In this document: one piece after another, positions 1-53,841 of the stretch
Numbering within the stretch: position 1 is the stretch's first letter
Layout: the number at the start of each line of letters is the position of its first letter
DNA from: Eubacteriales bacterium
Lineage (GTDB): Bacteria > Bacillota > Clostridia > Oscillospirales > CAG-272
Reading direction: 5' to 3'
Assembly (NCBI GenBank): GCA_018383975.1
Contig: JAHAZT010000027.1
Coordinates: 1 to 53,841, forward strand
Length of the DNA: 53,841 nucleotides
Notes under the pieces: model-generated
The model's database searches: none
Told to the model about the DNA's origin: nothing
The model's input: the letters and a program-made list of their open reading frames with translations, nothing else
Position numbers and translations under genes: made by a program

Positions 1-33
1 TTATTATACAATTCAACCGCTTTGGAGGTAATT

Positions 34-1353
34 ATGGGAAAACAGATAAAAATCAAGGTAGTAGTTCAGGCAAAAAAAGAAAATGTTCCCGGCTGGCCGC
101 ATATAAACTTCGGTTACGAAAAAGAAACCGAAAGAGTTATGTCCGTTGTAAGAGCATATAATCCCGACGCAAAATTCGATGTGTTTAAGTACAATTCAAA
201 AGACGAAGCCGCGGCATCATACGAAAGCGATAAATCCGAGTATGACGGTGTTCTCGTTCTTCTTATGACAAACTGGATAAGACTTGACGAGTTCTATGCA
301 CGCAAATCAAGGGACGGTATTCCCTGTGCGGTTGCCGATGTTCCCTTCTGCGGGAGCGGATCAATTCTTTCCGGCACGTCACCGATGATAAGAAACGAAA
401 AGCTTCCCGTTCCGTTTGAAGCTTCAACGGATTATGCGGATATCGCCCGTCTTGCGCGCACGCTCGTCGTAAACGCAAAACTTAGGCAGACGACGGTTCT
501 CGTTGTCAAAAACGACGTTGAAAACGACGTTGAAAGTGCCGCCGAAAAGCGTTTCGGAATCAGATTTGTAAACAAAACCGCCGCAGACCTTATGTCGGTG
601 TTCGACAGCATCGATGACGGCGAAGCCTCCGCTCTTGCCGGAAAGTGGACAGGCGAAGCCGTAAAGACTGTGGAGCCTTCACACTCCGATATAATAGAAA
701 GTGCAAAGATATATCTTGCAATAAAGAAAATGATTAAGGAAACCGGCGCAGATGCCGTGACGATAGCTTGTCTCGAACTTTCATATAACGATGTTTACGG
801 CAAGAGCCGCCATATGTATCCCTGCCTTTCTCATTTTCAGATGGCTGATGACGGGGAGCTTGGCGTTTGTGAAGCCGATATAGACTCCACGGTTTCGTCA
901 CTCGTCACTCTGTATCTCACAGGCAAGCACGGATTTGTTTCCGATCCCGTTGTGGACACTTCAAGCAATGAAATCATTTATGCTCACTGTGTCGCATGCA
1001 GAAAAGTATTCGGCGTTTCATCGCCGAAAATCTGCGATTATTACATAAGAAGCCACGCCGAGGATCAACTCGGAGCGTCCGTTCAGGTCATATTTCCCGC
1101 CGGAGAAAAGCTGACCACCGTAAATATCAGCAACACAAACAATTGGGCTTGTATACACTCCTCCGTTTCCGTTGGAAATGCGGGCGGAGACGCAGGCTGC
1201 CGCTCAAAGCTTGTGGCTTCCTGCAATGCGAGAGCGCTTCTTGAAAACTGGATGCCCATGTGGCACAGGGTAACCGTCTTCGGCGATTACAGACAGGATT
1301 TCATAAACTTTTTCAGGCTCAAAGGTCTTGATATCTGTGAAGAGGATAAATAA
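34..1353 (+). CDS. L-fucose/L-arabinose isomerase-like protein (substrate unknown)
   Basis: GGAGG at 24-28 then ATG at 34. C-terminal half has 'GVCEADIDSTVS', 'IIYAHC', 'IRSHAED', 'GCRSKL' and 'WHRVTVFGDY', resembling FucI-like C-terminal domains. Confidence 0.6.
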   Translation: MGKQIKIKVVVQAKKENVPGWPHINFGYEKETERVMSVVRAYNPDAKFDVFKYNSKDEAAASYESDKSEYDGVLVLLMTNWIRLDEFYARKSRDGIPCAVADVPFCGSGSILSGTSPMIRNEKLPVPFEASTDYADIARLARTLVVNAKLRQTTVLVVKNDVENDVESAAEKRFGIRFVNKTAADLMSVFDSIDDGEASALAGKWTGEAVKTVEPSHSDIIESAKIYLAIKKMIKETGADAVTIACLELSYNDVYGKSRHMYPCLSHFQMADDGELGVCEADIDSTVSSLVTLYLTGKHGFVSDPVVDTSSNEIIYAHCVACRKVFGVSSPKICDYYIRSHAEDQLGASVQVIFPAGEKLTTVNISNTNNWACIHSSVSVGNAGGDAGCRSKLVASCNARALLENWMPMWHRVTVFGDYRQDFINFFRLKGLDICEEDK

Positions 1354-1368
1354 TCCGATTTTATAAAG

Positions 1369-1412
1369 AACGCTCCCGACTTAGGACTTTTTCCGATGTC
1401 GGGAGCGTTTTT
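1369..1412. terminator. Bidirectional intrinsic terminator between convergent genes
   Basis: AACGCTCCCGAC (1369-1380) pairs with GTCGGGAGCGTT (1398-1409), followed by a T run. Confidence 0.8.
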
Positions 1413-4400
1413 CACTTTATAACAATATTTTCTTCGCCGAGCAGTTTTTTAAGAAGCGCCAGCATGTTCGGCTGAAGATCTACTCCCGCACCGACGCGCT
1501 TTATATATTTCTTTTCGGCTTCGCCGTAAAGCATAACGGGCATTTCTCCTGTGAAAATATCAAGCACCGACTTGATTTTTTCAAAAATCTCTCCCTCAAG
1601 CGACGGCAGTCTCAAATATATTGTTTTCGGTTTGTCCGGATTTTTCGAGCCGATGCTTTCCTCCTTTTTTTCTGCCTGCACAGGCTCGGCTTCCTCCGTT
1701 GTTATGCGGTTTGAAAGCGGGATTACAATATCACAAATCAGCTTCGGAGCGGCATTTTCCGTTTCGGAAACCGTTCCTATCATGGCGACTGCGCTTCCCT
1801 CCGTAAGAAAAGCGCTGCTCTTTTCAAGTATCTTCGGGAAGACTATTGCCTCAATTTCGCCGAACCTGTCCTCAATCCGGACAAAAGCCATAGCCGCGCC
1901 GGATCTTGTCTTTTTACCGACTCTTTCCGTTACCGTTCCGGCAACGGTCACTCTGTCTCCGTCACGGAACTTTTTCTCTTCGCTATCGTCATCCGCTCCG
2001 AAGATAACCTCACCTATCGGAACGGCGCCCAGCTTCTCCGCCATAGCGGAATATTCGTCGGACGGGTGACCGGAAAAATACATTCCCGTGCTTTCCCTCT
2101 CCTGAGCGAGAAGCTCTCTTCCGGAAAACTCTTCTCTGTCCGTATAGACATATTCCTCTCCGGACGCATCGGAAAATGCGGAAAACATATCAATCTGACC
2201 GTCGCTTTCGCTCCTTTTACGACGCAGATAAATGTCGACTATGTTCTCATAATCTCCGAGAAGAACGCTGCGTTTTATCCCCAGCGAGTCGCAAGCCCCG
2301 CTCTTTATGAGCGATTCTATCTGCCGTTTGTTTATGTCATATCCGCTCATTCGCGATATAAAATCGGTAAACGATGTGTACGCCCCGTTTTTGTTTCTTT
2401 CTCCAATGACGTCCGAAAGGAACGAAATCCCGAGATTTTTCACTCCCAGAAGTCCGAAGCGGATTGCATTTTTCCCATTGTGACGGACAACGCTGTATTT
2501 TTCAAAGCTCTCGTTTATATCCGGCGAGAGAACGTCGATATGGTATGAGTTTTTCGCTTCTTCGATATACACAGCCGTTTTTGCCGTATTTCCGAGAACG
2601 CTCGTCAGAAGAGACGCAAGATATTCGCATGGATAGTGACATTTCAGATACGCCGTTCTGAAAGAAAGGTAGGCATATGCCGTCGCGTGAGATTTATTGA
2701 AGGCGTAGCTTGCAAAAGCGGACATCGTATCGAATATTTCCGTTGCCACAGCCTCCGATACCCCGTTTGCAACCGCTCCCGCGCAGATTACGTTCCCGTC
2801 GGCGTCTTTTTCTCCGTGAATAAAAGCATTCCGCTCTTTTTCCATTTCGCCGCTCTTCTTTTTGGACATAGCCCGCCTTATGATATCGGCTCTGCCGAAC
2901 GAAAAGCCCGCAATATCGCGGCATATCTGCATAACCTGTTCCTGATATACGATACAGCCCGATGTATTTTTCAGTATATTTTTAAGTTGCGGGCAGGCAT
3001 ATTTCACTCTTTCGGGGTGCGCCCTGTTTTCAAGAAATACCGGTATCGACTCCATCGGCCCCGGGCGATAAAGCGATATTGCAATTATTATATCCTCAAG
3101 ATTTCTCGGCTGCATCTGCGAAAGAAGTCGCCTCATTCCGCCGGACTCAAGCTGAAATACGCCGTCTGTATGCCCCGATGAAATAAGCGCGTACGTTTCG
3201 GCGTCGTCCTGCGACACCTTCTTTATATCAAAATCGGGCTCTGTCTGTCTTATCTGCTTTTCAGCGTCGGAAATGATAGTCAGATACCGCAAGCCGAGAA
3301 AATCAAATTTAAGAAGTCCCAGCTTTGCAATCGTGTCCATTGTAAACTGCGTCAGTATCATTCCGTTGCCGACGGTTGTCGGAACGTAGTCATAAACGGG
3401 CTTGTCCGTAATGACTATGCCCGCCGCATGCGCCGATGCGTGCCTCGGCATTCCCTCAAGCGTCATTGAAATGTCTATGAGCTTTTTAATATTCGGGTCT
3501 GACTCGTAAAGGTCGCCGAGCTTGCCTTCCATCGCTCTTTCAAGCGTTATGTGCAAATCGGAAGGCACCGCCTTTGCAACCGCATCAACGTCCGCATAGC
3601 TCATTCCCAGCGCGCGACCGACATCTCGTATAACCGCCTTTGCCGCAAGCGTGCCGAATGTGATTATTCCGCAAACGCGTTCTCTGCCGTATTTTTCGGA
3701 AACGTATTCTATGACCTCATCCCTGCGTTCATAGCAGAAGTCGGTATCAAAATCCGGCATACTTATTCTCTCCGGATTGAGAAAACGCTCAAACATCAGA
3801 TTGTATTTGATTGAGTTTACATCGGTAATCCCGACAAGATAAGCCACTAGCGACCCTGCGCCCGACCCTCGTCCGGGGCCTGTCGGTATGTTCCGCTGCT
3901 TTGCGGCGTTTATAAAGTCCCAGACGATCAGATAATATTCCGAATATCCCATCTTGCAGATGACGGAAAGCTCGTATTTTATCCTCTCCTCATAGACTTC
4001 TCTTGTGTGTATATCGTCAAAGGTAATCTCGCCGGAGCGCACCTTTTCCTCAAATTTTGCCCAAGCCATCGACGTAAGATAATCCTCCGGCTTTTCGCCG
4101 TTTTCGGGAGTATATCTCGGCAGAAAACGCTTTGAAAAATCGAAATCAAAATCGCACATATCGGCAATTTTTCCCGTGTTTTCGATTGCGCCCTCAATAT
4201 TTCCGAAAAGCGACGCCATTTCTTCGGTGCTCTTATAATAAAATTCATCCGTTTCAAAGCCTATGGGTCTGCCGTCGGCAAGGCGGGCGTTTGTCTGAAT
4301 ACAAAGCATTACCGCCTGATTTTCCGCATCTTTTTTTCTCGGATAATGAACGTCATTCGTTGCAACGAGCGGTATGCCCGTGCGTTTTGAAATATCAATA

Positions 4401-4966
4401 AGCCCTTCATTAACTTCTCTCTGCGCGTCGATACCGTGATATTGCAGCTCAAGATAATAATTTCCCCTGCCGAAAAGCCTGTCCATTTCGATTGCGTGTT
4501 GCTCCGCTTTTTCAAATTCTCCGGCGGAAATCATTCTCGGAACGTAACCCGCAAGGCACGCCGAAAGGCAGACGAGCCCCTCACTATGCTCGCGGAGGAG
4601 GTCAAGGTCTATTCTCGGTTTTGTGTAAAAGCCTTCCGTAAAGCCTTTTGAAACCATATATATGAGATTTCTGTATCCCGTTTCATTCTTGCAGAGGAGA
4701 ACGAGGTGATATCTTGAATGTTCGGAGTCGCGGGTTTTGTCAAAACGGGAGCCGGAGGCGACGTATACCTCGCAGCCGATTATCGGTTTTATTCCGTATG
4801 CCTTGCAGGCAAGGTAAAAGTCCACAGCGCCGTACATTGCACCGTGGTCTGTTATCGCTACGGCAGTGTGCCCGTTTTCCGCTGCCAGCCTCGGAATGTC
4901 TTTTATGCGGCACGCGCCGTCAAGCAGGCTGTATTCACTGTGCAGATGCAAATGACAGAATGACAT
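1412..4966 (-). CDS. dnaE: DNA polymerase III subunit alpha
   Basis: PHP 'HLHLHSEYSLLDGA', 'GPGRGSGAGSLVAY', catalytic 'SMPDFDTDF', 'YAFNKSHA', C-terminal OB fold; 1184 aa. Confidence 0.98.
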   Translation of the reverse strand: MSFCHLHLHSEYSLLDGACRIKDIPRLAAENGHTAVAITDHGAMYGAVDFYLACKAYGIKPIIGCEVYVASGSRFDKTRDSEHSRYHLVLLCKNETGYRNLIYMVSKGFTEGFYTKPRIDLDLLREHSEGLVCLSACLAGYVPRMISAGEFEKAEQHAIEMDRLFGRGNYYLELQYHGIDAQREVNEGLIDISKRTGIPLVATNDVHYPRKKDAENQAVMLCIQTNARLADGRPIGFETDEFYYKSTEEMASLFGNIEGAIENTGKIADMCDFDFDFSKRFLPRYTPENGEKPEDYLTSMAWAKFEEKVRSGEITFDDIHTREVYEERIKYELSVICKMGYSEYYLIVWDFINAAKQRNIPTGPGRGSGAGSLVAYLVGITDVNSIKYNLMFERFLNPERISMPDFDTDFCYERRDEVIEYVSEKYGRERVCGIITFGTLAAKAVIRDVGRALGMSYADVDAVAKAVPSDLHITLERAMEGKLGDLYESDPNIKKLIDISMTLEGMPRHASAHAAGIVITDKPVYDYVPTTVGNGMILTQFTMDTIAKLGLLKFDFLGLRYLTIISDAEKQIRQTEPDFDIKKVSQDDAETYALISSGHTDGVFQLESGGMRRLLSQMQPRNLEDIIIAISLYRPGPMESIPVFLENRAHPERVKYACPQLKNILKNTSGCIVYQEQVMQICRDIAGFSFGRADIIRRAMSKKKSGEMEKERNAFIHGEKDADGNVICAGAVANGVSEAVATEIFDTMSAFASYAFNKSHATAYAYLSFRTAYLKCHYPCEYLASLLTSVLGNTAKTAVYIEEAKNSYHIDVLSPDINESFEKYSVVRHNGKNAIRFGLLGVKNLGISFLSDVIGERNKNGAYTSFTDFISRMSGYDINKRQIESLIKSGACDSLGIKRSVLLGDYENIVDIYLRRKRSESDGQIDMFSAFSDASGEEYVYTDREEFSGRELLAQERESTGMYFSGHPSDEYSAMAEKLGAVPIGEVIFGADDDSEEKKFRDGDRVTVAGTVTERVGKKTRSGAAMAFVRIEDRFGEIEAIVFPKILEKSSAFLTEGSAVAMIGTVSETENAAPKLICDIVIPLSNRITTEEAEPVQAEKKEESIGSKNPDKPKTIYLRLPSLEGEIFEKIKSVLDIFTGEMPVMLYGEAEKKYIKRVGAGVDLQPNMLALLKKLLGEENIVIK

Positions 4967-4980
4967 TTTCCCTTCCTCCT

Positions 4981-5883
4981 TCAGCTGTTTTTGTGAGCGT
5001 TGTAAAAATCTATTATTTTCAAAAGCCGCTTGCTCTCCTGCGACTTTGATACAGGCGGATTTTCCATCTGTCCGAGCGCCGTCATGGACGCATCCGGATT
5101 TTCAAGACGGAGCTTTGCAGTCTGACGCAAAACAGGCGATAAAAGCTCAAATTTTCCGTTCTTTTTAAGCCCTTTGATTGCTTCAATCTGCTCTGCCGAC
5201 GCCGCATTCTGTTTTGATATATTCGCAACCTCAAAATTCGTCTGCCTGTTTTGTTCGTTCCTTATCGACCTCAACGCCTGTGCGTCTATTATTTCAAACG
5301 CTTCGTTCTGTGCGCCCATAAGCATAAGCACATCGGCAACCTTTTCCCCGCCTCTGTAATAGACTATCTGATTTCCTTTTCTCGCGCTGAGCTTCGGCAT
5401 TCCGAACTTTGAAGCAAGCAATGTCGCAAGCTCGACGGCAATATCTGCGTTTGAAACCGTAAATTCAATGCCGTAGCTCTTTTCCGGAGGATTTACAAAT
5501 CCGCAGGAAAGAAATGCCCCGCGAATAAAAGCCTCTGCGCAATGGTCGCAGCCGAACTTTTTCGTATCTATCCGGCGTTCGCCATCCGGAAAGGCAAAAT
5601 CATAGAGCTTTTTTGCATCGCTTCCGCAGACGGTTGTTCTGAAAACAAGTGTGCCTGTTTTGCCCTTTGAAAAAACCTCGGGAGAGGAGCAAACGTCCAG
5701 ACAGCGTATCAAAAGTCCGGAAAAAAGATATGCCGCCTCTTCTGTTTCGGAAAGGAAAACCATTTTATCCCTTTCCGATACCGAAGCAAATATCAGCATT
5801 CCGCAAAGCTCCGCCGAGGCGCAACAGTCGCGCTCGCAGGATATTTTCGCAAGAGCGGTTTTTGTATCTCCCGAAAATGACAT
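4981..5883 (-). CDS. whiA: DNA-binding protein WhiA
   Basis: 'MSFS..TK', 'AFIRGAFLSCGFVNPPEKSY', 'NRQTNFEVANI', 'LRLENPDASMTALG', 'PPVSKS'. Confidence 0.92.
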   Translation of the reverse strand: MSFSGDTKTALAKISCERDCCASAELCGMLIFASVSERDKMVFLSETEEAAYLFSGLLIRCLDVCSSPEVFSKGKTGTLVFRTTVCGSDAKKLYDFAFPDGERRIDTKKFGCDHCAEAFIRGAFLSCGFVNPPEKSYGIEFTVSNADIAVELATLLASKFGMPKLSARKGNQIVYYRGGEKVADVLMLMGAQNEAFEIIDAQALRSIRNEQNRQTNFEVANISKQNAASAEQIEAIKGLKKNGKFELLSPVLRQTAKLRLENPDASMTALGQMENPPVSKSQESKRLLKIIDFYNAHKNS

Positions 5884-5895
5884 AGCCCTAAAACC

Positions 5896-6792
5896 TCATT
5901 TTATATATATTATTTCTTCCTCCAGCATAACGCCGGAAAACTCGTATACTCTCTTTTTTATCTCCGAAATAAGCATCGAAATATCGGCAGAGCTTGCGCC
6001 GCCTGCGTTTATGACAAAACCCGCATGCTTTTCGGACACGCTTGCGCCGCCTATCGAAAAGCCTTTCAGTCCCGCCTGTTCTATGAGCGCACCCGCATAA
6101 TATCCCTCGGGTCTGCGGAAGGTGCTACCGGCACTTGGCTTGTCAAGCGGCTGTTTTTCTCTTCTCGCCGCCATATTTCTTTCGCAGTCTGACGATATCC
6201 TCTCCGCGTCTTCCGGAGTCAATTTCATCTCCGCCGAGATGATTATTTCTCCGTTCGATTTGAAAACACTTTCTCTGTAACCGAAGCCGCATCCGGCGTT
6301 TGAATAGACTTTTATCCTTTTTTCCTTCGGACTGTACGCAGTTACCTCCGTGACGATATCCGCCATGTTTCCGCCGTAGGCTCCGGCATTCATATATATT
6401 GCCCCGCCGACGCTGCCCGGTATTCCGTATGCAAATTCAAGTCCCGAAAGACCGGCATCCCTTGCAAGAACGGAAAGCTTCGTAAGCGAAAATCCGGCGT
6501 CGGCTTTGAATCTGTCGTTCCCGGCGGTGATATTGCACATTTGCGAAGTTACTATCACCGTGCCGTCATATAAGGCGTCCGGCGGCAGAATGTTTGTCAT
6601 ATTTCCGAGAACGACGTATTTCTCACAGTATTCCTCCGCCTTTTCAACGGCAAATATGAGCTCCTCCGCGCTTTTCGCAATCACGCAAAGCGCTATCTCC
6701 CCACCGACGTGAAATGAGCATTTTCCGGCAAAAGTGCCGCCGCGCTCCGTTGCGCATTTTTCGGTTATTTCTCTTACATATCGCTCGTTTAT
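5896..6792 (-). CDS. murB: UDP-N-acetylmuramate dehydrogenase (probable ATA start)
   Basis: 'SFHVGG', 'GLEFAYGIPGSVGGAIYMNAGAYG', 'FGYRES', 'KQPLDKPSAGSTF', 'VSEKHAGF'. Start placed at the ATA 8 nt after GGGGGAGG; start is uncertain. Confidence 0.93.
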   Translation of the reverse strand: MNERYVREITEKCATERGGTFAGKCSFHVGGEIALCVIAKSAEELIFAVEKAEEYCEKYVVLGNMTNILPPDALYDGTVIVTSQMCNITAGNDRFKADAGFSLTKLSVLARDAGLSGLEFAYGIPGSVGGAIYMNAGAYGGNMADIVTEVTAYSPKEKRIKVYSNAGCGFGYRESVFKSNGEIIISAEMKLTPEDAERISSDCERNMAARREKQPLDKPSAGSTFRRPEGYYAGALIEQAGLKGFSIGGASVSEKHAGFVINAGGASSADISMLISEIKKRVYEFSGVMLEEEIIYIK

Positions 6793-6890
6793 GACAGCCG
6801 CCTCCCCCGCAATGCAATTTTTTACATATATCATTATATCAGATATTATCGTACTTGTGTATATATTCCGCAAAATTATCAGAAAATTTG

Positions 6891-6919
6891 TTGACAAAAC
6901 AAAAATGGTGTGATATCAT
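6891..6919 (+). promoter_or_regulatory. sigmaA promoter of the crp-ABC operon
   Basis: TTGACA (6891-6896), 17-nt spacer ending TGa, TATCAT (6914-6919). Confidence 0.75.
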
Positions 6920-6955
6920 AAAAGTGTTCCAAATAGTACAGTTTTGGAGGTTTTT

Positions 6956-7612
6956 ATGTCTGAAAAGAAAATCGTTTCGGCATTGCGACTTTGCAGTGTG
7001 TTCTCGGGCGCATCGGAACAGACCCTGCGCGGACTTCTTTCCTGCCGTCCTGAGAAATTCTGCGCGGGAGACCTTATCTATTCGGCAGACAGCTTTGAAA
7101 AGAGCATCGGAATTATTGTTTCCGGAAAGGTTGAGGTTTTCGGCGAAAACGAAAACAAACGCGTCAGGCTCAACGCTCTGTCACAGGGGGATATGTTCGG
7201 CGCGGCGGCACTTTTCGGAAAAAATGACGGCTATGGCTATGTGAGCACGGTTGTTTCAAAAACGTCGTCCGAAGTGATTTTTATATGCGAAGAAAAAATA
7301 CGTGAAATTATCATCTCCGACCCTGCCGTTGCAATTGCGTATATCGCATTTCTTTCGGACAGAATACGCTTTCTCAACGGAAAAATAAGCACGTTCACCG
7401 CAAAAAGCGCCGACTCCGCCGTCGCTGCGGCGTTGCTTTCCGAAAAAGCCGACCGCTTTGAGCTGAACGTCTCCCGACTATCAAAAAAACTCGGTATAGG
7501 CAGGACATCCGTCTATCGTTCACTTGAATTTCTCAAAAAATCGGGAGCGATAGAATATTCCGAAGGAACAGTGACTGTACTGTCAAAAGAAATTCTGAAA
7601 AACGTCAGATAA
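6956..7612 (+). CDS. Crp/Fnr family transcriptional regulator
   Basis: cNMP-binding fold ('GIIVSGKVEV', 'GDMFGAAALF') and C-terminal HTH ('LSKKLGIGRTSVYRSL'); GGAGG then ATG at 6956. Confidence 0.85.
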   Translation: MSEKKIVSALRLCSVFSGASEQTLRGLLSCRPEKFCAGDLIYSADSFEKSIGIIVSGKVEVFGENENKRVRLNALSQGDMFGAAALFGKNDGYGYVSTVVSKTSSEVIFICEEKIREIIISDPAVAIAYIAFLSDRIRFLNGKISTFTAKSADSAVAAALLSEKADRFELNVSRLSKKLGIGRTSVYRSLEFLKKSGAIEYSEGTVTVLSKEILKNVR

Positions 7613-7634
7613 ACTGACAGAAAAGAGGAAATTT

Positions 7635-8615
7635 ATGAAAAAAATCGTTGCAATCGTAATGGCGGCTCTGCTTCTGCTTTGCTTTGTCTCGTGCAGAGAA
7701 AAAACTCCCGCCGAAAAAACAGACGTCCGCGTAACCGCTCTCAAAGGTCCCACGGGTATGGGAATGGCTTCGCTTATGGCGGAAAACGAAAACGGTACAA
7801 CACAAAATAATTATACCTTCACCCTCGCATCGGCTCCCGCAGAGGTACAGTCGACAATCATTTCGGGCAATTTTGATATTGCCGCGGTTCCCGTCAATCT
7901 CGCTTCAGTGCTTTATAACAAGGGCGCGGACATAAGCTTTATCGGCGTTGCGACTCTCGGCGTGCTTTATGTTCTCGAAAACGGAAATTCGATAAACTCC
8001 GTTGCCGATCTCAAAGGCAAAACGATTTATGCAACCGGTCAGGGCGCAACCCCGGAGTATGCTCTGAATTTTATTCTCGAAAAGAACGGACTTAAAGCCG
8101 GCAAGGACGTAACTGTTGAATTTCTTTCCGACCACGCCGAGCTTGCATCAAAGCTTGCCGCAAACGCCGTTTCGATCGGCGTTCTTCCGGAGCCGAACGT
8201 CACAAGCGCACTTATCCAGAATACGGGCGACCTCCGCATCGCGCTCAATTTGACGAAGGAATGGGACAAGGTCAGCGATACGACGCTTGTTCAGGGCGTT
8301 CTCGTCGCTTCAAATAAATTTCTGAGCGAACACCCGAAAGCCGTTGAAACGTTCCTTTCCGAATACAAAAAGTCGGTTAATATAATCACATCCGATATCG
8401 AAAAGGGTGCGGAATACTGCGAAAAATACGGCATCGTTCCGAAAGCCGCAATAGCCAAAAAAGCAATCCCGAACTGTAATATCAGCGCAATGACCGGAGA
8501 TGACGGTGTGAGCGCGATGAAGGGCATGCTTGACGTTCTCTACAAAGCAAATCCGGCATCCGTCGGCGGAAAGCTCCCGAAAGACGATTTCTATAAGTCG
8601 ATCGAGATAAAATGA
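7635..8615 (+). CDS. ABC transporter substrate-binding lipoprotein, NitT/TauT (SsuA/THI5-like)
   Basis: Lipobox 'FVSC'; 'LKGPTGMG', 'DLKGKTI', 'LPEP', 'SVGGKLPKDDFY'. Confidence 0.85.
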   Translation: MKKIVAIVMAALLLLCFVSCREKTPAEKTDVRVTALKGPTGMGMASLMAENENGTTQNNYTFTLASAPAEVQSTIISGNFDIAAVPVNLASVLYNKGADISFIGVATLGVLYVLENGNSINSVADLKGKTIYATGQGATPEYALNFILEKNGLKAGKDVTVEFLSDHAELASKLAANAVSIGVLPEPNVTSALIQNTGDLRIALNLTKEWDKVSDTTLVQGVLVASNKFLSEHPKAVETFLSEYKKSVNIITSDIEKGAEYCEKYGIVPKAAIAKKAIPNCNISAMTGDDGVSAMKGMLDVLYKANPASVGGKLPKDDFYKSIEIK

Positions 8616-9370
8616 GTCTGAGAACGAAAAAGATTGCCGTCGGCATCGGCGTTTTTCTGTTCTGGATTGCCGTATGGGAGGTTGCCTCGCTTATAATCGC
8701 AAAGCCGGTTATCCTCCCATCGCCTCCGGCGGTTACGCGCGCGCTTTTCGGACTTCTCAAAACAAAATCGTTTTATATCGCGTGCGTCCGTTCCGTCGGA
8801 CTGATATTTATCGGCCTTGCAGCAGGAACGGCAGTCGGCGTAATACTCGCCGTGCTGTCGAAGGTGCTCCGCATTTTCGGAACCGTTGTTTCGCCGGCGG
8901 TTGAAGTGATAAAAGCGACGCCGGTCGCGTCGGTGATAATCGTGCTTTTGTTTGTGCTTTCAAAAAATATAGTGCCGATGCTCGCCGCCGCGCTCATGGT
9001 TATCCCGATAATATTTATGAACGTCCGCAAAGGACTGGATGCCGTCCCGAACGACAGGCTCGAAGTTGCAAAAATATATGATTTTTCGCACTCGAAAAAA
9101 CTGCGCATGCTTTATATTCCTTCTGCACTCCCCTATTTCTTTGCGGGGTGCCGTTCTGCGCTCGGACTTGCATGGAAAGCCGGAATTGCAGCAGAGGTCA
9201 TCTGCACACCGACAAGTTCAATCGGCACAATGCTTCACAGCGCAAGAATTTATCTTGAATCCGAAGAGCTTTTCGCGCTGACAGCCGTTATAATAATCCT
9301 GAGTGTAATCATTGAAAAAGCATTGATTTTTGCCCTCGGAAAGCTCTGTAAAGGCGGTGAAACGGTATGA
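8612..9370 (+). CDS. ABC transporter permease, NitT/TauT type
   Basis: Hydrophobic helices, 'ILPSP', 'LAWKAGIAAEV'; ATGA overlap with the upstream gene. Confidence 0.85.
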   Translation: MSLRTKKIAVGIGVFLFWIAVWEVASLIIAKPVILPSPPAVTRALFGLLKTKSFYIACVRSVGLIFIGLAAGTAVGVILAVLSKVLRIFGTVVSPAVEVIKATPVASVIIVLLFVLSKNIVPMLAAALMVIPIIFMNVRKGLDAVPNDRLEVAKIYDFSHSKKLRMLYIPSALPYFFAGCRSALGLAWKAGIAAEVICTPTSSIGTMLHSARIYLESEELFALTAVIIILSVIIEKALIFALGKLCKGGETV

Positions 9371-9954
9371 AACTGTCTCTTGAAAACATATCGAAAAGTT
9401 ACGGCGAAAATTACGTTCTGAAAGATATTTCCCTCCGTGTTGAAAACGAATCGGTCGCTTTGATGGGAAAATCCGGGTCTGGCAAAACAACACTTCTCCG
9501 TATAGCCGCGGGACTTGAAAATCCGGACAGCGGCGAAGTAAAGTCGGACGGAAAGATTGCGTTTTCTTTCGCGGAGCCACGCCTATTTGACAACATAAGT
9601 ATTCTCGAAAACGTCACCTGCGTGATGAACGGAGACGAAAAATCAAACAGCGACATCGCGAAGGAAATACTCTCATCACTCGCACTTTCCGACGTTTGCG
9701 AAAAAAAGCCCTCCGAGCTTTCAAGCGGAATGGCTCAGAGGGTCTCTCTTGCGCGACTTATTGCATCCGGCAGGGATATATGTCTTCTCGATGAGCCGTT
9801 GCATGCACTTGACGAGTCAACCAAAGGAATTGTAATCTCGGCTTTACAAAAATATCTTCGCGGAAAATGTGCAATCATAGTGACTCACAGCGAAGACGAA
9901 GCAAAATCACTATGTCAAAAAATATATACAATTTCGGACGGAGTTCTGAAATAA
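9367..9954 (+). CDS. ABC transporter ATP-binding protein
   Basis: Walker A 'GKSGSGKT', signature 'LSSGMAQR', Walker B 'LLDEP', H-loop 'VTH'. Confidence 0.9.
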   Translation: MKLSLENISKSYGENYVLKDISLRVENESVALMGKSGSGKTTLLRIAAGLENPDSGEVKSDGKIAFSFAEPRLFDNISILENVTCVMNGDEKSNSDIAKEILSSLALSDVCEKKPSELSSGMAQRVSLARLIASGRDICLLDEPLHALDESTKGIVISALQKYLRGKCAIIVTHSEDEAKSLCQKIYTISDGVLK

Positions 9955-10004
9955 AAAAAGCAGTACCGGCTTCGAACTGCTCCCATAAAAACGGAAATTG
10001 AATA

Positions 10005-10051
10005 AAAAACCTCCTGCGGTAGAATAGAAATATCTACCGCGGGAGGTTTTT
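10005..10051. terminator. Long inverted repeat, probable bidirectional terminator (possibly an IS-end relic)
   Basis: AAAAACCTCCTGCGGTAGA (10005-10023) pairs with TCTACCGCGGGAGGTTTTT (10033-10051), between convergent genes. Confidence 0.7.
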
Positions 10052-10121
10052 GCATGTCATTAAAAAAGGTATGAAGCTTGGACAGTGAAAATGCGGCGAT
10101 ATACCCGCAATTTCCGTCGGC

Positions 10122-12143
10122 TTATCTCTGCGAGCCTATTGAAGCTCTGCCGCCCTTGCCCTTGCCTGAGCTCTGTCCGTTATTATTTGAAAGTATTACA
10201 AATACCGCAACGCCCGCCGCAATTACAGCGACAATTGCAAGTATTATAACCACTGTCAGAACGGTGCCGGAGCCTTTGAGCTTCGGAATAGCTTCTCTTC
10301 TTATAACCTCACCGCAAACGGTGCATTTTATAATCTTCGATCCCTTTTCAACTACGGGTGCGCCCTCCGTATGACCCTTTGCAGGGACGATTACTTCGCC
10401 GCACACAAGGCACTTCTGAGGATTTGTACAGGTTGCTTCATCACCGGGAACGTGTCCCTTTGCAGGGACGATTTCTTTGCCGCACACCGTGCAGACCTGC
10501 GGAGTTGTGCAGGTTGCCGCTGCACCGGGAGTATGTCCCTTTGCACTTGCAATAGCCGCGCCGCACACCGTGCAAACCTGCGGAGTTGTACATGTTGCCG
10601 CTGCGCCGGGAGTGTGTCCCTTTGCGGGGATGGTTGTCATATCTTTTGTCGTTCCGCAGTTTCTGCAGACATAGCCCTTGCTACCGCTCGTTGTGCAGGT
10701 CGCGGCTGTTTCCTTCCATTCCCAATCGTGACCCTTTACGCCGATCGTCTCTCTGTAAACGACTTCGCCGCAGTCATTGCATTTCTTTATTACATAGCCC
10801 TCTTCTGTGCAGGTCGCCGCCTTTTCGCTTGTCGTGACATTCGCATGAGTGCATGTTTTCTTTGTTGTTACCCAAAGATAATCGGAGATTTCGCCGGCAC
10901 TTGCCGTTGACGTGGCTTTATATCTCTGATAGAAAAGATATACTTTGCCCTCTTCAAGCTCTGTGAAAAGCGGCGAATCCTGCCATGTTTTCATATCCCT
11001 TGAATATTCGCAACCCGTAACCGCCACGAGCTCAACCGTTGTCTGCGTAACGGTTTTGGCAACAGGCGCGGGCGCCTTCTGCTGTGCCTTGTTAAGCGTG
11101 GAGACAGGCATCATCTCGCTTGCCGCCGTGCCTGTTTTTCTCCAGAAAAGCCAGTATGTTGTTCCGGGCTGAAGTCCCGTGAATGCACCGACGGTCGACC
11201 ATGCACCGCTGCCGCTGAGATTATATTCATAGCCGCTTACGGATTTGACATATATGCTTGTCTCCGTCACAAGCGCGATTTCGGGCTTGTACTGGGGATT
11301 GGGATTCGGCGTGGGGTCTTCAATCGGCGGCTTCGTACTTCCCGTCTGCGGTCCTGCGGTTCCGTTACCGAGTGTGACAACAAGTCCGTCGCTCGGCTCG
11401 CTCGCGGCTATGTTGTCCTTCGCCGGAACGCGCGAATAGAATGTATAGACACCGTTTTTGACAAGTCCGTCAAACACTACCGTCTTGCGCCATTCAACAA
11501 GGTCGCATGAATATTCAAGCACCTCCGTATTGCTCTTTTTAAGCATTACGGAAGTTTCGCCCTTTGAAAGAAGCTCGGGTGCCGAGGCGGGTTTCTCCGC
11601 TCTGCCGTCGGCGCGCTTGACCGTTATTCCGTTGCCGACGCCCTTGGCTTCCCCGAACGACGAATTCGCAGCTTTTCCCGCAAGTGTTTTTACGGATATC
11701 GTAGCTGTATTTTCCGCCGTGGTGATCTTCATTTTGATTTTGATTTTTATTGCTCCGGAAGCCGTTACGGGAGTAACCTCCTTGTCATCGCAGTAAGTCT
11801 CCAGTCTGAGCTCGGTTATTTCGTTTTCATCCACCGTGCTGAATCTTCTTTTCCATGACTGAGGGGTCATCCACTCGACGGACTGATGCTGAAACTGAAA
11901 GTCCTTGTTTGAATATGTAAGAACTATTTCAACCTTTCTGAGTCCGCCCGAAAAAGCGTTGATTCCGTCAATGCTCAATGTGAAAACGCCTTCCTCATTG
12001 TCAACCATGGTTGTCGGACCTGTCATTGTCATTGTATATGCCGTTTTTTCTGTTTCACCTTCACCGGCTGCCGATACGCAGAGCGTAAAGACGGAAAGTA
12101 CGGCGAAAACCGCGGCAAGTGTCAAAGCGATTATTTTTTTCAT
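10122..12143 (-). CDS. Secreted, C-terminally membrane-anchored surface protein with beta-sandwich (cohesin/FN3-like) domains and Cys/His-rich repeats
   Basis: Signal peptide 'MKKIIALTLAAVFAVLSVFTLCVSAA'; three similar 'YS.D...W.....F.GL.....Y.FY.R' units; 'ATCT..CxxCG..KGH' repeats; C-terminal TM helix and charged tail. Confidence 0.8.
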   Translation of the reverse strand: MKKIIALTLAAVFAVLSVFTLCVSAAGEGETEKTAYTMTMTGPTTMVDNEEGVFTLSIDGINAFSGGLRKVEIVLTYSNKDFQFQHQSVEWMTPQSWKRRFSTVDENEITELRLETYCDDKEVTPVTASGAIKIKIKMKITTAENTATISVKTLAGKAANSSFGEAKGVGNGITVKRADGRAEKPASAPELLSKGETSVMLKKSNTEVLEYSCDLVEWRKTVVFDGLVKNGVYTFYSRVPAKDNIAASEPSDGLVVTLGNGTAGPQTGSTKPPIEDPTPNPNPQYKPEIALVTETSIYVKSVSGYEYNLSGSGAWSTVGAFTGLQPGTTYWLFWRKTGTAASEMMPVSTLNKAQQKAPAPVAKTVTQTTVELVAVTGCEYSRDMKTWQDSPLFTELEEGKVYLFYQRYKATSTASAGEISDYLWVTTKKTCTHANVTTSEKAATCTEEGYVIKKCNDCGEVVYRETIGVKGHDWEWKETAATCTTSGSKGYVCRNCGTTKDMTTIPAKGHTPGAAATCTTPQVCTVCGAAIASAKGHTPGAAATCTTPQVCTVCGKEIVPAKGHVPGDEATCTNPQKCLVCGEVIVPAKGHTEGAPVVEKGSKIIKCTVCGEVIRREAIPKLKGSGTVLTVVIILAIVAVIAAGVAVFVILSNNNGQSSGKGKGGRASIGSQR
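10370..10630 (-). repeat. Intragenic 81-bp (27-aa) tandem repeat, KGHTPGAAATCTTPQVCTVCG
   Basis: Near-identical DNA copies about 81 bp apart (approx. 10486-10544 and 10567-10625), plus degenerate flanking copies. Confidence 0.9.
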
Positions 12144-12198
12144 CTTGATTCCTCCGTTTTGTGATTTATGCGCATTTGTGTTTCCGACCGACGGCAAT

Positions 12199-12717
12199 TC
12201 AGTTTTTCAATGCCGTGGCGATAACTTCCTGAAGCTCCGAATCGGAAAGCGCAGACTTTGTATAGAGCGTGCATTTCATTTCATACTCTTTGCCTTCGTA
12301 TCTGAGCCATTCAACGATTCTTCCGCCATCCGTCAGGGTTATGTAAATATACATTGTTCCGCCTTCGTTATACGATCTCATCTGGTTGGGATCGACAGGC
12401 GTTGTAACACCGTGAATGTCCGAATAATCAAGAGACTTCGCTCCGCGGAAAACAAAGTCATTTTCCTTGTATGTGAACTCAATCTGACCGATGTCTTTGC
12501 CGACAATTGAATATTTGGGATTTGAAACGACAGTTTTGTTCACTTCCATTACAATCCGGAGTTGCTCGAAAATTTCATTTACTTTGAGTGTTTCTTTGAC
12601 TGCGGTCGTTGTTGTTGCACCGGAAGTTTCGGTGACTGACGGCTCTTTTCGGCACGCGCAGCAGAGCGCCGCCGTGACAAGAACAATCGCCAAAAGAATT
12701 GCTGCTTGCTTTTTCAT
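12199..12717 (-). CDS. Hypothetical lipoprotein
   Basis: GGAGG then ATG at 12717; 'MKKQAAILLAIVLVTAALCCAC' lipoprotein signal and Thr-rich linker. Confidence 0.75.
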   Translation of the reverse strand: MKKQAAILLAIVLVTAALCCACRKEPSVTETSGATTTTAVKETLKVNEIFEQLRIVMEVNKTVVSNPKYSIVGKDIGQIEFTYKENDFVFRGAKSLDYSDIHGVTTPVDPNQMRSYNEGGTMYIYITLTDGGRIVEWLRYEGKEYEMKCTLYTKSALSDSELQEVIATALKN

Positions 12718-12846
12718 TTTTTCTTTTCCTCCGTACAAAAAATCTATACGTCTCTCCGGACGAAAAACGCACCGGAACACATTCGCAATGTCTTCATCGA
12801 AAATTATATCATAAAAAATCCGAAAATAAAAGTGTATTTTGTTAAA

Positions 12847-13209
12847 TTATTTTATCGAACCCGTTGCTATTATGTCGCTTTCTCCGCAAACGGCGGGCAA
12901 AACGACGTCGCCCTGCTCAACCGGAGCGTTGACGGTAACCGTTGAAAGCGCTTTCATAGCGTCAAAAAGTTTTTCCTTTGATATGGGCGCACTCGTCTTT
13001 ACGGGCAGATATGCGCCTTCCCTGTTTGCGACTCTGACGGTCGTCGTGAGCGTTCTCGTCGGGTGTGTCAGCTCGGATATTGCGTATTTTTCGCCTCTCG
13101 GGCAGGTGTTTCCCGTCACGATAAAGCCGTCTGCCGTTTTTTCCGCCGTGACAACACAACCTATCGGGCAGTTTATGCAAATCATTTCTTTCTTTTCGCC
13201 GATATTCAC
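12847..13209 (-). CDS. DUF1667-type small CxxC protein
   Basis: 'CINCPIGC', 'GNTCPRGEKYA', 'PTRTLTTTV', 'PVKTSAPI'; typical third gene of this oxidoreductase cluster. Confidence 0.85.
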   Translation of the reverse strand: MNIGEKKEMICINCPIGCVVTAEKTADGFIVTGNTCPRGEKYAISELTHPTRTLTTTVRVANREGAYLPVKTSAPISKEKLFDAMKALSTVTVNAPVEQGDVVLPAVCGESDIIATGSIK

Positions 13210-13219
13210 AGTTATTACC

Positions 13220-14491
13220 TCACTTTACTATTTCAACGGTGATATCGCCGTCACATTCCGTGAGCTGTTCGCCTTTTATGCGGACAAACTCCATTTCGCC
13301 GGGCGCAACCTTGCGCTTTTTCTGAAGAAGAAGTTCCTTCTCCCCGCAGGAAACACGAACCCTGACGTTCTCCATAACCGCGCCGACTCTGAAATAAATC
13401 TTGATATCATCGGGGTTTTCCGTAACGTCAACTCTCTGCGGAACGGTGTATCTCACGCCACCCGTTGCGATAACGGCAAGCCTGCGGACGTATTCCGGCT
13501 CCTTGCAGCCGGCTTTGACAAATTCCGCGGCACTCTTGCCCGCAAGCTCCGCTTCCTCGGAAACATAGTCAACAAGGTCGTGAACGTGGAGAACGTTGCC
13601 GCAGGAATAAACGCCCGTCTGCTCCGTTCTTCTGTTCTGATTGACCGTAGCACCTCCCGTCACCCTGTCAAGCTCTATGCCGGCGCCCTTTGTCAGTTCG
13701 TTCTCCGGAAGAAGTCCGCAGGAGAGGAGGAGCGTATCACATTCTATATATTCGCTTTTTTCGGGAATTACGCGCAGGTGCTCGTCGACCTCGGAGACCG
13801 TAACCCCTTCAACTCTCTCTTTTCCGTGTATCTTTGATACCGTGTGACTAAGTCTCAGAGGAATATCGAAATCGTTCAGACACTGGACGATGTTTCTGTT
13901 CAGTCCGCCGGAATAAGGCATAAGCTCGCATACAACCTTGACGTTTGCTCCTTCAAGCGTCATTCTTCTCGCCATAATGAGACCGATGTCTCCCGAACCG
14001 AGAATAACAACATTTTTTCCGGGCATTTCGCCTTTTATATTGATAAATCTCTGTGCCGTGCCCGCCGTATACACGCCCGCGGGACGCTCGCCGGGAATAT
14101 TGAGCTGTCCTCGGCTTCTTTCGCGGCAACCCATCGCAAGAACAACCGCTCCCGCGTCGATGGTGAACACACCGCTTTCGCTGTTCATCGCCGTGACGGT
14201 ATGCCTGCCGTTTTCGCCCTGTTCAATTCCGAGCACCATCGTTTTCACGATATACGGAATTTCCCTTTCGAGCACCATTTTTTTATATCTGTCCGCATAT
14301 TCGGGGCCTGTCAGCTCCTCGCCGAAGCGGTGAAGCCCGAAGCCGTTGTGTATGCACTGGCGGAGAATTCCGCCCAGCCCTTCGTCACGCTCGATTATAA
14401 GTATATTCTTTACGCCGTTGTCATAAGCGGAAACGGCAGCCGCCATTCCCGCGGGGCCTCCGCCTATGATGGCAATATCACATTTTTTCAT
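13220..14491 (-). CDS. NAD(P)/FAD-dependent pyridine nucleotide-disulfide oxidoreductase
   Basis: 'GGGPAGMAAA', 'GGILRQCIHNGFG', 'LAMGCRER', 'GSGDIGLIMARR', 'GNVLHVHDLVD'. Confidence 0.9.
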   Translation of the reverse strand: MKKCDIAIIGGGPAGMAAAVSAYDNGVKNILIIERDEGLGGILRQCIHNGFGLHRFGEELTGPEYADRYKKMVLEREIPYIVKTMVLGIEQGENGRHTVTAMNSESGVFTIDAGAVVLAMGCRERSRGQLNIPGERPAGVYTAGTAQRFINIKGEMPGKNVVILGSGDIGLIMARRMTLEGANVKVVCELMPYSGGLNRNIVQCLNDFDIPLRLSHTVSKIHGKERVEGVTVSEVDEHLRVIPEKSEYIECDTLLLSCGLLPENELTKGAGIELDRVTGGATVNQNRRTEQTGVYSCGNVLHVHDLVDYVSEEAELAGKSAAEFVKAGCKEPEYVRRLAVIATGGVRYTVPQRVDVTENPDDIKIYFRVGAVMENVRVRVSCGEKELLLQKKRKVAPGEMEFVRIKGEQLTECDGDITVEIVK

Positions 14492-14509
14492 TTTGAAACA
14501 CCCTCCGCC

Positions 14510-15943
14510 TTATTTTCTCTTTCCGAGCAAAAGTCTTGAACCGCCGCCGGTTTTCGTCACCTGATTTTCGGCAATTCCCAGTTCCTTTGCGATAAGCTCC
14601 GTAACAAACGGTGTGCAGAAGCCCGCCTGACAACGTCCCATTCCGGCTCTTGTCCTGCGCTTGATGCCATCCGTTGTCGTCGCCTTCGGATTTTGTCTTA
14701 TGGCAGAGAGGATCTCCCCCTCCGTAACCGTTTCACAACGGCAGATAACCCTTCCGTATGACGGGTCATTTTTTATCATCTCGTTCTTTTCCGCGTCGGA
14801 AAGAGTGCGGAAGTGTTTGCACGAAATGCGTGTGCCGACGTATTCGGGATTTTCTTCAAGTCCGAGTCCCGCGTCTTTGAGAAGATTTACGATATATTCC
14901 GCTATCGCGGGTGACGACGAAAGTCCGGGGGAGTCAATTCCGATTGCGTTTACGGCTCTCGGAGAGTGCTTTGAGATTTCAAGAACGAAGTCCTCGCTTT
15001 CCTCGAAAGAGGAGCGCAGTCCCGCAAACGACGTTATGACAGCTCTGTAATTTATGCCGTCCACAGAAAGAGAAGCTTTCGCTTTTATCGTATCAAGTCC
15101 TTCGAGGGTTGTTGTTTTGTCGTCTCTTTCCGTCTTTTCCGATGTGGGCCCCACAAGAAGGTTTCCGTCGACGGTGGGCGTTACGAGTATTCCCTTGCCG
15201 GCTTTTGTCGGCGTTTGGAAAATCGTTCTCGAAACGAGCCCGCCCTCGGATTTGTCAAGGAGCATATACTCGCCCTTCTTTGCGACAAGATGATAGTCGT
15301 CGCCGTAAAGACGGGCAACCTCGTCAGAGCCGAGCCCCGCAGCATTTACAATGTATTTTGCCTTTATCTCGTCTCCGCCTTCGGATCTGAGCGTATAAAA
15401 TTCGCCGTCATCGGATATAGACGTAACCCTGAAATTGCAGACAAGGTCGGTACCGTTATCCATAGCGTTGCCAACTGCGGCAATCGTCAGGTCATAAGGG
15501 CAGACAATGCCGGACGATTTGCAAAGCAAAGCGCCGACAACATTTTTTGAAAGCGCAGGCTCAAGCCTTCTCGCCTCGTCTCCGGTTATGACGGAAATCT
15601 CCGGCACGCCGTTTGTTTTTCCTCTTTCGTAAAGCATTTTGACGTGTTCAAGCTGTTCCTCATCAAATGCGACAACCATCGACCCGTTGTTTTTATAGTG
15701 AACATCAAGTCTGCGACAAAGGTCTGCCATCATAGCCGCGCCCTTCACGTTGAGCTTTGCCTTCAACGTTTCGGGGACGGGGTCGTACCCGCCGTGAACA
15801 ATCGCGCTGTTCGCCTTTGTGGCTCCGAGCGCAACATCAGCTCCGGCTTCGACAATGCAAACGCCGAGCCTGTACCTTGCGAGAGCCGCCGCCGTAAGTC
15901 CGCCGGTAACTCCCGCTCCGATAACCGCAACATCGTAATTCAT
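14510..15943 (-). CDS. FAD-dependent glycerol-3-phosphate dehydrogenase/L-2-hydroxyglutarate oxidase-like protein with a C-terminal BFD-like [2Fe-2S] domain
   Basis: 'GAGVTG', 'TKANSAIVHGGYD', 'GIDSPGLSSSPAIA', 'CRCETVTEGEI', 'RTRAGMGRCQAGFC'; start at 'MNYDVAV' after GGAG. Confidence 0.88.
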   Translation of the reverse strand: MNYDVAVIGAGVTGGLTAAALARYRLGVCIVEAGADVALGATKANSAIVHGGYDPVPETLKAKLNVKGAAMMADLCRRLDVHYKNNGSMVVAFDEEQLEHVKMLYERGKTNGVPEISVITGDEARRLEPALSKNVVGALLCKSSGIVCPYDLTIAAVGNAMDNGTDLVCNFRVTSISDDGEFYTLRSEGGDEIKAKYIVNAAGLGSDEVARLYGDDYHLVAKKGEYMLLDKSEGGLVSRTIFQTPTKAGKGILVTPTVDGNLLVGPTSEKTERDDKTTTLEGLDTIKAKASLSVDGINYRAVITSFAGLRSSFEESEDFVLEISKHSPRAVNAIGIDSPGLSSSPAIAEYIVNLLKDAGLGLEENPEYVGTRISCKHFRTLSDAEKNEMIKNDPSYGRVICRCETVTEGEILSAIRQNPKATTTDGIKRRTRAGMGRCQAGFCTPFVTELIAKELGIAENQVTKTGGGSRLLLGKRK

Positions 15944-15963
15944 TTTTCTGTATCTCCAAATCT

Positions 15964-16791
15964 TTATTTCAATACGTCGGGGATGCAGCTTGCGTCCCCA
16001 ACAATGTAATCTATGTTGTATTCTGTTTTCCTTGCCTGCTCTTCCGTCGTTTCGCCGCTTAAAACAAGCATAGTTCTGACGCCGGCGTTTATTCCGCAGG
16101 CAATGTCCGTATACATTCTGTCGCCTATGACAAGCGTATTCTCTTTGCACACGGAGGGGTCTGTTTTCTTTGTTTTTTCAATCGCAAGAAGCGGCATTTC
16201 GGGACGCGGCTTGCCGATATAATACGGCTTTTTGCCCGTAGCGTTGAAAATCATTCCGCAGACGGAGCCGCAATCGGGAACGTAACCGTATTCCGTCGGA
16301 CAGACAAGGTCCGGATTTGCCGCAATAAACGGAATATCCTTATCCGTAAGCAAACGGGAAACATCGTCCAGCTTTTTGTATGTAAGCTCCGTGTCATACC
16401 CCATAACAACGCCTTCTATATCATCGGAATAGTCCTCCCGAACGCAGACGCCCGCTTCACGCAGTTCTTTTTTGAATGACTCCGTTCCGGCAACATAAAG
16501 CTGCTTCCCGCGGAGATTTGCATTCAGATATAGGGCTGTTGCCTGCGACGACGTTATAAAGTCGCTTTCGCTTGCTTTTATGCCGAGTCTTTCCAGCTTT
16601 TTGACATAAGCCGAAACGCTTTTCGAGGAATTGTTCGTCATAAAAAGGTACGTTTTTCCCTGTCTCCGTATCACGGAAAGCATTTCCTTTGTGAACGGAA
16701 AAAGATTATCGCCGAGGTATATCGTCCCGTCCATATCGAAGAGGAAAAGACGTATTTCGGCGATTTTTTTGATATCGCCCTTGATTATCAT
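15964..16791 (-). CDS. HAD-IIA family (NagD-like) phosphatase
   Basis: 'FDMDGT', 'TNNSSK', 'GKP', 'IGDRMYTDI', 'VLSGET'; ATGA overlap with the araC stop. Confidence 0.9.
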   Translation of the reverse strand: MIIKGDIKKIAEIRLFLFDMDGTIYLGDNLFPFTKEMLSVIRRQGKTYLFMTNNSSKSVSAYVKKLERLGIKASESDFITSSQATALYLNANLRGKQLYVAGTESFKKELREAGVCVREDYSDDIEGVVMGYDTELTYKKLDDVSRLLTDKDIPFIAANPDLVCPTEYGYVPDCGSVCGMIFNATGKKPYYIGKPRPEMPLLAIEKTKKTDPSVCKENTLVIGDRMYTDIACGINAGVRTMLVLSGETTEEQARKTEYNIDYIVGDASCIPDVLK

Positions 16792-17624
16792 ATTATTCTT
16801 TCTGTTGCCTTTCTGTACTCGGTCGGACAAATGCCGTATTTCTTGCGGAAAAGCGCGGAAAAATAGAGCTGATTGTCGTAACCGAGCATTTTTGATATTT
16901 CGCCTATCGGAAGCTCGCCGAGGGCAAGCATCTCCCTTGCTATACGCAGCTTTTCCGATATGATGAAGTCCTTCGGGGCATATCCGAGCAGCCTTCTGAA
17001 CATACGGTAAAACGAGTCCGGCGTCATGCCGAGAATATCCGAAAGCTCGCTCTGAAGAATATTTTTTCTTATGTTTACGTGTATGTACTGAAGCACCTCG
17101 GCAAGCTTTTCGTGCCGTTCCATTATGTCGCTCCCGCCCGATTTGGGCAGGGCTCCGTCCAGAACCGTCCTTGCGAGACGGTAAATATCAGATTGCATTT
17201 TGACGGCGTTTTCAAGACGGGCGTTTGTAAACTCCCTGTCGGAAAAGAGCGAGCAAAGCTCCTTGCATAGAGCCGTTATTTCCCTGCCGGTATCTCCGCC
17301 GAAATGAGTTTCAAAATCAAAAAGCGAAAAGACCCGAAGGTTTGAATATACAAAAAGACTGACCGCGGCAAAGACTATCGCGCTTTCTTCGCAGACGTCG
17401 AGCGTATATTCCGTGTCGCACGGAACAAGCACCGCTTCCCCTTCCGATACGGCTATCTGTTTTTCGCCGGTGTCGATAAGAAAGCTTCCCTCTTCCGCGC
17501 AAAGAAAAAGCTCAAAAGGCAATTTTGTTGCAAGAACCGTTTCATTATGACGGTATTCTCTTCTTCCCGAAAGCATAAGCCCTGCGGAAACCGTGTTTTC
17601 AAGTGTCAGCTTTTCCAAATTCAT
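16788..17624 (-). CDS. AraC family transcriptional regulator
   Basis: C-terminal double HTH 'IGEISKMLGYDNQLYFSALFRKKYGICPTEYR'; N-terminal cupin-like region. Confidence 0.9.
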   Translation of the reverse strand: MNLEKLTLENTVSAGLMLSGRREYRHNETVLATKLPFELFLCAEEGSFLIDTGEKQIAVSEGEAVLVPCDTEYTLDVCEESAIVFAAVSLFVYSNLRVFSLFDFETHFGGDTGREITALCKELCSLFSDREFTNARLENAVKMQSDIYRLARTVLDGALPKSGGSDIMERHEKLAEVLQYIHVNIRKNILQSELSDILGMTPDSFYRMFRRLLGYAPKDFIISEKLRIAREMLALGELPIGEISKMLGYDNQLYFSALFRKKYGICPTEYRKATERII

Positions 17625-17635
17625 CCCTCCGTTTT

Positions 17636-18355
17636 TTATTTTTTCGATATGTAGAAAACATAGTACAGCACAACTGCGACAACGGACACTACCGTCAGAA
17701 CTCCGAGGACGATAATATTGTTTCTGGTAAACTTCGGTTTTGACTCCGTGTATGGCGTCAGCTTCATCTTCGACATAAACGGAACCATCGCAAAGAGGAA
17801 TATCGAAAGAAGAAGCGACTCCGCCGGAAAAAGAGCGGCGTTTTTCAGCGTTCTCGCAAGCGTGAAAAGCTTATATGTTTTTTCGGTTGCGAAATAAATG
17901 CTTTGCCAACGCATTATTATCGGCGTAAGAAGCAGATTGCAGACGATGACGACGGAAAATCTCGCAAGTATCACCCTGCCGACGGAAAGCCTCGTTCTGT
18001 AAAGGAAAAGTCCGAAAATGAACGAGCTCATCATCGCCGTGATTATAAACGGGAAGAAATAATCTCCGTGCGGAAAAAGAAACGCGCCGAGAGTATCGCT
18101 TATCGCTCCGCTCGCAAGCCCGACAAGCGGACCGTACACCATCGAGCCCAATGCGTTTGCAAAAAAGCCGACGGATATATAAAGAGCGTTCGGTATCAGC
18201 GGGATACTCAAACCCCGCAGTGTGACGCGGAGCGCGGTTATCATAGCCGCAATGATTATTGTTCTCGGATTTGCAAATTCCGAGGCTGCCCGCTTCCAAT
18301 AACTCCTGTTGAACGGAGACGGAAAACATTCAAGAGAAGTCCCTGCCTTATTCAT
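17636..18355 (-). CDS. folT: Folate-family ECF transporter S component
   Basis: 'GSMVYGPLVG', 'SDTLGAFLFPHGDYFFPF', 'CNLLLTP', 'RTLKN'; multiple TM helices; GGGGG RBS before ATG at 18355. Confidence 0.8.
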   Translation of the reverse strand: MNKAGTSLECFPSPFNRSYWKRAASEFANPRTIIIAAMITALRVTLRGLSIPLIPNALYISVGFFANALGSMVYGPLVGLASGAISDTLGAFLFPHGDYFFPFIITAMMSSFIFGLFLYRTRLSVGRVILARFSVVIVCNLLLTPIIMRWQSIYFATEKTYKLFTLARTLKNAALFPAESLLLSIFLFAMVPFMSKMKLTPYTESKPKFTRNNIIVLGVLTVVSVVAVVLYYVFYISKK

Positions 18356-18523
18356 CCGTTTTCCCCCTTTTGATGAATTTCTCCGCCGCAGACGAAGCGC
18401 GGAAAACATCCCCTCGCCGTCGGCAACGGAATCGCAACGCCGATAATGCGGTCGGGGCGAAAGGCAATCGCCTTTCTGCCCGTCGCTTGCGTGCGCTCCG
18501 TGATGTCCTGATATATCAGAATG

Positions 18524-18552
18524 ATTATATCACTAAAAAAAACATAATTCAA
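18524..18552 (-). promoter_or_regulatory. sigmaA promoter of folT
   Basis: Minus strand TTGAAT, 17-nt spacer ending TGa, TATAAT; implies a leader of about 160 nt. Confidence 0.7.
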
Positions 18553-18591
18553 TAGAAAGAGACAAATTTATATACGTTTTTTACGCAGATA

Positions 18592-19035
18592 TCACCCTTT
18601 CAGCAACGAAAGAAAAGCGGAAGAAATTCTTTCCGTATCGCAGGTTGCGCCCTTGGCAAAAAGGACGTAATCTCTATAATAAATAAATTCCGTATTTTCG
18701 GATGGGTCGCACGGGACGGGCTCGTAATTGCTCTTCATTTCGGCACATAGGCGTTCTGCGTCAATTGCGGTTTTCGTCTTTATCAGTATCAGTTCAAACC
18801 CGTCCGAAGAAAAAACCGGAGAAAATATTTTCGCGTTTTCGACGCCGTTTTTATAAGTTTTTTCGGAAATGCCGATGATATAGCAGTCGTCTTCTTTTAT
18901 GTCTTTATCCGTAAGCTCCCTTCCGGACGCGCTTTTTACGGTTTCCGACATTTCGGAAAAAGATATATTTTTCGCTTCGCCGCATGAACAGAGTACAATC
19001 AGCAGCGCGAGAAAAATCATTGAAAATTTTTTCAT
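18592..19035 (-). CDS. Hypothetical lipoprotein (DUF4358-like)
   Basis: 'MKKFSMIFLALLIVLCSC' lipobox; GAGGTG RBS. Family call is tentative. Confidence 0.7.
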   Translation of the reverse strand: MKKFSMIFLALLIVLCSCGEAKNISFSEMSETVKSASGRELTDKDIKEDDCYIIGISEKTYKNGVENAKIFSPVFSSDGFELILIKTKTAIDAERLCAEMKSNYEPVPCDPSENTEFIYYRDYVLFAKGATCDTERISSAFLSLLKG

Positions 19036-19038
19036 AAA

Positions 19039-19071
19039 AAATCACCTCAACGCTATTGTTTGAGGTGATTT
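19039..19071 (-). terminator. polA terminator hairpin overlapping the RBS of the next gene
   Basis: Minus strand AAATCACCTCAA / TTGAGGTGATTT followed by TTT-ATG. Confidence 0.7.
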
Positions 19072-19084
19072 GAGATTTTATTCA

Positions 19085-21598
19085 TCAATGAGCTTCATAC
19101 CAGTTCCTGCCCTGCGATATGTCAACCGTCAGCGGCACGGAAAGCGTCGCCGCGTGTTCCATTTCATATTTCAGAATTTCCTCGGCTCTGTCCGCACACG
19201 ACTCCGCCGCTTCGACTATAAGCTCGTCGTGAACCTGCAAAATAAGTCTTGCATCGAGTTTTTCCTCTTTCAGACGTTTATCAACGGCAACCATCGCCAT
19301 TTTGATAATGTCTGCCGCCGCGCCCTGAATAGGACTGTTCATAGCGACTCTTTCTCCGAAGGCTATCTCATTTTTTCTGTGTGATTTCAACTCCGGAATA
19401 TATCTGCGACGACCGAAAAGCGTTGTCACATAGCCGTTCTTTTTTGCTTCTTCAACCACGTCGGAAAGATATTTTCTTATCTTCGGATATGACTGAAGAT
19501 AGCTTTCTATATACTCCGCCGCCTGCCTGCGACTTATATGCAAATCCGTGGCAAGCGAGAATTCGCCCATTCCGTACATTATTCCGAAATTGACGGCTTT
19601 TGCTCTCTTGCGCATTTCAATCGTAACTTCATCCTTTGAAACGCCGAACATTTTCATCGCCGTTGACGAGTGAATGTCAAAACCGGAAAGAAACGCCTCA
19701 CGCATATTTTCGTCGTCCGAAACGGCACAAAGTATGCGCAGCTCTATCTGCGAATAGTCCGCGTCTATAAGCACTCTTCCGTCACGCGTCGGGACGAAAA
19801 ACTTACGGAACTCTCTTCCCAGCTCGGTTTTTATCGGAATGTTCTGAAGATTCGGCTCCGCAGAGGAAAGCCTTCCCGTCGCCGTGACAGCCTGCTTGAA
19901 GCGCGTATGCACTCTGCCGTTTTCGTCGGCAGCTTCTATAAGCCCGTCCGCATAAGTGCTTTTGAGTTTTCCGTCCGCACGGTATTCGAGAATGTAGTCT
20001 ATAATGGGAGAAAACGGTCGGAGCGATTCAAGCACTTCGGCACTTGTCGAATATCCGCTTTTCGTTTTTTTACCGGTCGGCAGGTGCATATCGTCAAAAA
20101 GCACCGCGCCGAGCTGCTTCGGCGAATTTATATTGAATTCCGTTCCCGCAAGCATATAAATCTGTGTTGCGAGTTGTTCCTGTGCTTCGCCGAGTGCCGA
20201 TGAAAACTCTGCGAGCTTTTCCGTATCGACCTTAAACCCCTCGCTCTCCATTTCGTAAAGAACGTTTGCGAGAGGAAACTCCGTCTTTTTATACAGCTTC
20301 ATTTGTCCGGTTTTTTCAAGCTCGGCGGTAAAAACGCCGTAAAGCGAATATATATAATAAGCCTCCGACGCCTTGTCCTTCACTTCCGCGCCAAGATATC
20401 TCGAAACCGCTTTTTCAAGAGAAACATCGCCGACGCCGCCCATACAGAGATAACCCATAAGCATTACGTCATCCTTGCAGGAGGAAAAATCAACGCCGTA
20501 TTTTTCAAGCTGATGACGGGTTTCCTTTACGTCATAGCATACAAGACGCGCCCCGCCGCTGAAAAGACTTTTGTTTTGCGCAATTCCGCTTATGCAAAGC
20601 AATTTCCCTTCATGTGCGAGATATATTTTATCGTTTTCAAAATCTATCGAACAACCGCAGACGACGCTTGCGTCTATATCGTTCGCCGTCGACTCCTCTG
20701 CCTCCGGAACCTCCGGAAGTTTATCTGCACTTGCTGCCTCACCGAGTCCGAAGCGCTTTATAAAACCCGAAAAATCAAGTTTTCGGAACATTTCGTAAAG
20801 CGCGGCACCGTCGATACCTTTGTATTCAACCTCGTCAAGCGACGGCAAAGACGGAACATTTTTATCTATGGTCGCAAGCGTGCGCGAAAGAAATACCGCG
20901 TCCTTGCTCTGCTCAAGCTTCGATTTTACACCGGCGGAGAGTGTGCCCGTCGCATAGATTTCGTACAGACGGTCAATATTTCCATATTCTTCAATCAGCT
21001 TTCCCGCCGTTTTTTCGCCTATTCCCGCCGCGCCGGGAATGTTGTCCGAGCTGTCGCCCATCAGCGCCTTCATATCGACAAACTGCGAAGGGTAGATGCC
21101 GTATTTCGCGCGGAATGCTTCAACGTCATATTTTACGGAGTCTCCCGTCGTTGCAAGCAGAACGGTTGTATTGTCATTTATAAGCTGAAGCGAGTCTTTA
21201 TCCCCCGTGACAATATATGTCATAACGTCGCTTTCCCCGCATATGCGCGAATAAGTGCCGAGAATGTCGTCCGCTTCATAGCCCGAAAGCTCAACGCAAT
21301 GCGCCCCCATTGCACGAAGACACTCCTTTGCGGGAGCGAACTGCGAAAGCAATTCCGGCGGCGTTACGTGCCTGCCCGCCTTGTATTCGGCAAACATTTT
21401 GTGTCGGAACGTCGGCGCATGAACGTCGAAAGCAACGACAAAATAGTCCGGATCAAGCTCCGTTACGTGCTTTGAAATTATATTTATCATTCCGTAAATC
21501 GCGTTTGTCGGCGTACCGTCCCTTGCGGTCAGTCCGCGGACGCCGTAATATGCGCGGTTTATTATGGAGTTTCCGTCAACGCAAAGCATTTTCTTCAT
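19085..21598 (-). CDS. polA: DNA polymerase I
   Basis: 5'-3' exonuclease 'DGNSIINRAYY' and 'EADDILGT'; polymerase motifs 'DADYSQIELR', 'RKRAKAVNFGIMYG', 'QVHDEL'. Confidence 0.98.
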   Translation of the reverse strand: MKKMLCVDGNSIINRAYYGVRGLTARDGTPTNAIYGMINIISKHVTELDPDYFVVAFDVHAPTFRHKMFAEYKAGRHVTPPELLSQFAPAKECLRAMGAHCVELSGYEADDILGTYSRICGESDVMTYIVTGDKDSLQLINDNTTVLLATTGDSVKYDVEAFRAKYGIYPSQFVDMKALMGDSSDNIPGAAGIGEKTAGKLIEEYGNIDRLYEIYATGTLSAGVKSKLEQSKDAVFLSRTLATIDKNVPSLPSLDEVEYKGIDGAALYEMFRKLDFSGFIKRFGLGEAASADKLPEVPEAEESTANDIDASVVCGCSIDFENDKIYLAHEGKLLCISGIAQNKSLFSGGARLVCYDVKETRHQLEKYGVDFSSCKDDVMLMGYLCMGGVGDVSLEKAVSRYLGAEVKDKASEAYYIYSLYGVFTAELEKTGQMKLYKKTEFPLANVLYEMESEGFKVDTEKLAEFSSALGEAQEQLATQIYMLAGTEFNINSPKQLGAVLFDDMHLPTGKKTKSGYSTSAEVLESLRPFSPIIDYILEYRADGKLKSTYADGLIEAADENGRVHTRFKQAVTATGRLSSAEPNLQNIPIKTELGREFRKFFVPTRDGRVLIDADYSQIELRILCAVSDDENMREAFLSGFDIHSSTAMKMFGVSKDEVTIEMRKRAKAVNFGIMYGMGEFSLATDLHISRRQAAEYIESYLQSYPKIRKYLSDVVEEAKKNGYVTTLFGRRRYIPELKSHRKNEIAFGERVAMNSPIQGAAADIIKMAMVAVDKRLKEEKLDARLILQVHDELIVEAAESCADRAEEILKYEMEHAATLSVPLTVDISQGRNWYEAH

Positions 21599-21669
21599 AA
21601 TCGCTTCAGTCCTCTTTTCCGATTGTTAAGCATAGTATATCACATTTTTTATTATTTGCAAACAAAATC

Positions 21670-21698
21670 TTGACAAATCGAAAAGCTTTTGCTATAAT
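21670..21698 (+). promoter_or_regulatory. Consensus sigmaA promoter of tRNA-Thr
   Basis: TTGACA (21670-21675), 17-nt spacer ending TGc, TATAAT (21693-21698). Confidence 0.9.
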
Positions 21699-21711
21699 AA
21701 CATTCGCCGAC

Positions 21712-21787
21712 GCTACTATGGCTCAGTTGGCAGAGCGCGTCCTTGGTAAGGACGAGGTCGCCGGTCCGAATCCGGCTAGTAGCTCCA
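21712..21787 (+). tRNA. tRNA-Thr (GGT)
   Basis: 76 nt; acceptor stem GCTACTA/TAGTAGC, anticodon arm CGTCC-TTGGTAA-GGACG, T arm GCCGG/CCGGC, encoded CCA. Confidence 0.96.
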
Positions 21788-21816
21788 AAAATCCCGCACT
21801 TGCGTGCGGGATTTTT
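21787..21816. terminator. Bidirectional terminator after the tRNA
   Basis: AAAAATCCCGCAC-TTGC-GTGCGGGATTTTT. Confidence 0.88.
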
Positions 21817-21824
21817 ATTTTTCT

Positions 21825-22373
21825 CTATTTCAGCGGCAAAAGCATTAAAACAATCTCCTGCCAGCCCGCTTTGTGCAGGCGGAATCCTTTCGGGTTTCTT
21901 CCGTACTCGATAAATCCGAGGCTTTTATAAAGGCTCACAGCGGCGACATTGTCCGAAACAACATCCAGCTCAAGCTGCTCATATCCGGCGTTTTTTGCGC
22001 ACTCTATGCACGCCTCCGCGAGCGCCCTGCCGATTCCGAGTCCGCAGAAGTCTTTTTCAACGCTTATCCCGAACTCCGCGCGATGGCTGACTTTTTCCTT
22101 TCTTCCGACGGCGTCGATCCCGGCCGTTCCGACGACTCTGCCGTCAACAATGGCACACATCTCTATCTCTCTTTCGCTTTCTTCCTTTGAGGAAAGATAA
22201 ATCCTTTCCATCCCGATCTCCATAATATCCCCGTCCGACTGCGACGGAAGAAAATCTGTCTCTTCGTGTGTCAGACGGAATATTCTGCAAACTTCTCCGG
22301 CGTCGGCAGCCGTTGCATTTTTCAAAACACAGCTGCGACCGTCCTTCAGAGCAACAGTCTTTTCAAACCTCAT
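21825..22373 (-). CDS. GNAT family N-acetyltransferase
   Basis: 'HRAEFGISV', 'GLGIGRAL', 'LDVVSDNVAAVSLYKSLGF'; TAATG coupling to the SDR stop. Confidence 0.9.
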   Translation of the reverse strand: MRFEKTVALKDGRSCVLKNATAADAGEVCRIFRLTHEETDFLPSQSDGDIMEIGMERIYLSSKEESEREIEMCAIVDGRVVGTAGIDAVGRKEKVSHRAEFGISVEKDFCGLGIGRALAEACIECAKNAGYEQLELDVVSDNVAAVSLYKSLGFIEYGRNPKGFRLHKAGWQEIVLMLLPLK

Positions 22374-23152
22374 TATTTCTTTCTCCCGTACGGTTTTTTC
22401 TGCTGACGACACCACGTTTTCATAACAAAGTTATGTGAAAGGTGCTTGACGGCAAAAACCTGAAGTCTTGCGGCGGCGCCGCAAACGGAAACCTTTTTGT
22501 GCTTTTTCATATCCTTTATAGCACGGCTGACAACCTGCTCCGCCGTGTAATAATGACTGTAATACGTTATGACGGAGTCATCCTCGACCGCGTGGTCAAA
22601 GAATTCCGTCTTTACCCAGAACGGGCACACCGCCATAACATCAATTCCCTTCGGAGCAAGCTCTGCCGCAAGTCCCTGCGAAAAGCTGAGTACAAACGCC
22701 TTGCTTGCTGCGTAAACGTTGATATATGGCACGGGCTGGAACGCCGAAAGCGAACCCATTTCATATATCTGGCTTCCGTTTTTCATATAAGGAATCGATT
22801 TGTATGTCATGCCGACAAGCGCCATATCGTTCAGCTCTATCATCTGATAATATGTTTCAAGAGGCATATCCGTCGTTGCCGCAAATTTGCCAAAGCCTCC
22901 GGCGTTTACAAGCACCTCTATTTCCGGATTTTCCTCTTCAAGCATTTTTCCGTATGTCTCTATGCTTTCCTTCTTCGTAAGGTCGAGAGAGAGCGGTCTT
23001 ATCTGCGCGCGCGTTTTGCCTTTCAGCTCTTCAAGACGGTCAAGCCTGCGGGCAATGACCCATATCTCGTCAAAATTATGGCAGGCATCAAGCTGAAAAA
23101 CAAATTCTCTTCCCATTCCGGAGGACGCCCCTGTTATAACGGCAATTTTCAT
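22373..23152 (-). CDS. Short-chain dehydrogenase/reductase
   Basis: 'TGASSGMG', 'LVNAGG', catalytic 'YAASK'. Confidence 0.92.
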   Translation of the reverse strand: MKIAVITGASSGMGREFVFQLDACHNFDEIWVIARRLDRLEELKGKTRAQIRPLSLDLTKKESIETYGKMLEEENPEIEVLVNAGGFGKFAATTDMPLETYYQMIELNDMALVGMTYKSIPYMKNGSQIYEMGSLSAFQPVPYINVYAASKAFVLSFSQGLAAELAPKGIDVMAVCPFWVKTEFFDHAVEDDSVITYYSHYYTAEQVVSRAIKDMKKHKKVSVCGAAARLQVFAVKHLSHNFVMKTWCRQQKKPYGRKK

Positions 23153-23188
23153 ATCTATCAAAAACTCCTTTTCCCTTTGTTCAGACAA

Positions 23189-23217
23189 ATTTTATCACAA
23201 CGCACCTCTGTTGTCAA
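23189..23217 (-). promoter_or_regulatory. sigmaA promoter of the SDR-GNAT operon
   Basis: Minus strand TTGACA, 17-nt spacer ending TGa, TAAAAT. Confidence 0.8.
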
Positions 23218-23279
23218 CAGTTTTGCCGCGCAAAAGAAAAGCACCCCGCAAGAGGCGCTTTCATTTTTTAAGAGCGTAT

Positions 23280-25577
23280 TCAGTTGCTTGCTACATAGGA
23301 CGAAAGATCCGTCGGAACTTCAATATACGCGCCGACTTCGGGACTCCATATGCCGACCTGATCCAAGCACTTTTTCGTTATCAGGGTCTTGTTTCCTCCG
23401 ACAAGACTGAATTCGAGACCGATATGGAAGCTTGTCCAATACCCTGTAAAGTAACCGTTTTCGTCAATTCCAAACGAAATTGTCGGAACCATATAATGAT
23501 ACTCCTTTGCAGAGCCGAGAATCGTCTTTCCGTATCTCTCGCGGACAGCCTGCTCAAGCTCCTCGATGTCGCTTCCGTAGACCTCGCCGAAATCAAACTC
23601 ACCGAGATTTATCTTTATCTGCATCGATCCGCTGTCGAACGTTATTACTTCCGCTTTTTCAAACAGTTCTTTGGGAAGCATATTCCTTATATCATCTATC
23701 GAAGGCAGGAGCAGATAACTGTCTGATTCATCGGAAATATTGTATCTGGTCTTTTGCCCGCCTGCGTTCAGATACTCTGTTTTGTCATTTCTGTAAACGG
23801 CTGCCTCGCGCGTTTTTCCGTCTTCCTCTATTTTAATTTCGCCGGATCCGATGATAACGCCGCTGGTAAGTCCCTTTACGTCGCCGCCGAAACGCACGTT
23901 CAATTCGCTCTTGACGCCATCGAATTCGTATTTTGCGTTGTTTATCATATAGTATTTATAAGAGTCGCGGTCCTCTGTCTTCATCAGAGCTCTCATAAGC
24001 AGATAATACGCTTCGTTTTCAAGCTTATAATCGTCAAGATTGCCCGGAACGTCAACCTTGACCTTCGCTCCCGTGTTCAGAATCTTTGTATCAACCTGCG
24101 CCGCAGAGGAGGAAAGCGTCGTTCCGTCAGCATTTTTGAGTACAAGATCGTAGCTGACGGAATGTTCGCAGATTATGCCGTCCGAGTCTATCGTAACGGA
24201 GATCAGTGCATTCGAAATTTCATATCCGTAATTGTATTCTTCGTATTCCGAAAGAGTATCGGCAACACTTCTGAAACAACGGAGAAACTCCTTCTGATCA
24301 AGCACAATGCCGGTTATCTTTGTTTTGCCCAATACCGTTTCGACCTCAACGTCATCAAACGCTTTTTTCGGAAGCTCAACAAGGAGCTCCTTGAAAGGCG
24401 AAACAAGGTTGTAAGCGGCTATCGGCTCAACCTCAATATCAAATTTTCCGTTACCGACTCCGGCAACTGTAACATAAGCATAGCCGTTCTCGTTATAAAC
24501 GGAAACTCTGCCGCTTGACAGAGAGCCTTTGGATTCAACATATCCGGAAGCTATGGGCTTCCCGGTATCAAAGCCGGATATTTTTGCCCCTGACGAAACC
24601 TCTGTCAAAACGCTTACGCCAAGATACGATGTTGCCGTCGCCTTTGACAGCATAGCATACTCAACGGCGCTGAGACTTCTCGTTTTTCTGAAAGCGTTGA
24701 GATATGCCTTATATGCGTCTGCCGCAGAAAAATAACTGTCTATATCAGCCGGCACGTCAACCTTGACCTCCGCTCCGGGATTGACAAATTCTATTTCTAT
24801 CGAAGCGTTAAGCTCTATATCTTCATCTTCCTCTGTTTTTGAAGCTTCGTCTTTGACAAGCGTATAGTCGAGGCTGTATTTCGATATATATCCGTCGCTG
24901 CCGATGCACACATTTACGTTGACGCCGCGGAATGACATTTCCGATAGCGAGGAATAATCATCCTCTTCAATGAATTTGAGAAAGCTCTCAAGCGCTTCTT
25001 TATAACTGCTCTTGAACTGCTCCGAAGTCAGCTCGAAGGCGATTGTCTTTGTGCCGTCATCGTTTTCAACGATATTGACATCCTTTAAAATCTCCTCTGG
25101 AAAAGCAACGATTGATTTTTTCGTCATCGAGGAAAGGTTGTATGTAATTGCTTCGGGAGAGTCGATTGCAATCTTCTTTTTTGACAGTTTTGCAATATCG
25201 ATATATGCCATTCCGTCCGCATTGTAAACAGATGCGCTGACCGTGACCCCGCCAATTGACAGATCGACAACGCCCGATGAAACGGGTTTTTTATCATTTA
25301 TGCCGACGGTCTTTGCGTGCGTTTTGACATCAATTCCGATTTCCTCTTCGCCATTGACCATCGAAACGTCCATTTTGCAGTTATATTCAACGGCACTGAG
25401 CGCTTTTGTTTTTCCGTAAGCATCAGAAAATATATCGTACGCCGTTTTCTTAACAGGCACTATGACTTCGGCTTCGGTTGTCGATGTGGTTGTTTGCTGG
25501 GTTTTTCCGCAAGCTGTGAGAATAAGCGCGGAAGCGGCAATAGCGAGCGCGAGTATAAAAACAGTGATTTTCTTCAT
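23280..25577 (-). CDS. Large lipoprotein with three tandem homologous domains
   Basis: Lipobox 'LTAC'; three units of about 240 aa, each starting 'AY....A..KT......Y' and ending 'V.VP.....Y'. Confidence 0.8.
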   Translation of the reverse strand: MKKITVFILALAIAASALILTACGKTQQTTTSTTEAEVIVPVKKTAYDIFSDAYGKTKALSAVEYNCKMDVSMVNGEEEIGIDVKTHAKTVGINDKKPVSSGVVDLSIGGVTVSASVYNADGMAYIDIAKLSKKKIAIDSPEAITYNLSSMTKKSIVAFPEEILKDVNIVENDDGTKTIAFELTSEQFKSSYKEALESFLKFIEEDDYSSLSEMSFRGVNVNVCIGSDGYISKYSLDYTLVKDEASKTEEDEDIELNASIEIEFVNPGAEVKVDVPADIDSYFSAADAYKAYLNAFRKTRSLSAVEYAMLSKATATSYLGVSVLTEVSSGAKISGFDTGKPIASGYVESKGSLSSGRVSVYNENGYAYVTVAGVGNGKFDIEVEPIAAYNLVSPFKELLVELPKKAFDDVEVETVLGKTKITGIVLDQKEFLRCFRSVADTLSEYEEYNYGYEISNALISVTIDSDGIICEHSVSYDLVLKNADGTTLSSSAAQVDTKILNTGAKVKVDVPGNLDDYKLENEAYYLLMRALMKTEDRDSYKYYMINNAKYEFDGVKSELNVRFGGDVKGLTSGVIIGSGEIKIEEDGKTREAAVYRNDKTEYLNAGGQKTRYNISDESDSYLLLPSIDDIRNMLPKELFEKAEVITFDSGSMQIKINLGEFDFGEVYGSDIEELEQAVRERYGKTILGSAKEYHYMVPTISFGIDENGYFTGYWTSFHIGLEFSLVGGNKTLITKKCLDQVGIWSPEVGAYIEVPTDLSSYVASN

Positions 25578-25603
25578 TTATGAGTTTCTTTCTGCCATAG
25601 CTT

Positions 25604-25642
25604 AAAAAAAGCCGCCGTAATCAGATCGAAAACGGCGGTTTT
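25604..25642 (-). terminator. Intrinsic terminator
   Basis: Minus strand CCGCCGT...ACGGCGG followed by C and seven T. Confidence 0.75.
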
Positions 25643-25655
25643 GACATTTTGCTTA

Positions 25656-26063
25656 TCAAAGATATGCTTTCAGATCTTCGGGTAGCTCCTCTTCCTTTAC
25701 GGAAGATGTAAGTACAAGATTTATTCCCGCATGGTCGGCAAAGGCGGCGGCTGAGCGGACAAACTTTGCAAGACCTTCGACGGTATCGTCACACATTTTT
25801 ATTGCAGAATCGATAAAGACGTGCGTTATGTCGTGATTTGATGCGTAAATGCCGCACACAAAACCGTAAAGAGCGTCCGAACCGGAAATACCGTATTCGG
25901 ATGTATTCATAAGCCTTGCTTTGTACGTTACGTCGAAACGGAGCTTATCGCCTTTTTCAAGACATACGACCGCACCGTTTGAAGAGGAAGCTGCGGAATT
26001 GACCATTTCGATGAGCGTTTTTGTTTTTCCCGTGCCTTTCAGGCCTACAATGAGTTTAGTCAA
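25656..26063 (-). CDS. Small P-loop NTPase-like conserved hypothetical protein
   Basis: N-terminal 'LIVGLKGTGKTK', 'LYGFVCGIYASNHDITHVFIDS'; probable TTG start after AGAAAGAG. Confidence 0.8.
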   Translation of the reverse strand: MTKLIVGLKGTGKTKTLIEMVNSAASSSNGAVVCLEKGDKLRFDVTYKARLMNTSEYGISGSDALYGFVCGIYASNHDITHVFIDSAIKMCDDTVEGLAKFVRSAAAFADHAGINLVLTSSVKEEELPEDLKAYL

Positions 26064-26078
26064 GATAATCACTCTTTC

Positions 26079-26131
26079 TCAGCGGATTTGGATTTTTTAT
26101 TCCTGCGCTCGTCCGCTGACAATGGCGCAGG
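26079..26131 (-). ncRNA. Candidate H-type pseudoknot 5' leader
   Basis: Crossed perfect helices CCTGCGC/GCGCAGG (7 bp) and TCAGCGGA/TCCGCTGA (8 bp), between promoter and RBS. Confidence 0.55.
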
Positions 26132-26146
26132 CTGTTATCTGTTATT

Positions 26147-26175
26147 ATGATACTACAAACGCGTGAATTTTGCAA
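26147..26175 (-). promoter_or_regulatory. sigmaA promoter
   Basis: Minus strand TTGCAA, 17 nt, TATCAT. Confidence 0.6.
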
Positions 26176-26221
26176 GTAATATTTTCGGTAAATTGATTAA
26201 ATATTTTTGAACTTTGCGATT

Positions 26222-26413
26222 TTATTCCTTCGGAATGATGTTTTTAATCATTTTTTCGGCTTTTATCCTCGGAATTATAACGTCCCTGCCGCATTTTGCA
26301 CAGCGCAGCTTGATATCCGACCCCGCATAAAGCACGGAAAAGCGTTTTTCGCCGCATGGGTGTGATTTTTTCATTACTACGACATCGCCGACACTTATTT
26401 TCGGTATTATCAC
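26222..26413 (-). CDS. DUF951 family protein
   Basis: 'VGDVVVMKKSHPCG', 'GSDIKLRCAKCGR'; start (GTG 26413 or 26422) uncertain. Confidence 0.88.
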   Translation of the reverse strand: MIIPKISVGDVVVMKKSHPCGEKRFSVLYAGSDIKLRCAKCGRDVIIPRIKAEKMIKNIIPKE

Positions 26414-26477
26414 AAAAGTCACTTCCCTTCGCTTTTATTATACCACATGCGCACGAAAAAAGGCAACACCTTTATTA

Positions 26478-26509
26478 AGAAAAACGGCGGAATTTTCCGC
26501 CGTTTTTCT
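26478..26509 (-). terminator. Terminator after the glucan synthase gene
   Basis: AGAAAAACGGCGGA-ATTT-TCCGCCGTTTTTCT. Confidence 0.8.
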
Positions 26510-29500
26510 CTATTTTTTAACCGTGATTCTGACAGAGTGATTTTTCCCGTCGGGATAAAAAACCGTTTCCGAAACTGGCTTCCCCTTTGATATCGTCTCG
26601 CCGTCAAGACAAACGGCGTTTTCTTCGCCGATTGAAACGCAAACACGGTAAACGCTTTTTCCTTTTGTTATCTCAAGCGAAAATCCGTCAAATGACTCAG
26701 AAAGCACCGGCGAAATATAAAATCCGCCGTCGACCTCTTTGTAACCGCAGAGCGACGATATCACCGCCGTCCTGTACCAGCCTGCTGCTCCGGTATACCA
26801 ACTCCATCCGCCGCGTCCGGCATTTCTTCTGTATGAGCCGACGTCGCCGCACAAAACGTAAGGCTCCGCTCCGTAACGGATAAGACGTTTTTCGCTTTTG
26901 ATGGCAGGGTTTATCGCTCTCAGCATTTCATAAGCGACGCCGCCCTCTCCTATTCCGGCTGTCGCCATCGCACCCCATATCGCAGCGTGTGTATACTGAC
27001 CGCCGTTTTCTCTTATGCCGGGCGGATATCCTTTTATATATCCCGGCGAACGGAGAGTTTTATCAAACGGAGGAGAAAGCAACTTTATAATGCCGAGGTC
27101 CCTGTCATAAAGCTCGTTTATTGCCGTCGTTATCGCGATTTTTGCCCGTTCCGACGGGTTCCCGTCCGCGCAAAGGACGGAAAATGCCTGCGGAAGAATG
27201 TCTGTCCGGCACTCGTCGCAGGTTTTTGAGCCGAGAGGAGATCCGTCATCAAAAAATCCGCGCAGATACCTGTCGCCTTCAAAGCAGTACATTTCAACTG
27301 CTTCTTTCAGTATAGCAGAAGTTTTTTCAAATCTTTCGGCGTTTTCTCCGTCGCCGCGCTCCGCGCAAATAACGGCAAACGCCGAAAGCCTTGCCGCCGC
27401 AAACTGGGAAAGCCAGACGCTCTCTCCCTTTCCGCCCTTACCGACCTCGTTCATTCCGTCATTCCAGTCGCATGTGCCGAAGAGCGAAAGCCCCTTGTCG
27501 CCCAATCTGCAAAGTCTCTCCGCCGCTCGCAAAAGGTGAACAAAGAGCGGATATTTTTCTTCCGTAAATCTGCCGAATTCGTATCTTTCAATTTCTCTTG
27601 AGTCAAGCGGAGGAGACGAAACAAACGGCAGGCGAATATCCAGCAGCGACATATCGCCGCTGCGGCGGATATACTCCTCTGCTCCGTAAAGCAGCCAAGC
27701 GCAATCATCGGAGCAACGGGTTCTTATGCCGTAATGACCGCCGCCGCCCTCATAGAGATTATGCCACCAATGCATAACGTCACCCTCTTCATACTGATGA
27801 CACGCGCAGAAAATTATCTGCTTTTTCAGCATATCCCCGCCGACGGAAAGGCAGTCCTGAAGCTGGTCGCGGAAGCCGTAAGCCCCGCCGTTCTGATAAA
27901 AGCCCGTCCTTGCCGTAATTCTTGAAGCGACGCATTGATAATTGAACCACCGGTTCACCGTCATATCAAAAACAGGGTCGGACGTTTTTATTGTCACGTC
28001 CGGTTTAATATCCGTGCAGGCACGCGATTTTTCACCGGAAAGAAAGGCCTCTCTGCAATATTTTCCGTCAGAGTCGGTGCGATAAGCAAACAATGCAAAA
28101 CCGCATGACACCGTCCTTTTTCCGACGGTAAGCTCCGCGCCGACCGCGGCGCAGTCAGCGACCCCGCCAAACACCGCACCTGCGCTTTTCAATGCCGCCG
28201 TGTCCGTATACACACGACTTTTATCGGCGTCTGTCATAATACAAATTTTCGGCGCGATTTTCTCACCGCAGACTCTTTTTACGGAAACCGTCCCACGCTC
28301 CGCATTTGCCGAAAACAGATACTGTCTTGCCTTTGCCGCCGACGCCCCGAGACAAGCCGTCACGGAATATATTATTTCAACAGATTGTTCCGTATCCGCA
28401 CTGAGTTTTACGGAAATATATTTCATTGCGAGCTTTTCGTCAAGCGTGACCTCAACCGTATAGCTAATCCCGCAAGCCCTTCCGACATATTTCACTCCGC
28501 CGAAAAAGTAATCTGCGTATGCCGCGCAGGCACACATATCAAAATCCGATATACGACCCGCGTCGTTTGTGATACGCATTATCAGCAGCTCGCCGCCGTC
28601 CTCGGTCATAGCTCTGCCGTCGTGCGGTGTCAGCTTTTGCAGAGAGCTGTTTGCGCCGAATGTAAAGCCGAGCGAATTCTGCGTTGCGACAAAACCCGCT
28701 GTTCCTGTCGACACTATCTGCGCCCATGGGCGTTTTATCTCCTTCTTGTTGCAGAAAAAACCGTTGCGATGAAATACCCCTCCGATAACCTTTTTAACAG
28801 CCCCGTCTGCAATAGGCGCGTTGCAATCGGTTATATCGCGGAACGGCGGACGGCAAAGCATTTTCTTTGTTTCGTCCGATATCGGTGTGAAATATTTATT
28901 TGAAAAAAGCGTTGCGGAAAGAGGCTGCGAGCTGTCGCATACCGCTCCGCACATTCTCTCAAGAGCGAATTTTTCAGATCCGGTAAGCTTATCGGCGTTT
29001 ATCGGAAAAATCCCGCCGTCGACGGAAATAAAGCTTTCGCACCCCATATCTTTCACGAGCTTTTTTATATGTGAAAGCGCACTTTGCCTGTATTCATCAA
29101 TCTCTCTGTAAAAAATCAGAAGGTCAAAACGCAAGCCTCTTATGCAGGCATAGCGGAACATTCCGATAATCGCTTTGAGGTTTTCGCTCCGCTTTCCCCC
29201 GAAACGGAAAAACCTGACCGCCAGCATCGGCAACTCTCCCGATAATGAAAACCTGTAAAAATCGCTCGTTTTTATCTGACGGGAAAGCATTTCGCCCATA
29301 CCGGCTCCCTCCGCCTGCGGAAAATAAACGGCTCTCAGCAGATATCTTTCCATAGCGTCCGCATAAACTCCTATGCCGGCGGCGGACTTCATCATTGCAC
29401 ATATGCTTTCAAGCGATGTTTTTTCACGTTTTTTTCCGAGAAAATAGAGCAGGTCGTCTTTGTTTTTGGAATAACCTATCGAAAATATCGCCGAACGGCT

Positions 29501-32500
29501 GTTTTTGCAGACCGCTCTGAAAAGCGGGACTGTCGGCGCGCCGGTTCTTTCTCCGCACGGGATTCTGATAAGCTCCGCAATTTCCTTTTCACCGTAGCCC
29601 GAAGAAAGGTCGTCCGCACCGGTATCAAATTCAAAGCCGTTTTTGCTTTTCGCCGTTATGCCGAGATAAACAGCTTCTCCGTTTCCTCTCGGTCTTCTGC
29701 GGAAAACGACGGCGTTCTCCTCCGGATTGAAGTCACATTCAAGAAAAAGCCCCGAAAAGCATTTGTGTGCTTTATATGCCTTTTCACCGCACATTATCGG
29801 TTCAAAAAACAACATTATCCTTGAATTCGGATTGCCGGAATTCAGCCTTGCCGACAAAATAAATTCGGAATGTTCCGGAGAAACCGTAAGCGAAACGGAA
29901 AAGTCGCACGAGAATTTCTCCCCGCGATGAACGGAAGAATACGTTATTGCGTCCGCTCTGCCGGAAAACGAAAATTCCGAATCAAGACTTTCATCGGTAT
30001 ATCCGAGCGGAACAGCCGAAATAATTTTTCCGTCGACCTCCGCAGCAAGGCACAGTCCTCCCGAAAGCGAAAAGCGGTCAAAGTCCGAATATGCAATGCA
30101 GTCATCGCCGTCCGAAAGCAGAATATGTCCCGAACTTGACGCCGTTATCCTTGTTTTCCCGTTCGATACGGCGCAAACCTCCGGATAAATGACGTTGTAT
30201 CCCGGTTTTCTTTTTTCCGTTGCGTCGACGTCGGGAGGAAGCGGCTTCGACGGAGCCTTTTCCGTCCTGCGCGGCTTTGAAACGGGAACCTTGTCCGGCA
30301 CTCTTTCGCAAAGAAGAATTTTACCCGCACGCATTGTCGGCGAACGCATAAATCTGCGGACAAAAACGTCCTCAAAGCATATATTCGCCGCAGCGGCAAG
30401 ACTCATTCCCTTGTGGTGCGACATATAGCTTTTTATAACGGCATATCCGTCTCCCACGCGTCCGGAGGAAAAGTCGACAGATTCGCAAAATCCGTATTTC
30501 CCGCTTGCTCCGAGAGCGCGCAGTTCGGCAAGCTGACCCATTGCGGCAACGGGGTTTTCCCTCATCATAAGAAATACGGAATATGGTGATATTACCTCGT
30601 TTTTTTCAAACTCGGGGTCAAGCGAAAGTGCCTCCGCGCCAAATGCTCTGTATTGATAATTCATTCGGCTGTCGAACCCGAAATATTGCGACTCCGACAT
30701 TCCCCAAAGCGAAAAATACCGTCCGCGCAGAAAACGTTTTCCGGCACATTTTCTCTGCATCGCGTATGCAAAATCAACCCCGAAACGGGCGGCGGAGCCT
30801 TTTTCCGCAGGCAAAAACAGCGAAGGCATAAAGTATTCAAAAGCCGTTCCGCTCCATGAAAGAAGTCCTCGTCTGCCGCCCCTCGCGCCGACCCTTCTCG
30901 CCGGCGAAAAGTAATGCTCCGAAGGCACCTGTCCCGTCGCTACGGCGTAATAACCCGTCAGCCGCGACTCGCTCATAAAAATATCGTATCTGCTGTCCGA
31001 ATACCGACCGGAGGCGACGTTATAGCCTATATAAAACAATTTTCTGTTCCTGTCATAAAGGGCGGAAAGGTCGATGGATAAAAGAATATTTTCAAGCCTT
31101 CTCACAGTGTCGAGAAGTGACGGCATTTCAAAAGCATATTCTTTCAATCCCTCGCAGACGGCAACAAGGCAAACGGCAAAATTGCCGCTGTCGACAGAGG
31201 AAACAAACGGCTCACCGATGACTTCAAGCGTTTTCAGGTCGTACCAATTGTAGAGATTTCCGCGCCATTTGAGTAATTTTTCAACCGACACTGCGGCGTT
31301 TTCAATATACATAGCGAGCATTTCACTGTCAATATAACCGAAGTCACGCGCCGCAAGCGCTGAAATGAGAAACATTCCGATGTTTGTCGGCGATGTTCTC
31401 ATTGCCACTCTTTCGACAGGCGAAAACTGATAATTGTCCGGCGGCAACCAGTTTGTCTTCTCCCCGACATTGTCCGCAAAGAAACGCCATTCCTTTGCAC
31501 AGAGCGTTTTCAGCTTCGAGCGGATATTTTTCGATATATGCTTTTTTCCGCCGTTACCGGAAGAACAGAAATAAGACGCGGCGGGAAATAACGCCCAAAG
31601 CGCGCCGAAAAGCTTTATGAAGTCCGGAAAAACGCATATTGCGAGCAGCCCGATCGCCGTCGACGCAAGCATTTTTCCGTAGTGAGACAGAATATCTGTA
31701 TTTTCCGCTTCTCCGTCTGCCGCCGTTTTCCAGTCAAGAAAGTGTTCTCCCGAAACCGAAAAACGATATGCCGTTCTGACGGCGGCGTCCGCAAAGACAT
31801 ATGCCTCATGCGCCGTCGACATAAACGAAAAAACAAACCTTTCCGCCGCATATAATATACCCTTTGCGTAACCGAAGAGCGCGCCTGCGCGAAAAACTCC
31901 GCCGCTTAAAATCGGCAGAACAATGCTCTCCGCAAGCGGATAAGCAATATAAGCGAAGGCGAACAAGGCGGTGATATATGCCGCACCGTTGCCGGAAAAA
32001 AGCGAAAGAAAAAGCGCGATTATTGCCGAAAGCGGAGCAAAATGCCTTATTGCGTTGTCCGCTATGCGATGTTTTCCCGCCGCGCCGACGGGATTTTTTA
32101 TTCTCTCTCCCGCGCTGTTCTCCGCGCTGCCGCACAGATACGGCAAGGATTGCAAATCACCTCTTATCCATCTGTGCAGACGCGTATAATACGAAAGTGC
32201 GTTTGACGGTGTTCCGTCTGTAAGCACGACGCCGCTCGCCGCTCCGCACCGCAAAAGGCTTCCCTCAATAATGTCGTGACTTAAAATTTTCTCGCCGGCA
32301 ACGGAAGCGTCACACGTTTTCAGAAAAGCGGAAATATCTATCATTCCCTTGCCGCAGAAGCACCCGATTCCCATCACATTCTGATAAAAGTCCGTGCCGC
32401 TTCCGGTATATACGTCAAGCCCGCCGTCACCTCCCGTGAGCGACGCAAAAAGCGTTGCGTTTGCTGAAAAAAGCGACGGTATCACCGCCGGCTGAATTAC

Positions 32501-33907
32501 CCCGTATCCGGAAACGATACGCCCTTTTTCTTCATCGAAAACCGCTCTGTTTGCCGGATGAAGCATTATACCCGTAAGTTTTCTCACAGAGCCGTAAAAA
32601 AGCTCGGTATCTCTGTCCAGCGTGAGAAGATATGCGCATTTGCGCACCTCGCCGACGTTGCCCGCAGAGCAAATCCAGTCGCCTTCTCCTCCTGCCGCAA
32701 AGCGGCAGAGATTAAGTATTCCTCCGCGTTTTCTCTCCCAAGCCATATACTTTTTCTGACATCCGACATACGTCCGCTTTCTTATAAAAAGCGCAAAGCC
32801 GCCGCCGTATTTTTCGTTCAGAGCGGATATCCTTGCTTTTGCATAAGAGATTTTTTCGTCATCTGCGGAAGCTGTCGGGGCTTCCGCTTCTCCGAGGTCG
32901 CCGAGAACTGAAAAAATATATTTCCCGTCCCTGTTGCGAAGATAAAAGTCCTCCAGTCTGTCAAAAACCTCACAGTCACGCTTTTCGCCGTAAAGCACCG
33001 TTGCAATCGTGACAAGGCAACGCGCGTCGTCAAGCTCTTTTCCCGATGAAAGCGAAAGCAATCGGGAAGGAGGGCAACGGCGAAGATAAACAGCGGACAC
33101 AAACCGTTTGGAAAGCTCATAAACCGGCGCAATTGCAAAAACGGAAAACCACGCGGCAGGCGTTCCGGAGCAGAGATAAATATAAATTCCGAGGATGGAA
33201 AGTGTCAGCGCGCATACGGAAACAAAATATCCGACAGCGGACTTTTTGGCTCCCGAACACAGCATTTTTCCGAGGTCACACTCGTTCGCCCTTGCTTTTG
33301 AAAGGCACCTTTGAGCCGCTTCCGCCTCATCAATGTTCCATTCGATTGCTTTTTCTTTTACGCGACGTATATATTCCCGCTTGCTTTCGTCGGAGCAATG
33401 GGAAAACGTTTCGTCCTCCGAAAGAATGAGCGCAACGGGACAAAATCCGAATAAAATGCGGGAAAAATCAATTTGAGAAATTTTTTCGTCACAAAAAATA
33501 AGCGACGAGGTCTCACCCTCCGCTTCCGGCAAATTGATGATGTCGCACAGTCTTTCCGCCGCGGCGATACGGAGCATATCCGGCAGGCTTTCCGTTTCGG
33601 AACAGGAAAATCCCCTTTTTTCCGAAGAAAGCGCGACAAACAGACTTTCCTCACTTATATTGCCGCCGCAAAGCGATATATAATTTTCCGCAAAAATATA
33701 AACAAGCGGAGTGCCGTTTTCGTCCGCCGGCAGCTTAAACGCTCCGGACAGGCTTTTAAGTGCCGCTTGTGCCGCACCGAAAGTCTCCTCTGCAATTTTT
33801 TCATCGGCAAGACGTGTTATCGCCCTTCTCTTTTTCTTTACAAAACGCCGAACGCTAACAGTCTCTGTTTTTCTCTCGTTGAAATTCATCGGAGCCGAAG
33901 CACCCAT
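26510..33907 (-). CDS. Cyclic beta-1,2-glucan synthase-like protein (Cgs/NdvB/ChvB architecture: GT84, glucoamylase-like transglycosylase, GH94 phosphorylase)
   Basis: GT motifs 'WERKRG', 'TLDRDT', 'SHDIIEG', 'RLHRWIRGD'; TM helices; middle domain 'LPPDN', 'RTSPTNIG', 'SWSGTAFEYFMP', 'WGMSES'; GH94 'GAYGFRDQLQD', 'DWNDGMN', 'RENGGQYTHAA', 'GWSWYTGAAGW'. Confidence 0.9.
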   Translation of the reverse strand: MGASAPMNFNERKTETVSVRRFVKKKRRAITRLADEKIAEETFGAAQAALKSLSGAFKLPADENGTPLVYIFAENYISLCGGNISEESLFVALSSEKRGFSCSETESLPDMLRIAAAERLCDIINLPEAEGETSSLIFCDEKISQIDFSRILFGFCPVALILSEDETFSHCSDESKREYIRRVKEKAIEWNIDEAEAAQRCLSKARANECDLGKMLCSGAKKSAVGYFVSVCALTLSILGIYIYLCSGTPAAWFSVFAIAPVYELSKRFVSAVYLRRCPPSRLLSLSSGKELDDARCLVTIATVLYGEKRDCEVFDRLEDFYLRNRDGKYIFSVLGDLGEAEAPTASADDEKISYAKARISALNEKYGGGFALFIRKRTYVGCQKKYMAWERKRGGILNLCRFAAGGEGDWICSAGNVGEVRKCAYLLTLDRDTELFYGSVRKLTGIMLHPANRAVFDEEKGRIVSGYGVIQPAVIPSLFSANATLFASLTGGDGGLDVYTGSGTDFYQNVMGIGCFCGKGMIDISAFLKTCDASVAGEKILSHDIIEGSLLRCGAASGVVLTDGTPSNALSYYTRLHRWIRGDLQSLPYLCGSAENSAGERIKNPVGAAGKHRIADNAIRHFAPLSAIIALFLSLFSGNGAAYITALFAFAYIAYPLAESIVLPILSGGVFRAGALFGYAKGILYAAERFVFSFMSTAHEAYVFADAAVRTAYRFSVSGEHFLDWKTAADGEAENTDILSHYGKMLASTAIGLLAICVFPDFIKLFGALWALFPAASYFCSSGNGGKKHISKNIRSKLKTLCAKEWRFFADNVGEKTNWLPPDNYQFSPVERVAMRTSPTNIGMFLISALAARDFGYIDSEMLAMYIENAAVSVEKLLKWRGNLYNWYDLKTLEVIGEPFVSSVDSGNFAVCLVAVCEGLKEYAFEMPSLLDTVRRLENILLSIDLSALYDRNRKLFYIGYNVASGRYSDSRYDIFMSESRLTGYYAVATGQVPSEHYFSPARRVGARGGRRGLLSWSGTAFEYFMPSLFLPAEKGSAARFGVDFAYAMQRKCAGKRFLRGRYFSLWGMSESQYFGFDSRMNYQYRAFGAEALSLDPEFEKNEVISPYSVFLMMRENPVAAMGQLAELRALGASGKYGFCESVDFSSGRVGDGYAVIKSYMSHHKGMSLAAAANICFEDVFVRRFMRSPTMRAGKILLCERVPDKVPVSKPRRTEKAPSKPLPPDVDATEKRKPGYNVIYPEVCAVSNGKTRITASSSGHILLSDGDDCIAYSDFDRFSLSGGLCLAAEVDGKIISAVPLGYTDESLDSEFSFSGRADAITYSSVHRGEKFSCDFSVSLTVSPEHSEFILSARLNSGNPNSRIMLFFEPIMCGEKAYKAHKCFSGLFLECDFNPEENAVVFRRRPRGNGEAVYLGITAKSKNGFEFDTGADDLSSGYGEKEIAELIRIPCGERTGAPTVPLFRAVCKNSRSAIFSIGYSKNKDDLLYFLGKKREKTSLESICAMMKSAAGIGVYADAMERYLLRAVYFPQAEGAGMGEMLSRQIKTSDFYRFSLSGELPMLAVRFFRFGGKRSENLKAIIGMFRYACIRGLRFDLLIFYREIDEYRQSALSHIKKLVKDMGCESFISVDGGIFPINADKLTGSEKFALERMCGAVCDSSQPLSATLFSNKYFTPISDETKKMLCRPPFRDITDCNAPIADGAVKKVIGGVFHRNGFFCNKKEIKRPWAQIVSTGTAGFVATQNSLGFTFGANSSLQKLTPHDGRAMTEDGGELLIMRITNDAGRISDFDMCACAAYADYFFGGVKYVGRACGISYTVEVTLDEKLAMKYISVKLSADTEQSVEIIYSVTACLGASAAKARQYLFSANAERGTVSVKRVCGEKIAPKICIMTDADKSRVYTDTAALKSAGAVFGGVADCAAVGAELTVGKRTVSCGFALFAYRTDSDGKYCREAFLSGEKSRACTDIKPDVTIKTSDPVFDMTVNRWFNYQCVASRITARTGFYQNGGAYGFRDQLQDCLSVGGDMLKKQIIFCACHQYEEGDVMHWWHNLYEGGGGHYGIRTRCSDDCAWLLYGAEEYIRRSGDMSLLDIRLPFVSSPPLDSREIERYEFGRFTEEKYPLFVHLLRAAERLCRLGDKGLSLFGTCDWNDGMNEVGKGGKGESVWLSQFAAARLSAFAVICAERGDGENAERFEKTSAILKEAVEMYCFEGDRYLRGFFDDGSPLGSKTCDECRTDILPQAFSVLCADGNPSERAKIAITTAINELYDRDLGIIKLLSPPFDKTLRSPGYIKGYPPGIRENGGQYTHAAIWGAMATAGIGEGGVAYEMLRAINPAIKSEKRLIRYGAEPYVLCGDVGSYRRNAGRGGWSWYTGAAGWYRTAVISSLCGYKEVDGGFYISPVLSESFDGFSLEITKGKSVYRVCVSIGEENAVCLDGETISKGKPVSETVFYPDGKNHSVRITVKK

Positions 33908-33937
33908 ACAATCCTCCGCAAAATAAATTTTTACTTA

Positions 33938-33968
33938 TATTATTTACCTTGCGTCGGCTCAAATATAC
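33938..33968 (-). promoter_or_regulatory. Candidate sigmaF/sigmaG (forespore) promoter
   Basis: Minus strand GTATA, 15 nt, GGTAAATAATA; same pattern as the element upstream of sigG in this window. Confidence 0.5.
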
Positions 33969-33984
33969 GGTTTTGTGTCAACAT

Positions 33985-34021
33985 AAAAGCCGCGGAAAGC
34001 AATTCTGCCTTTTCCGCGGCT
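33985..34021 (-). terminator. comEC terminator
   Basis: AGCCGCGGAAA / TTTCCGCGGCT 11-bp stem, with a T run on the minus strand. Confidence 0.75.
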
Positions 34022-34028
34022 CTTTGAC

Positions 34029-36284
34029 TTATTTGATTTTTACAGTGACCTTTCCGCCGTAATCAGAAATTAAAACGGGGCTGTCACATTTTCCCGCAAA
34101 AGCGAGGACGTTTTTATTTGAAAAAATAATGCTCTGCGCCGAAAGGCACTTACCCGTGTCAATATTTTTCTTGCGCACGGGTCCGTGCGCACCGAAGAAC
34201 ACAAGCGCGGCGGAATAAATCCTTGCGTCGTTTATTTCCTCCGCCCCCGCTCCGCTGTAAAGCATTACCTCATTTTCGCCGAGATAAACCGAAAAACTGA
34301 TAACGGGGTGCTTTGACCTTTTGAGAAGCGTGTATTCCGGAAGCGAAATTTTCATATCGCCGCATGAAACCGCCGATTCCGCCCGACGATTATAAAACTC
34401 CGTTTGTACGCCGTTTTCATCGGCTATCGCAAGAATGTTCATTATAATTTCCGAGTCGGCGACGCTTTCCGCTGCGGGAATAAGCAATTTATTTATTTTG
34501 AAATATCCGCAGAGCCTGTCAAGCGTTGCCGCGTGATATCTGTGAAGATGAGTCAGAATCAGAACATCCATTTCACACGCAGCATAGCCGGAGGTCTCCG
34601 TGACGGCGGAATACGGGACGGCAAATCCGCCCGTTGAAACGTCGATTACAAAGCTCCTGCCCCTGTAAACAATGCCGAGAGCGTCGCTTGATTTTTCGTT
34701 TACTGCGGTTGCGAACATATCGTTTTCCGTCAGCCTCGACGTCACCGCGGTACAGCCGGTAAATGCCACGCAAAGCCCGACAAGCACCGCAAATATCGAC
34801 CTCGGATTTATCTTCGGGACAAACACAATGACGGCAATAAATATCATTGCGGCGGCAATCAGATACGGCGTGAACGGGTATTTTAAGGAAATATATACGC
34901 CGGAAGGCGACGCAAAGAGCTTTGCAAGGTAACAGATGAGCCATGTCAGTTGCTTTGCCGCAAATGCAATAGCCGTGCCGACAATCGGGATTCTGAAAAG
35001 CACACAGAGCATCGCAAGAAGGTATAACAGCAACTGCGAAAGCGGTACAAGCACAAGATTTGAAATCGGTGAGATGAGCGAGACGCCGCCGAAAAGAAGG
35101 TATGTAACGGGGAGCGTGAACAACGTAGCGACGGCGGTTGCGAAGAGAAGCCCGAGAAAATATTTTACCGCGGAGCGGAAAAATTTCTTTGTGCGCGAAT
35201 AGGTTTTTCTCGTCATCGGCGCAAAGTGCGGAAGAAGCCTGTCCGAAAACAGCACAAGTCCGAGTGTGGCGGAAAACGACATCCAGAGTCCGACGTCCCA
35301 CACGGCGTAGCGGCGGAACGTTATTATCAGCGCAAGCGACGCAAAAAGCGATGTAAGCGAGTCCTTCTCCTCGCCTGCAAGCTGCGCCGCAAAATAGATA
35401 ACAAGCATTATTGCCGAGCGCAAAACCGATGCGGAAAGCCCCGTGACAACGGCGAAAGCAACCGTTGCGAAAATTGATACGGCAATTCTTATCTTCTTTT
35501 TTACATGCACGGCTTTCAGGGAAAATTCAAGTCCTGCCGCAAGCACGGAAAGATGAAGTCCGCTCAGAGCGAGCAGATGCGAGGTGCCGCTCCTTCTGAA
35601 CGCCAGCTTTATCTTCTGTGACACTCTTTCCCTGTTTCCGAGAAAAATCGCGCCCGCAAAATCCGCCTCGTCTCCGCCGATTGATTTATCGAATCTGTCC
35701 GCAAGGAATGCGTTTATCTTTTCCGGCAAGGAGTATTTCCCTCCGCCGCCGAATGAATTAAAATCGTTCGCCTCGGCGCACAGAATTACACCTTTTGATT
35801 TCAGAAGCGACGCTTCCGAGTCATCCGGCTCCGACAGGACGACGGTCACGCCTATCTTTTCGTGAATTTCCGTTTCGGGAAGATACGGAAATCCGAGCTG
35901 AATATAAAAATCCGCTTTTTCTCCGTCGACCTCCGTCACTCTTGCGTAATAAAGCGAGCCGAACGGCTTTTCATATATCGCATGGGTTATTTCAGCCATG
36001 ACGGAATGCTCTTTGCCGTCATTATATTTTTTCGCCGAAATGTCCTTTTTCGCGTGCAGAGTCCCGCACAGAAGTCCGAGCAGAAGCGCAACAATGCACA
36101 AAACGGCAAAAATCACCGCGGCGACTTTCTTTTTCGACTTTATGACGGCAATTGCCGATATAACGGAAAAAACCAAGGAAATAACGATTACGGCAGTCTT
36201 CCCGCTTGTGAAAAAGAGCGTAACGGTGCATGCAAGAGCATAAAGCGCAAACATAAGCGCGCCCTTTCTGCCGTATACACTCAT
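34029..36284 (-). CDS. comEC: ComEC/Rec2 family DNA uptake channel
   Basis: 'FRRSGTSHLLALSGLH', 'SVLRSAIM', 'WMSFSATLG', 'ISNLVLVP'; C-terminal MBL-like region 'ILTHLHRYH'. Start is ATG 36284 or GTG 36293. Confidence 0.9.
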   Translation of the reverse strand: MSVYGRKGALMFALYALACTVTLFFTSGKTAVIVISLVFSVISAIAVIKSKKKVAAVIFAVLCIVALLLGLLCGTLHAKKDISAKKYNDGKEHSVMAEITHAIYEKPFGSLYYARVTEVDGEKADFYIQLGFPYLPETEIHEKIGVTVVLSEPDDSEASLLKSKGVILCAEANDFNSFGGGGKYSLPEKINAFLADRFDKSIGGDEADFAGAIFLGNRERVSQKIKLAFRRSGTSHLLALSGLHLSVLAAGLEFSLKAVHVKKKIRIAVSIFATVAFAVVTGLSASVLRSAIMLVIYFAAQLAGEEKDSLTSLFASLALIITFRRYAVWDVGLWMSFSATLGLVLFSDRLLPHFAPMTRKTYSRTKKFFRSAVKYFLGLLFATAVATLFTLPVTYLLFGGVSLISPISNLVLVPLSQLLLYLLAMLCVLFRIPIVGTAIAFAAKQLTWLICYLAKLFASPSGVYISLKYPFTPYLIAAAMIFIAVIVFVPKINPRSIFAVLVGLCVAFTGCTAVTSRLTENDMFATAVNEKSSDALGIVYRGRSFVIDVSTGGFAVPYSAVTETSGYAACEMDVLILTHLHRYHAATLDRLCGYFKINKLLIPAAESVADSEIIMNILAIADENGVQTEFYNRRAESAVSCGDMKISLPEYTLLKRSKHPVISFSVYLGENEVMLYSGAGAEEINDARIYSAALVFFGAHGPVRKKNIDTGKCLSAQSIIFSNKNVLAFAGKCDSPVLISDYGGKVTVKIK

Positions 36285-36301
36285 TTTTCTCACATCCTTT
36301 C

Positions 36302-36333
36302 AAAAAAACAGAAGCGGACGCAAAGTCCGCTTC
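36302..36333 (-). terminator. pgi terminator
   Basis: Minus strand GAAGCGGAC-TTTGC-GTCCGCTTC-TGTTTTTTT. Confidence 0.8.
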
Positions 36334-36373
36334 CATTATAGTCATTTTTCCGTTTTTTTCAAGCATTTTCGGA

Positions 36374-37714
36374 TTATTTTATTTTTTCAAGACGTTTTCT
36401 GAGTTCATCGGCGTTTTCCTCATAGCCGGGCTTTCCGAGAAGCGCAAACATATTCTTCTTGTAAGCCTCAACTCCGGGCTGGTTAAACGGGTTTATTCCG
36501 AGCATATAACCGGATATCGCGCACGAAAGCTCAAAAAAGTATACGAGATAGCCGAAGTCTCCCGCCGTGCGTGACGTAAGCTCGATTGAAACATTGGGAA
36601 CGCCGCCGTCCGTATGAGCCATGACGGTTCCGAGGAACGCCTGCTGATTTACATAATTTATCGTTTTTCCCGCAAGGAAGTTAAGCCCGTCGGCATTGTC
36701 TTCTTCGGCTTCGATGACAAAATTATCTTCGGAGTTTACGTTGATAACGGTTTCAAACATTATCCTCGTGCCTTCCTGAATAAACTGACCGATTGAATGA
36801 AGGTCGGTTGAATATACCGCCGACGACGGATAAAGTCCTTTTCCGTCCTTGCCTTCGCTTTCGCCGAAAAGCTGCTTCCACCATTCGCAAGTCATGGCGA
36901 GCGCGGGGTCGTTTACGGCAAGTATTTCAACAGATTTTCCGTGACGGAGAAAATAATTGCGGAGAGCGGCATATTTCATACAGTCGTTTGAGAAAACATC
37001 GCCCTTGGAATATTTTTCCGCGGCAGCCTTTGCACCTGCAAGCATTTCGTCAATGTCAATGCCGGCAACCGCAATGGGAAGAAGTCCCACCGCGCTGAGA
37101 ACGGAATATCTGCCGCCGATGTCATCCGGAACTATAAAGCTCTCGTATCCGAGCGTTTCCGCCTGCGGACGAAGTGCTCCTTTGCATTTGTCGGTCGTTA
37201 CGAAAATTCTCTCGGACGCCGCCTTGCCGTACTTTTTTACAAGCATATCGCGGAAAATTCTGAAAGCGATTGCCGGCTCTGTTGTCGTGCCGGATTTGGA
37301 AATGACATTTATGCAAACGTCCTTGCCTTCGCATATTTCAAGCACGTCGCGAAGGTGCGAGGAGCTTATGTCATTACCGACAAAATATACGTCCGGCGTG
37401 GACTTTTTCTTGTTGTTGTAGCTTGCGCCCTTTACAAATTCGATAGCCGCGCGCGCGCCGAGATAAGACCCGCCTATCCCGATGACAACGAAAACATCAC
37501 ACGTTTTTATAATCTTTTCCGCTGCTTTCTTTATGCGGGAAACTTCGTCGCGGTCATAGTTTTCGGGAAGGTCGCGCCAGCCGAGAAAGTCCGCTCCCGC
37601 GCCCTTTCCGCTGAAAACCGTGTCGAAAGCGCGCTTTGTTTCGTCCGTCATAGCCGCAAGGGAAAAATCCGTCACGAATTCACGAAGATATCTGTCTGTG
37701 AAGTTGAATGCCAT
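36374..37714 (-). CDS. pgi: Glucose-6-phosphate isomerase
   Basis: 'GIGGSYLG', '[10 protein letters not shown]', 'IGGRYSVLS', '[13 protein letters not shown]', '[12 protein letters not shown]'. Confidence 0.97.
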
Positions 37715-37766
37715 TTTTATGTACCTCTCAAATTTATTTTTTATGTAAGCGGGCAAGCCCGCACAG

Positions 37767-37970
37767 TTACATCGTTATCTGTCCCCCGGCGGGATTTCCC
37801 TCTCCTCCGGCGGAATGTTTTCCGCATCGAGCCGACTCCCCGCCGCAAAGATGTGACGAAAGGCACCTGCTCTCTCCGTCCGACTGCATAAGTATCACGG
37901 ACGAGCCGAGATTTCCGCACCAATGCCTTGATATTTTATCTTTCTTATCTTTTTCTCTGTTATTCGACAT
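37767..37970 (-). CDS. Possible small Cys-containing protein (67 aa), or a structured pgi leader
   Basis: ORF '[22 protein letters not shown]...[14 protein letters not shown]' fills the ttcA-pgi gap on the same strand; weak RBS. Confidence 0.4.
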
Positions 37971-38021
37971 AATTCTTTTCCCGAAAACGGTTTTACCGTA
38001 GTTTCTCACGCTTCGGAAAAA

Positions 38022-38783
38022 TTATTCGTCGTCATATTCTTTTATTTTCGACATTTTGTAGCCGTCAAGGCCTGCTCTTTGCATCGCGCCGAAAATCCTG
38101 TGTCGCAGTCCCTTGTTCTCTCTTTCAAGCGTTGCGAGCAAGTTTTTCATCTCCTCGCGCTCCGTTTTTTTGTTCGCGGGACATTCAGAATCTGCAACGG
38201 GCAACTCCGCATTCGACGTAAAGTATCTCAAATCCTTTTCCTGCGCGTAAATAAACGGGCGGATGACCGTAACATCGGAACGGTCGAGATAAGTAACCGG
38301 AGAAAAACACCCAAGCCTGCCCTCATAGAAGAGGTTGAGCATAAAAGTCTGCACGGCGTCGTCGAAATGATGACCGAGGGCAATTTTTGTCGCGCCGTGT
38401 CTTTTTGCGGCGTCACAAAGCATACCTCTGCGCAGTTTTGCGCAAAGCGAACACGGATTGCTTTCCTTTCTTATGTCAAAAACAATCTTCGCTATGTCCG
38501 AAGGCTCTATATAATATTTGACGCCCAACTCCTCACAGAGCTTTTCAATCTGCGAAAAATCTGTTTTTCCCTTGCCGATTTCCTCAAAACGCATATCAAT
38601 TGTCACGGCAATCAGCTCAAACGGCACAGGATAGAAATTTTTCAGGCTTGCCATTGTGTAAAGCAGAGCGAGCGAATCCTTTCCGCCCGAAAGTCCGACG
38701 GCAACGGTGTCCCCCGCCGAAATCATATTATAATCGTCGCAAGCGCGCCTTGCAAAGCTCAGAAGGCGTTTAAGTCCTTTCAT
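38022..38783 (-). CDS. ttcA: tRNA 2-thiocytidine(32) synthetase TtcA family
   Basis: PP-loop 'SGGKDS', 'PCSLCAKLRRG', 'GHHFDD', 'IRPF', 'CP'. Confidence 0.9.
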   Translation of the reverse strand: MKGLKRLLSFARRACDDYNMISAGDTVAVGLSGGKDSLALLYTMASLKNFYPVPFELIAVTIDMRFEEIGKGKTDFSQIEKLCEELGVKYYIEPSDIAKIVFDIRKESNPCSLCAKLRRGMLCDAAKRHGATKIALGHHFDDAVQTFMLNLFYEGRLGCFSPVTYLDRSDVTVIRPFIYAQEKDLRYFTSNAELPVADSECPANKKTEREEMKNLLATLERENKGLRHRIFGAMQRAGLDGYKMSKIKEYDDE

Positions 38784-38926
38784 AGAAACTCTCCGGATTT
38801 TTGCATTTTCAATATATAATATCAAACCCGCAACGGTTTTTCAATAAGTGATTCAATATTTATTTGTTAAATTTTATTTTCCTTCGTGTTGACGAAAAAT
38901 TGGAAATATGTTGCTTCCGTTTTTCC

Positions 38927-38957
38927 GAATAAACAAAATCCGACAAAGGCAATACTT
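38927..38957 (+). promoter_or_regulatory. sigmaF/sigmaG-type promoter of sigG
   Basis: GAATA, 16 nt, GGCAATACTT; matches the general forespore sigma consensus (GnATA ... GGnnAnAnT). Confidence 0.65.
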
Positions 38958-38998
38958 ATTTCGACGAAAAATACAATTGCTTTTGGGAGAATCGAAAA

Positions 38999-39772
38999 AT
39001 GTATTATAACAAAGTCGAACTTTGCGGAGTGAATACCTCAAAGCTGAAAACCCTTACGACAGAAGAAAAAAACGAGCTTCTGAAAAAGTCGAAAAACGGC
39101 GATTTGCACGCCCGCGAGGAGCTTATATCCGGCAATATCCGCCTTGTACTCAGCGTTATTCAGAGGTTCGGAAGCCGGGGAGAGGATGCAGACGACCTTT
39201 TTCAGGTCGGCTGTATCGGACTGATAAAGGCGATAGACAATTTTGACCTCGACGTCGGTGTCAGGTTCAGCACATATGCCGTGCCGATGATAATAGGCGA
39301 AATACGCAGATATCTGCGCGACAACAGTATGATAAGAGTCAGTCGCAGTCAGCGTGACCTTGCATACCGCGCGCTGCGCGCAAAGGAGGAGCTTTCGCTC
39401 CGGCTTTCTCGTGACCCGACAGACGCCGAAATTGCCGCCGAACTCGGTGCCGGAGCCTCCGACGTCACAGAGGCACTTACGTCGATAACAACCCCGCTTT
39501 CCCTTTATGAACCGGTTTTCAGCGAGGGCGGCGACGCGCTCTATCTTATGGATCAGATAAGCGATGACAAGGAAAACGACGAAGCGTGGATAGACAATAT
39601 CGCAATCGGCGAGGCAATGAAGCGTCTTTCCGAAAGAGAACGCTCGATAATTTCAATGAGGTTTTTCAGAGGAAAAACGCAAATGGAGATAGCGGACGAA
39701 ATCGGAATTTCGCAGGCACAGGTGTCACGCATAGAAAAGGGTGCGCTCGACAGAATCCGTAAACAGATATAA
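38999..39772 (+). CDS. sigG: Sporulation RNA polymerase sigma factor SigG
   Basis: Diagnostic N-terminus 'NKVELCGVNTSKL', 'DDLFQVGCIGL', 'FSTYAVPMIIGEIRRYLRDN', 'GKTQMEIADEIGISQAQVSR'. Confidence 0.96.
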   Translation: MYYNKVELCGVNTSKLKTLTTEEKNELLKKSKNGDLHAREELISGNIRLVLSVIQRFGSRGEDADDLFQVGCIGLIKAIDNFDLDVGVRFSTYAVPMIIGEIRRYLRDNSMIRVSRSQRDLAYRALRAKEELSLRLSRDPTDAEIAAELGAGASDVTEALTSITTPLSLYEPVFSEGGDALYLMDQISDDKENDEAWIDNIAIGEAMKRLSERERSIISMRFFRGKTQMEIADEIGISQAQVSRIEKGALDRIRKQI

Positions 39773-39785
39773 TCTGTCGGCATGA

Positions 39786-39828
39786 AAAAATCATCTTCCG
39801 TCCGTTGCGGAGGATGATTTTTCTTTTT
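39786..39828 (+). terminator. sigG terminator
   Basis: AAAAATCATCTTCCG / CGGAGGATGATTTTT followed by T-rich sequence. Confidence 0.8.
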
Positions 39829-39891
39829 CCGCTTTACAATGCGTCGCCGAAGTGATAAAATAGTCATATATCATTTAACGGAGATAACACA

Positions 39892-40608
39892 ATGCGTCTT
39901 GACAAATTTCTGACAGTCACCGCCACCGCAACCAGAAGCGAAAGCAAAAAAGCGGCAAGGGCGGGAGCCGTTACGGTGAACGGAGAGGTCGTGCGCGACA
40001 CGTCTGTGCAAATAGATGAAGAAAACGACAGAATAACCTTCCGCGGCGTAACCGTCGTGTACAGAAAATTTATCTATATAATGATGAACAAGCCTATGGG
40101 CTATATCAGCTCAACCGATGACCCGAGAAAGAAAACCGTTCTTGAGCTTTTGCCGGAAAACCTCCGTCGGCTCGGACTTTTCCCCTGCGGCAGACTTGAT
40201 ATCGACACAACGGGGCTTCTCATTCTGACAAACAACGGTCAGCTTGCGCACAGGCTTCTTTCGCCGAAGTATCACGTCGACAAAACGTATTTCTTCACCT
40301 GTTCTCCTCCCGTATCCCGCGAGCAGGCAGACAGACTTGAAGCCGGCGTCGACATAGGCGAAAAAGCGCTCACAAAGCCTGCAAAGGTCGCCCTTTCCGA
40401 TGACGGCGCAAGCGGATTCATCACAATATCCGAAGGAAAATTTCATCAGGTCAAGCGTATGTTTTTTGCCGTCGGCTCGGAGATAACCTCTCTCCGACGG
40501 ACGGAATTTGCAAAAATTCCGCTTGACGTCTCCCTTTCCGAGGGAGATTTCCGTCCGCTCACGGAAAGCGAAGAAATGCTTCTTGAAAATGCCCCTCAAC
40601 AACGTTAA
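39892..40608 (+). CDS. RsuA-family rRNA pseudouridine synthase
   Basis: S4 domain 'MRLDKFL', 'NKPMG', catalytic 'GRLDIDTTGLLILT', 'EGKFHQVKRMF'; upstream TTTACA-17-TAAAAT (39833-39861). Confidence 0.93.
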   Translation: MRLDKFLTVTATATRSESKKAARAGAVTVNGEVVRDTSVQIDEENDRITFRGVTVVYRKFIYIMMNKPMGYISSTDDPRKKTVLELLPENLRRLGLFPCGRLDIDTTGLLILTNNGQLAHRLLSPKYHVDKTYFFTCSPPVSREQADRLEAGVDIGEKALTKPAKVALSDDGASGFITISEGKFHQVKRMFFAVGSEITSLRRTEFAKIPLDVSLSEGDFRPLTESEEMLLENAPQQR

Positions 40609-40760
40609 ATTTTATAATATATTAGAAACGTTCGATTTTCAAATCGACATTTTTCTGTTTTTCGCAATTTATTGTGCAACTTTCACAAATTATATTTTGA
40701 AACTTTGGAGGAATAAACTCTTTCATTGTCAATCTCTTTTTGCTATAATATATCTGTACT

Positions 40761-40853
40761 TTTTTGTGCAGGAGTTTCTTTTGCAAAAGCCGCACAAAAA
40801 CATCTACCATCGGCGGCTGGAAGATGTAAAAAAATATCGTTTTTTGTCGCCGG
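40761..40853 (+). ncRNA. Candidate structured leader (hairpin plus pseudoknot) of the msmX-like gene
   Basis: TTTTTGTGC/GCACAAAAA stem; ACATCT..CCA/TGG..AGATGT stem whose loop TCGGCGGC pairs with GTCGCCGG; follows the extended -10 TGcTATAAT at 40741-40749. Confidence 0.5.
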
Positions 40854-40867
40854 GAACGGAGTCAATA

Positions 40868-42061
40868 ATGGCAAGCTTATCACTCAGACACATTTACAAA
40901 AAATATCCGGGCGGCGTTACAGCCGTTTCCGACTTCTGCCTTGAAGTCAGAGATACGGAGTTTATAATTTTCGTAGGTCCTTCCGGCTGCGGTAAGTCAA
41001 CGACGCTGCGTATGATAGCGGGTCTTGAAGAAATCACCGAAGGCGAGCTTTACATCGGCGACCGCCTTGTAAACGACGTTGCCCCCAAGGACAGAGACAT
41101 CGCAATGGTGTTCCAGAACTACGCTCTTTACCCGCACATGACCGTTTTCGACAATATGGCGTTCGGTCTCAAGCTCCGCAAGGTTCCGAAGGAAGAAATC
41201 AAGCGCAAGGTTGAAGAAGCCGCAAGAATTCTTGATATTTCTCACCTGCTTGACAGACACCCCAAGGCTCTTTCCGGTGGTCAGAAGCAGCGTGTTGCGC
41301 TCGGTCGTGCAATCGTTCGTAACCCCAAGGTATTCCTTCTCGACGAGCCGCTCTCAAACCTTGACGCAAAGCTCCGCGCGGCAATGAGAACGGAAATTAC
41401 AAAGATTCACCACAAGCTCGCCGCAACGTTTATCTACGTTACGCATGACCAGGTAGAGGCTATGACAATGGCAACCCGTATCGTCGTTATGAAGGACGGT
41501 ATCATCCAGCAGGTAGACTCTCCTCAGAACCTTTATGACTCCCCCGTAAACCTTTTCGTCGCAGGCTTTATCGGCACGCCTCAGATGAACTTTATCAACG
41601 GTAAGCTCCTGAAAAAGGATGACGGCGTTTATCTCAAATTCGGCGATATCTCCATAAAGCTGCCCGAAGAAAAAGGCAACAGCGAAGAGCTTAAGCCCTA
41701 TATCGGCAAGGAAATCATCGCAGGCGTCCGTCCCGAATGTATTGTTGATACTCCTATGCAGATTGCCGCTCTCAAGGATTCTTCCTTTGAAGCATATGTT
41801 GACGTTACAGAGCTTATGGGTTCCGAAATCCTTCTCTATCTCATCGCGAACAGAGTTGTTGTTGATGAAGAGCTTGCCTCCAAGAAGAACATCGTTATCG
41901 ACCGTTCGGGTGAACAGAAGCTCACGGCACGTGTATCTCCCCGCTCAACGGCGCGTAACGGAGACACGATCACCGTTGCAATCGACACGGCGCGCATGCA
42001 CCTGTTTGATAAGGAAACCGAGAAGCGCATCGTATTCAAGAGCGAACTTCCCGAAGAATAA
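40868..42061 (+). CDS. msmX: Stand-alone carbohydrate ABC ATPase (MsmX/MalK/UgpC family)
   Basis: 'GPSGCGKSTTLRMIAGLE', 'VFQNYALYPHM', 'LSGGQKQRVALGR', 'YVTHDQVEAMTMA', C-terminal TOBE region; GGAG then ATG at 40868. Confidence 0.93.
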   Translation: MASLSLRHIYKKYPGGVTAVSDFCLEVRDTEFIIFVGPSGCGKSTTLRMIAGLEEITEGELYIGDRLVNDVAPKDRDIAMVFQNYALYPHMTVFDNMAFGLKLRKVPKEEIKRKVEEAARILDISHLLDRHPKALSGGQKQRVALGRAIVRNPKVFLLDEPLSNLDAKLRAAMRTEITKIHHKLAATFIYVTHDQVEAMTMATRIVVMKDGIIQQVDSPQNLYDSPVNLFVAGFIGTPQMNFINGKLLKKDDGVYLKFGDISIKLPEEKGNSEELKPYIGKEIIAGVRPECIVDTPMQIAALKDSSFEAYVDVTELMGSEILLYLIANRVVVDEELASKKNIVIDRSGEQKLTARVSPRSTARNGDTITVAIDTARMHLFDKETEKRIVFKSELPEE

Positions 42062-42074
42062 TAATTGAAAACGT

Positions 42075-42107
42075 AAAACCGCTCATCCGTCTGGATGAGC
42101 GGTTTTT
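42075..42107 (+). terminator. msmX terminator
   Basis: AAAACCGCTCATCC-GTCT-GGATGAGCGGTTTTT. Confidence 0.85.
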
Positions 42108-42167
42108 GGTTTGACGAAAAATCTCAAATATCGATTTACAGATTAAAAATCCGAAACAAGTTTCCGG

Positions 42168-42204
42168 AAAACAAAAACGGCTCGAAATGAGTCGTTTTTG
42201 TTTT
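42168..42204 (-). terminator. fhs terminator
   Basis: AAAACAAAAACGGCTC / GAGTCGTTTTTGTTTT. Confidence 0.7.
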
Positions 42205-42211
42205 TTTATAA

Positions 42212-43879
42212 TTAAAAGAGTCCGCTTATTCTGCCGCTTTCGTCAACGTCGATTTTCTCTGCCGCGGGAACCTTCGGAAGCCCGGGCATTGTCATAATGT
42301 CGCCCGTAAGAACGACAATAAATCCCGCTCCCGCCGAAACTTTTACGTTTTTTACGGCAACCGTGAAATGCTCAGGCGCGCCGAGCTTCTGCGGATCGTC
42401 CGAAAAGCTGTACTGCGTTTTAGCAATGCAGACGGGGAGCTTATCAAATCCGAGCGGCTCAAGCCTTTTTATCTGCTTTTCCGCGTTCGGAGAAAGCGCA
42501 ATGCCGTCGCCGCCGTACACCTTTTTCACAACCTGCTCTATTTTTTCTTTTATCGGACAGTCAAGATTGTATGCAAAATTGAAGTTGCTTTCCTCATCGC
42601 AAAGACGGACAACCTCTCTCGCAAGTTCTTCCCCGCCTTCTCCGCCCTTTGCCCATACCTCCGAAAGCACCGTATTTACTCCGAGCCTTCTGCACTCGTC
42701 GATCACGAGCGCAAGCTCTCTCTCTGTATCTGTCGGGAAGCGATTGACGGCAACAACGCACGGAAGTCCGTATACATTTTTTATGTTTGAAACGTGACGA
42801 AGCAGATTCGGCATACCGTTTCCGAGGGCTGTAAGATCCTCTTTTGCAAGGTCGGTCTTTGCTGCACCGCCATGCATTTTCAGCGCTCTGACCGTCGCAA
42901 CCACAACAACTGCCGAGGGCACAAGTCCCGCCGCACGGCACTTTATATCAAAGAATTTTTCCGCTCCGAGATCCGCGCCGAAGCCCGCCTCCGTGACGGC
43001 ATAGTCGCCTGTGGTAAGCGCGGTTTTCGTTGCAATTACGGAGTTACAGCCGTGTGCTATATTCGCAAAGGGTCCGCCGTGAATAATCGCCGGCGTACCT
43101 TCAAGCGTCTGAACGAGATTCGGAGAAAGCGCATCCTTGAGCAGTGCCGTCATTGCGCCTGCCGCTTTGAGGTCACCCGCGGTGATCGGCTTATCGTCAT
43201 AAGTATATCCTATGATTATATTTGAAAGTCGGTTTTTAAGGTCGGAAATCGAAGTCGCAAGACAGAAAACCGCCATTACCTCCGAAGCTACGGTTATATC
43301 GTAGCCGTCCTCTCTCGGCACGCCGCCCGTCATCCCGCCGATACCGTCTATAACACAGCGGAGCTGACGGTCATTCATATCAACGCAACGTTTCCATGTA
43401 ATCCTTTTCGGATCTATTCCGAGTGCATTTCCCTGATAAATGTGATTATCTATCATAGCCGCGAGGAGATTGTTTGCCGCGCCGATTGCATGAAAATCGC
43501 CCGTGAAATGCAGGTTTATATCCTCCATGGGAATGACCTGCGCATAGCCTCCGCCCGCCGCGCCGCCTTTGATGCCGAAAACAGGTCCGAGCGACGGCTC
43601 ACGAAGCGCGAGCACCGCATTTTTCCCTATTCTGCGAAGTCCGTCCGCAAGACCGATTGTGGTTGTGGTTTTGCCCTCTCCCGCAGGTGTCGGAGTTATA
43701 GCCGTGACCAAAATCAGCTTTCCCTTCGGATTATTATGCTCCGAAAGGAACGAAAGGTCGATTTTCGCCTTGGACTTACCGTAGGGCTCAATATATCTTT
43801 CGTCTATCCCCGCGGTTTTTGCGATTTCATAAATATTTTTGGGCTTTATCGACTGAGCTATTTCTATATCCGTCATCAT
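42212..43879 (-). CDS. fhs: Formate--tetrahydrofolate ligase
   Basis: '[10 protein letters not shown]', '[14 protein letters not shown]', '[14 protein letters not shown]', 'KTQYSFSDD', 'MTMPGLP'; upstream TTTACA-17-TATAAT (43912-43940). Confidence 0.98.
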
Positions 43880-44085
43880 TTCGGTCACCTCTTTCAGATT
43901 TTATTTCTTACATTATACATTATTTTGCACACTTTGTAAAGCGGAAATTTGAAACGGAATTTTTTATCGACGCAAAGGAGATTGCCGGAAAAGACGGAAA
44001 AACGAAAATCTTTGCGTTATGTTCAAAAATCATATTGAAAAGAGTGGCTTCTATGTGTTAAAATAAACAAAAAGGCGGTGATTTT

Positions 44086-45567
44086 TTGAAAAAATATATT
44101 CTCGCTCTCGACGAAGGCACAACAAGCGCAAGGAGTATCCTTTTTGATAAAAGCCTTTCCGTCGTCAGCATGGCGCAACACGAGTTCACACAGTTTTATC
44201 CGAAGCCCGGCTGGGTTGAGCATGACCCTATGCAGATATATGCGTCGCAATATGCGTCGCTTACGGAATGTATTGCGAAAAGCGGCATTTCCGCAGACGA
44301 AATAGCCGGCATAGGTATAACCAATCAGCGCGAGACAACCGTTGTCTGGGACAAAAATACCGGCAAGCCCGTATATAACGCAATCGTCTGGCAATGTCGC
44401 AGGACGGCGGACATTTGCGAAACACTCAGGCAAAACGGCTATTCCGATTATATAAAAAAGACAACCGGTCTCCGTATAGACGCTTATTTCAGCGGCACAA
44501 AGCTGAAATGGATCCTTGACAACGTCGAAGGCGCGCGCGAGAAAGCCGAGCGCGGCGACCTCCTCTTCGGAACGGTAGACACCTGGCTTTTATGGAAGCT
44601 GACAGACGGAAAATCGTTCTGCACGGACAGAACAAACGCATCGCGCACTATGATGTGCAATCTCGAAACGGGCGAATGGGACGACGGACTTCTCAAAATG
44701 CTCGATATTCCCCGCACAATGCTTCCCGAAATACGTTCGTCGGGCGAGATATACGGATATATGGACTTGATGGGCGCACGGGTTCCGATTTGCGGAATGG
44801 CGGGCGACCAGCAAGCGGCGCTTTTCGGTCAGGGCTGCTACGAAGCGGGCGACGTCAAAAATACTTACGGCACCGGATGTTTCCTCCTTGCGCATACCGG
44901 CAGCGAAAGAATTGAAAGCCGGAGCGGACTCATCACAACGGCGGCGGCGACGGAAAAAGGTCGCGCGCCGGAGTATGCCCTTGAAGGCAGCGTTTTTGTC
45001 GCGGGAGCGATAGTCCAATGGTTGCGTGACGAAATGCGTCTTATTTCAGACTCTGCCGACAGCGAATATTTCGCACGGAAGGTCAGCGACACGGGAGGGG
45101 TTTACATCGTTCCCGCATTTTCGGGTCTCGGCGCACCGTATTGGGATATGCAGGCAAGAGGTGCCATCTTCGGGCTGACAAGAGGAACCGGCAGAAGTCA
45201 TATTATCCGTGCCGCACTTGAGTCGGTTGCGTATCAGAGCGACGATATGCTTTGCGCCATGGAAAGCGATATGGGCAAGCCTCTCACTTCGCTTAAAGTC
45301 GACGGAGGAATGTCCTCAAACGGATTTTTAATGCAGTTTCAAAGCGACATTTCAAAAATAACCGTCGTTCGTTCGGAGCTTAAAGAGGCGACTGCTGCGG
45401 GAGCGGCGGCACTTGCGGGACTGGCTGTCGGTTTGTTTGAAAGCAGAGCCGAGCTTATATCTCTTATGAAAGAAAAGGAAAAATTCGAGCCGAGCATGAC
45501 AGACGAAAAACGCTCCGGACTTTTGTCCGGCTGGCACAGAGCCGTTAATTCGTGCAGGGGATTTTAA
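44086..45567 (+). CDS. glpK: Glycerol kinase
   Basis: 'LDEGTTSAR', 'GITNQRETT', 'AIVWQCRRT', 'YFSGTK', '[10 protein letters not shown]', 'KNTYGTGCF'; TTG start. Confidence 0.97.
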
Positions 45568-45577
45568 GGAGGAAAAA

Positions 45578-46489
45578 ATGAGCATTACAATAAACAAAGA
45601 ATTTGTTCCGTCGTCTGACGGAATCCATGCTCTTTCCGGAAAAGTATATATTCCTGAAGAAAATCCGAAAGGACTTTTTCACGTTGTTCACGGGATGACA
45701 GAGCATATCGAACGGTATGATTTCTTTATGCGCAAGCTCGCAGAGGACGGTTACATCTGCTTCGGATACGACCATCTCGGCCACGGAACAACCGCCAAAA
45801 ATGCAGCCGAACTGGGCTTTATTGCACACAAGAACGGATGGGATCATCTCGCGAAGGACGTTTCCGTCTTTGCCGAAGCAATGAAGAAAAAATACGGGGA
45901 AACACTTCCCTATTACCTTATGGGACACAGCATGGGATCGTTTGTGTCAAGGCTTGCTGCGGAAAAATATATAAAACCGGATAAGTTTATAATCATGGGG
46001 ACGGGTGGCCCGAACCCCTCTGCCGGAATCGGGCTTATTGCAATCGACATAGCAAAAATTTTCAGAGGCGAAAAGTATATTTCAAAGACGATAGACAATC
46101 TCGCCTTCGGATCGTTCAATTCGCATTTCGAAGACGAAAACGACCCGATTGCATGGCTGACAAAGGACAAAGAACAGAAAGAAAAATATGCCGCCGACCC
46201 GTTCTGCACCTTCAAATTCACATTGAGCGCCATGCACGACCTTGTCACCCTCAACAAAAAGGCAAATCGCGCGGCGTGGTTCAGAAGCATAAAAATGCCG
46301 GTGCTTATTGTTTCCGGCTCCGACGACCCCGTCGGCGACTACGGAAAAGGCGTAACCAAAGTTTATGAAAAACTGAAAAAAGCGGGTTGCGACGTTCAAA
46401 TCAAGCTTTATGAAAACTGTCGTCACGAAATTTTGAACGACACCTGCCGAGATGAAGTCGTGCGGGATATTGAAAACTTTATAGCCTGA
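45578..46489 (+). CDS. Alpha/beta hydrolase, lysophospholipase/monoacylglycerol lipase-like
   Basis: 'VHGMTEH', 'DHLGHG', nucleophile 'GHSMG', 'DDPVG', 'RHEILN'. Confidence 0.9.
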   Translation: MSITINKEFVPSSDGIHALSGKVYIPEENPKGLFHVVHGMTEHIERYDFFMRKLAEDGYICFGYDHLGHGTTAKNAAELGFIAHKNGWDHLAKDVSVFAEAMKKKYGETLPYYLMGHSMGSFVSRLAAEKYIKPDKFIIMGTGGPNPSAGIGLIAIDIAKIFRGEKYISKTIDNLAFGSFNSHFEDENDPIAWLTKDKEQKEKYAADPFCTFKFTLSAMHDLVTLNKKANRAAWFRSIKMPVLIVSGSDDPVGDYGKGVTKVYEKLKKAGCDVQIKLYENCRHEILNDTCRDEVVRDIENFIA

Positions 46490-46491
46490 TT

Positions 46492-46519
46492 AAAAAGGAA
46501 CCCGCAAGGGCTCCTTTTT
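46492..46519 (+). terminator. glpK-hydrolase terminator
   Basis: AAAAAGGAACCC-GCAA-GGGCTCCTTTTT. Confidence 0.75.
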
Positions 46520-46612
46520 CTTATGACAGAAAAAACAGGGACAAAATCGTCCCTGTTTTTTGATTGCAAAAATGATAACAGGTCAGTACAAAACCGCACA
46601 AGACCGGTAACC

Positions 46613-46756
46613 AAAGCTTCTTTTGCCTACTTCTCCTCTCAAAAGAGATCGACACCCGTTTTTTTACCTATTGCCGTCTGCGCAGATGATAAGAGGTCTG
46701 CGGAAAACAATAAATAAAGCTTCTTTTGCCTACTTTTCTTCTCGAAGAAAAGTAGG
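46613..46756. repeat. Two-copy palindromic intergenic repeat (REP-like)
   Basis: AAAGCTTCTTTTGCCTACTT identical at 46613-46632 and 46716-46735; second copy ends in the palindrome CCTACTTTTCTT-CTCG-AAGAAAAGTAGG. Confidence 0.75.
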
Positions 46757-47515
46757 TCAGAATTTGCCGCCGCCACCGCCGTGAGACGAGCCGGACGAGG
46801 ATGTATGCGATCCGCCGCTGCTACTGCTGCTTTCGGTCTGACGTCTGACGCGGGAAACCGTCCTGTAAAGGAAGATGTCTTTTGCCGATTTGAGATTAAG
46901 ACTGTCCTTGACGACGTAGTCGTCCGCCTTTGCTTTGGAGCTGACGCTGTTGAGTTGCTTTTTATATTTTGCCATTATCACAAACGATATTATAATGCCG
47001 GCAATGAGAGCGACAAGAATAAACCTCGGAGCATTCCGGGTAAACAGCAACGCTCCGCTGCCGGTACCCTCCATCATGCCCTCGCATGTGTCCGCATAGG
47101 AAACAAAAGCAGAGTAGTAATTGCCTTTTTTGACGTCCGAAAGAATCATCTTGCCGATCGTTTCGTATTTGACCTTATCCTCGCACGAGCCTTTGGTCGA
47201 AACGTACCAATCCCGCTCCGACATATTGATGAGCAGAAGCACGCCGTCATCGCCGTAGCCGTTATAATCGAAATAGTCGTCGGCATATTCCATCGGGGTC
47301 TTTGACCCTATTGAATTTTCCGTCACAACCACTATATTTGCGCGGAGACGGTCACTGACGGCGGAAAGATGCTTTTCAAGATCCGATTTCTCGTCATATG
47401 TAAGAAGGTTTGCATTGTCAATAACGAGCGGAGGTCTTCCTGCCGCCGCAAAGCATGGGAAAACCGTCAACGCAATCAGAATTACAGAAAATACAAGCGA
47501 TAAATATTTTTTCAT
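46757..47515 (-). CDS. TPM domain membrane protein
   Basis: Signal peptide, 'VIDNANLL', 'YADDYFD', 'DGVLLLINMSER', TM helix, Ser/Gly-rich tail 'SHGGGGGKF'. Confidence 0.88.
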   Translation of the reverse strand: MKKYLSLVFSVILIALTVFPCFAAAGRPPLVIDNANLLTYDEKSDLEKHLSAVSDRLRANIVVVTENSIGSKTPMEYADDYFDYNGYGDDGVLLLINMSERDWYVSTKGSCEDKVKYETIGKMILSDVKKGNYYSAFVSYADTCEGMMEGTGSGALLFTRNAPRFILVALIAGIIISFVIMAKYKKQLNSVSSKAKADDYVVKDSLNLKSAKDIFLYRTVSRVRRQTESSSSSGGSHTSSSGSSHGGGGGKF

Positions 47516-47527
47516 AGCCGTCACCTC

Positions 47528-48610
47528 TCAAAGCAGGGATATAAGCGAGATTATGCCGAACGCAACCGCGCTTACAATGCCGGCGTATAATCCCCACCAT
47601 TTCCAGTATGCGCCCTTATCCATCGGCAGATTGCCGACCATTTTTCCAGTCTGACCGTTCATCGCAAAGGTATATTTATTGCCCCTCCACGTTGTATTCA
47701 GAAGCCATACGGGATAAAGCGCATAACGCGTTCTTCTGCCGTTTATGCCTATATTGCTGTGCTCTGTTCTGAGAGTTGCATATCCGCGTGCAGTCGACTG
47801 AAAACAGTCTTCCGTGCTTTTTCTTATGCGCTTATTGGCGCGTCCGATGCTTTCGTCTCTCGAAACGTCATATTTATCCGCGAGATAGCCGGCAAGGTAT
47901 GCCGTCTGAAAATCAACGGCTTCCGAAGCGTTGAACGGCTCGACCGACTCCATAAGGTCATCTGCCATTTTGCTCGACCCGTCGACCGGAACGTTTTCAA
48001 AATCAAGCGTTCCCTTTCTGAACACGGAAAAATAACTCGTTTCCGTATAGTTATAGCTTGAATCGCTCCAGGTGCGAACCTTTGTGCCTCTGTATCTTAT
48101 ATCGGCATCGACGTCGGAGTCGAAAAGCCAGAACGGAACGTAAATTCCTTTTATCTCGTCTATATGATTTTCATCCTTGAACACCTTCGGAAGAAGTTTT
48201 TTCCCCGAAAAATGTTCAAGCAGTTTTTTCTTTGCCTCTTCTTTTCCGAACCTGAAAGGGATTACGCAGTCGGGCTTGAGCATTCCGCCGAGTCTTTCCG
48301 TCAGGACGACGGGGTTGCCGCAGAACGGACAACTCGTTGCCGAGGTGTTTTCGTCGCAGACGATTTCTCCTCCGCAGGAATTGCATACGTAAGCGCGGAC
48401 GCCTTCGTCCTCGCTCCATTCTGTTTCGGGAGTGTCCTCCCATTTCGCCTCTTTTTCGTCATCGCTTTCCGAAAGTGCCTCATCATACGATTTAAGATCT
48501 TCAACCTCAAATTCCGTATCGCAATACGGGCATTTCAGCTTCTGAATTTTGCTGTCAAAGCTGATCGCTCCGCCGCAACACGGGCATTTGTATTCTATAA
48601 TATCTGCCAT
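47528..48610 (-). CDS. Zinc-ribbon protein with a C-terminal TM helix (YdjG-like)
   Basis: Four CxxC motifs (CPCC, CPYC, CNSC, CPFC), 'YVPFWLF', 'NGQTGK', C-terminal TM helix. Confidence 0.85.
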   Translation of the reverse strand: MADIIEYKCPCCGGAISFDSKIQKLKCPYCDTEFEVEDLKSYDEALSESDDEKEAKWEDTPETEWSEDEGVRAYVCNSCGGEIVCDENTSATSCPFCGNPVVLTERLGGMLKPDCVIPFRFGKEEAKKKLLEHFSGKKLLPKVFKDENHIDEIKGIYVPFWLFDSDVDADIRYRGTKVRTWSDSSYNYTETSYFSVFRKGTLDFENVPVDGSSKMADDLMESVEPFNASEAVDFQTAYLAGYLADKYDVSRDESIGRANKRIRKSTEDCFQSTARGYATLRTEHSNIGINGRRTRYALYPVWLLNTTWRGNKYTFAMNGQTGKMVGNLPMDKGAYWKWWGLYAGIVSAVAFGIISLISLL

Positions 48611-48676
48611 AAAAATGTTTTCTCCTCCGTATATGCCCGCGGGAAAGGCAAAACTGTCTTTCCCGCAGTAAATATA

Positions 48677-50005
48677 TTATTTCTTGTCGTTATCGTCGAA
48701 GATGTCGCCGCATTCGGGACAGAACTTCGGCGGATGCGCGGGATCCTCAGGCTCCCAGCCGCATTTATCGCAACGGAAAAGCGGTGCGCCTTCGGGCTTC
48801 TTCGTTCCGCATTCGGAGCAGAATTTGCCTTTGTTTCCCGTGGCTCCGCAGGACGGACAAGTCCAGCCGTCTTCGGGCTTTTTGGCTCCGCACTCCGTGC
48901 AGAATTTTCCTGTGACCGTCGCGCCGCAACTGCATTTCCATGCGTCTGCGGGAGCGGAAGCGGGTGCTACCGGTGCCTGCGGCTGCTGCTGTCTTGCCTG
49001 CTGACCCATCTGATACAGGTTCTGAGCATTCATTCCGCCTGCCTGAGTTGCCATTCCCAAGCCCATAAAGCCCATCATTGCGCCGTTATCGTTTGCGGCA
49101 GCAGCTTTCATAGCCTCTGCCTGTGCGCCGACGAGAGTTGCCGCGCCCATTGAAGGATCGCGGAGGATAGCCGCGTGCTGAGCCTTCTTTATAAGCTCTG
49201 CGTCCTCTTCGGGAAGCGTTACGGATCCGAGTGCAATGCTGACAACCTGAAGTCCTCTGAGCTCGCCCCACTTTGCCGAAAGTGCGCTGTTCATCGCATT
49301 TTCAAGGTCTGTATTGTGAGCGACTATCTGGTTGGGACGGAGTCCGAGCTCGGAAAGTCTTCCGAAAGCGGGCTGAAGCGCGCTGATGAACTCGGTTTTG
49401 AGCTGACCGTCGATAGTGTCTCTTGTGTATGCCTTTTCAACGTTTCCGCAAACGTTTGTATAGAAAAGAAGCGGGTCTGCGATTTTGTAAGAATAAACGC
49501 CGGAGCAACGAACGGAAACGTCGATATCAAGACCGATGTTTCTGTCAACAACCCTGAACGGAATGGGGTTCGGAGTGCCGAACTTGTTATCAATGAGTTC
49601 CTTTGTGTTGAAATAATAAACTCTCTGATCCTTGCCGGTATCGCCGCCGTATGTAAAGCGTTTACCGATGGTTTTGAACGTATCCAATATTCCCTTGCCG
49701 AGGGAGCCTGTGAAAATGCTGGGTTCCGTTGACTTGTCGTATGTGAACTGACCGGGCTCGGCACATACTTCAACGATTTTTCCCTGCTCGACAATCATCA
49801 TACACTGACCGTCCGCAACGGCAATGCCCGAACCGTTTGAAATGATATTGTCATTTCCCTTTGTGTTTGACGAACGACCGGTAATGCGTTTTTCACCCTT
49901 TACCATAAGAGTATCCGATGAGAGAGCGTCGCAATAGAAAAACTCCTTCCATTGATCAGCAAGCGTACCGCCGACGGCTCCCGAAAGTGCTTTGATAAGT
50001 CCCAT
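48677..50005 (-). CDS. SPFH/band-7 domain protein with C-terminal double zinc ribbons (YdjI-like)
   Basis: 'ADQWKEFF', 'KFGTPNPIPF', Ala/Gly/Met-rich linker, 'KFCTECG', 'KFCSECG', 'KFCPECG'; upstream TTGCTT-17-TATAAT (50065-50093). Confidence 0.9.
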   Translation of the reverse strand: MGLIKALSGAVGGTLADQWKEFFYCDALSSDTLMVKGEKRITGRSSNTKGNDNIISNGSGIAVADGQCMMIVEQGKIVEVCAEPGQFTYDKSTEPSIFTGSLGKGILDTFKTIGKRFTYGGDTGKDQRVYYFNTKELIDNKFGTPNPIPFRVVDRNIGLDIDVSVRCSGVYSYKIADPLLFYTNVCGNVEKAYTRDTIDGQLKTEFISALQPAFGRLSELGLRPNQIVAHNTDLENAMNSALSAKWGELRGLQVVSIALGSVTLPEEDAELIKKAQHAAILRDPSMGAATLVGAQAEAMKAAAANDNGAMMGFMGLGMATQAGGMNAQNLYQMGQQARQQQPQAPVAPASAPADAWKCSCGATVTGKFCTECGAKKPEDGWTCPSCGATGNKGKFCSECGTKKPEGAPLFRCDKCGWEPEDPAHPPKFCPECGDIFDDNDKK

Positions 50006-50227
50006 AACTGTTTTTCCTCCGTTTTTATTATTTGCGGATACGCCTTCGTACCCTTTATAGATTTATTATACATCAAAGCGCGCAAAAAAGCAACAACGAT
50101 TTTCAAATGATTGTGAATTTTTTCTCTTGATTATATCATGTGTTTATGATAATATTATACAGTCGGCAAAATTCAGCATTTTACGAATGTATCTGCAACA
50201 TCATAAACCGAAAGTGAGGATATTTAT

Positions 50228-50773
50228 ATGAAGCTTATGGTTGCCTCCGATATTCACGGGTCGGGATTGTTTTGCGAAAAGCTCATTGAGGCGTACAACG
50301 CCGAGCAGCCGGATAAGCTCGTTCTCCTCGGAGATCTGCTCTATCACGGTCCGAGAAACGATATCCCCGGCGGATACGACACAAGAAAAGTCGCCGCAAT
50401 GCTCAACGGAATAAAAGAAAGCATCATCTGCGTTCGCGGAAACTGTGACAGCGAGGTTGATCAGATGGTTCTCGATTTTCCCATAATGGCGGATTATGCC
50501 CTGCTTTATGTCGGCGGAAGAACTGTTTTTGCAACGCACGGTCATCTTTTCGATGACGATAATCCCCCGAAAATGGCGGGCAACTTTATCCTCCTCTGCG
50601 GGCATACACACGTCCCCGCCTGCGATGATCACGGCTCGTTTTTATATGTCAATCCGGGCTCCGTGTCAATCCCCAAGCTCAATTCCGACAGAGGCTACAT
50701 TGTTATGACCGAAAACGAAATAATATGGAAAACCATCGGCGGCACGGCTTATAAAAAAGTCGATTTGAAATAA
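50228..50773 (+). CDS. yfcE: Metallophosphoesterase, YfcE family
   Basis: 'SDIHGS', 'LGDLLYHGPRN', 'RGNCDSEVDQMVL', 'THGH', 'GHTHVP', 'NPGS'. Confidence 0.9.
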   Translation: MKLMVASDIHGSGLFCEKLIEAYNAEQPDKLVLLGDLLYHGPRNDIPGGYDTRKVAAMLNGIKESIICVRGNCDSEVDQMVLDFPIMADYALLYVGGRTVFATHGHLFDDDNPPKMAGNFILLCGHTHVPACDDHGSFLYVNPGSVSIPKLNSDRGYIVMTENEIIWKTIGGTAYKKVDLK

Positions 50774-50809
50774 AATTCCGAAAAATTGCACATTTTTTCG
50801 TTTTTTCTC

Positions 50810-50838
50810 TTGACAAGCCCCTTCCTTTGTGATATCAT
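50810..50838 (+). promoter_or_regulatory. sigmaA promoter of the met leader/metQNI operon
   Basis: TTGACA (50810-50815), 17-nt spacer ending TGa, TATCAT (50833-50838). Confidence 0.85.
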
Positions 50839-50871
50839 ACGTCCATATTTATCCGCAGGGAGGAACACGTG

Positions 50872-50973
50872 ATGCTTACAGCGCTTACGCTTAAAGAGAT
50901 GATAATGTGCATGTCTATGATGCAAGCCGAAGATTGCTGTATCATACGTTTCCGCACGCAAAAAAACGTTTGA
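50872..50973 (+). CDS. Met-rich leader peptide, 33 aa: MLTALTLKEMIMCMSMMQAEDCCIIRFRTQKNV
   Basis: GGGAGG RBS (50858-50863) 8 nt before ATG; Met at codons 10, 12, 14, 16, 17; too short for the supplied ORF track. Confidence 0.85.
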   Translation: MLTALTLKEMIMCMSMMQAEDCCIIRFRTQKNV

Positions 50974-51044
50974 TCCCAAAGCGGATAATGTAAAAATAAA
51001 GCAATCTTCGGAAGCCGTTTTTTCAGGCTTCCGTTTTTTGTTTT
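50916..51044 (+). promoter_or_regulatory. Transcription attenuator (protector, antiterminator, terminator)
   Basis: 1:2 helix 50916-50924/50938-50946; 2:3 helix 50927-50938/51000-51011 (12 bp perfect); 3:4 terminator 51009-51016/51026-51033 followed by TTTTTTGTTTT. Confidence 0.82.
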
Positions 51045-51076
51045 CAAAATTATTTTTCTCAAAGGAGATTTCAAAA

Positions 51077-51922
51077 ATGAAAAAAATCGCAGCAATCATC
51101 ATCACGCTCGCAATCACGCTTCTGCTTCTCGCTTCGTGCGGCGGCAAGAAAGGTGTGACCATCGCAGTTCCGAACGATACAACAAACGAAGCCCGCGCGC
51201 TCCTTCTTCTTGAAGCAAACGGACTTATCAAACTCAAGGAAGGCGCAGGAATTACGGCAACAGTTCGTGACATCGTCGAAAATCCTTATAACATCAAAAT
51301 AAAAGAGGTTGAAGCCGCACAGCTTCCCAACTTCCTCCCCGACGTTGACTATGCCGTCATAAATTCAAACTACGCTCTCCCCGCCGGTCTCAATCCGACA
51401 AAGGACTCGCTCGCAATTGAAGGCTCATACAGTAAATACGCAAATATTCTTGCCGTCAAAAAAGGCAACGAAAGCACCCCGAAGACAAAGGCTCTCAAGG
51501 CGGCTCTCGAAAGCAAGCAGGTTGCGGATTTCATTGCAAAAAAATATGACGGCGCCGTCATAAGCACAATTGACAATCCCACAAACGGCTTTGACGCCTC
51601 TGTTGACTATGCTTCCCTTGCCGGAACGAAAATCACAGTCGCCGCTTCGCCCACTCCCCATGCGGAAATTCTTGAAGAAGCAAAGAAAATTCTTGCCGAA
51701 AAGAACATCACGCTTGAAATCAAAACCTTTTCCGATTACGTTGTCCCGAACAACGTTGTCGAAAGCGGCGAATGCGACGCAAACTACTTCCAGCACACCC
51801 CCTACCTTGATAATTTCAACGAAAACAACGGCACGCACATCGTTTCTGTTTCCGCAGTTCACGTTGAGCCTATGGGTGTTTACTCCAAAAGCCATACAAC
51901 GCTTGAAGATATAAAAAAATAA
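51077..51922 (+). CDS. metQ: Methionine ABC transporter substrate-binding lipoprotein (MetQ/NlpA), permuted segment order
   Basis: Lipobox 'LASC'; 'IAVPNDTTNEARALLLL', 'AVINSNYA', 'ASPTPHAEILE', 'DANYFQHTPYL', 'HVEPMGVYS'. Confidence 0.92.
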   Translation: MKKIAAIIITLAITLLLLASCGGKKGVTIAVPNDTTNEARALLLLEANGLIKLKEGAGITATVRDIVENPYNIKIKEVEAAQLPNFLPDVDYAVINSNYALPAGLNPTKDSLAIEGSYSKYANILAVKKGNESTPKTKALKAALESKQVADFIAKKYDGAVISTIDNPTNGFDASVDYASLAGTKITVAASPTPHAEILEEAKKILAEKNITLEIKTFSDYVVPNNVVESGECDANYFQHTPYLDNFNENNGTHIVSVSAVHVEPMGVYSKSHTTLEDIKK

Positions 51923-51940
51923 TTAAGGCAGAGTTTTATA

Positions 51941-52939
51941 ATGATAGAATTACGCAACATTTGCAAGACCTTTGAAGGCGCGGGCGGAAAAGTCGACGCG
52001 CTTCACAACATAAACCTGACAATATCGGACGGCGATATTTACGGTATTATCGGTATGAGCGGAGCCGGAAAAAGCACTCTTGTTCGCTGTATCAATATGC
52101 TTGAACGCCCGACAGAAGGCGAGGTTATAGTCGACGGAGTGAATATGGGAGAGCTTTCCCCCTCTCAGCTCCGCGAAGCAAGACGCGGCATAACAATGAT
52201 TTTTCAGGGCTTTAATCTGCTTATGCAGAAAAATTGCCTGAAAAACGTCTGTTTCCCGATGGAGCTTGCGGGCATACCGAAGGCGGACGCCGTAAAGCGT
52301 GCGACGGAGCTTCTTGAACTTGTCGGCTTGCCGGACAAGGCAAAAGCCTATCCCGCCCAGCTTTCAGGCGGTCAGCAGCAAAGAGTTGCCATAGCCCGTG
52401 CGCTTGCAACGAATCCGAAAGTGCTTCTCTGCGATGAGGCAACAAGCGCGCTTGACCCGAACACTACCCACTCAATTCTCGAACTGATACGGGACATAAA
52501 TAAAAAACTCGGAATAACCGTCATAATCATCACGCACCAGATGAGCGTTGTCGAAGAGGTCTGCAATCATGTTGCGATTCTCGATAACGGCGAAGTCGTT
52601 GAAGAAGGCGCAGTCGGAACGGTATTCGCAAGTCCGAAATCGGCGGCGGCAAGACGGCTCGTTTTCCCCGGCGGCGCGGACGATCAGGTCTCAAATCCGC
52701 ACAAGGAAAAACGGCTCCGCGTTGTTTTCAGCGGCGCACAGGCGGCGAGTATGCCCCTCATTTCGTCAATGGCGATTGAAATGAACATTCTCGTAAACAT
52801 AGTTTCCGCCGCCACACGATGCATTGACGACAGAACCTACGGATCTATGCTTCTGGGCGTTCCCGGCGGCGAGGAACAGGCAAAGATGGTTGCCGGATAT
52901 CTCGGCTCCGTTGAAAACGTGACAGTTGAGGAGGTGTAA
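51941..52939 (+). CDS. metN: Methionine ABC transporter ATP-binding protein
   Basis: 'GMSGAGKSTLVRCINMLERPT', 'YPAQLSGGQQQRVAIARAL', 'LLCDEATSALDP', C-terminal NIL-like domain. Confidence 0.95.
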   Translation: MIELRNICKTFEGAGGKVDALHNINLTISDGDIYGIIGMSGAGKSTLVRCINMLERPTEGEVIVDGVNMGELSPSQLREARRGITMIFQGFNLLMQKNCLKNVCFPMELAGIPKADAVKRATELLELVGLPDKAKAYPAQLSGGQQQRVAIARALATNPKVLLCDEATSALDPNTTHSILELIRDINKKLGITVIIITHQMSVVEEVCNHVAILDNGEVVEEGAVGTVFASPKSAAARRLVFPGGADDQVSNPHKEKRLRVVFSGAQAASMPLISSMAIEMNILVNIVSAATRCIDDRTYGSMLLGVPGGEEQAKMVAGYLGSVENVTVEEV

Positions 52940-52941
52940 AA

Positions 52942-53640
52942 ATGAATAATATGTTTTCTCCGGAAAAACTGCAAACGGCTGTCGATATATTGAAGCACGA
53001 TATTCCGGCTGCAATTTTTGAAACGCTGTACGTTACGCTCATCGCCACGTTTTTTGCATTTGTTATAGGACTTCCGCTCGGTGTTCTGCTCGTTGTCGGA
53101 GACAAAGGCGGCGTTCTTCCCCTTCCGAAATGGCTTATGAAATTGCTGAACGTCATAGTCAATCTTCTCCGTTCCGTCCCTTTTATAATACTTATTGTCG
53201 TTGTGTTCCCTCTCACGAGGCTTATCGTCGGCACAACGATAGGCTCGGTAGCGTCGATTGTACCTCTTGTCATAGCGGCGTTTCCGTTTGTCGCAAGACT
53301 TGTTGAAAGCAGTCTGCGCGAAGTCAATCCCAACATAATCGAAGCGGCGCAGAGTATGGGCGCAACACCGTTTCAGATAATCACAAAGGTAATGATTCCC
53401 GAAAGCGTTCCGTCACTTGTTTCAAACGCCACGATAGCCGTAACCACAATTCTAGGTTACACGGCAATGAGCGGTGCAATCGGCGGCGGCGGACTCGGAA
53501 ATATCGCCATTATGTACGGTTATATGCGTTATAACTATATGGTAATACTGATTGCCGTTGTGCTTCTTATCGTGCTTGTTCAGGTATTCCAGAGCGCAGG
53601 CACCGCAATTTCCGTAAAGACGGACAAAAGACTGAAATAA
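52942..53640 (+). CDS. metI: Methionine ABC transporter permease
   Basis: 'NLLRSVPFIIL', 'IVGTTIG', 'ARLVESSL', 'EAAQSMGA', 'GAIGGGGLG'. Confidence 0.95.
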   Translation: MNNMFSPEKLQTAVDILKHDIPAAIFETLYVTLIATFFAFVIGLPLGVLLVVGDKGGVLPLPKWLMKLLNVIVNLLRSVPFIILIVVVFPLTRLIVGTTIGSVASIVPLVIAAFPFVARLVESSLREVNPNIIEAAQSMGATPFQIITKVMIPESVPSLVSNATIAVTTILGYTAMSGAIGGGGLGNIAIMYGYMRYNYMVILIAVVLLIVLVQVFQSAGTAISVKTDKRLK

Positions 53641-53645
53641 AAATT

Positions 53646-53679
53646 AAAAACGCTCTTCCGATGCGGAAGAGCGTTTTTT
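53646..53679. terminator. Bidirectional terminator between metI and glnS
   Basis: AAAAACGCTCTTCCG-ATG-CGGAAGAGCGTTTTTT. Confidence 0.88.
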
Positions 53680-53686
53680 GTATTCA

Positions 53687-53841
53687 TCAGAATTTATATC
53701 CGTCTTTAAGGCTGACGATTCTGTTGAACCTGTTTGCGTGCCTGGAGTCCGGAGTGAAATAACCCGTTCTTACAAACTGGAACTTTTCACCCGGCTTTGC
53801 ATCGCCCAGCGACGGTTCAATCTTTGCGTCGTCTATCTCTA
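53687..53841 (-). CDS. glnS: Glutamine--tRNA ligase, C-terminal fragment (runs off the window)
   Basis: My translation: '[50 protein letters not shown]', matching the GlnRS 'FQF.R.GYF..D...FNR.V.LKD' end. Confidence 0.82.

What the first reader, a model, noticed from the sequence alone, without database searches (positions are those of the whole stretch)
50810..51076. Methionine-sensing leader-peptide attenuator controlling metQNI
Seen: sigmaA promoter, strong RBS, then a 33-codon ORF (50872-50973) with ATG-ATA-ATG-TGC-ATG-TCT-ATG-ATG, i.e. five Met in eight codons, directly upstream of a methionine ABC transporter. Three mutually exclusive helices follow. The protector 1:2 is UAUGAUGCA/UGUAUCAUA (50916-50924/50938-50946). 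The antiterminator 2:3 is CCGAAGAUUGCU/AGCAAUCUUCGG (50927-50938/51000-51011, 12 perfect bp). The terminator 3:4 is CGGAAGCC/GGCUUCCG plus a U tract (51009-51044) and shares CGG with 2:3. Known: this is the trp/his-type attenuator layout, whereas Firmicute met transport genes are normally controlled by SAM riboswitches or T-boxes, neither of which is present. Inference: stalling at Met10-Met14 masks segment 1, frees segment 2 and permits read-through, while full translation lets the terminator form. I know of no characterised Met-codon attenuator in Clostridia, but cannot verify novelty without a search.
Basis: partly seen in the sequence, partly recalled or inferred. Interest (0 to 1): 0.93.

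Follow-up and report, generated by a model that had tools for sequence, protein, structure and literature searches.

The report
Methionine/cysteine leader-peptide attenuator before metQNI
A tiny upstream gene packed with methionine and cysteine codons, followed by a transcription stop signal, most likely lets this gut Clostridium switch on its methionine importer when these amino acids run short; it is a textbook type of switch, but one not reported so far for methionine in Clostridia.

Summary
There is a near-consensus promoter, a Shine-Dalgarno site and a 33-codon ORF (50872-50973) with Met at codons 10, 12, 14, 16, 17 and Cys at 13, 22, 23. A 12-16 bp antiterminator and an intrinsic terminator follow, directly ahead of metQNI. 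No Rfam family matches.

Comparison supports the interpretation.
- The leader accompanies the operon in 7 of 7 same-genus genomes that have it.
- Across the order, 21 of 27 orthologous metQ genes carry a short upstream ORF with at least 4 Met in 10 codons. The controls gave 0 of 27 on the opposite strand and 1 of 5000 random windows.
- Every such ORF is followed by a terminator, while the peptide sequences diverge.
- In six divergent relatives of this leader, the antiterminator keeps pairing through changes on both sides.

Cys codons are enriched too (9% against 2%), so the switch may read both sulfur amino acids.

Met-codon leader ORFs before Met importers are already annotated in Streptomyces lividans and Campylobacter jejuni. 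This is therefore a new member of a known kind, and my searches found no report of it in Clostridia.

Nothing is tested experimentally. How termination wins when Met is plentiful, and how the more distant leaders switch, remain unresolved.

The parts
50810..50838 (+). Sigma-70/SigA-type promoter: -35 at 50810-15, 17-nt spacer, extended -10 at 50830-38. The predicted transcript start is near 50845.
   Evidence: One search gives 11 of 12 matches with TG. Both hexamers are kept in 7 of 7 genus genomes except one base of the -10, while the flanks vary. The start site is inferred, not shown.
50858..50863 (+). Shine-Dalgarno site of the leader ORF, 8 nt before the ATG.
   Evidence: Read. Invariant in 7 of 7 genus genomes. 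An SD-like tetramer precedes 26 of 28 non-redundant related leader ORFs.
50872..50973 (+). Leader ORF: 33 codons plus stop, with 5 internal Met and 3 Cys.
   Evidence: The frame and stop position are kept in 7 of 7 genus genomes. The stop changes TGA to TAA in two, the penultimate codon varies, and the GTG before the ATG is lost in three.
50899..50922 (+). Sensing run: Met codons 10, 12, 14, 16, 17 with Cys codon 13.
   Evidence: All five Met codons and the Cys codon are kept in the relative L091 while flanking residues differ. Inside 28 related leader ORFs, 184 ATG triplets lie in frame against 11 and 7 out of frame.
50916..50946 (+). Hairpin 1:2 (50916-24 with 50938-46). Its loop and 3' strand hold the antiterminator's 5' arm. 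Its 5' strand is Met codons 16-17.
   Evidence: I20. Local fold -10.8 kcal/mol. 81.5% of cells paired in 6 divergent leaders against 15-57% when slid, with one pair changed on both sides.
50927..50942 (+). Antiterminator 5' arm (segment 2), inside leader codons 19-24.
   Evidence: I1. Duplex -19.6 to -21.3 kcal/mol, reached by 0 of 200 and 0 of 300 shuffles. Covariation.
50996..51016 (+). Segment 3. Bases 50996-51011 pair with segment 2, and 51009-51016 form the terminator's 5' arm, so three bases are shared.
   Evidence: I1, I2. 82.6% of cells paired, 4 pairs with changes on both sides, and 0 of 500 shuffles reach the covariation score.
51026..51044 (+). Terminator 3' arm (51026-33) and T-run (51034-44).
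   Evidence: -13.7 to -14.4 kcal/mol. The arms are invariant in 6 divergent leaders. The simple scan missed it because its loop limit is 8 nt and this loop has 9.
51077..51922 (+). metQ: substrate-binding lipoprotein of the methionine ABC importer, with its SD at 51062-67.
   Evidence: MetQ/NlpA families at E = 2e-52, below the curated cut-off, matched in two stretches. A lipoprotein signal peptide is read.
51941..52939 (+). metN: ATP-binding subunit.
   Evidence: TIGR02314 at E = 3.4e-106, below the equivalog cut-off.
52942..53640 (+). metI: permease subunit.
   Evidence: NF008049 at 218.6 bits, over the cut-off of 212.

Best explanation
This is a ribosome-mediated (leader-peptide) transcription attenuator of the metQNI methionine importer. 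It reads how fast a ribosome gets through a run of Met codons, and probably Cys codons too.

Proposed sequence of events:
1. Transcription starts near 50845 and a ribosome loads on the leader ORF while the RNA is still being made.
2. If charged elongator Met-tRNA (or Cys-tRNA) is scarce, the ribosome stalls with codons 10-14 in its A site. Its footprint covers the 5' strand of hairpin 1:2 (Met codons 16-17) but leaves 50927-42 free.
3. That free segment pairs with 50996-51011 as soon as it is made. This takes three bases, and the approach, of the terminator's 5' arm, so RNA polymerase reads on into metQNI.
4. If Met and Cys are plentiful, the ribosome does not stall. Either it covers segment 2 while moving through codons 15-29, or hairpin 1:2 or a larger closed fold re-forms behind it. 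The terminator 51009-33 plus U-run then forms and transcription stops near 51040.

Shown here: the sequence elements, their conservation and the covariation. Inferred: translation of the ORF, stalling, the timing, and the termination itself.
For: 1. All elements are present and the leader is unusually structured.

2. Co-occurrence within the genus. The leader is found in 7 of 7 genus genomes that have the orthologous MetQ. It is not found in the 4 of 11 that lack it.

3. Constraint on the RNA. A 58-nt block (50899-50956) is invariant in 7 genomes whose MetQ proteins are 86-91% identical. The stop position is kept with a TGA to TAA change.

4. Order-wide survey. 31 of 401 sampled genomes have an ortholog. 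Of the 27 new loci, 21 have a short upstream ORF with at least 4 Met in 10 codons, against 0 of 27 on the reverse complement and 1 of 5000 random 600-nt windows of G000. In the independent genome contigs set the count is 12 of 19 loci with 600 nt upstream.

5. Terminators. A predicted intrinsic terminator lies 13-53 nt after the stop in 23 of 23 leaders and in 15 of 15.

6. Only the Met and Cys content is conserved. In 29 non-redundant leaders Met is 20.2% and Cys 9.0%, against 2.2% and 2.1% in long ORFs of G000. ATG triplets are 184 in frame against 11 and 7 out of frame.

7. Antiterminator. It is reached by 0 of 200 shuffles here and 1 of 200 in L091. Across 6 divergent leaders, 82.6% of cells pair, 4 pairs change on both sides and 0 of 500 shuffles reach the covariation score. 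The 5' arm changes its encoded amino acids while keeping the pairing.

8. Footprint masks at Met10, 12 and 14 give the antiterminator. Masks at Met16 and 17 do not.

9. Fitting physiology. metH, metE and O-acetylhomoserine sulfhydrylase families were not found in this 92.6%-complete genome. The single SAM-I riboswitch precedes metK and the 5 T-box matches lie on other contigs, so none of these is at metQNI.

10. A Tyr-rich leader-like ORF with a terminator lies before an aminotransferase gene elsewhere in the genome, which suggests the lineage uses this kind of control.
Against: - There is no experimental datum. Translation of the ORF, stalling and termination are all inferred.
- Folding energies do not by themselves give the OFF state. 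Up to 51016 the antiterminator fold (-46.7) beats the closed fold (-42.0) even without a ribosome, and also with a ribosome at the stop codon. Termination in plenty therefore needs a kinetic argument.
- The stop codon lies about 30 nt beyond segment 2, unlike the trp layout.
- In most of the more distant leaders no significant antiterminator was found. At most 5 of 200 shuffles reached the observed energy in only 4 of 23, and in none of the 10 outside the window's group.
- Three of the five additional close relatives have weak antiterminators: 32, 38 and 83 of 300 shuffles reach them.
- 6 of 27 orthologs lack a Met-rich ORF.
- Kin are not independent, so the counts overstate the number of separate events.
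- Firmicutes studied so far show RNA polymerase outrunning ribosomes, which would make such switches harder to operate (PMC13323073: search listing and the start of the abstract only).
Confidence: 0.8

Rival explanations
1. A ribosome-dependent switch in which the nascent Met/Cys-rich peptide, possibly with a small molecule such as free methionine or SAM, arrests the ribosome. tRNA charging would not be the signal.
For: A second, peptide-conserved short ORF ending in Arg-Met-stop or Arg-Met-Cys lies in many related leaders and in Streptomyces. Arrest-type control may therefore exist in this operon family. Met-Cys-Met or Cys-Met-Cys occurs in 23 of 29 leaders.
Against: The window's leader lacks that second ORF, since only 32 nt separate the T-run from metQ. 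Apart from Met and Cys content the first-ORF peptides are not conserved, whereas known arrest peptides depend on specific residues (established knowledge, recalled). Arrest by abundant Met would have to switch the importer off, yet a stall in the Met run frees the antiterminator.
Confidence: 0.07
2. A translation-independent RNA switch, either an unknown riboswitch or the target of an RNA-binding protein that recognises repeated AUG or AUGUGC. The ORF would be incidental.
For: The leader is strongly structured (z = -4.2). 58 nt are invariant even at synonymous sites. Met-Cys-Met written as RNA is nearly self-complementary and gives local hairpins in many leaders.
Against: ATG triplets are in one frame, 184 against 11 and 7, and that frame is open from an SD-preceded ATG to a stop in 26 of 28 leaders. 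Sequences outside the Met/Cys codons, and the predicted folds, differ between lineages. No Rfam match appeared in the window or in 16 related loci. The stop position is kept with a changed stop codon.
Confidence: 0.06
3. An independent small gene for a Met/Cys-rich peptide, for example metal-binding, with its own terminator. It would merely neighbour metQNI.
For: Met- and Cys-rich motifs bind soft metals in other proteins (recalled, not tested). The ORF has its own promoter, SD and terminator.
Against: No separate promoter for metQ was found between 51044 and 51077, so metQNI expression must pass through the terminator. The peptides are not conserved in sequence or length. The association is specific to one transporter subfamily across at least 7 families of the order. 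The antiterminator overlaps the terminator and covaries. The exact peptide is absent from a 15-billion-protein collection, and there is no Pfam or NCBIfam hit.
Confidence: 0.04

Closest known systems
trp, his, leu, thr and phe operon attenuators of Proteobacteria (classical leader-peptide attenuation)
   Same: A short SD-preceded ORF enriched in the cognate codons. Mutually exclusive 1:2, 2:3 and 3:4 helices. An intrinsic terminator before the first structural gene.
   Different: It controls an importer, not a biosynthetic operon. It reads Met together with Cys codons. Segment 2 lies inside the ORF about 30 nt before the stop, so a ribosome at the stop does not cover it. The host is a Clostridium. 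There is no sequence relation, and no Rfam leader family matches.
metL leader ORF upstream of metNIQ in Streptomyces lividans TK24 (PMC8079986; passages read)
   Same: A short ORF with Met and Cys codons ahead of a methionine ABC importer whose MetQ is a relative of this one (44-64% identity in the best segment for the Streptomyces loci). It was annotated as a Met attenuator.
   Different: The Streptomyces ORF is leaderless, has few Met codons, and the paper reports no typical intrinsic terminator. In 5 of 5 Streptomyces loci its conserved part is an Arg-Met-Cys stretch carrying an 8-nt string. That string recurs in the second short ORF of long Clostridial leaders and is not in the window's leader. 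It is therefore probably a different module.
MetL and CJsORF19 of Campylobacter jejuni (PMC11955535; passages read)
   Same: Met-codon-enriched small ORFs with ribosome-profiling support. One lies upstream of Cj0772c, a MetQ-type binding protein, and was proposed to be a leader peptide.
   Different: They are much shorter (six residues are quoted for CJsORF19), from a different phylum, and the passages I read describe no terminator or antiterminator. Function is untested there too.
Polycysteine leaderless short ORFs of mycobacteria (bioRxiv 10.1101/834739; title and start of abstract only)
   Same: Sulfur-amino-acid codon runs in a short upstream ORF act as an amino-acid-responsive attenuator of downstream genes.
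   Different: Those have Cys only and are leaderless. I did not read their mechanism. Here Met dominates and an intrinsic terminator is present.
SAM-I (S-box) riboswitches and Met T-boxes, the usual Met control in Firmicutes
   Same: The same regulatory task, and the same output through a terminator/antiterminator choice.
   Different: They sense SAM or uncharged tRNA directly by RNA. Neither is present here. In this genome the only SAM-I element found precedes metK.
Leader peptides already reported in Firmicutes: His leader of bacilli (PMC2965389, passages read) and the Leu-rich attenuator peptide of Staphylococcus aureus (PMC5794164, title and start of abstract)
   Same: Ribosome-mediated attenuation in the same phylum.
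   Different: Other amino acids and biosynthetic or tRNA-synthetase-like genes. No Met case is among them.

Membership tests
Ribosome-mediated (leader-peptide) transcription attenuator | A short ORF with start codon and ribosome-binding site in the 5' leader | tested here: met
   SD at 50858-63 and ATG at 50872, 33 codons. Kept in 7 of 7 genus genomes.
Ribosome-mediated (leader-peptide) transcription attenuator | The ORF is enriched in codons of the amino acid that the controlled genes supply | tested here: met
   5 Met in 8 codons ahead of metQNI. Met is 20.2% in 29 related leaders against a 2.2% background.
Ribosome-mediated (leader-peptide) transcription attenuator | The regulatory codons are conserved in orthologous leaders while the rest of the peptide drifts | tested here: met
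   21 of 27 orthologous loci, against controls of 0 of 27 and 1 of 5000. Peptides differ between lineages.
Ribosome-mediated (leader-peptide) transcription attenuator | An intrinsic terminator between the leader ORF and the first structural gene | tested here: met
   51009-33 plus T-run, -13.7 kcal/mol. Present in 23 of 23 and 15 of 15 related leaders. This is a prediction only; no 3' end was mapped.
Ribosome-mediated (leader-peptide) transcription attenuator | An antiterminator that excludes the terminator, with its 5' arm just downstream of the regulatory codons | tested here: met
   50927-42 with 50996-51011, reached by 0 of 200 shuffles. Covariation in 6 leaders. Not detectable in most distant leaders.
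Ribosome-mediated (leader-peptide) transcription attenuator | The leader ORF is translated | not testable with these tools
   No ribosome profiling was available. RNA-library contigs cover the leader, but they cannot show translation and may contain DNA.
Ribosome-mediated (leader-peptide) transcription attenuator | Read-through rises when the cognate amino acid or its charged tRNA is limiting | not testable with these tools
   This needs reporter or in vitro assays. RNA contigs bridge the terminator in 2 of 4 runs, which shows only that joined molecules exist.
SAM-I riboswitch (RF00162) | A match to the covariance model | tested here: not met
   No match up to E = 10 in 49500-52500. The model does find one element elsewhere in the genome.
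T-box leader (RF00230) | A match to the covariance model | tested here: not met
   No match up to E = 10. There are five matches elsewhere in the genome.
Streptomyces-type metL short ORF (Arg-Met-Cys module) | A short ORF directly before the transporter genes, ending in or containing Arg-Met-Cys or Arg-Met-stop, with the shared 8-nt string | tested here: not met
   Not present between 50845 and 51076 on reading. The spacer from terminator to metQ is too short. It is present in related long leaders and in Streptomyces.

The most novel reading that the evidence does not exclude
The leader is a dual sulfur-amino-acid sensor, reading both Met-tRNA and Cys-tRNA charging, and it founds an order-wide family in gut Clostridia. 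If it works, ribosomes in this Firmicute lineage must follow RNA polymerase closely enough to steer termination, or the design with segment 2 deep inside the ORF is an adaptation to lagging ribosomes. The interleaved Met-Cys-Met codons would then serve twice: as sensing codons and, being nearly self-complementary as RNA, as part of the switch. In many relatives it is combined with a second, peptide-conserved Arg-Met-Cys short ORF shared with Streptomyces, giving a two-tier control of one importer family across phyla.
Probability: 0.3. Interest if true: 0.75.

Novelty: new member of a known kind. Interest (0 to 1): 0.6.

Why it matters
Methionine control in Firmicutes is described almost entirely in terms of SAM riboswitches and T-boxes. 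Leader-peptide attenuators are regarded as rare in the phylum (PMC2965389, passages read).

Here a Met/Cys-codon leader with a terminator precedes one metQNI subfamily in at least seven families of an order of mostly uncultured gut Clostridia. The genome appears unable to make methionine, as far as three family searches in a 92.6%-complete assembly can show.

If the switch is functional, three things follow.
- It gives a simple annotation rule for these importers.
- It gives a natural sensor of Met and Cys starvation in gut anaerobes.
- It tests whether ribosome-guided termination works in a phylum where RNA polymerase is reported to outrun ribosomes (PMC13323073: search listing and the start of the abstract only).

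It does not change the textbook mechanism.

Tried and rejected
Peptide search. Six-frame search with the 33-residue peptide in 301 family genomes gave real hits only in the genus (5 genomes). The 25 weak hits I inspected were not Met-rich and not next to metQ.

Metagenome scan. 44 of those held the motif in an open frame under 70 codons. Only one (L163) was a leader, and it is nearly identical to the genus form.

Closed-fold idea. I tested whether the leader's SD is sequestered by the 3' part of the ORF. The SD was paired that way in 19 of 35 leaders against 37% of shuffles, and in 27 of 100 shuffles for the window itself. This is not significant, so I dropped it as a general feature.

Antiterminator in distant leaders. 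The search was not significant in 10 of 10 leaders outside the window's group and in 19 of 23 of the order set at the level of at most 5 of 200 shuffles. I cannot say how those leaders switch.

First covariation count. Five genus rows plus L091 gave only 1 pair changed on both sides, matched by 90 of 500 shuffles. It was superseded by the wider alignment.

RNA evidence. Four metatranscriptome runs are held only as contigs, so they cannot show starts, ends or levels. The apparent drop in contig depth after 50958 in one run is not usable. One contig (50673-50865) runs from the upstream gene into the leader, so a transcript start cannot be read.

Database look-ups. No NCBIfam or Pfam family for the leader peptides. 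The exact peptide is not in the protein collection.

Literature. Searches for a Met leader in Clostridia found none. Supplements were closed and could hold such annotations. The library lacks most subscription journals.

Full report
OBSERVATION

- Promoter: -35 hexamer at 50810-15 and a TG-extended -10 at 50830-38, scoring 11 of 12. The scan found 3 such sites in 1.8 kb where shuffles give 2.1, so the promoter alone proves little.
- A strong SD at 50858-63 lies 8 nt before the ATG at 50872.
- The ORF runs 33 codons to TGA at 50971-73, with Met at codons 10, 12, 14, 16, 17 and Cys at 13, 22, 23.
- All three helices are found: 50916-24/50938-46 (9 nt, 89%), 50927-42/50996-51011 (16 nt, 94%, with a core of 12 perfect pairs), and the terminator 51009-16/51026-33 followed by a T-run to 51044.
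- The leader folds 4.2 standard deviations better than 200 shuffles.
- cmscan at E up to 10 finds no Rfam family in 49500-52500. The same library finds one SAM-I element and five T-box matches elsewhere in this genome, so the blank is not a failure of the tool.
- The genes that follow are MetQ, MetN and MetI by NCBIfam. Only MetI is over the curated cut-off.

IS IT MORE THAN CHANCE?

In all six frames of the 1.48-Mb assembly there are 12 windows of eight codons with at least four ATG. A stricter scan asked for an SD, at most 50 codons, a run of one amino acid and a terminator within 90 nt. It returns five ORFs in the genome, and only this one is a Met type.

CONSERVATION IN THE GENUS

A DNA search of 60 relatives finds the whole leader in six other genomes of the genus at 87-96% identity. 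Elsewhere there are only short chance-level matches.
- These six plus the window's genome are exactly the seven genus genomes that carry the orthologous MetQ (86-100% identity).
- Of the four without the leader, three have no MetQ match at E 1e-20 and one has only a 36% relative.
- A 58-nt block, 50899-50956, is invariant in all seven, from the first Met codon of the run to codon 29. The sequence on both sides varies.
- The reading frame behaves like a frame. The stop stays in place but is TAA in two genomes. The codon before it takes four forms. The GTG just before the ATG is lost in three genomes while the ATG stays.
- The absence of even synonymous change in the 58-nt block points to constraint on the RNA as well as on the codons.

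CONSERVATION BEYOND THE GENUS: THE DECISIVE TEST

The peptide itself has no relatives outside the genus. So I went through the transporter instead.
- Orthologs at 68% identity in another genus (G024) and another family (G040) are each preceded by a promoter, an SD, a short ORF full of Met and Cys codons and a terminator. Their peptide sequences are unrelated to the window's.
- A scan of one genome per species gave 21 Clostridia-type loci. Of the 19 with 600 nt upstream, 12 have a short ORF with at least 4 Met in 10 codons.
- An even sample of 400 genomes of the order has an ortholog (E at most 1e-70) in 31 of 401, spread over seven families.
- Of the 27 new loci, 21 have such an ORF. Two more have a weaker Cys-Met-Cys-Met form and four have none.
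- The same scan gives 0 of 27 on the reverse complement of the same regions, and 1 of 5000 random 600-nt windows of the window's genome.
- A predicted intrinsic terminator follows the stop codon at 13-53 nt in 23 of 23 and at 15-35 nt in 15 of 15 of the earlier set.
- None of 16 related loci has an Rfam match at gathering score.
- Within 28 non-redundant leader ORFs, 184 ATG triplets are in frame against 11 and 7 in the other frames. 26 of 28 have an SD-like tetramer in place.
- Met makes up 20.2% and Cys 9.0% of 945 residues in 29 non-redundant leaders, against 2.2% and 2.1% in long ORFs of this genome. All 29 have at least one Cys, 26 have two or more, and 23 contain Met-Cys-Met or Cys-Met-Cys.

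The two sets overlap in genomes and kin are not independent. Even so, the peptides differ so much that the shared feature is clearly the codon content and the terminator, not a protein.

THE SWITCH IN THE WINDOW'S OWN GROUP

Four more distant relatives of this leader were found: L091 and G694, G709, G710. All lie before metQ and share the same terminator arms.

On an alignment of six divergent leaders:
- The antiterminator has 82.6% of cells paired, against 22-48% when the partner is slid. Four pairs change on both sides, and no shuffle in 500 reaches the covariation score.
- The 5' arm lies in codons 19-24, and the encoded residues change while the pairing is kept.
- Hairpin 1:2 has 81.5% of cells paired, against 15-57% slid, with one pair changed on both sides. 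In all six, its loop holds the antiterminator's 5' arm and its 5' strand is the last two Met codons.

The strength varies. The duplex is reached by 0 of 300 shuffles in the window and 3 of 300 in L091, but by 32, 38 and 83 of 300 in the other three.

HOW IT MOST LIKELY WORKS

I masked a 30-nt footprint and folded the RNA that exists before the terminator's 3' arm is made.
- With the A site at Met10, Met12 or Met14, the antiterminator is the best fold.
- With the A site at Met16 or Met17, the footprint reaches into segment 2 and the antiterminator is lost.

A ribosome held at the first Met codons of the run therefore opens hairpin 1:2 and leaves segment 2 free. The OFF state is less clear.
- Before segment 3 exists, the leader folds into a closed form of -42.0 kcal/mol.
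- Once segment 3 is out, the antiterminator fold is better (-46.7).
- Once the whole terminator is out, the terminated fold wins by 12 kcal/mol (-61.5 against -49.3).
- A ribosome parked at the stop codon does not cover segment 2.

Termination in plenty must therefore rest on kinetics. Either the moving ribosome covers segment 2 (codons 15-29) when polymerase reaches the terminator, or 1:2 or the closed fold re-forms first. I could not decide between these. My attempt to show that sequestration of the SD by the closed fold is general failed: 19 of 35 leaders against 37% in shuffles.

In the distant leaders I found no significant antiterminator in most cases. Their mechanism is open.

CONTEXT

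- metH, metE and O-acetylhomoserine sulfhydrylase families were not found in this assembly, which is 92.6% complete. Uptake may be the only source of methionine.
- The only SAM-I riboswitch found precedes metK.
- RNA-library contigs from four studies cover the leader. In two runs a contig bridges the terminator into metQ (X1, 50926-51350; X5, 50898-51090). This shows joined molecules, not regulation, and such libraries may hold DNA.

COMPARISON WITH WHAT IS KNOWN

The layout is that of classical leader-peptide attenuators.
- Met-specific cases are in print as annotations. One is a leaderless metL ORF with Met and Cys codons before metNIQ in Streptomyces lividans, for which the authors note no typical terminator (PMC8079986, passages read).
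- The others are MetL and a Met-codon-enriched small ORF before a MetQ-type gene in Campylobacter jejuni, with translation-start data (PMC11955535, passages read).
- Cys-run short ORFs act as Cys-responsive attenuators in mycobacteria (bioRxiv 10.1101/834739, title and start of abstract).
- Leader peptides were called rare outside Proteobacteria and Actinobacteria, with a His leader in bacilli as a first Firmicute case (PMC2965389, passages read).

Seven full-text searches found no Met leader described in Clostridia. Supplements were closed and subscription journals are mostly not held.

I therefore file it as a new member of a known kind. It meets every sequence-level criterion of the family that I could test. 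The two functional criteria, translation and amino-acid-dependent read-through, cannot be tested with these tools.

VERDICT

- Observation: confirmed.
- Interpretation: supported, with three amendments. Cys codons are co-enriched, there is a precedent outside Clostridia, and the OFF path is unresolved.
- Confidence in ribosome-mediated attenuation responding to Met (and perhaps Cys) supply: about 0.8.
- Interest: moderate to good, 0.6.

Noticed in passing
Related loci, not the window: for example L076 1370-1432 (G040), also L075, L093, L101, L105, L283, L290-L292, L297 and L305. It occurs alone in L284, L287 and L288, with variants in L092, L094 and L100. Streptomyces loci L308-L312.: A second short ORF, conserved as a peptide, lies between the leader terminator and metQ in the long leaders. 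It ends in Arg-Met-stop or runs on through Arg-Met-Cys, and it carries a shared 8-nt string. The same string sits in the short ORF upstream of metN in 5 of 5 Streptomyces genomes, which is the published metL type. It may be an arrest peptide or a second sensing module. The window's leader lacks it.
   Followed up: partly
Same genome, contig C40, about 20844-20915 (+), outside the window: A promoter, an SD and a 23-codon ORF with six Tyr codons (four in a row), followed by a terminator and then a class I/II aminotransferase gene. This is a candidate tyrosine leader-peptide attenuator, and it suggests that the lineage uses this kind of control more than once.
   Followed up: partly
Same genome, contig C84, 10287-10371 (-): The only SAM-I riboswitch found in the genome precedes metK (SAM synthetase). 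SAM and Met supply would thus be sensed by different devices.
   Followed up: partly
Whole genome G000: No match to the metH, metE or O-acetylhomoserine sulfhydrylase families in an assembly that is 92.6% complete. The organism is possibly a methionine auxotroph.
   Followed up: partly
window 51077-51922: This MetQ matches the MetQ/NlpA profiles in two stretches. Its residues 24-162 align to the C-terminal half of the profile. In canonical relatives (L077, L079, L081) the part matching its C-terminus comes first. It looks circularly permuted relative to canonical MetQ, and the Streptomyces relatives share its order.
   Followed up: no
window 50773-50810: No terminator was predicted between the end of the upstream YfcE-type phosphodiesterase gene (50773) and the leader promoter. 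One RNA-library contig spans 50673-50865, so read-through from upstream may add to leader transcription.
   Followed up: no
Related leaders, for example L076, L086-L088, L101, L105: Two nearby copies of the Met-Cys-Met codon triplet pair with each other (with G-U pairs) into a strong local hairpin inside the sensing run. The Cys codons may therefore have a structural role as well as, or instead of, a sensing role.
   Followed up: no
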